In this document: positions 1 to 8,909 of the stretch, in pieces
How positions within the stretch are numbered: position 1 is the first letter of the stretch
How the letters are laid out: the number at the start of each line of letters is the position of its first letter
Virus record (IMG/VR): IMGVR_UViG_2700989167_000004
DNA length: 8,909 bases
Origin: a virus
Lineage: Duplodnaviria; Heunggongvirae; Uroviricota; Caudoviricetes
Direction: 5' to 3' (one strand)
Program-made: the position numbers and the translations under genes
Notes under the pieces: generated by a model
Told to the model about the DNA's origin: nothing
Databases searched by the model: none
Seen by the model: only the letters and a program-made list of their open reading frames with translations

Positions 1-54
1 GAAAAATATCATCAGATGGCTGCTTAAAAAAAGAACAAATGGTAGTGTCCGCTA

Positions 55-378
55 TTGCCAGTACACCTCAAACTACTCATTGCCAGATGGGAACTGACCG
101 CAGAACAGGCTGTCGCACAGCAGTTAAAAAATCAGGTGTCAAAAGGAAATCTTATCGATACCGGATTTTGTATTTTTGCCCTTAGTAAGCTGGCGATGGC
201 TTTATCCAGTACGCTTGACTCCATTCCTTTGTCCATGCAACGACAGTTCCCGGATTTAACGCCGCGTCATATTGATCATCTGAAAATCCTTATTGCTAAG
301 GGAGCGAATCAGTGCGCGCGTGCGGGGGATAAATTACCGGATTTACTCGATGAATATATCAGAACAACAACTGAGTAA
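55..378 (+). CDS. nu1: Terminase small subunit (lambda Nu1-like), C-terminal portion only; the frame is closed upstream by stops at 25-27 and 43-45, so it is either truncated/pseudogenised or has a divergent N-terminus outside the window
   Basis: The translation (…LTAEQAVAQQLKNQVSKGNLIDTGFCIFALSKL…IPLSMQRQFPDLTPRHIDHL…LPDLLDEYI) aligns by eye with the C-terminal half of lambda Nu1 as recalled (…[33 protein letters not shown]…LPLSVQRRFPELENRHVDFL…IPGLLSEYI). Its 3' end overlaps the start of the terminase large-subunit gene by 29 nt, as in lambda. The track start at 55 is a TTG with no clear Shine-Dalgarno sequence. Confidence 0.6.
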   Translation: MPVHLKLLIARWELTAEQAVAQQLKNQVSKGNLIDTGFCIFALSKLAMALSSTLDSIPLSMQRQFPDLTPRHIDHLKILIAKGANQCARAGDKLPDLLDEYIRTTTE

Positions 379-2260
379 TATGATGGTGGCAGTCACTATC
401 GCACTGCAGCCACTGGTCAGGGTATTGCCGGTGACGGCTGTAGAATGGGCCGATCAAAATTATTACCTGCCTAAAGAATCGTCATACGGTGAGGGGGAAT
501 GGAAAACGCTGCAGTTTCAGGTCGCCATCATGAACTGCATGGGCAATGACGAGATTCGTACAGTTAACCTGATTAAATCTGCCCGTGTTGGTTATACAAA
601 AATGGTGCTTGGTGTGATCGGGTATTTTATTGAGCACAAATCCCGCAACACTCTTCTTTTTCAGCCGACGGACTCAGCTGCTGAAGATTTTATGAAGTCT
701 CACGTGGAAGCAACAATTCGTGATGTTCCTTGCCTGAAAAAACTTTCTCCCTGGCTGGGCCGGAAACACCGGGATAATACGCTCACACTGAAGCGTTTTT
801 CCTCTGGTGTGGGGTTCTGGTGTTTGGGTGGTGCTGCTGCCAAAAACTACCGTGAAAAATCTGTCGATGTGGTCTGCTATGACGAACTCTCCTCGTTTGA
901 ACCGGATGTGGAAAAAGAAGGTTCGCCAACACTGCTTGGCGATAAACGTATTGAAGGTTCGGTATGGCCAAAATCCATACGCGGTTCAACGCCAAAAATT
1001 AAAGGCTCCTGTCAGATTGAAAAAGCTGCGAATGAATCTGCGCATTTCATGCGGTTTTATGTCCCTTGCCCTCATTGCGGGGAGGAGCAGTATCTGAAGT
1101 TTGGCGATGATGCGACGTCGTTTGGCCTGAAATGGGAGAAGGGTAAACCGGAAACGGTGTATTACCTGTGTGAACATAATGGCTGCGTGATCCGTCAGTC
1201 TGAACTTGATCAGACCGGGGGGCGCTGGATTTGTGACAATACCGGGATGTGGACGTGTGACGGTCTGACGTTTTTCAGTGCTTCGGGTAATGAAATTCCG
1301 CCGCCGCGCTCCATCACTTTCCATATATGGACGGCGTACAGTCCGTTCACCACCAGGGTACAGATAGTCTGTGACTGGCTGGATGCACTGAAAGATCCCA
1401 ACGGCGTGAAAACTTTTGTGAACACCACGCTGGGCGAGACCTGGGAAGAGGCCGTGGGCGAAAAACTCGATCACCAGGTACTGATGGATAAGGTTGTGCC
1501 TTACACGGCAACGGTGCCTGTCCGGGTGGTTTATCTGACGGCGGGCATTGACTCGCAGCGAAACCGTTTTGAGATGTATGTCTGGGGGTGGGCTCCGGGA
1601 GAGGAAGCCTTTCTGGTGGATAAAATCATCATCATGGGACGTCCTGATGAGGAAGAGACGCTGTTACGTGTGGATGCGGCGATCAATAAAAAATACCGCC
1701 ATGCAGACGGTACCGAAATGACCATTTCCCGTGTCTGCTGGGATATCGGGGGGATCGATGGCGAAATCGTGTATCAGAGGTCAAAAAAACACGGTATTTT
1801 CCGGGTACTGCCGGTAAAAGGTGCCTCTGTCTATGGCAAGCCGGTGATCACCATGCCGAAAACCCGCAATCAGCGGGGTGTGTATCTGTGTGAGGTGGGG
1901 ACGGATACCGCAAAAGAAATTCTCTATGCCCGAATGAAGGCCGATCCCACCCCTGTGAATGAGGCCACATCGTATGCCATCCGCTTTCCTGATAATCCGG
2001 AGATTTTTTCGCAGACAGAGGCACAACAACTGGTGGCGGAGGAACTGGTGGAAAAGTGGGAAAAAGGAAAGATGCGTCTGTTGTGGGATAACAAAAAGCG
2101 GCGTAACGAAGCGCTGGACTGCCTGGTGTATGCCTATGCGGCATTACGTGTGTCCGTGCAACGCTGGCAACTTGATCTGGCTGTGCAGTTGCATCCCGCA
2201 AGGATGCAACTGCACAACCGACCCTTGAAGAACTGGCAGCGAAGCTGTCCGGAGGAGTGA
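350..2260 (+). CDS. A: Terminase large subunit (lambda gpA-like: ATPase/translocase plus cos-cleaving nuclease)
   Basis: A long ORF whose N-terminus from the ATG at 350 (MNISEQQLSN…TAVEWADQNYYLPKESSYGEGEWKTLQFQVAIMN…) is colinear with recalled lambda gpA (MNISNSQVNRL…TAVEWADANYYLPKESAYQEGRWETLPFQRAIMN…); strong similarity continues through the body (KNYREKSVDV, GDKRIEGSVWPKSIRGSTPK, CPHCGEEQYLKFGD, FVNTTLGETWE, GASVYGKPV, KKRRNEALDC). The track start at 293 is a TTG; the ATG at 350 matches the lambda N-terminus. The last ~27 codons look frame-discordant with lambda (see findings). Confidence 0.9.
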   Translation: MNISEQQLSNMMVAVTIALQPLVRVLPVTAVEWADQNYYLPKESSYGEGEWKTLQFQVAIMNCMGNDEIRTVNLIKSARVGYTKMVLGVIGYFIEHKSRNTLLFQPTDSAAEDFMKSHVEATIRDVPCLKKLSPWLGRKHRDNTLTLKRFSSGVGFWCLGGAAAKNYREKSVDVVCYDELSSFEPDVEKEGSPTLLGDKRIEGSVWPKSIRGSTPKIKGSCQIEKAANESAHFMRFYVPCPHCGEEQYLKFGDDATSFGLKWEKGKPETVYYLCEHNGCVIRQSELDQTGGRWICDNTGMWTCDGLTFFSASGNEIPPPRSITFHIWTAYSPFTTRVQIVCDWLDALKDPNGVKTFVNTTLGETWEEAVGEKLDHQVLMDKVVPYTATVPVRVVYLTAGIDSQRNRFEMYVWGWAPGEEAFLVDKIIIMGRPDEEETLLRVDAAINKKYRHADGTEMTISRVCWDIGGIDGEIVYQRSKKHGIFRVLPVKGASVYGKPVITMPKTRNQRGVYLCEVGTDTAKEILYARMKADPTPVNEATSYAIRFPDNPEIFSQTEAQQLVAEELVEKWEKGKMRLLWDNKKRRNEALDCLVYAYAALRVSVQRWQLDLAVQLHPARMQLHNRPLKNWQRSCPEE

Positions 2261-2464
2261 ATGGTTACAGTCGCTGAACTGCAGGCGCTGCGTCAGGCGC
2301 GCCTTGATTTATTAACCGGTAAACGGGTTGTGTCGGTACAGAAAGACGGTCGCAGGATCGAATATACGGCAGCGTCCCTGAATGAGCTTAACCGTGCGAT
2401 CAACGATGCGGAGTCGGTTCTGGGTACGACCCGACGCCGCCGACCGCTGGGAGTGAGGTTATGA
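2261..2464 (+). CDS. W: Head-tail joining protein W (gpW-like)
   Basis: A 67-aa ORF (…LLTGKRVVSVQKDGRRIEYTAASLNEL…TRRRRP…) matches recalled lambda gpW (…[27 protein letters not shown]…TQRRRGP…). GGAGG at 2251-2255 sits 5 nt upstream of the ATG; the start abuts the terminase stop (TGAATG) and the stop overlaps the portal start (ATGA). Confidence 0.88.
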   Translation: MVTVAELQALRQARLDLLTGKRVVSVQKDGRRIEYTAASLNELNRAINDAESVLGTTRRRRPLGVRL

Positions 2465-4054
2465 AACGAACGCCTGTCCTGATTGATGTGAACGGCGTTC
2501 CGCTTCGTGAGAGTCTCAGCTACAACGGAGGCGGCGCAGGATTTGGCGGGCAAATGGCAGAGTGGTTACCACCGGCGCAGAGTGCCGATGCGGCCCTGTT
2601 GCCTGCATTGCGTCTGGGGAATGCCCGGGCAGATGATCTGGTGCGCAATAACGGTATCGCGGCTAATGCGGTGGCCCTGCATAAGGATCATATCGTCGGG
2701 CACATGTTTCTTATCAGCTACCGTCTGAACTGGCGTTGGCTGGGGATGCGGGAGACCACGGCAAAAAGTTTTGTCGGGGAGGTGGAAGCAGCCTGGTCGG
2801 AATACGCAGAAGGAATGTTTGGCGAGATCGACGTGGAAGGGAAACGCACGTTTACGGAATTTATCCGTGAAGGGGTGGGCGTGCATGCCTTTAACGGCGA
2901 AATCTTTGTGCAGCCGGTCTGGGATACGGAAACCACGCAGTTATTCCGTACGCGTTTTAAAGCCGTGAGTCCGAAACGGGTGGACACGCCAGGACACGGT
3001 ATGGGGAACCACTTTCTGCGGGCCGGGGTTGAGGTCGATCGGTATGGGCGGGCGATTGCGTACCATATCTGTGAGGATGATTTTCCGTTCTCTGGTGCCG
3101 GACGCTGGGAGCGGATCCCGCGTGAGCTTCCCACCGGGCGTCCGGCCATGCTGCATATTTTTGAGCCGGTGGAGGACGGGCAGACCCGTGGGGCTAATCA
3201 GTTTTACAGCGTAATGGAGCGGATGAAGATGCTGGACTCCCTGCAGGCCACGCAGCTTCAGTCGGCCATTGTGAAGGCGATGTATGCAGCCACAATCGAA
3301 AGTGAACTTGATACCGAAAAGGCATTTGAATATATCGCGGGGGCACCGCAAGGTCAGCAGGATAATCCGCTTATTAATATTCTGGAGAAGTTCACCCGCT
3401 GGTATGACACGAATAACGTGACGCTGGGCGGTGTTAAAATTCCGCACCTTTTTTCCTGGCGATGCGCTGAACCTGCAGACAGCGCAGGATTCAGACAATG
3501 GATTTTCGGCGCTTGAACAGGCGCTGCTGCGGTATATTGCAGCCGGTCTTGGCGTTTCCTACGAACAGTTGTCCCGTGATTACTCGAAGGTCAGTTACTC
3601 AAGTGCCCGCGCCTCCGCCAATGAGTCGTGGCGCTATTTTATGGGGCGGCGAAAATTTATTGCGGCCCGGCTGGCCACGCAGATGTTTTCCTGCTGGCTG
3701 GAAGAGGCGCTTCTTCGGGGGATTATTCGTCCGCCACGGGCACGTTTTGATTTTTACCAGGCGCGTTCAGCCTGGTCACGGGCAGAGTGGATTAGCTCCG
3801 GAAGAATGGCCATTGACGGGCTCAAGGAGGTCCAGGAATCGGTGATGCGCATTGAGGCCGGACTGAGCACGTATGAGAAAGAACTGGCACTGATGGGCGA
3901 AGATTATCAGGACATTTTCCGCCAGCAGGTCAGGGAATCCGCAGAGCGCGAAAAAGCCGGACTCTCACGTCCGGTGTGGATAGCCCAGGCGTATCAGCAG
4001 CAGATAGCGGAGAGTCGCAGGCCGGAAGAGGAGACAACATCACGTGAGACGTAA
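2461..4054 (+). pseudogene. B: Portal protein (lambda gpB-like), split into two ORFs (2461..3516 and 3431..4054) by a +1 frameshift in a T6 run at 3449-3454
   Basis: The first ORF matches the lambda gpB N-terminal two-thirds (…YNGGGAGFGGQ…GNARADDLVRNNG…FEPVEDGQTRGANQFYSVMERMKMLDSLQATQLQSAIVKAMYAATIESELDT…GGVKIPHL). The second ORF matches the remainder (…PGDALNLQTAQDSDNG…LLRYIAAGLGVSYEQLSR…ARASANESW…SGRMAIDGLKEVQE…IEAGLSTYEKE…). Removing one T from the T6 run gives …KIPHLFPGDALNLQ…, colinear with lambda …KVPHLMPGDSLNLQ…. Confidence 0.85.
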
Positions 4055-5619
4055 TCTTTCACATATTATCGCTGCGGCATTCAATGAGCCGCTGCTTCTG
4101 GAGCCCGCCTATGCGCGGGTTTTCTTTTGCGCGCTCGGGCGTGAGATGGGCGCAGCAAGCCTTTCGGTACCGCAACAGCAGGTACAGCTTGACGCTCCCG
4201 GGATGCTGGCTGAAACGGACGAGTACATGGCCGGAGGCAAACGACCTGCCCGTGTTTACCGGGTGGTGAACGGTATTGCTGTACTGCCGGTGACCGGCAC
4301 GCTGGTACACCGGCTGGGTGGCATGCGGCCATTTTCCGGAATGACTGGCTATGACGGCATTGTCGCCTGTCTTCAGCAGGCAATGGCGGACACTCAGGTA
4401 CGGGGCGTACTGCTGGACATTGACAGTTCTGGCGGGCAGGCCACCGGCGCGTTTGACTGCGCTGACATGATTTACCGTCTCCGGCAGCTGAAGCCTGTCT
4501 GGGCACTGTGCAATGACACGGCCTGTTCAGCCGCCATGTTACTGGCATCGGCCTGCTCCCGACGGCTGGTTACCCAGACATCCCGTATCGGCTCCATTGG
4601 GGTGATGATGGGCCATGTCAGCTATGCCGGTCATCTGGCACAGGCCGGTGTGGATATCACGCTGATTTACGCCGGATCGCACAAGGTGGATGGCAATCAG
4701 TTTGAATCCCTGCCAGCAAAGGTTCGCCAGGACATGCAGCAGCGCATTGATGCGGCGCGCCGGATGTTTGCTGAAAAAGTGGCGATGTATACCGGTTTAT
4801 CTGTGGATGCGGTTATGGGAACAGAGGCCGCCGTTTTTGAAGGTCAGTCCGGTATTGAGGCCGAACTGGCGGATGAATTAATCAATGCGTCGGACGCCAT
4901 CAGCGTGATGGCTGCGACGCTGAACACACACGATACAGGAGGCACTATGCCGCAATTAACTGCAACGGAGGCTGCCGCGCAGGAGAACCAGCGAGTGATG
5001 GGGATCCTGACGTGTCAGGAAGCGAAAGGACGTGAACAACTGGCCACGATGCTGGCAGGGCAACAGGGTATGAGCGTTGAGCAGGCCCGGGCGATTCTGG
5101 CCGTGGCGGCACCGCAACAATCTGGTGTATCTGCGCAGAGTGAAGCCGATCGCATTATGGCATGTGAAGAGGCGAAAGGACGTGAACAACTGGCGGCAAC
5201 GCTGGCGGCGATGCCGGAGATGACGGTGGAAAAAGCCCGTCCGATTCTGGCTGCTTCACCGCAGGCGAATGCCGGACCCTCACTTCGTGATCAGATTATG
5301 GCCCTGGATGAGGCAAAAGGGGCAGAGGCGCAGGCTGAAAAACTGGCGGCCTGTCCGGGGATGACCGTGGAGAATGCCCGGGCTGTACTGGCGGGGGNNN
5401 NNNNNNNNNNNNNNNNNNNNNNNNNNNNNNNNNNNNNNNNNNNNNNNNNNNNNNNNNNNNNNNNNNNNNNNNNNNNNNNNNNNNNNNNNNNNNNNNNNNN
5501 NNNNNNNNNNNNNTGAACATTTCATGGCGAACCATTCACCGGCAGCGGTACAGGGTGGCGTGCCACAGACGTCAGCAGACGGTGATGCGGACGTGAAAAT
5601 GCTCATGGCCATGCCATGA
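4044..5619 (+). CDS. C: Prohead protease / minor capsid protein C (lambda gpC-like, S49 SppA-type peptidase family); interrupted by an assembly gap (N run 5398-5513), so the true length and frame across the gap are unknown
   Basis: From the GTG start at 4044 (GGAG about 10 nt upstream) the N-terminus RRNLSHIIAAAFNEPLLLEPAYARVFFCAL matches recalled lambda gpC (ELRNLPHIASMAFNEPLMLEPAYARVFFCAL). Further conserved blocks include NGIAVLPVTGTLV, SGMTGYDGI, GAFDCADMI, KPVWAL, SRRLVTQTSRIGSIGVMM, ITLIYAGSHKVDGN and YTGLSV. The post-gap ORF ends at the TGA at 5617-5619. Confidence 0.8.
4947..5619 (+). CDS. nu3: Nu3-like scaffolding protein, a nested in-frame internal start within C (by analogy with lambda C/Nu3); spans the assembly gap
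   Basis: An in-frame ATG at 4947 is preceded by a strong AGGAGG (4937-4942). The product begins MPQLTATEAAAQENQRVMGIL, positionally equivalent to the recalled lambda Nu3 start inside C (GGRMTKETQ…NSRIMGIL). Confidence 0.5.
5013..5397 (+). repeat. In-frame tandem repeat (about 141-150 nt period, at least 3 imperfect copies) inside the C/Nu3 coding region, running into the assembly gap
   Basis: Copies start near 5013, 5163 and 5304 and encode CQEAKGREQLATMLAGQQGMSVEQARAILAVAAPQQ / CEEAKGREQLAATLAAMPEMTVEKARPILAASPQAN / LDEAKGAEAQAEKLAACPGMTVENARAVLAG. A near-exact 23-nt core gcgaaaggacgtgaacaactggc recurs at 5022-5044 and 5172-5194. Lambda gpC/Nu3, as recalled, has one copy (CEEAHGREEQARVLAETPGMTVKTARRILAAAPQ). 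Confidence 0.7.
5398..5513. other. Assembly gap (116 consecutive N)
   Basis: Direct observation of an N run. The reading frame before the gap (codons in phase with 4044) and after it (in phase with 5374) differ, so the gap length is a placeholder. Confidence 0.99.
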
Positions 5620-5655
5620 AGTCAGTGCTGACCATCAATATGAGGTTTTTACAAT

Positions 5656-6003
5656 ATGGTAACGAAAACCATCACTGAACAGCGTGCGGAAGTACGTATT
5701 TTTGCCGGTAATGATCCGGCCCATACCGCCACAGGCTGCAGCGGGATTTCCTCGGCAACACCGGCTCTGACGCCCCTGATGCTGGATGAGGATACCGGGA
5801 AACTGGTGGTCTGGGACGGACAGAAGGCAGGCCATGTGGTTGGCATACTGGTACTGCCGCTTGAAGGTACAGAGACGGTGCTGACGTATTACAAGTCGGG
5901 GACCTTTGCGACGGAGGCCATCCACTGGCCTGAGAGAGTGGATACACACAAAAAGGCGAATGCCTTTGCCGGCAGTGCCCTGAGTCACGCAGCGCTGCCG
6001 TAA
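5656..6003 (+). CDS. D: Head decoration protein D (gpD-like)
   Basis: A 115-aa ORF with blocks DPAHTAT, TPLMLDE, KLVVWDG, VGIL, YYKSGTF, WPE and AFAG, colinear with recalled lambda gpD (…[37 protein letters not shown]…VGILA…TFYKSGTFRYEDVLWPE…RTAFAGTAISIV). GAGG lies about 10 nt upstream of the ATG. Confidence 0.9.
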   Translation: MVTKTITEQRAEVRIFAGNDPAHTATGCSGISSATPALTPLMLDEDTGKLVVWDGQKAGHVVGILVLPLEGTETVLTYYKSGTFATEAIHWPERVDTHKKANAFAGSALSHAALP

Positions 6004-6060
6004 CATTTTATCAGGTCACTGCGGTAGCCTGACTGATTTCTGAATGAAAGGAACTGATTT

Positions 6061-7089
6061 ATGGGATTGTTTACGACCCGCCAGTTACTCGGTTATACCG
6101 AACAAAAAGTTAAATTTCGTGCGCTGTTTCTGGAGCTGTTTTTCCGCCGTACGGTGAATTTCCATACCGAAGAGGTAATGCTGGACAAAATTACCGGAAA
6201 AACGCCGGTGGCGGCCTATGTCTCCCCGGTTGTTGAAGGAAAGGTGTTGCGTCACCGTGGCGGTGAAACTCGTGTACTGCGCCCGGGCTACGTTAAGCCG
6301 AAACACGAATTTAATTACCAGCAGGCGGTGGAGCGTCTTCCCGGTGAAGATCCGGCCCAGCTGAACGGCCCGGCTTACCGTCGCCTGCGTATCATCACCG
6401 ATAACCTCAAACAGGAAGAGCACGCCATTGTCCAGGTGGAAGAGATGCAGGCGGTGAATGCCGTGCTGTATGGCAAATACACCATGGAAGGAGAGCAGTT
6501 TGAAACTGTTGAGGTCGATTTTGGCCGGTCGGTGGGAAATAACATTACGCAGGCAGGAGGGACGGAGTGGAGCGCTCAGGACCGCGATACCTTTGATCCG
6601 ACGCATGATCTGGATGCGTACTGTGATTTTGCTTCCGGCACCATCAATATTGCCATTATGGATGGTAAGGTCTGGCGTCTGCTGAATGGCTTTAAGCTGT
6701 TCCGCGAAAAACTGGATACCCGTCGTGGCTCAAATTCACAGCTGGAAACGGCAGTGAAAGACCTGGGGGCGGTGGTGTCCTTCAAAGGGTATTATGGTGA
6801 TCTGGCAATCGTGGTGGCAAAAACGTCCTATGTGGCAGAGGACGGTACCGAAAAACGTTATCTGCCGGACGGCACACTGGTACTGGGAAATACGGCCGCA
6901 GAGGGTATTCGTTGCTACGGTGCCATTCAGGATGCGCAGGCATTGTCTGAAGGCGTGGTGGCGTCTTCCCGTTATCCGAAACACTGGCTGACCGTGGGTG
7001 ATCCGGCGCGTGAATTCACCATGACGCAGTCCGCGCCGCTGATGGTGCTGCCGGATCCGGATGAGTTTGTGGTGGTGCAGGTGAAATAA
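6061..7089 (+). CDS. E: Major capsid protein E (gpE-like)
   Basis: A 342-aa ORF colinear along its full length with recalled lambda gpE (341 aa): PGYVKPKHE, RLPGEDP/RLPDEDP, QVEEMQAV, LYGKYTMEGEQFE, NNITQAGGTEWS, KEKLDTRRGSNSQLETAVKDLG, YGDLAIVV, GDPAREFTM and QSAPLM. Confidence 0.93.
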   Translation: MGLFTTRQLLGYTEQKVKFRALFLELFFRRTVNFHTEEVMLDKITGKTPVAAYVSPVVEGKVLRHRGGETRVLRPGYVKPKHEFNYQQAVERLPGEDPAQLNGPAYRRLRIITDNLKQEEHAIVQVEEMQAVNAVLYGKYTMEGEQFETVEVDFGRSVGNNITQAGGTEWSAQDRDTFDPTHDLDAYCDFASGTINIAIMDGKVWRLLNGFKLFREKLDTRRGSNSQLETAVKDLGAVVSFKGYYGDLAIVVAKTSYVAEDGTEKRYLPDGTLVLGNTAAEGIRCYGAIQDAQALSEGVVASSRYPKHWLTVGDPAREFTMTQSAPLMVLPDPDEFVVVQVK

Positions 7090-7097
7090 TCCGTGAG

Positions 7098-7121
7098 CGG
7101 GAGCTAAATGCTCCCGTTTTT
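7098..7121 (+). terminator. Candidate intrinsic terminator or attenuator hairpin between E and FI
   Basis: A 7-bp GC-rich stem, cgggagc (7098-7104) pairing with gctcccg (7110-7116), with a 5-nt loop taaat, followed directly by a T5 run (7117-7121). It lies in the intergenic space after the E stop (7087-7089) and before the FI ribosome-binding site. Confidence 0.4.
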
Positions 7122-7140
7122 CATTCAATCAGGAGCGGGT

Positions 7141-7527
7141 ATGGCTACGAAAGAAGAAAACCTGAAACGTCTTTGTGAGCTGGCTGAGAGGCTGGGGCGT
7201 GAACCGGATGTCTCCGGTAGTGCGGCAGATATTGCGCAGCGAGTGGCGGAACTGGAGGAAGAGCTTGGAGATGCGGGGGAGGTCGCAGAGCCGGATACGT
7301 ACTCACCATCGAAAGATGATCCGACCGCGCATAAAGGCGAGTCAGTTCCTGAACAGCCAGGCATTGTTACCGGAGACGAAACGGGGCAGGTTACGGTGGT
7401 GGCACTGGCGACACTGCATACAAAATGTAATGGTTCAGTGATATTTGTTTCACCGGGAACGTCGTTTCGTGTTTCTGCTGAGGTGGCTGCCAGCATGGCG
7501 GCAGGTGGTCTGGCAAAAAGGCAGTAA
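7141..7527 (+). CDS. FI: DNA-packaging / head assembly protein FI (gpFI-like)
   Basis: The C-terminal half (VTVVALATLHT…VSPGTSFRVSAEVAASMAAGGLAKRQ) matches recalled lambda gpFI (VTVVALVKLHT…VLPGTAFRVSAGVAAEMTERGLARMQ); the N-terminal acidic region with the RVAELEEEL motif matches lambda RVAELKEEL. Start chosen at the ATG at 7141 (AGGAG at 7131-7135, 5-nt spacer) rather than the track ATG at 7108, which lies inside the hairpin loop with no Shine-Dalgarno sequence. Confidence 0.8.
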   Translation: MATKEENLKRLCELAERLGREPDVSGSAADIAQRVAELEEELGDAGEVAEPDTYSPSKDDPTAHKGESVPEQPGIVTGDETGQVTVVALATLHTKCNGSVIFVSPGTSFRVSAEVAASMAAGGLAKRQ

Positions 7528-7538
7528 CAGGAGATGTC

Positions 7539-7916
7539 GTGGACGGTTTCGATAATCTGTTTGATGCTGCGCTTGCCGGTGTCAATGAAGTCATTCTCCG
7601 TGATATGGGGATCAGCGCCGTCATTACGTCCGGAGAACTTGAGGGGACACACCTGACAGGGGTTTTTGATGATCCCGAAAGTATTTCTTTTGTTGCCGGG
7701 GGGATCCGGCTTGAGGATTCCTCACCGTGCCTGTTTGTGAAAACGGCAGATATATCGCAGTTACGCCGTCAGGATACGTTAACTATCGGGGATGATTCTT
7801 TCTTTGTGGATCGTATTACTCCGGATGACGGGGGATGCTGTTATATCCGGTTAAGGCGGGGCAGTCCTGCCCCACAGAATAATGCCAGAATGAGGCGATA
7901 TGATGAAGGGACTTGA
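7539..7916 (+). CDS. FII: Head-tail connector protein FII (gpFII-like)
   Basis: GTG start at 7539 with AGGAG (7529-7533) 5 nt upstream. The product (DGFDNLFDAALAG…GVFDDPESISF…SSPCLFVKT…QLRRQDTLTIGDDSFFVDRITPDDGG…) matches recalled lambda gpFII (ADFDNLFDAAIARA…GVFDDPENISY…SSPSLFVRT…QLRRGDTLTIGEENFWVDRVSPDDGG…). The 3' end overlaps the Z start. Confidence 0.8.
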   Translation: MDGFDNLFDAALAGVNEVILRDMGISAVITSGELEGTHLTGVFDDPESISFVAGGIRLEDSSPCLFVKTADISQLRRQDTLTIGDDSFFVDRITPDDGGCCYIRLRRGSPAPQNNARMRRYDEGT

Positions 7917-8487
7917 GAATGCCATCCGCAATCTGAACAGCCTCGATACCCGCATGGTGCCACAGACCAGCGCATGGGCGGTAAACCGTGTGGCGGCAAA
8001 GATTGTTTCTGTCGCCACACGGCAGGTTGCGCAGAATACCGTTGCCGGGGATAACCAGGTGAAAGGTATTCCCCTGAAAACGGTCAGGGAGCGTGTCAGG
8101 CTGCTTAAAGCCAGCCCCTCAGGAAAAATGTATGCCCGCATGCGTGTTAACCGGGGTAACCTGCCCGCCATTAAGCTGGGTACCGCACAGGTCAGACTGG
8201 CCCGCTCCCGGCATGGCAGCAACTCACGTCATCGTGGCAGCGTACTGAAAGTGGGGAAATACCTTTTCCGGGATGCGTTTATTCAGCAACTGGCGAATGG
8301 TCGCTGGCATGTGATGCGGCGTATTGACGGCAAAAATCGTTACCCCATTGATGTGGTGAAAATCCCGATGTCCGGACCGCTGACACAGGCATTTGAAGAT
8401 GCCCGCGACCGCATCATTGCTGCGGAAATGCCGAAACAGCTGGGGTATGCCCTGAAACAACAACTGAGGTTACATCTGAGTAAATGA
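7900..8487 (+). CDS. Z: Tail completion protein Z (gpZ-like)
   Basis: A 195-aa ORF with blocks KGLE, VNRVA, RVNRGNLPAIKLG, AFIQQLANGRWHVMRRIDGKNRYPIDVVKIPM and LGYALKQQLR, matching recalled lambda gpZ (…IKGLEQ…INRVA…KVNRGDLPVIKLG…AFIQQLKNGRWHVMQRVAGKNRYPIDVVKIPM…LGYALQHQLR). Tandem ATGs at 7900 and 7903; GAGG at 7892-7895 slightly favours 7903. Confidence 0.82.
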   Translation: MMKGLENAIRNLNSLDTRMVPQTSAWAVNRVAAKIVSVATRQVAQNTVAGDNQVKGIPLKTVRERVRLLKASPSGKMYARMRVNRGNLPAIKLGTAQVRLARSRHGSNSRHRGSVLKVGKYLFRDAFIQQLANGRWHVMRRIDGKNRYPIDVVKIPMSGPLTQAFEDARDRIIAAEMPKQLGYALKQQLRLHLSK

Positions 8488-8885
8488 ACCGACACACACA
8501 AATCCGTCAGAGCGTGCTGGCACGCCTTCGGGAACAGTGTGGAGACAGCGCCACGTTTTTTGACGGGCTTCCGGCATTTATTGATGCGCAGGAACTGCCC
8601 GCCGTGGCGGTGTGGCTGAGTGATGCGCAGTACACCGGAAAAATGACGGATGAGGACGACTGGCAGGCTGTTCTGCATATTGCCGTTTTCGTCCGTGCAC
8701 AGGCGCCGGATTCTGAGCTGGATACGTGGATGGAGAACACCATATTTCCGGCCATGAAGGATATTCCGGTGCTTTCCGGACTCATCGACACCATGATCCC
8801 ACTCGGTTTTAACTATCAACGTGATAATGAGATGGCCACCTGGGCGATGGCGGAAATCACGTACCAGATCACGTACACGAATTAA
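8484..8885 (+). CDS. U: Tail terminator protein U (gpU-like)
   Basis: A 133-aa ORF (…ATFFDGLPAFIDAQELPAVAVWLSDAQYTG…WQAVLHIAVFVRAQAPDSELDTWME…ITYQITY) matches recalled lambda gpU (…ATFFDGRPAVFDEADFPAVAVYLTGAEYTG…WQAELHIEVFLPAQVPDSELDAWME…LTYVITY). Its start overlaps the Z stop (ATGA). Confidence 0.87.
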   Translation: MNRHTQIRQSVLARLREQCGDSATFFDGLPAFIDAQELPAVAVWLSDAQYTGKMTDEDDWQAVLHIAVFVRAQAPDSELDTWMENTIFPAMKDIPVLSGLIDTMIPLGFNYQRDNEMATWAMAEITYQITYTN

Positions 8886-8895
8886 GGAGGTGGTA

Positions 8896-8909
8896 ATGAC
8901 CACACCAAA
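8896..8909 (+). CDS. Start of the next late gene (major tail protein V-like by synteny); only about 4 codons are in the window
   Basis: Strong ribosome-binding site AAGGAGG (8884-8890) 5 nt upstream of the ATG at 8896, immediately after U. Identity is inferred from lambda gene order only; there is too little sequence to confirm. Confidence 0.4.

Follow-up and report, generated by a model that had tools for sequence, protein, structure and literature searches.

The analysed stretch of 8,909 nt (the window) covers head genes of a phage-21-like prophage of Shigella flexneri that is now defective. Their order is Nu1 remnant, A, W, portal, S49 protease, D, E, FI, FII, Z, U, in which gene A occupies the slot between Nu1 and W–portal of a lambda-type head operon. 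Its closest intact relative is a prophage of Escherichia coli FDAARGOS_943 (L004), with 98.99% DNA identity over window positions 70–5392; gene A has 99% DNA identity to an intact E. coli prophage copy, and identity with phage 21 is ∼90% across 1900–2500 (gene A 3′ end, W and portal start). Related lambdoid prophages occupy up to 5 places per genome in S. flexneri and E. coli. The record contains a run of 116 N at 5398–5513; a tandem duplication, considered as the source of 70 extra bases at 5395–5513, was rejected, the stretch consisting of 116 N with no repeat. The features bearing on gene A and its neighbours are as follows.

1–69, plus strand: right end of an IS600 (IS3-family) copy, replacing the 5′ third of Nu1; homology to the intact relative starts at 70.
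70–378, plus strand: remnant of the small terminase gene Nu1 without its N-terminal half (Pfam Phage_Nu1, profile positions 85–163 of 164).
350–2260, plus strand: terminase large subunit gene (phage 21 gene 2/lambda A type), 636 codons, with a 3′-end frameshift.
2182–2196, no strand assigned: left arm of a now-perfect 15-bp inverted repeat, TGTGCAGTTGCATCC, from the repeat search; this is the rewritten arm.
2186–2260, plus strand: out-of-frame tail QLHPARMQLHNRPLKNWQRSCPEE, from translation, with 24 codons at 2186–2257 and a premature stop TGA at 2258–2260.
2187–2190, plus strand: lesion, ancestral TGGCG to AGTT, from pairwise alignments to L004 and to E. coli CFSAN029787 (L001).
2191–2277, plus strand: ancestral-frame remnant ASRKDATAQPTLEELAAKLSGGVNGYSR, closed by the original TGA at 2275–2277; identical to the L004 and L001 tails.
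2202–2216, no strand assigned: right arm GGATGCAACTGCACA, unchanged between alleles; AACT at 2208–2211 is the putative template for the new AGTT.
2261–2464, plus strand: gene W (head–tail joining protein), intact (Pfam gpW, E 5e-22).
2461–4054, plus strand: portal gene, split into two ORFs (2461–3516 and 3431–4054) by an extra T in the T-run 3449–3454.

The body of the gene A product is readily recognised, with matches exceeding the curated cut-offs to the Pfam families GpA_ATPase (PF05876; residues 49–293, E 3e-53) and GpA_nuclease (PF20454; residues 323–601, E 1e-67). Translation of 2099–2263 in the annotated frame ends in ...RWQLDLAVQLHPARMQLHNRPLKNWQRSCPEE and a stop, with the ATG of W directly after it, and no tail of this kind was found among the homologues examined, namely phage 21, lambda and five E. 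coli proteins or prophage copies. The alternative frame starting at 2101, which has a TGA at 2173–2175 and is open from 2176, reads SGCAVASRKDATAQPTLEELAAKLSGGVNG and encodes ...ASRKDATAQPTLEELAAKLSGG..., the genuine tail of intact relatives: from ASRKDA to its end the peptide is identical to the FDAARGOS_943 prophage tail, and it aligns with the tails of phage 21 and lambda, the latter ending in RWQLDLSALLASLQEEDGAATNKKTLADYARALSGEDE (NC_001416) exactly as the initial annotation had given it. A portal-binding tail, with its ...LSG... motif after RWQLDL, is therefore not found in frame, being present only in the alternative frame at 2191–2277. The ancestral frame enters W by 17 nt and ends ...LSGGVNGYSR in phage 21 and the E. 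coli relatives, an overlap between gene A and W that is annotated in three intact relatives (L001, L002 and L003). The initial annotation was thus right that the annotated end is a frameshift product and that the genuine gpA-type tail lies in the other frame; it had put the out-of-frame end at ∼27 codons, where 24 and a stop are found. These 24 codons stand in for 30 ancestral ones, giving a protein of 636 rather than 642 residues. Gene A is accordingly, on its sequence, a member of the lambda/21-type GpA family by descent and a pseudogene as regards its tail.

Pairwise alignments with intact relatives place one indel within gene A, at 2187–2190 and so inside the interval 2180–2190 where a lesion had been suspected, at which ancestral TGGCG is replaced by AGTT with a net loss of one base and three substitutions. 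This appears to be a single complex mutation, TGCTGGCGGCA to TGCAGTTGCA, that shifts the frame by −1 and exchanges the last 30 residues for 24 unrelated ones. The differences are tightly clustered, with four inside 5 nt against 5 others in the remaining 1.9 kb of the gene. TGGCG and AGTT were the sole states, with no intermediate alleles, among 22 related loci from E. coli, Shigella and IMG/VR, a survey that sampled loci through exact flank matches only. Every intact in-frame homologue examined has the TGGCG state (TGGCA in phage 21), and the AGTT allele occurs in none of 5426 complete E. coli genomes, from which the direction of change is read as TGGCG to AGTT. Searches for donor or intermediate alleles returned only the two end states across complete E. 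coli genomes, INPHARED phages, GTDB representatives and IMG/VR, and no match whatever in the JGI metagenomes scanned. No earlier account of the Shigella lesion turned up in a literature search.

The lesion lies within an inverted repeat, recovered by the repeat search as 18-nt arms at 2179–2196 and 2202–2219 with 94% complementarity and a 5-nt loop, for which the same search found no equivalent in L004 or phage 21. The new AGTT (2187–2190) is the exact complement of AACT at 2208–2211, and the 11-mer TGCAGTTGCAT occurs at 2184–2194 on the plus strand and at 2204–2214 on the minus strand, with no third copy in the window. In L004 the ancestral sequence forms an imperfect repeat, with stems of 6 bp and 5 bp around a 5 × 4 interior loop, which ranks first of 949 by stability among local 56-nt DNA folds across the ancestral gene; the calculated DNA hairpin energy is −19.9 kcal/mol for the derived allele against −11.4 kcal/mol for the ancestral one (z = −7.2). 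Only one of the 256 possible 4-mers at the lesion site creates the perfect 15-bp stem, and of 20,000 random 5-to-4 replacements placed anywhere in the gene, none yields a stem longer than 9 bp. Several marks of a quasipalindrome-directed mutation are present: an ancestral imperfect repeat, complementarity raised by the change, new bases that complement the opposite arm, and multiple changes that appear as one event, with no stepwise intermediates in the 22 loci. The repeat had gone unremarked in the initial annotation. The hairpin was also considered as a terminator and rejected, having no T-tract and not being called as one.

Judged from its product, a quasipalindrome template switch during DNA synthesis is the most likely origin of the lesion. 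Starting from the ancestral stems TGTGC/GCACA and GCATCC/GGATGC (5-nt loop), with the mismatched 5 × 4 interior between them, a nascent strand on which GGATGC had just been copied would fold back onto its own complementary GCATCC; AACT would then be copied from the arm already synthesised, and the strand would go back to its proper template via GCAC(A). Fold-back copying of this kind would in a single step produce exactly AGTT, with one base fewer than before. The full reading, that a single lesion made by quasipalindrome template switching was fixed in a decaying prophage, and that the gene is a pseudogene rather than an enzyme with a novel tail, is held to be highly probable.

The same sequence would also result from gene conversion of a short patch, with an allele outside the sample as donor, or from repair of hairpin mismatches. 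Conversion from another prophage allele bearing GCAGTTGCA in the same orientation is conceivable given up to 5 related lambdoid prophage places per genome, yet no donor was found in the 5426 complete E. coli genomes or the phage collection, nor on scanning IMG/VR, the GTDB representatives and the JGI metagenomes, and the window holds just one further copy of the 11-mer, inverted and 10 nt away; this origin is considered very unlikely. Little more than a slim chance is likewise given to a clustered multi-nucleotide mutation unrelated to the repeat, whether from error-prone synthesis or independent hits, that perfected the palindrome by accident: relaxed selection on the gene, evident in 4 nonsynonymous and 0 synonymous window-specific changes, speaks in its favour, but the accident would have to strike the gene's top-ranked quasipalindrome, draw the one 4-mer in 256 that completes the stem, where none of the 20,000 random replacements exceeded 9 bp, and leave no intermediates in the 22 loci.

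A sequencing or assembly error confined to one record, as the initial annotation had allowed, might be entertained given the imperfect assembly betrayed by the 116-base N run and the homopolymer length change that constitutes the portal lesion; it is discounted by the exact 636-residue product being indexed in 2068 assembly-collection blocks and present on at least 1000 contigs, by carriers that include at least 8 independent complete or near-complete genomes (for example S. flexneri AE014073.1), and by the nature of the change, a four-change replacement outside homopolymers being an atypical error type. The two compensating indels originally proposed, near 2180–2190 and 2250–2257, which would bring the protein back into frame to end in EE abutting the start of W, superficially like the EDE of lambda, are no more credible: no second indel is seen near 2250–2257 in the alignments to CFSAN029787, where sequence 3′ of the lesion patch is identical to the segment end at window position 2300, or to FDAARGOS_943, where no differences are listed from the lesion patch to the extra T at 3449, and intact phage-21-type genes never re-enter the annotated frame, ending instead 17 nt inside W with ...GGVNGYSR, so that the EE ending is a coincidence. 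A functional arrangement, be it programmed ribosomal frameshifting or a new tail or hairpin selected for a new role, has in its favour the fixation and very wide spread of the allele within a single pathogen lineage, and is dismissed as next to impossible on the grounds that relatives use one continuous frame, the two-frame state being limited to the lesion lineage, where programmed frameshifting would call for a two-frame arrangement, with a slippery site, shared by relatives; that adjacent essential packaging genes are broken and invariant residues of the gene body have undergone radical change; that the hairpin lacks a T-tract and a terminator call; and that clonal descent with the IS600 and T6 markers accounts for the fixation.

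The template-switch reading is set in a prophage that is decaying throughout its head genes. The first 69 nt of the window belong to an IS600 copy, the corresponding element in a related locus (L010:8480–9720, ending at window position 69) being identified as 'IS3-like element IS600 family transposase' over 100% of its length at 99.7% identity, and the first 201 nt of the intact Nu1 gene (L004 5800–6000) are missing from the window; every S. flexneri-type locus that extends far enough shares this IS600 junction. In the portal gene, the T-run is T6 against T5 in L004, a +1 T frameshift, and the two resulting ORFs match positions 2–288 and 288–354 of Pfam Phage_portal_2. T6 always accompanies the AGTT allele and TGGCG was found with T5 only, so that the constant association of AGTT with T6, and with the IS600 junction where sequence reaches, is evidence for one origin only. 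Nor is the ATPase/nuclease body intact, as had been supposed: relative to L004 it carries P55Q, R303C, W336R and V483I with zero synonymous changes, the first three at residues invariant in all five homologues compared, lambda and phage 21 included, which argues for compromised terminase activity. Fixation of AGTT alongside the IS600 truncation and the portal +T marks gene A as a decaying pseudogene, and the fixation itself is attributed to clonal descent with these linked markers. With the tail lesion, the truncated Nu1 and the frameshifted portal gene combined, the prophage is, as far as its genes can be read, dead and incapable of packaging DNA. The expectation that a scrambled tail would impair packaging is consequently moot, Nu1 and the portal gene being broken in the same prophage.

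The TerL proteins encoded by phage 21 gene 2 and lambda gene A share both Pfam domains with the window product, and the gene order Nu1-A-W-B-C-D-E is common to these phages and the window; the motif ...PTL.ELAAKLSGG... of the alternative frame aligns with lambda's ...TLADYARALSGEDE. The intact phage-21-type tail is longer than that of lambda and overlaps W by 17 nt, compared with the 4-nt ATGA of lambda, whereas the window differs from both in its out-of-frame tail and in a body substituted at three invariant residues. The lambda Aam42 mutant, which lacks the last 5 residues of gpA, cuts cos and is defective in prohead binding (PMC4856287, PMC9026076). Homology together with this defect upholds the earlier proposal that the lost segment corresponds to the portal-docking C-terminus of lambda, and by analogy with lambda genetics the 30 lost residues would constitute the portal-docking tether, whose loss would abolish docking. 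The extreme C-terminus of TerL is lost in both cases; however, Aam42 loses 5 residues, while the window lesion removes 30, adds 24 unrelated ones, and is of natural origin, in a prophage whose Nu1 and portal genes are broken too.

Template-switch mutations associated with quasipalindromes were reportedly described by Ripley in 1982. They characteristically originate in DNA synthesis, show a strand bias and are suppressed by the 3′ exonucleases ExoI and ExoVII. The window lesion resembles such events in its prior imperfect repeat, in a combination of substitutions and frameshift that perfects the repeat, in the opposite-arm complement and in its all-or-none character. Quasipalindrome template switching has been studied by the Lovett laboratory at an E. 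coli thyA hotspot and with the lacZ QP5/QP6 reporters (PMC7202029); in contrast to laboratory reporters, the event described here is natural, lineage-fixed and inferred from comparative data. IS-riddled cryptic lambdoid prophages of Shigella and E. coli share the IS600 insertion, homopolymer frameshift and missense decay, and the window is unusual among them only in the templated nature of one lesion.

It is a speculative and very improbable extension of the template-switch reading that the quasipalindrome of the ASRKDATAQ-tail allele family is a recurrent natural hotspot, by which the portal-docking tail could be lost in one step as a repeatable route to prophage immobilisation. In that event the S. 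flexneri allele could serve as a natural reporter of template-switch mutagenesis outside the laboratory, a process stimulated in E. coli by fluoroquinolone exposure (PMC7202029).

The locus offers a clean, naturally fixed complex mutation, three substitutions and a frameshift, that one template switch would explain; it adds a case to a known mutation mechanism and leaves the present understanding of terminases and mutagenesis unchanged. Template-switch events make substitution counts look too high and may be taken for several indels, which is what occurred in the initial annotation. The 636-residue S. flexneri 'terminase large subunit', deposited many times as a normal protein, is the product of a C-terminally frameshifted pseudogene, and taking it to represent the gpA C-terminus would mislead.

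Gene A, the terminase large subunit gene (ORF 293/350-2260, + strand), is translated into a 636-aa protein with the C-terminal end ...RWQLDLAVQLHPARMQLHNRPLKNWQRSCPEE before its stop, which adjoins the W start ATG at 2261 without a gap. The protein carries the Pfam domains GpA_ATPase and GpA_nuclease, the pair of lambda-type large terminases, in the context of a lambda-type head operon (Nu1 remnant, A, W, portal, S49 protease, D, E, FI, FII, Z, U), and gene A belongs to the lambda/21 TerL family by descent. The in-frame portal-binding tail expected of that family is missing; the gene is a pseudogene that the present annotation shows as an ordinary protein. In the one-base-shifted frame a TGA at 2173-2175 is followed by a reading frame open from 2176, encoding SGCAVASRKDATAQPTLEELAAKLSGGVNG..., so that translation confirms the odd annotated tail and alternative frame recorded in the initial annotation, and the lambda gpA tail quoted there is correct in every letter. 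An E. coli terminase (P0006) has a naturally shorter in-frame tail, unrelated to the frameshift, ending ...RPTFEQLAAMLAGG; as it too comprises 636 aa, length by itself cannot identify the Shigella pseudogene.

Alignment of gene A with that of the intact E. coli FDAARGOS_943 prophage (L004; 98.99% identity to window 70-5392) contains one indel only, at window 2187-2190, where ancestral GTGC-TGGCG-GCATCC has become GTGC-AGTT-GCATCC through one lost base and three substitutions, all within five positions. The intact gene measures 1929 nt in phage 21, CFSAN029787, 2013C-3181 and FDAARGOS_943, and ends 17 nt past the W start codon, corresponding to TGA 2275-2277 in the window.

C-terminal ends of the intact protein, each followed by a stop
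Close relatives (E. coli CFSAN029787, L001, and FDAARGOS_943, L004): ...RWQLDLAVLAASRKDATAQPTLEELAAKLSGGVNGYSR
Phage 21: ...LAKSREEETTRPTLKELAAKLSGGVNGYSR

From codon 613 to codon 636 (nt 2186-2257) the frameshifted gene encodes 24 unrelated residues in place of 30 ancestral ones, with a stop at 2258-2260. Two compensating indels, near 2180-2190 and 2250-2257, had been proposed to account for the tail; the lesion is single, since the CFSAN029787 copy is identical to the window 3' of the patch to the end of the aligned segment (window 2300) and the alignments of the window with L004 list no difference between the patch and an extra T at 3449. With intact relatives ending 17 nt inside W, the likeness of the terminal EE-stop to the EDE-stop of lambda is a wrong-frame by-product. 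Sequencing error, offered as the other cause, is contradicted by the presence of the exact 636-aa sequence on at least 1000 contigs and in no fewer than eight complete or near-complete genomes that are independent of one another; the assembly collection lists it in 2068 indexed blocks under the name 'phage terminase large subunit (GpA) [Shigella flexneri]'.

The AGTT at 2187-2190 exactly complements AACT at 2208-2211, and completes a perfect 15-bp inverted repeat with a 5-nt loop between 2182-2196 (TGTGCAGTTGCATCC) and 2202-2216 (GGATGCAACTGCACA), extending to 18-nt arms with 94% complementarity; the repeat search reported no comparable inverted repeat in L004 or phage 21. In the ancestral allele, perfect stem segments of 6 bp and 5 bp flank a mismatched 5x4 interior, and this quasipalindrome ranks first for stability among the 949 overlapping 56-nt folds spanning the ancestral gene.

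Single-strand DNA hairpin energies
Phage 21: -5.8 kcal/mol
Ancestral allele (L004): -11.4 kcal/mol
Window: -19.9 kcal/mol (z = -7.2)

Chance is a poor explanation of the perfected repeat: of all 256 4-mers that could occupy the site, AGTT alone gives the 15-bp stem, and in 20,000 random 5-to-4 replacements placed throughout the gene the perfect stem at the mutated position never exceeded 9 bp. Elsewhere in gene A the window differs from L004 at five positions in about 1.84 kb, so that four separate hits in a stretch of 5 nt are not credible. A pattern scan with fixed flanks and 3-6 free bases recovered 22 loci, drawn from E. coli, Shigella and IMG/VR, all TGGCG or AGTT, with no intermediate alleles among them; the AGTT form was found in none of 5426 complete E. 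coli genomes.

In a quasipalindrome-associated template switch, a stalled nascent strand templates on itself and an imperfect repeat becomes perfect (PMC7202029). Judged by its sequence, the gene A lesion bears the defining signature of such an event, fitting every sequence-level criterion for mutations of this kind. A nascent minus-sense strand, once extended across the right arm, the loop and GGATGC, would fold back onto its own GCATCC, copy AACT and then GCAC from the arm already made, and return to the proper template via the GCAC(A)/(T)GTGC stem; these four steps would give exactly the window sequence. If intramolecular, the switch would rewrite the arm synthesised second, which, from the orientation and replichore in 2457T and assuming that the event occurred in that arrangement, would presumably be lagging strand. 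The alternatives to a template switch, namely clustered mutation unrelated to the repeat, ectopic gene conversion, a programmed frameshift, two indels and sequencing error, are improbable even when pooled.

Damage extends beyond this lesion. The right end of IS600 (window 1-69) adjoins codon 68 of Nu1, the small terminase gene, with the first 201 nt lost; the remnant (to 378) matches only positions 85-163 of 164 in Pfam Phage_Nu1, and the N-terminal DNA-binding half is therefore gone. In the portal gene (2461-4054), expansion of T5 to T6 at 3449-3454 relative to intact relatives causes a frameshift, leaving two ORFs of 351 aa and 207 aa. The CFSAN029787 portal is also annotated as frameshifted, yet has T5 at this site, and its lesion is thus different and independent. 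The gene A body carries four window-specific changes relative to L004, four nonsynonymous and none synonymous, a sign of relaxed selection.

Window-specific changes in the gene A body (+ strand)
Window 513: codon 55
Window 1256: codon 303
Window 1355: codon 336
Window 1796: codon 483

P55Q, R303C and W336R fall at residues invariant in five other homologues (lambda, phage 21 and three E. coli copies). Portal T6 occurs in every AGTT locus, the same IS600 junction in all AGTT loci whose sequence extends to it, and T5 in all TGGCG loci where the T-run was found; this linkage of AGTT, T6 and IS600 argues for a single origin and clonal inheritance.

Prophage copies in genomes named S. flexneri or in S. 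flexneri records of the collection, among them AE014073.1 (S. flexneri 2a 2457T), are 99.98-100% identical to the window; phage 21 shows ~90% identity across 1900-2500. The sole departure of the window from the S. flexneri copies is a 116-N run at 5398-5513, in the 3' portion of C/Nu3, the protease/scaffold gene, replacing 49 nt of the other copies, with the three preceding bases likewise differing; the 490-aa truncated ORF 4044-5516 is an artefact of this gap or masking. Relative to FDAARGOS_943, gene C has a compensating pair of 1-nt indels 6 nt apart (5123-5129) and the C-D intergenic region a 2-nt insertion (5646-5647), both within a far more diverged patch (4970-5392 and 5514-5750; ~57 differences in 5000-5750) that suggests a mosaic or recombinant segment. 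Some S. flexneri strains have a group II intron-type reverse transcriptase (Pfam RVT_1 and GIIM; L005 4432-5853 and L006 1-1167, two prophage loci) in or near the late-regulatory region, in the upstream part of the same prophage, absent from others, and several further IS copies differ between strains. The 4.44-Mb CP178302.1 (L017), titled E. coli strain ECMA0423, shares AGTT, the IS600 junction and portal T6 with S. flexneri genomes, and probably represents the Shigella lineage despite its E. coli label.

The C-terminus of lambda TerL is a tether docking on the portal, and Aam42, which removes its last five residues, retains cos cutting and loses prohead binding (PMC4856287; PMC9026076). The phage-21-type tail aligns with that of lambda through ...TL..[LY]A..LSG and, by homology with lambda, the 636-aa window protein should be unable to dock. 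The suggestion that a scrambled tail would impair packaging despite an intact gpA body survives, by this homology, for docking, but not for the body, which is hit at the three invariant residues. With Nu1 truncated, the portal split and the gene A body altered, docking is an academic question for this prophage. The finding is one of well-explained, ordinary prophage decay, in which the lesion is instructive as a one-step complex mutation mimicking several events.

What the first reader, a model, noticed from the sequence alone, without database searches (positions are those of the whole stretch)
3441..3460. Portal gene is broken by a +1 frameshift inside a T6 homopolymer
The portal homolog is split between two overlapping ORFs (2461..3516 and 3431..4054). 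Reading …ccg cac ctt ttt tcc tgg… in the upstream frame gives PHLFSWRC; the downstream frame gives FFPGDALNLQ. Removing a single T from the run at 3449-3454 restores …KIPHLFPGDALNLQTAQD…, colinear with lambda gpB (…KVPHLMPGDSLNLQTAQD…). The portal is essential for packaging and head assembly, so a genuine lesion means a defective prophage; alternatively it is a homopolymer sequencing error in a draft assembly.
Basis: partly seen in the sequence, partly recalled or inferred. Interest (0 to 1): 0.55.

Follow-up and report, generated by a model that had tools for sequence, protein, structure and literature searches.

The report
Frameshifted portal gene, dead Shigella prophage
The portal gene of a lambda/phage-21-like prophage is broken by one extra T, a real mutation carried by Shigella flexneri genomes generally rather than a sequencing error, and it is one of several lesions in an ordinary decaying prophage.

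Summary
There is a T6 run at 3449-3454. ORFs 2461..3516 and 3431..4054 overlap in frames 0 and +1. Deleting one T gives a 530-aa protein colinear with lambda gpB (61% identity) and one residue away from intact E. coli prophage portals.

The lesion is genuine. The exact 351-aa truncated product is on record from at least 1000 contigs (2587 index blocks), including the S. flexneri genomes 301, 2457T, 8401 and 2002017. All 12 S. flexneri-type loci I read have T6. No complete E. coli genome has it; the nearest ones (99.8% identity) have T5 and an intact gene.

The run grew stepwise: TTTTC in phage 21 and CFT073, T5 in the closest E. coli, T6 in S. flexneri.

The few S. flexneri-context assemblies showing T5 also shorten other 6-base runs or carry odd indels. 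Their "repair" is most likely a homopolymer under-call.

The prophage is also defective in other ways. IS600 removes the first 67 codons of Nu1. A second frameshift rewrites the terminase large subunit C-terminus. In the closest finished genomes cos is deleted.

This is an ordinary pseudogene, already deposited as two CDSs, and of low interest.

The parts
3449..3454 (+). T6 homopolymer. It has one T more than the T5 of the closest intact relatives, and this extra base is the frameshifting insertion.
2461..3516 (+). Portal pseudogene, 5' part. It encodes 331 native residues (to Phe331) plus a 20-residue out-of-frame tail, ending at the premature stop 3514-3516. The product is identical to AAN42336.1 and AAP16213.1 of S. 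flexneri.
3455..4054 (+). Portal pseudogene, 3' part, in the +1 frame. It encodes native residues 332-530. The mechanical ORF starts at GTG 3431.
1..70 (+). Right end of an IS600 copy abutting the truncated Nu1. The junction lies at about 70-74.
   Evidence: 99.5-99.8% identity to annotated IS600.
70..378 (+). 3' remnant of the terminase small subunit gene (Nu1 homologue). It lacks the start codon and the first 67 codons.
   Evidence: Pfam PF07471, profile positions 85-163 only.
350..2260 (+). Terminase large subunit (gpA homologue), 636 aa. A complex -1 lesion at 2187-2190 (TGGCGG to AGTTG) puts the last ~30 residues out of frame relative to E. coli, lambda and other S. flexneri strains (642 aa).
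2261..2464 (+). gpW homologue (head-tail adaptor), intact at 67 aa. It overlaps the portal start by 4 nt.
4044..5619 (+). Gene C/Nu3 homologue (S49 prohead protease/scaffold). It overlaps the portal 3' end by 11 nt. In the window it is interrupted only by the assembly gap 5398-5513.

Best explanation
The window is the head-gene region of a phage-21/lambda-like cryptic prophage of Shigella flexneri. Its portal gene (lambda B homologue) is a true pseudogene. Replication slippage added one T to a T5 run, and that run had itself been lengthened from T4 by a synonymous TTC-to-TTT change. The insertion shifts the frame after Phe331 and translation stops 20 codons later. In lambda gpB numbering the break is at residues 334/335, inside the clip domain. 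The product therefore lacks the end of the clip, the second stem helix, the second half of the wing (which contains DNA-contacting Gln379) and the crown. By inference it cannot form the dodecameric DNA channel. The mutation is fixed in the S. flexneri lineage that carries this prophage. It accompanies other packaging lesions: an IS600 insertion in Nu1, shared by all strains read; a C-terminal frameshift in the terminase large subunit, and deletion of cos, in the window's sub-lineage. No selection keeps the gene open, and the element cannot make DNA-filled particles of its own.

Shown here: the insertion, its distribution, the other lesions and the colinearity with intact portals. Inferred: loss of portal function, inability to produce particles, and possible reduced expression of the downstream gene C.
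For: The T6 run and the two ORFs are in the sequence.

Distribution. The closest E. coli prophages (99.8% identity over the gene) have T5 and an annotated intact 530-aa portal. The repaired window protein differs from theirs by one residue. It is colinear with lambda gpB and matches the lambda portal chain 8k38_A at E = 4e-213. The Pfam portal profile is split exactly at the site. The exact truncated protein is on record from at least 1000 contigs and 2587 index blocks, 31 of them with contigs over 1 Mb. It is named in S. flexneri 301, 2457T, 8401 and 2002017. T6 is present in all 12 S. flexneri-type loci read. A scan of species-representative genomes found the T6 site only in two S. flexneri-type chromosomes. 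No complete E. coli genome has T6.

History of the run. It goes T4, then T5, then T6 across phage 21/CFT073, the closest E. coli, and S. flexneri.

Other lesions. IS600 abuts a Nu1 that lacks 67 codons. The terminase large subunit C-terminus is frameshifted in the window's sub-lineage, while the other sub-lineage has an intact C-terminus yet still has T6, so T6 is the older lesion. The cos/5'-Nu1 segment is absent upstream in the window-type genomes.

Structure. The gpB domain boundaries are taken from PMC10721106.
Against: An exactly repaired (T5) protein with the window's own sequence exists on 20 contigs labelled or resembling S. flexneri, including the complete chromosome CP037996.1. Real T5 strains or revertants are therefore not strictly excluded. 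Two of these contigs (L023, L025) show no other indel over the stretch they cover. No expression or particle data are available. The window itself does not extend upstream, so the cos deletion is inferred from near-identical genomes.
Confidence: 0.93

Rival explanations
1. The extra T is a homopolymer sequencing or assembly error in this draft, and the real genome has T5 and an intact portal.
For: The window comes from a scaffolded draft: it has a 116-N gap at 5398-5513 with mismatching edges. Homopolymers are error-prone. Twenty public contigs in S. flexneri context show T5.
Against: T6 and the identical truncated product recur in thousands of independent assemblies, including finished genomes from different projects. 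Finished genomes such as L003, L005 and L010 show no indel at all against the window over 8.8 kb. The T5 assemblies also contract 8 of the other 10 runs of 6 bases or more in at least one assembly, or carry odd non-homopolymer indels. They were also selected by my query for the repaired protein.
Confidence: 0.01
2. The frameshift is compensated during expression. RNA polymerase slippage on the U6/T6 run, or +1 ribosomal slippage at CUU-UUU-U, would yield enough full-length portal for function, as a programmed or rescuing recoding event.
For: The site is a homopolymer on which re-pairing after a +1 shift is possible (sequence). S. flexneri uses transcriptional slippage in mxiE, and rescue of interrupted genes by slippage is documented (PMC1088944; PMC4256274, listed).
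Against: The arrangement is not conserved: every relative outside S. flexneri is in frame with T4 or T5. Known productive slippage runs are about 8-9 A/T or longer, and this one is 6. The sequence shows no stop or rare codon in the A site and no Shine-Dalgarno-like stimulator upstream. The same element has lost the Nu1 N-terminus, the terminase large subunit C-terminus and cos, so a rescued portal would serve no packaging pathway of its own.
Confidence: 0.03
3. The two portal fragments are kept as separate functional polypeptides, as a split or domesticated gene.
For: Both ORFs stay open and identical across many isolates. The neighbouring head and tail genes are intact.
Against: The identity is explained by the clonality of S. 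flexneri: there are only a handful of SNPs in 8.9 kb between strains. The C-terminal ORF has only a GTG start, lying inside the upstream ORF, and gene callers disagree on it (207, 137 or 69 aa). The break falls inside the clip domain of a protein that works as a single-chain dodecamer. No relative encodes two polypeptides here.
Confidence: 0.02

Closest known systems
Bacteriophage lambda portal protein gpB and phage 21 gp4 (Pfam PF05136, Phage_portal_2)
   Same: It is 61% identical to gpB over 526 residues once one T is removed. It is 90% identical at the DNA level to the phage 21 head region. The gene order is the same: Nu1-A-W-B-C/Nu3-D-E-FI-FII-Z-U.
   Different: The reading frame is broken after residue 331, so no full-length portal is encoded.
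Intact prophage portals of E. coli CFSAN029787 (WP_046880246.1) and FDAARGOS_943
   Same: 99.7-99.8% nucleotide identity, and 1-2 amino-acid differences after repair.
   Different: They have T5 and are annotated as intact 530-aa portal proteins. S. flexneri has T6.
S. flexneri 2a 301 / 2457T CDS pairs AAN42336.1+AAN42337.2 and AAP16213.1+AAP16214.1 ('head-tail preconnector gp5')
   Same: Both fragments have identical protein sequences. This is the same locus in finished genomes.
   Different: Nothing of substance. The window differs by one private synonymous SNP at 3742 and by an assembly gap. The deposited product name is a misnomer, because in phage 21 the portal is gp4 and gp5 is the protease/preconnector.
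Transcriptional-slippage rescue of interrupted genes (S. flexneri mxiE; Citrobacter rodentium tssM)
   Same: Two overlapping ORFs are joined at an A/T homopolymer in an enterobacterial genome.
   Different: Those runs are longer, at about 9 or more, and the arrangement is functional and conserved. Here the run is 6, the split is lineage-specific, and it sits in a multiply damaged prophage.

Membership tests
Lambda-family phage portal (PF05136) | Significant match to the family profile | tested here: met
   N fragment: 228.7 bits, profile positions 2-288. C fragment: 80.4 bits, profile positions 288-354. The cut-off is 32.9 bits.
Lambda-family phage portal (PF05136) | Full-length colinearity with a structurally solved portal | tested here: met
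   The repaired protein aligns at residues 5-528 with gpB residues 7-531. It matches PDB chain 8k38_A at E = 4.4e-213.
Lambda-family phage portal (PF05136) | Position between the gpW homologue and the gpC protease in a head-gene module | tested here: met
Lambda-family phage portal (PF05136) | A single uninterrupted ORF encoding all four domains (wing, stem, clip, crown) | tested here: not met
   The frame breaks after residue 331, which is gpB 334 within the clip domain (280-342). This makes it a pseudogene of the family, not a functional member.
Programmed frameshift / transcriptional slippage site | The frameshifted arrangement is conserved among relatives | tested here: not met
   Every relative outside S. 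flexneri examined or scanned is in frame with T4 or T5: the E. coli portal homologues, phage 21, lambda and Gifsy-1.
Programmed frameshift / transcriptional slippage site | A slippery run of productive length (about 8-9 or more A/T), or +1 stimulators such as a slow A-site codon or an upstream SD-like element | tested here: not met
   The run is T6. The A-site codons would be UUU or UCC, and there is no SD-like motif in ggcggtgttaaaattccgcacc. The length criterion is from PMC1088944.
Programmed frameshift / transcriptional slippage site | The full-length product is actually made | not testable with these tools
   This needs proteomics or western blot.
Defective (cryptic) prophage | Inactivating lesions in genes essential for morphogenesis or packaging | tested here: met
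   Portal frameshift; Nu1 truncated by IS600; terminase large subunit C-terminal frameshift; cos region missing in the closest genomes.
Defective (cryptic) prophage | Failure to yield infectious or DNA-filled particles on induction | not testable with these tools
   This needs induction, electron microscopy and plaque assays.
Sequencing artefact | The variant is not reproducible in independent assemblies | tested here: not met
   T6 is reproduced in at least 1000 contigs, including finished genomes.

The most novel reading that the evidence does not exclude
The T run could act as a reversible contingency site. Rare T6-to-T5 revertants might be real; 20 public contigs encode the exactly repaired protein, and two of them show no other indel. 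Alternatively, low-level slippage during expression could restore an intact portal. Either way the otherwise intact head and tail genes could occasionally build capsids, for example to package DNA with the help of a co-resident lambdoid phage's terminase.
Probability: 0.03. Interest if true: 0.4.

Novelty: already known. Interest (0 to 1): 0.08.

Why it matters
It matters little beyond annotation hygiene. The result settles that this split portal is a real, lineage-fixed pseudogene in a multiply damaged S. flexneri prophage, so the two CDSs deposited as 'head-tail preconnector gp5' should be read as one frameshifted portal gene. It also gives a small caution for data handling: noisy long-read or homopolymer-prone assemblies can falsely repair true pseudogenes by contracting T6 to T5. 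The T4 to T5 to T6 series is a tidy example of a synonymous change creating a slippage-prone run that then frameshifts.

Tried and rejected
1. I looked for the window itself in complete E. coli genomes and in phage records. There is no exact source. The best hits were 98.4% (E. coli) and about 90% (phage 21-like).

2. Tandem Repeats Finder found nothing to explain the 5394-5514 discrepancy, which turned out to be an N gap.

3. Two literature searches for a description of this specific S. flexneri prophage lesion found nothing relevant.

4. I considered that CP037996.1 (L016) preserves ancestral states, since it has T5 in the portal and an extra T at 2187. I rejected this as the main reading. 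L016 differs from the window by only 2 SNPs but by 4 indel events in 8.8 kb, including non-homopolymer ones that break the terminase large subunit gene. The more distant S. flexneri sub-lineage already has T6.

5. I did not attempt a test of selection on the two fragments, because there are too few substitutions between strains for it to mean anything.

Full report
**1. The observation**

The sequence at 3440-3459 reads ttccgcacc-tttttt-cctgg, with T at 3449-3454. The mechanical ORF list contains 2461..3516 (351 aa) and 3431..4054 (207 aa), one frame apart. Deleting one T gives one 530-aa ORF. The N fragment holds 331 native residues plus 20 out-of-frame residues. The other 199 native residues are in the +1 frame.

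**2. What the gene is**

- The repaired protein is 61% identical to lambda gpB over 526 residues, with no gap at the site.
- It matches the solved lambda portal (8k38_A) at E = 4e-213.
- Both fragments hit Pfam PF05136 (Phage_portal_2), the N fragment on profile positions 2-288 and the C fragment on 288-354.
- The neighbours are a Nu1 remnant, the terminase large subunit (gpA ATPase and nuclease domains), gpW, the S49 protease C/Nu3, D, E, FI, FII, Z and U. This is the lambda/phage 21 head module.
- At the DNA level the window is about 90% identical to phage 21 and its relatives.

**3. Whether the extra T is real**

The closest complete E. coli genomes (99.7-99.8% over the gene) span 1593 nt against the window's 1594. 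They have T5 and carry an annotated intact 530-aa 'phage portal protein'. The repaired window protein differs from theirs by one residue, S445G.

The exact 351-aa truncated protein is in the public collection under AAN42336.1 (S. flexneri 2a 301), AAP16213.1 (2457T), ABF04804.1 and ADA73063.1. It was seen on at least 1000 contigs. The index lists it in 2587 blocks, 31 of them with contigs over 1 Mb.

All ten loci fetched that way have T6, as do two more found by an exact-pattern scan of species-representative genomes (S. flexneri SFBU1023, and CP178302.1, which is labelled E. coli but is S. flexneri-like). Three finished genomes (L003, L005, L010) align to the window without a single indel. 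No complete E. coli genome in the collection has the T6 version; the best match to an 86-nt probe is 98.8%, meaning one gap.

The lesion is therefore genuine and fixed in S. flexneri, and it is not an artefact of this draft. The window is a draft all the same. It has 116 N at 5398-5513 where finished genomes have 49 nt, and the edge bases mismatch.

**4. The T5 versions in S. flexneri context**

The exactly repaired protein also exists (QBQ21922.1 / WP_134799197.1, 'S. flexneri') on 20 contigs. Comparing these contigs with the window gives the following.

- The Logan assemblies (series SRR315557xx-8xx, and SRR16936277) also contract other runs by one or two bases: A6 at 126 and 737, G6 at 1217, A6 at 1688, G6 at 1748, A7 at 1783, T6 at 2004 and G6 at 7698.
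- That covers 8 of the window's 10 other runs of 6 bases or more. These contractions break the terminase large subunit gene into pieces.
- CP037996.1 differs from the window by only 2 SNPs but by 4 indel events, two of them outside homopolymers.
- I retrieved these contigs by asking for the repaired protein, so their uniform T5 is an effect of how they were found.

The simplest reading is homopolymer under-calling that falsely repairs the gene. Two contigs (L023, L025) show no other indel, so true revertants cannot be excluded. I give that a low probability.

**5. How the lesion arose**

An alignment of the site shows three states:

| Source | Sequence at the site | Run |
|---|---|---|
| Phage 21, E. 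coli CFT073 | CAC CTT TTC CCT | T4 |
| Closest E. coli prophages | CAC CTT TTT CCT (synonymous Phe change) | T5 |
| S. flexneri | one more T | T6 |

Lambda and Gifsy-1 have no run at this position. The likely sequence of events is a synonymous substitution that lengthened the run, followed by a +1 replication-slippage insertion.

**6. Consequence for the protein**

This section is inferred from the lambda structure. In lambda gpB the domains are wing (24-249 and 368-452), stem (250-279 and 343-367), clip (280-342) and crown (453-511), and Gln379 contacts DNA (PMC10721106).

The break, after window residue 331, corresponds to gpB residues 334/335 and lies at the end of the clip. The truncated product lacks the second stem helix, the second half of the wing (which contains Gln379) and the crown. 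It should not form a working dodecameric channel.

The premature stop also leaves 527 nt untranslated before gene C, which normally overlaps the end of the portal gene by 11 nt. Reduced expression of C is possible, but this is inference only.

**7. The rest of the element is also damaged**

- **Nu1 and IS600.** Window 1 to about 70 is the end of IS600 (99.5-99.8% identity to annotated copies). It is joined to a Nu1 gene that lacks its first 67 codons. From my own knowledge, that N-terminal part of lambda Nu1 is the cosB-binding winged helix-turn-helix domain.
- **Junction shared by all strains.** The same junction is present in all S. flexneri loci read.
- **Loss of cos.** In the window-type genomes the segment holding cos and the 5' end of Nu1 is absent upstream. 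In some other strains it survives several kb away, behind IS copies.
- **Terminase large subunit.** At 2187-2190 the window and five loci have AGTTG where E. coli and five other S. flexneri loci have TGGCGG. This shifts the last ~30 residues of the terminase large subunit out of frame and shortens it from 642 to 636 aa. From my own knowledge, that C-terminal tail is the prohead-binding part of lambda gpA.
- **Order of events.** The sub-lineage with the intact terminase large subunit tail still has T6, so the portal frameshift predates the terminase lesion.

**8. Rivals**

*Sequencing error.* This is rejected, as set out in sections 3 and 4.

*Recoding.* The arrangement is not conserved outside S. 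flexneri. The run is shorter than the ~9-nt runs at which slippage becomes significant in bacterial genomes (PMC1088944). No +1 stimulators are visible in the sequence. A rescued portal would have no cos, no complete Nu1 and a damaged terminase to work with.

*A functional split gene.* This is unsupported. The identity across isolates reflects clonality. The downstream ORF has no credible independent start and is called inconsistently. No relative is split.

**9. Novelty and score**

The two fragments have been deposited as separate CDSs in the S. flexneri 301 and 2457T genome records. A frameshifted structural gene in an IS-ridden Shigella prophage is exactly what is expected of this pseudogene-rich lineage. 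I found no paper that discusses this specific lesion. It is an ordinary pseudogene already present in public annotation, so I rate it 'already known' with interest of about 0.08.

Noticed in passing
window 5398-5513: There is a run of 116 N inside gene C (S49 protease/Nu3). Finished S. flexneri genomes have 49 nt here, and the three bases before the gap (ggg) mismatch them (CAG). This is a scaffold gap. It creates an artificial stop and split of gene C in the ORF list (4044..5516 and 5374..5619).
   Followed up: yes
window 1-378: The right end of IS600 (1 to about 70) is fused to a Nu1 (terminase small subunit) gene that lacks its first 67 codons. The same junction occurs in all S. flexneri loci read.
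   Followed up: yes
window 2187-2190: A complex lesion in the terminase large subunit gene (TGGCGG to AGTTG, net -1) rewrites the last ~30 residues, giving 636 aa instead of 642. It is present in only one S. flexneri sub-lineage: the window, L003, L005, L007, L008 and L010.
   Followed up: partly
window 8600-8837 (gene U): There are 22 substitutions in 240 bp relative to 2457T (L010) and to L004, L006, L009, L011 and L012. L003 and L005 are identical to the window over 5514-8909, and L007 and L008 differ there only at 5737. This looks like a recombination or gene-conversion patch, perhaps from another lambdoid prophage in the same genome.
   Followed up: no
window 3742: The window has A where all other S. 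flexneri loci read have G. The change is a synonymous Ala codon in the portal 3' part. It is either a private SNP of the source strain or a draft error.
   Followed up: partly
L016-L025 (CP037996.1; Logan SRR315557xx-8xx, SRR16936277): These public assemblies show T5 and therefore an 'intact' portal. The Logan ones also contract many other 6-7-base homopolymers, and CP037996.1 has non-homopolymer indels. Noisy assemblies can falsely repair a true pseudogene.
   Followed up: yes
L008, L014, L015, L018; window positions 948 and 1075: A +A at 948 and a -T at 1075 are shared by several S. flexneri-type assemblies. Together they put about 42 codons of the terminase large subunit gene out of frame, and the gene is called as 201 + 397 aa in L008. 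This is a further lineage-specific lesion.
   Followed up: no
L002 10006-11545 (E. coli FDAARGOS_943); window 7698-7703: In this close E. coli relative the FII homologue has G5 where the window has G6, and it is annotated 'frameshifted'. An ISEc60 insertion follows it. The window's FII ORF (7539..7916) is intact.
   Followed up: partly
L003 2321-3742: One S. flexneri strain (GCA_008973575.1) has a group II intron-type reverse transcriptase (RVT_1 + GIIM, 473 aa) inserted between the Q antiterminator and the holin of the same prophage.
   Followed up: no
window 2461-4054; GenBank AAN42336.1 / AAN42337.2: The deposited product name 'head-tail preconnector gp5' is a misnomer for both portal fragments. 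In phage 21 the portal is gp4, and gp5 is the protease/preconnector encoded by the next gene.
   Followed up: partly

Follow-up and report, generated by a model that had tools for sequence, protein, structure and literature searches.

In phage lambda, Nu3 serves as the scaffold, and the protease gpC shares the Nu3 sequence and degrades this scaffold. Scaffolding proteins of the P22 type carry a coat-binding helix-turn-helix that is single, terminal, and basic. A set of repeats in the head genes of phage 21, called Tri boxes, was reportedly described by Smith & Feiss in 1993, in Gene 126:1-7. The GenBank entry for the phage 21 head operon (M81255) lists these as repeat_regions named “Tri1 box,” “Tri box,” and “Tri3 box” within genes 5/6, and describes them as “function unknown; putative.” Phage 21, a laboratory phage that is viable with the triplication, was sequenced anew in 2022 (PMC9119081), and its complete genome is available as OL657228. 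For lambda, two-hybrid analysis gave Nu3-E, Nu3-Nu3, and Nu3-C contacts, the Nu3-E contact not being mapped to the repeated module discussed below, and the same source lists an Nu3-B interaction from the literature along with the entry “C may degrade Nu3” (PMC3224144). Our own literature search on the phage 21 head-gene triplication found nothing relevant.

Here we examine the corresponding gene in an 8.9-kb stretch of viral DNA (IMG/VR record IMGVR_UViG_2700989167_000004; 8,909 nt), which as a whole is called the window. The reading that we favor, with a probability of about 80%, is that its repeat region corresponds to the phage 21-type Tri box triplication and consists of three old modules that act as scaffold contact units.

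A protease and scaffold gene of the phage 21 type

The list of open reading frames and the Pfam matches identify the window as a lambda-like head operon with the following features.

293-2260, gene for the terminase large subunit, with a W-like gene next to it
2461-3516 and 3431-4054, portal gene, split into two ORFs
4044..5397, + strand, 5′ part of the gene-5 / lambda C homolog, with a GTG start at 4044 and 451 codons up to the N run
4937..4949, + strand, putative start site of the internal scaffolding gene, equivalent to phage 21 gene 6 and lambda Nu3, read directly as AGGAGG at 4937-4942 and an in-frame ATG at 4947
5001..5111, + strand, core of module 1, residues 320-356 (module HMM i-E 6.9e-21; Tri1 box at 5014-5117)
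5151..5261, + strand, core of module 2, residues 370-406 (module HMM i-E 7e-21; Tri box at 5154-5264)
5292..5397, + strand, core of module 3, residues 417-450 (module HMM i-E 1.1e-16; Tri3 box at 5295-5408)
5398..5513, no strand, N run of 116 N, of arbitrary length
5514..5619, + strand, 3′ end of the gene, comprising the last base of a Phe codon, 34 codons (EHFMANHSPAAVQGGVPQTSADGDADVKMLMAMP), and TGA at 5617-5619
5656-6003, D-like decoration gene (PF02924)
6061-7089, E-like major capsid gene, the gene 7 / E homolog (PF03864)
3′ of the E-like gene, head-completion and tail genes

The gene starting at 4044 encodes an S49 prohead protease fused to a scaffold region and is located between the portal gene and the D-like and E-like genes, an arrangement that annotated relatives share. 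Residues 147-292 of its product match Peptidase_S49 (PF01343) with an E-value of 2.6e-33 and a score of 115.6 bits against a cut-off of 24.9, and the product also matches phrog_53, “head maturation protease” (E 8.6e-194). The S49 match bears out the assignment of the repeat region to the shared C-terminal part of a gpC homolog, as the earlier note had proposed. The catalytic Ser of lambda gpC, which we take to be S166 after Medina et al. 2010, is conserved in an alignment of lambda NDMNCSAGQLLASA (NCSAGQ) with window NDTACSAAMLLASA (ACSAAM). The motif GSHKVDGN is common to lambda gpC and the window protein as well. Annotated relatives of the S49 gene product are 501 amino acids long.

The DNA upstream of the modules has the appearance of an internal start. 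The AGGAGG element precedes ATG 4947 with a spacing of 4 nt, and at the equivalent place of phage 21, entry M81255 annotates a ribosome-binding site and the CDS of gene 6 (1587-1591 and 1598, offset by +3349). Two independent gene calls (P0003 and P0004) begin at this nested ATG and yield proteins of 199-200 amino acids. On the strength of these signals, the C-terminal ~200 residues are predicted to be made separately as a scaffolding protein from the internal in-frame start, and the nested Nu3-like product postulated from the DNA is probably the counterpart of the annotated gene 6 in phage 21. The portal gene of the window is frameshifted; the window prophage may therefore no longer be under selection.

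The match to phage 21 extends to the repeats themselves. Positions 4850-5700 of the window are 92.1% identical to phage 21 DNA, and the window protein is collinear with phage 21 AAA32343. When the offset of +3349 is added to the Tri box positions in M81255 (1665-1768, 1805-1915, and 1946-2059), the boxes fall at window positions 5014-5117, 5154-5264, and 5295-5408, which match the repeat families and the HMM matches. The triplication is thus already known: in head gene 5/6 of the phage 21 type it was annotated decades ago, under the name of Tri boxes. It is also widespread: 1870 of 5426 complete E. coli genomes match positions 4850-5700, with 1862 of them (about a third of the genomes) covering at least 80% of this segment. 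The window feature is a common allele of an ordinary prophage gene. As a side observation, position 5013, from which the earlier note had counted the repeat region, is the start of Tri1.

Three consecutive, imperfect, in-frame copies with periods of 150 and 141 nt had been claimed from the letters of the DNA, and the repeat family, alignment z-scores, and module HMM agree on this point. A seed-based DNA repeat family (D2) places copies at 5066, 5216, and 5357, with spacings of 150 and 141 nt and 66-76% identity. The corresponding protein units are ENQRVMGILTCQEAKGREQLATMLAGQQGMSVEQARAILA, SEADRIMACEEAKGREQLAATLAAMPEMTVEKARPILA, and SLRDQIMALDEAKGAEAQAEKLAACPGMTVENARAVLAG. The module is ~37-40 amino acids long, with pairwise identities of 24/38, 18/33, and 22/35 (45-63%). 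Smith-Waterman scores between copies are 106, 77, and 98, compared with a mean of ~24 (standard deviation ~4.7) for shuffled sequences, which corresponds to z-scores of 18, 11, and 16; none of 2000 shuffles reached the observed scores. An HMM of the module, obtained by iterative building from members of the family, likewise returns three matches in the window protein, where the part of module 3 that precedes the Ns covers HMM positions 1-34 of 37 and the last ~3 positions are hidden. Tandem Repeats Finder reported nothing for the window because the copies are less than ~70% alike.

The same HMM matches lambda gpC once, at residues 363-399 (i-E 1.4e-18), and no second module was found in gpC with this model even at domE 1. 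The single copy that the earlier note had given for lambda is thereby confirmed. To view the wider family, we considered the 130 near-full-length relatives among the top 150 of a HMMER scan of 1.84 billion cluster representatives. One module is present in 98 of these proteins and three modules in a single protein; the other 31, which carry a different C-terminal region, have no detectable module. From the predominance of single-module proteins (98/130), one copy is taken to be the usual condition and the ancestral one, and only the phage 21/Salmonella/P0092 group has three.

Structure and constraint of the candidate contact modules

AlphaFold2 models a single module as a helix (2-28), a loop, and a second helix (32-42) with a pLDDT of 71.7, and every module is predicted to form a helix of ~27 amino acids, a loop (GxxGM), and a helix of ~11 amino acids. 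The model of the full Nu3-like protein (199 amino acids) has a pLDDT of 54 and a pTM of 0.16, with no confident packing between modules, an absence that fits a beads-on-a-string arrangement. Database searches located no Pfam or NCBIfam model specific to the module. Neither the Nu3-like protein nor a module profile of 17 sequences found a sequence relative in the PDB below E = 0.1; chance matches to RNF31, to haemoglobin, and to a 24-residue chain of 9hqv (Toxoplasma mitoribosome) were dismissed. Foldseek found nothing below E = 1.7 in the PDB for the single-module model, a 40-residue hairpin that is too small for a fold match to carry meaning.

We propose that each module would be an independent scaffold contact unit, connected by a flexible linker to the next. 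The likeliest partner would be the major capsid protein, and self-association of the scaffold is also possible. The protease chain would be brought into the prohead by the same tail as the scaffold, and one scaffold or protease chain could make up to three contacts instead of one. After assembly of the shell, the protease would degrade the whole scaffold region, as in lambda. On the basis of established lambda biology, the more specific proposal, in which the module contacts the capsid protein, other scaffold chains, or both, such that the phage 21 type would be trivalent and lambda monovalent, has a chance that we place at or slightly under one half.

It is possible, and we would give the idea appreciable weight without favoring it, that the modules are functional but have a partner other than the capsid protein, with roles in scaffold oligomerisation, portal recruitment, or as docking or cleavage sites for the protease. 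Such roles are consistent with the Nu3-Nu3, Nu3-C, and Nu3-B interactions that are reported for lambda beside Nu3-E (PMC3224144), with the lack of the basic character seen in the P22 coat-binding element, and with the failure of Foldseek to return a structural match. However, this explanation overlaps with our preferred one, which already allows for self-association of the scaffold.

Sequence conservation bears on whether all three modules contribute. In an alignment of Nu3-like proteins that reaches down to 45% identity, the motif residues particular to each copy are invariant. When the modules are placed in a neighbour-joining tree, which is weak given that each module offers 37 residues, the first copies from E. 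coli, Salmonella, and others form one clade near the single copies of the lambda type, and copies 2 and 3 group largely by position. This pattern indicates that the triplication was probably present before the E. coli and Salmonella types diverged. Calculated over 65 distinct alleles, pN/pS for modules 1, 2, and 3 comes to 0.235, 0.200, and 0.217, with 0.11 for the protease domain and 0.93 for the linker of nine residues that separates modules 1 and 2. All three modules are thus under purifying selection, as constrained units connected by linkers that vary more freely.

These data make it unlikely that one copy is functional and that the other two are tolerated filler that lengthens a disordered scaffold. 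Lambda and most relatives do manage with one copy, the structure models are of low confidence, and the core of copy 3 in the E. coli type is degenerate: in place of EAKGRExLA it reads EAKGAEAQAE, without the Arg and the Leu, so that its binding may differ. However, filler would not be expected to show a pN/pS near 0.2 in all three modules when linker 1-2 is near 0.93, nor motif residues that stay invariant in each copy down to 45% identity, nor a number of three that was already in place when the E. coli and Salmonella types diverged and has been kept ever since.

Age of the triplication and the run of Ns

The term “amplification” had implied a recent event, and for the window lineage this implication does not hold: the copies are old (45-63% amino acid identity), orthologous by position, and fixed in 78 of 80 close relatives. 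These 80 IMG/VR relatives are at least 94% identical to the window in the protease domain, and all but two have an intact ORF of the same 501-amino-acid length with three modules; the two exceptions are truncated. Rare deletion variants do exist in the window lineage, with two copies in P0021 and a partial deletion within copy 2 in P0010.

The 116-N gap does lie where it had been placed, at 5398-5513 and directly after the third copy, but “at least three” copies becomes exactly three, and the copy number can no longer be called unresolved. The two ungapped IMG/VR contigs L007 and L008 are nearly identical to the window (left of the gap they show a single mismatch over 3851 nt, right of it none over 2003 nt), and where the window has GGG and 116 N they carry 49 nt, CAGCCTCAGGCAGGGCAGAACCGGTTTCTGCATCCACAACCGCCATGTT, encoding ...AASGRAEPVSASTTAMF. 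The same 49 nt are present in E. coli O121 (L001), ECMA0423 (L005), and Shigella flexneri SFBU1023 (L006), and FDAARGOS_943 (L004) has an intact 501-amino-acid gene. The 3′ tail of the gene is identical in L001, L007, and L008. When filled in, the protein reads ...ARAVLAAASGRAEPVSASTTAMFEHFMANH... and comprises 501 amino acids with exactly three modules. Judged from L007 and L008, then, the window gene is predicted to have exactly three copies and a 501-amino-acid product.

The 116 N put the downstream part of the gene out of frame (4044 mod 3 = 0, 5515 mod 3 = 1); the N length is thus an estimate, and the end that the ORF list gives at 5516 is artefactual. There is no room for a fourth copy, which needs ~141-150 nt, more than the 116 N. 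The GGG at 5395-5397 departs from all relatives, which read GCAG where the window reads GGGG, with mismatches at 5395 and 5396.

We consider it very improbable, therefore, that the window lineage has undergone a recent and unstable amplification with strain-dependent copy number and further copies in the gap. The sister lineage described below does behave in this manner, with two to five copies and units that are up to 100% identical, and the P0021 and P0010 deletions show that variants arise in the window lineage too. However, 78 of 80 relatives keep 501 amino acids and three modules, and the copies share exact matches of at most 23 nt while being orthologous by position across genera. Moreover, the near-identical contigs carry 49 nt in the gap, whereas an extra copy needs ~141-150 nt. 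The reading in which some or all of the copies are an assembly artefact of a single-module, lambda-like gene is already refuted: the region does adjoin the N run and the preceding GGG disagrees with the relatives, but three copies occur base for base in finished genomes and independent contigs, in phage 21 by both Sanger and Illumina sequencing, and in 1862 complete E. coli genomes at a coverage of at least 80%, and read duplication cannot be their source because their DNA identity is only 66-76%.

It had also been suggested that the assembler broke on the repeat. We find this unlikely, since the gap follows copy 3, whose longest exact DNA match to the other copies is 8-10 nt (copies 1 and 2 share 23 nt), and the assembler probably did not break on the module repeat. 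The whole segment recurs in lambdoid prophages that share a host, at up to 5 places in one complete E. coli genome, and contigs of draft assemblies often end in the S49 gene. In protein databases, many large clusters labelled “S49 family peptidase, partial” likewise begin or stop within this gene at the edge of a contig. The representative of one of them, P0002 with 382 member sequences, comes from a 518-nt contig that spans residues 299-469 and ends beside the window gap. A homolog search with the 150-amino-acid region gave mostly contig-end fragments and was of no use for a survey of copy number. These findings suggest collapsed inter-prophage repeats with breaks at mosaic boundaries, which may also account for the gap in the window. 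An IS element in the gap, considered in view of an ISEc60 transposase under the FDAARGOS_943 match, was rejected; in that genome, ISEc60 is located between FII-like and Z-like genes, and the S49 gene is intact.

Module number in a sister lineage and in described systems

Outside the window, a P0041-type lineage of E. coli prophages, with 56 IMG/VR loci, has a C/Nu3 gene with a strict 46-amino-acid (138-nt) period and two to five modules. Four is the modal number, found in 46 of the 53 loci with a complete ORF, while two and three modules occur in 3 loci each and five modules in 1. Copies 2-4 of one locus (L098) are 100% identical in DNA. Finished genomes bear out this variation: STEC313 encodes a 584-amino-acid protein with five modules (WP_250696612.1), and PapRG-04-4 encodes a 492-amino-acid protein with three. 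The sister type is present in 108 complete genomes, most of which span four modules. It resembles the window in its architecture and module, and its copy 1 is orthologous; it differs in its strict 138-nt unit and polymorphic number, and its amplification is genuinely recent, unlike that of the window. The expectation in the earlier note that copy number varies among related prophages is therefore correct for the sister lineage (two to five) and incorrect for the window lineage (fixed at three). In the searchable literature, a weak search found no description of the two-to-five copy polymorphism.

We tentatively suggest that module number could be an adjustable “valency” of the lambdoid scaffold and protease: lambda and most relatives have one module, the phage 21 type has a constant three, and the sister lineage is actively shifting anywhere from two to five; this idea is some way from being the probable one. 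If it is true, a change in module number might alter the scaffold:coat ratio or the kinetics or fidelity of assembly. For the window itself the consequences carry little weight, as it holds a common allele of a well-studied gene and a gap that can be filled from public contigs. The natural series of one to five modules in similar head operons offers a test system for scaffold valency that could draw on lambda/21 genetics.

The window modules can also be compared with the coat-binding element of P22-type scaffolds. Both are short helix-loop-helix elements, predicted in the case of the window, in the C-terminal part of a scaffold that is, or in the window type would be, removed before DNA packaging, and the resemblance is functional only. 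The P22-type element is single and terminal, whereas the window modules are internal and repeated and are followed by a 48-amino-acid tail. The window module is also without the basic character of the P22 coat-binding helix-turn-helix.

Lambda gpC/gpNu3 shares with the window type an S49 domain, a conserved catalytic Ser, an in-frame internal start, the same module, and a gene that lies between the portal and D/E. The tail motifs are similar as well (TALDRLM...AP in lambda and TAMFEHFM...SP in the window). However, lambda has one module in 439 amino acids, whereas the window type has three modules in 501 amino acids and a shorter linker before module 1. Genes 5/6 of phage 21 correspond to the window in the gene, the gene order, the nested start, the three boxes, their coordinates, and the length of 501 amino acids. 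The differences from phage 21 are allelic only, apart from the N run that replaces 49 nt and the frameshifted neighbouring portal gene of the window.

Mosaicism and gene integrity in the window

Alignment of the window with the E. coli O121 locus (L001) reveals an abrupt mosaic boundary at ~4917/4918, within the gene that encodes the S49 prohead protease and its nested scaffold. There are 57 mismatches over nucleotides 4044 to 4917 (~93.5% identity) and none over nucleotides 4918 to 5394. The switch is located slightly 5′ of the nested scaffold start at 4947, where the protease domain meets the scaffold domain. Directly 5′ of the N run, nucleotides 5395 to 5397 are GGG, wherein the window reads ...GCGGGGG and all relatives read ...GCGGCAG. 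This GGG is probably an error at the contig end rather than genuine sequence.

The portal gene (2461 to 4054) is present as two overlapping ORFs, spanning nucleotides 2461 to 3516 and 3431 to 4054. At ~3449, the window carries a run of six T nucleotides, whereas the intact portal gene of E. coli FDAARGOS_943 has five, such that one T has been added within the run. The extra T is also present in two near-identical IMG/VR contigs (L007 and L008), because both align to the window here without gaps. The T6 run therefore reflects either a real frameshift of a defective prophage or a homopolymer sequencing error common to all three records. FDAARGOS_943 (NZ_CP065615; L004) is the nearest finished relative of the entire window (98.4% identity). 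It carries ISEc60, an IS4-like element at L004 positions 7948 to 9138 between the FII-like and Z-like genes, that is absent from the window.

Rare variants and assembly breaks

Within the lineage of the window itself, relatives of nucleotides 4947 to 5397 include three infrequent protein variants. Two of them, P0021 and P0091, are each either a singleton or the representative of a cluster:

P0021, 158 aa: copy 1 runs into copy 3, so that two modules remain.
P0010: 18 residues are missing within copy 2.
P0091, 382 aa: the stretch between the protease domain's end and the middle of copy 2 is missing.

These variants may be genuine recombinants or assembly errors. Large clusters annotated as “S49 family peptidase, partial” (P0002, P0015, P0016, P0069, and others) hold hundreds of members apiece, which start or stop at contig edges within the gene, mostly at residues ~330 to 400 and near 469. 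The gene is evidently a frequent break point of draft E. coli assemblies, probably because it includes a segment common to co-resident prophages.

C-terminal regions among related proteases

Other S49 prohead proteases (including P0114, P0119, P0149, P0170, and P0173) lack the module and differ in their C-terminal region, where a separate helical motif recurs (e.g., ...I.LC..AG......LI..G.S...). The region looks like an alternative scaffold tail within the same protease family.

The C/Nu3 gene of the sister lineage (L087–L140 from IMG/VR, L143, and L144) is built from a 138-nt (46-aa) repeat unit of strict period. Module number is polymorphic, with 2, 3, 4, or 5 per gene and 4 the most common. 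Finished genomes bear this out, with five modules in one (584 aa; STEC313, NZ_CP041433, L143) and three in another (492 aa; PapRG-04-4, NZ_CP049201, L144). DNA identity between internal units reaches 100% in L098. The sister-lineage array is genuinely a recent amplification, whereas the three-copy array of the window is not.
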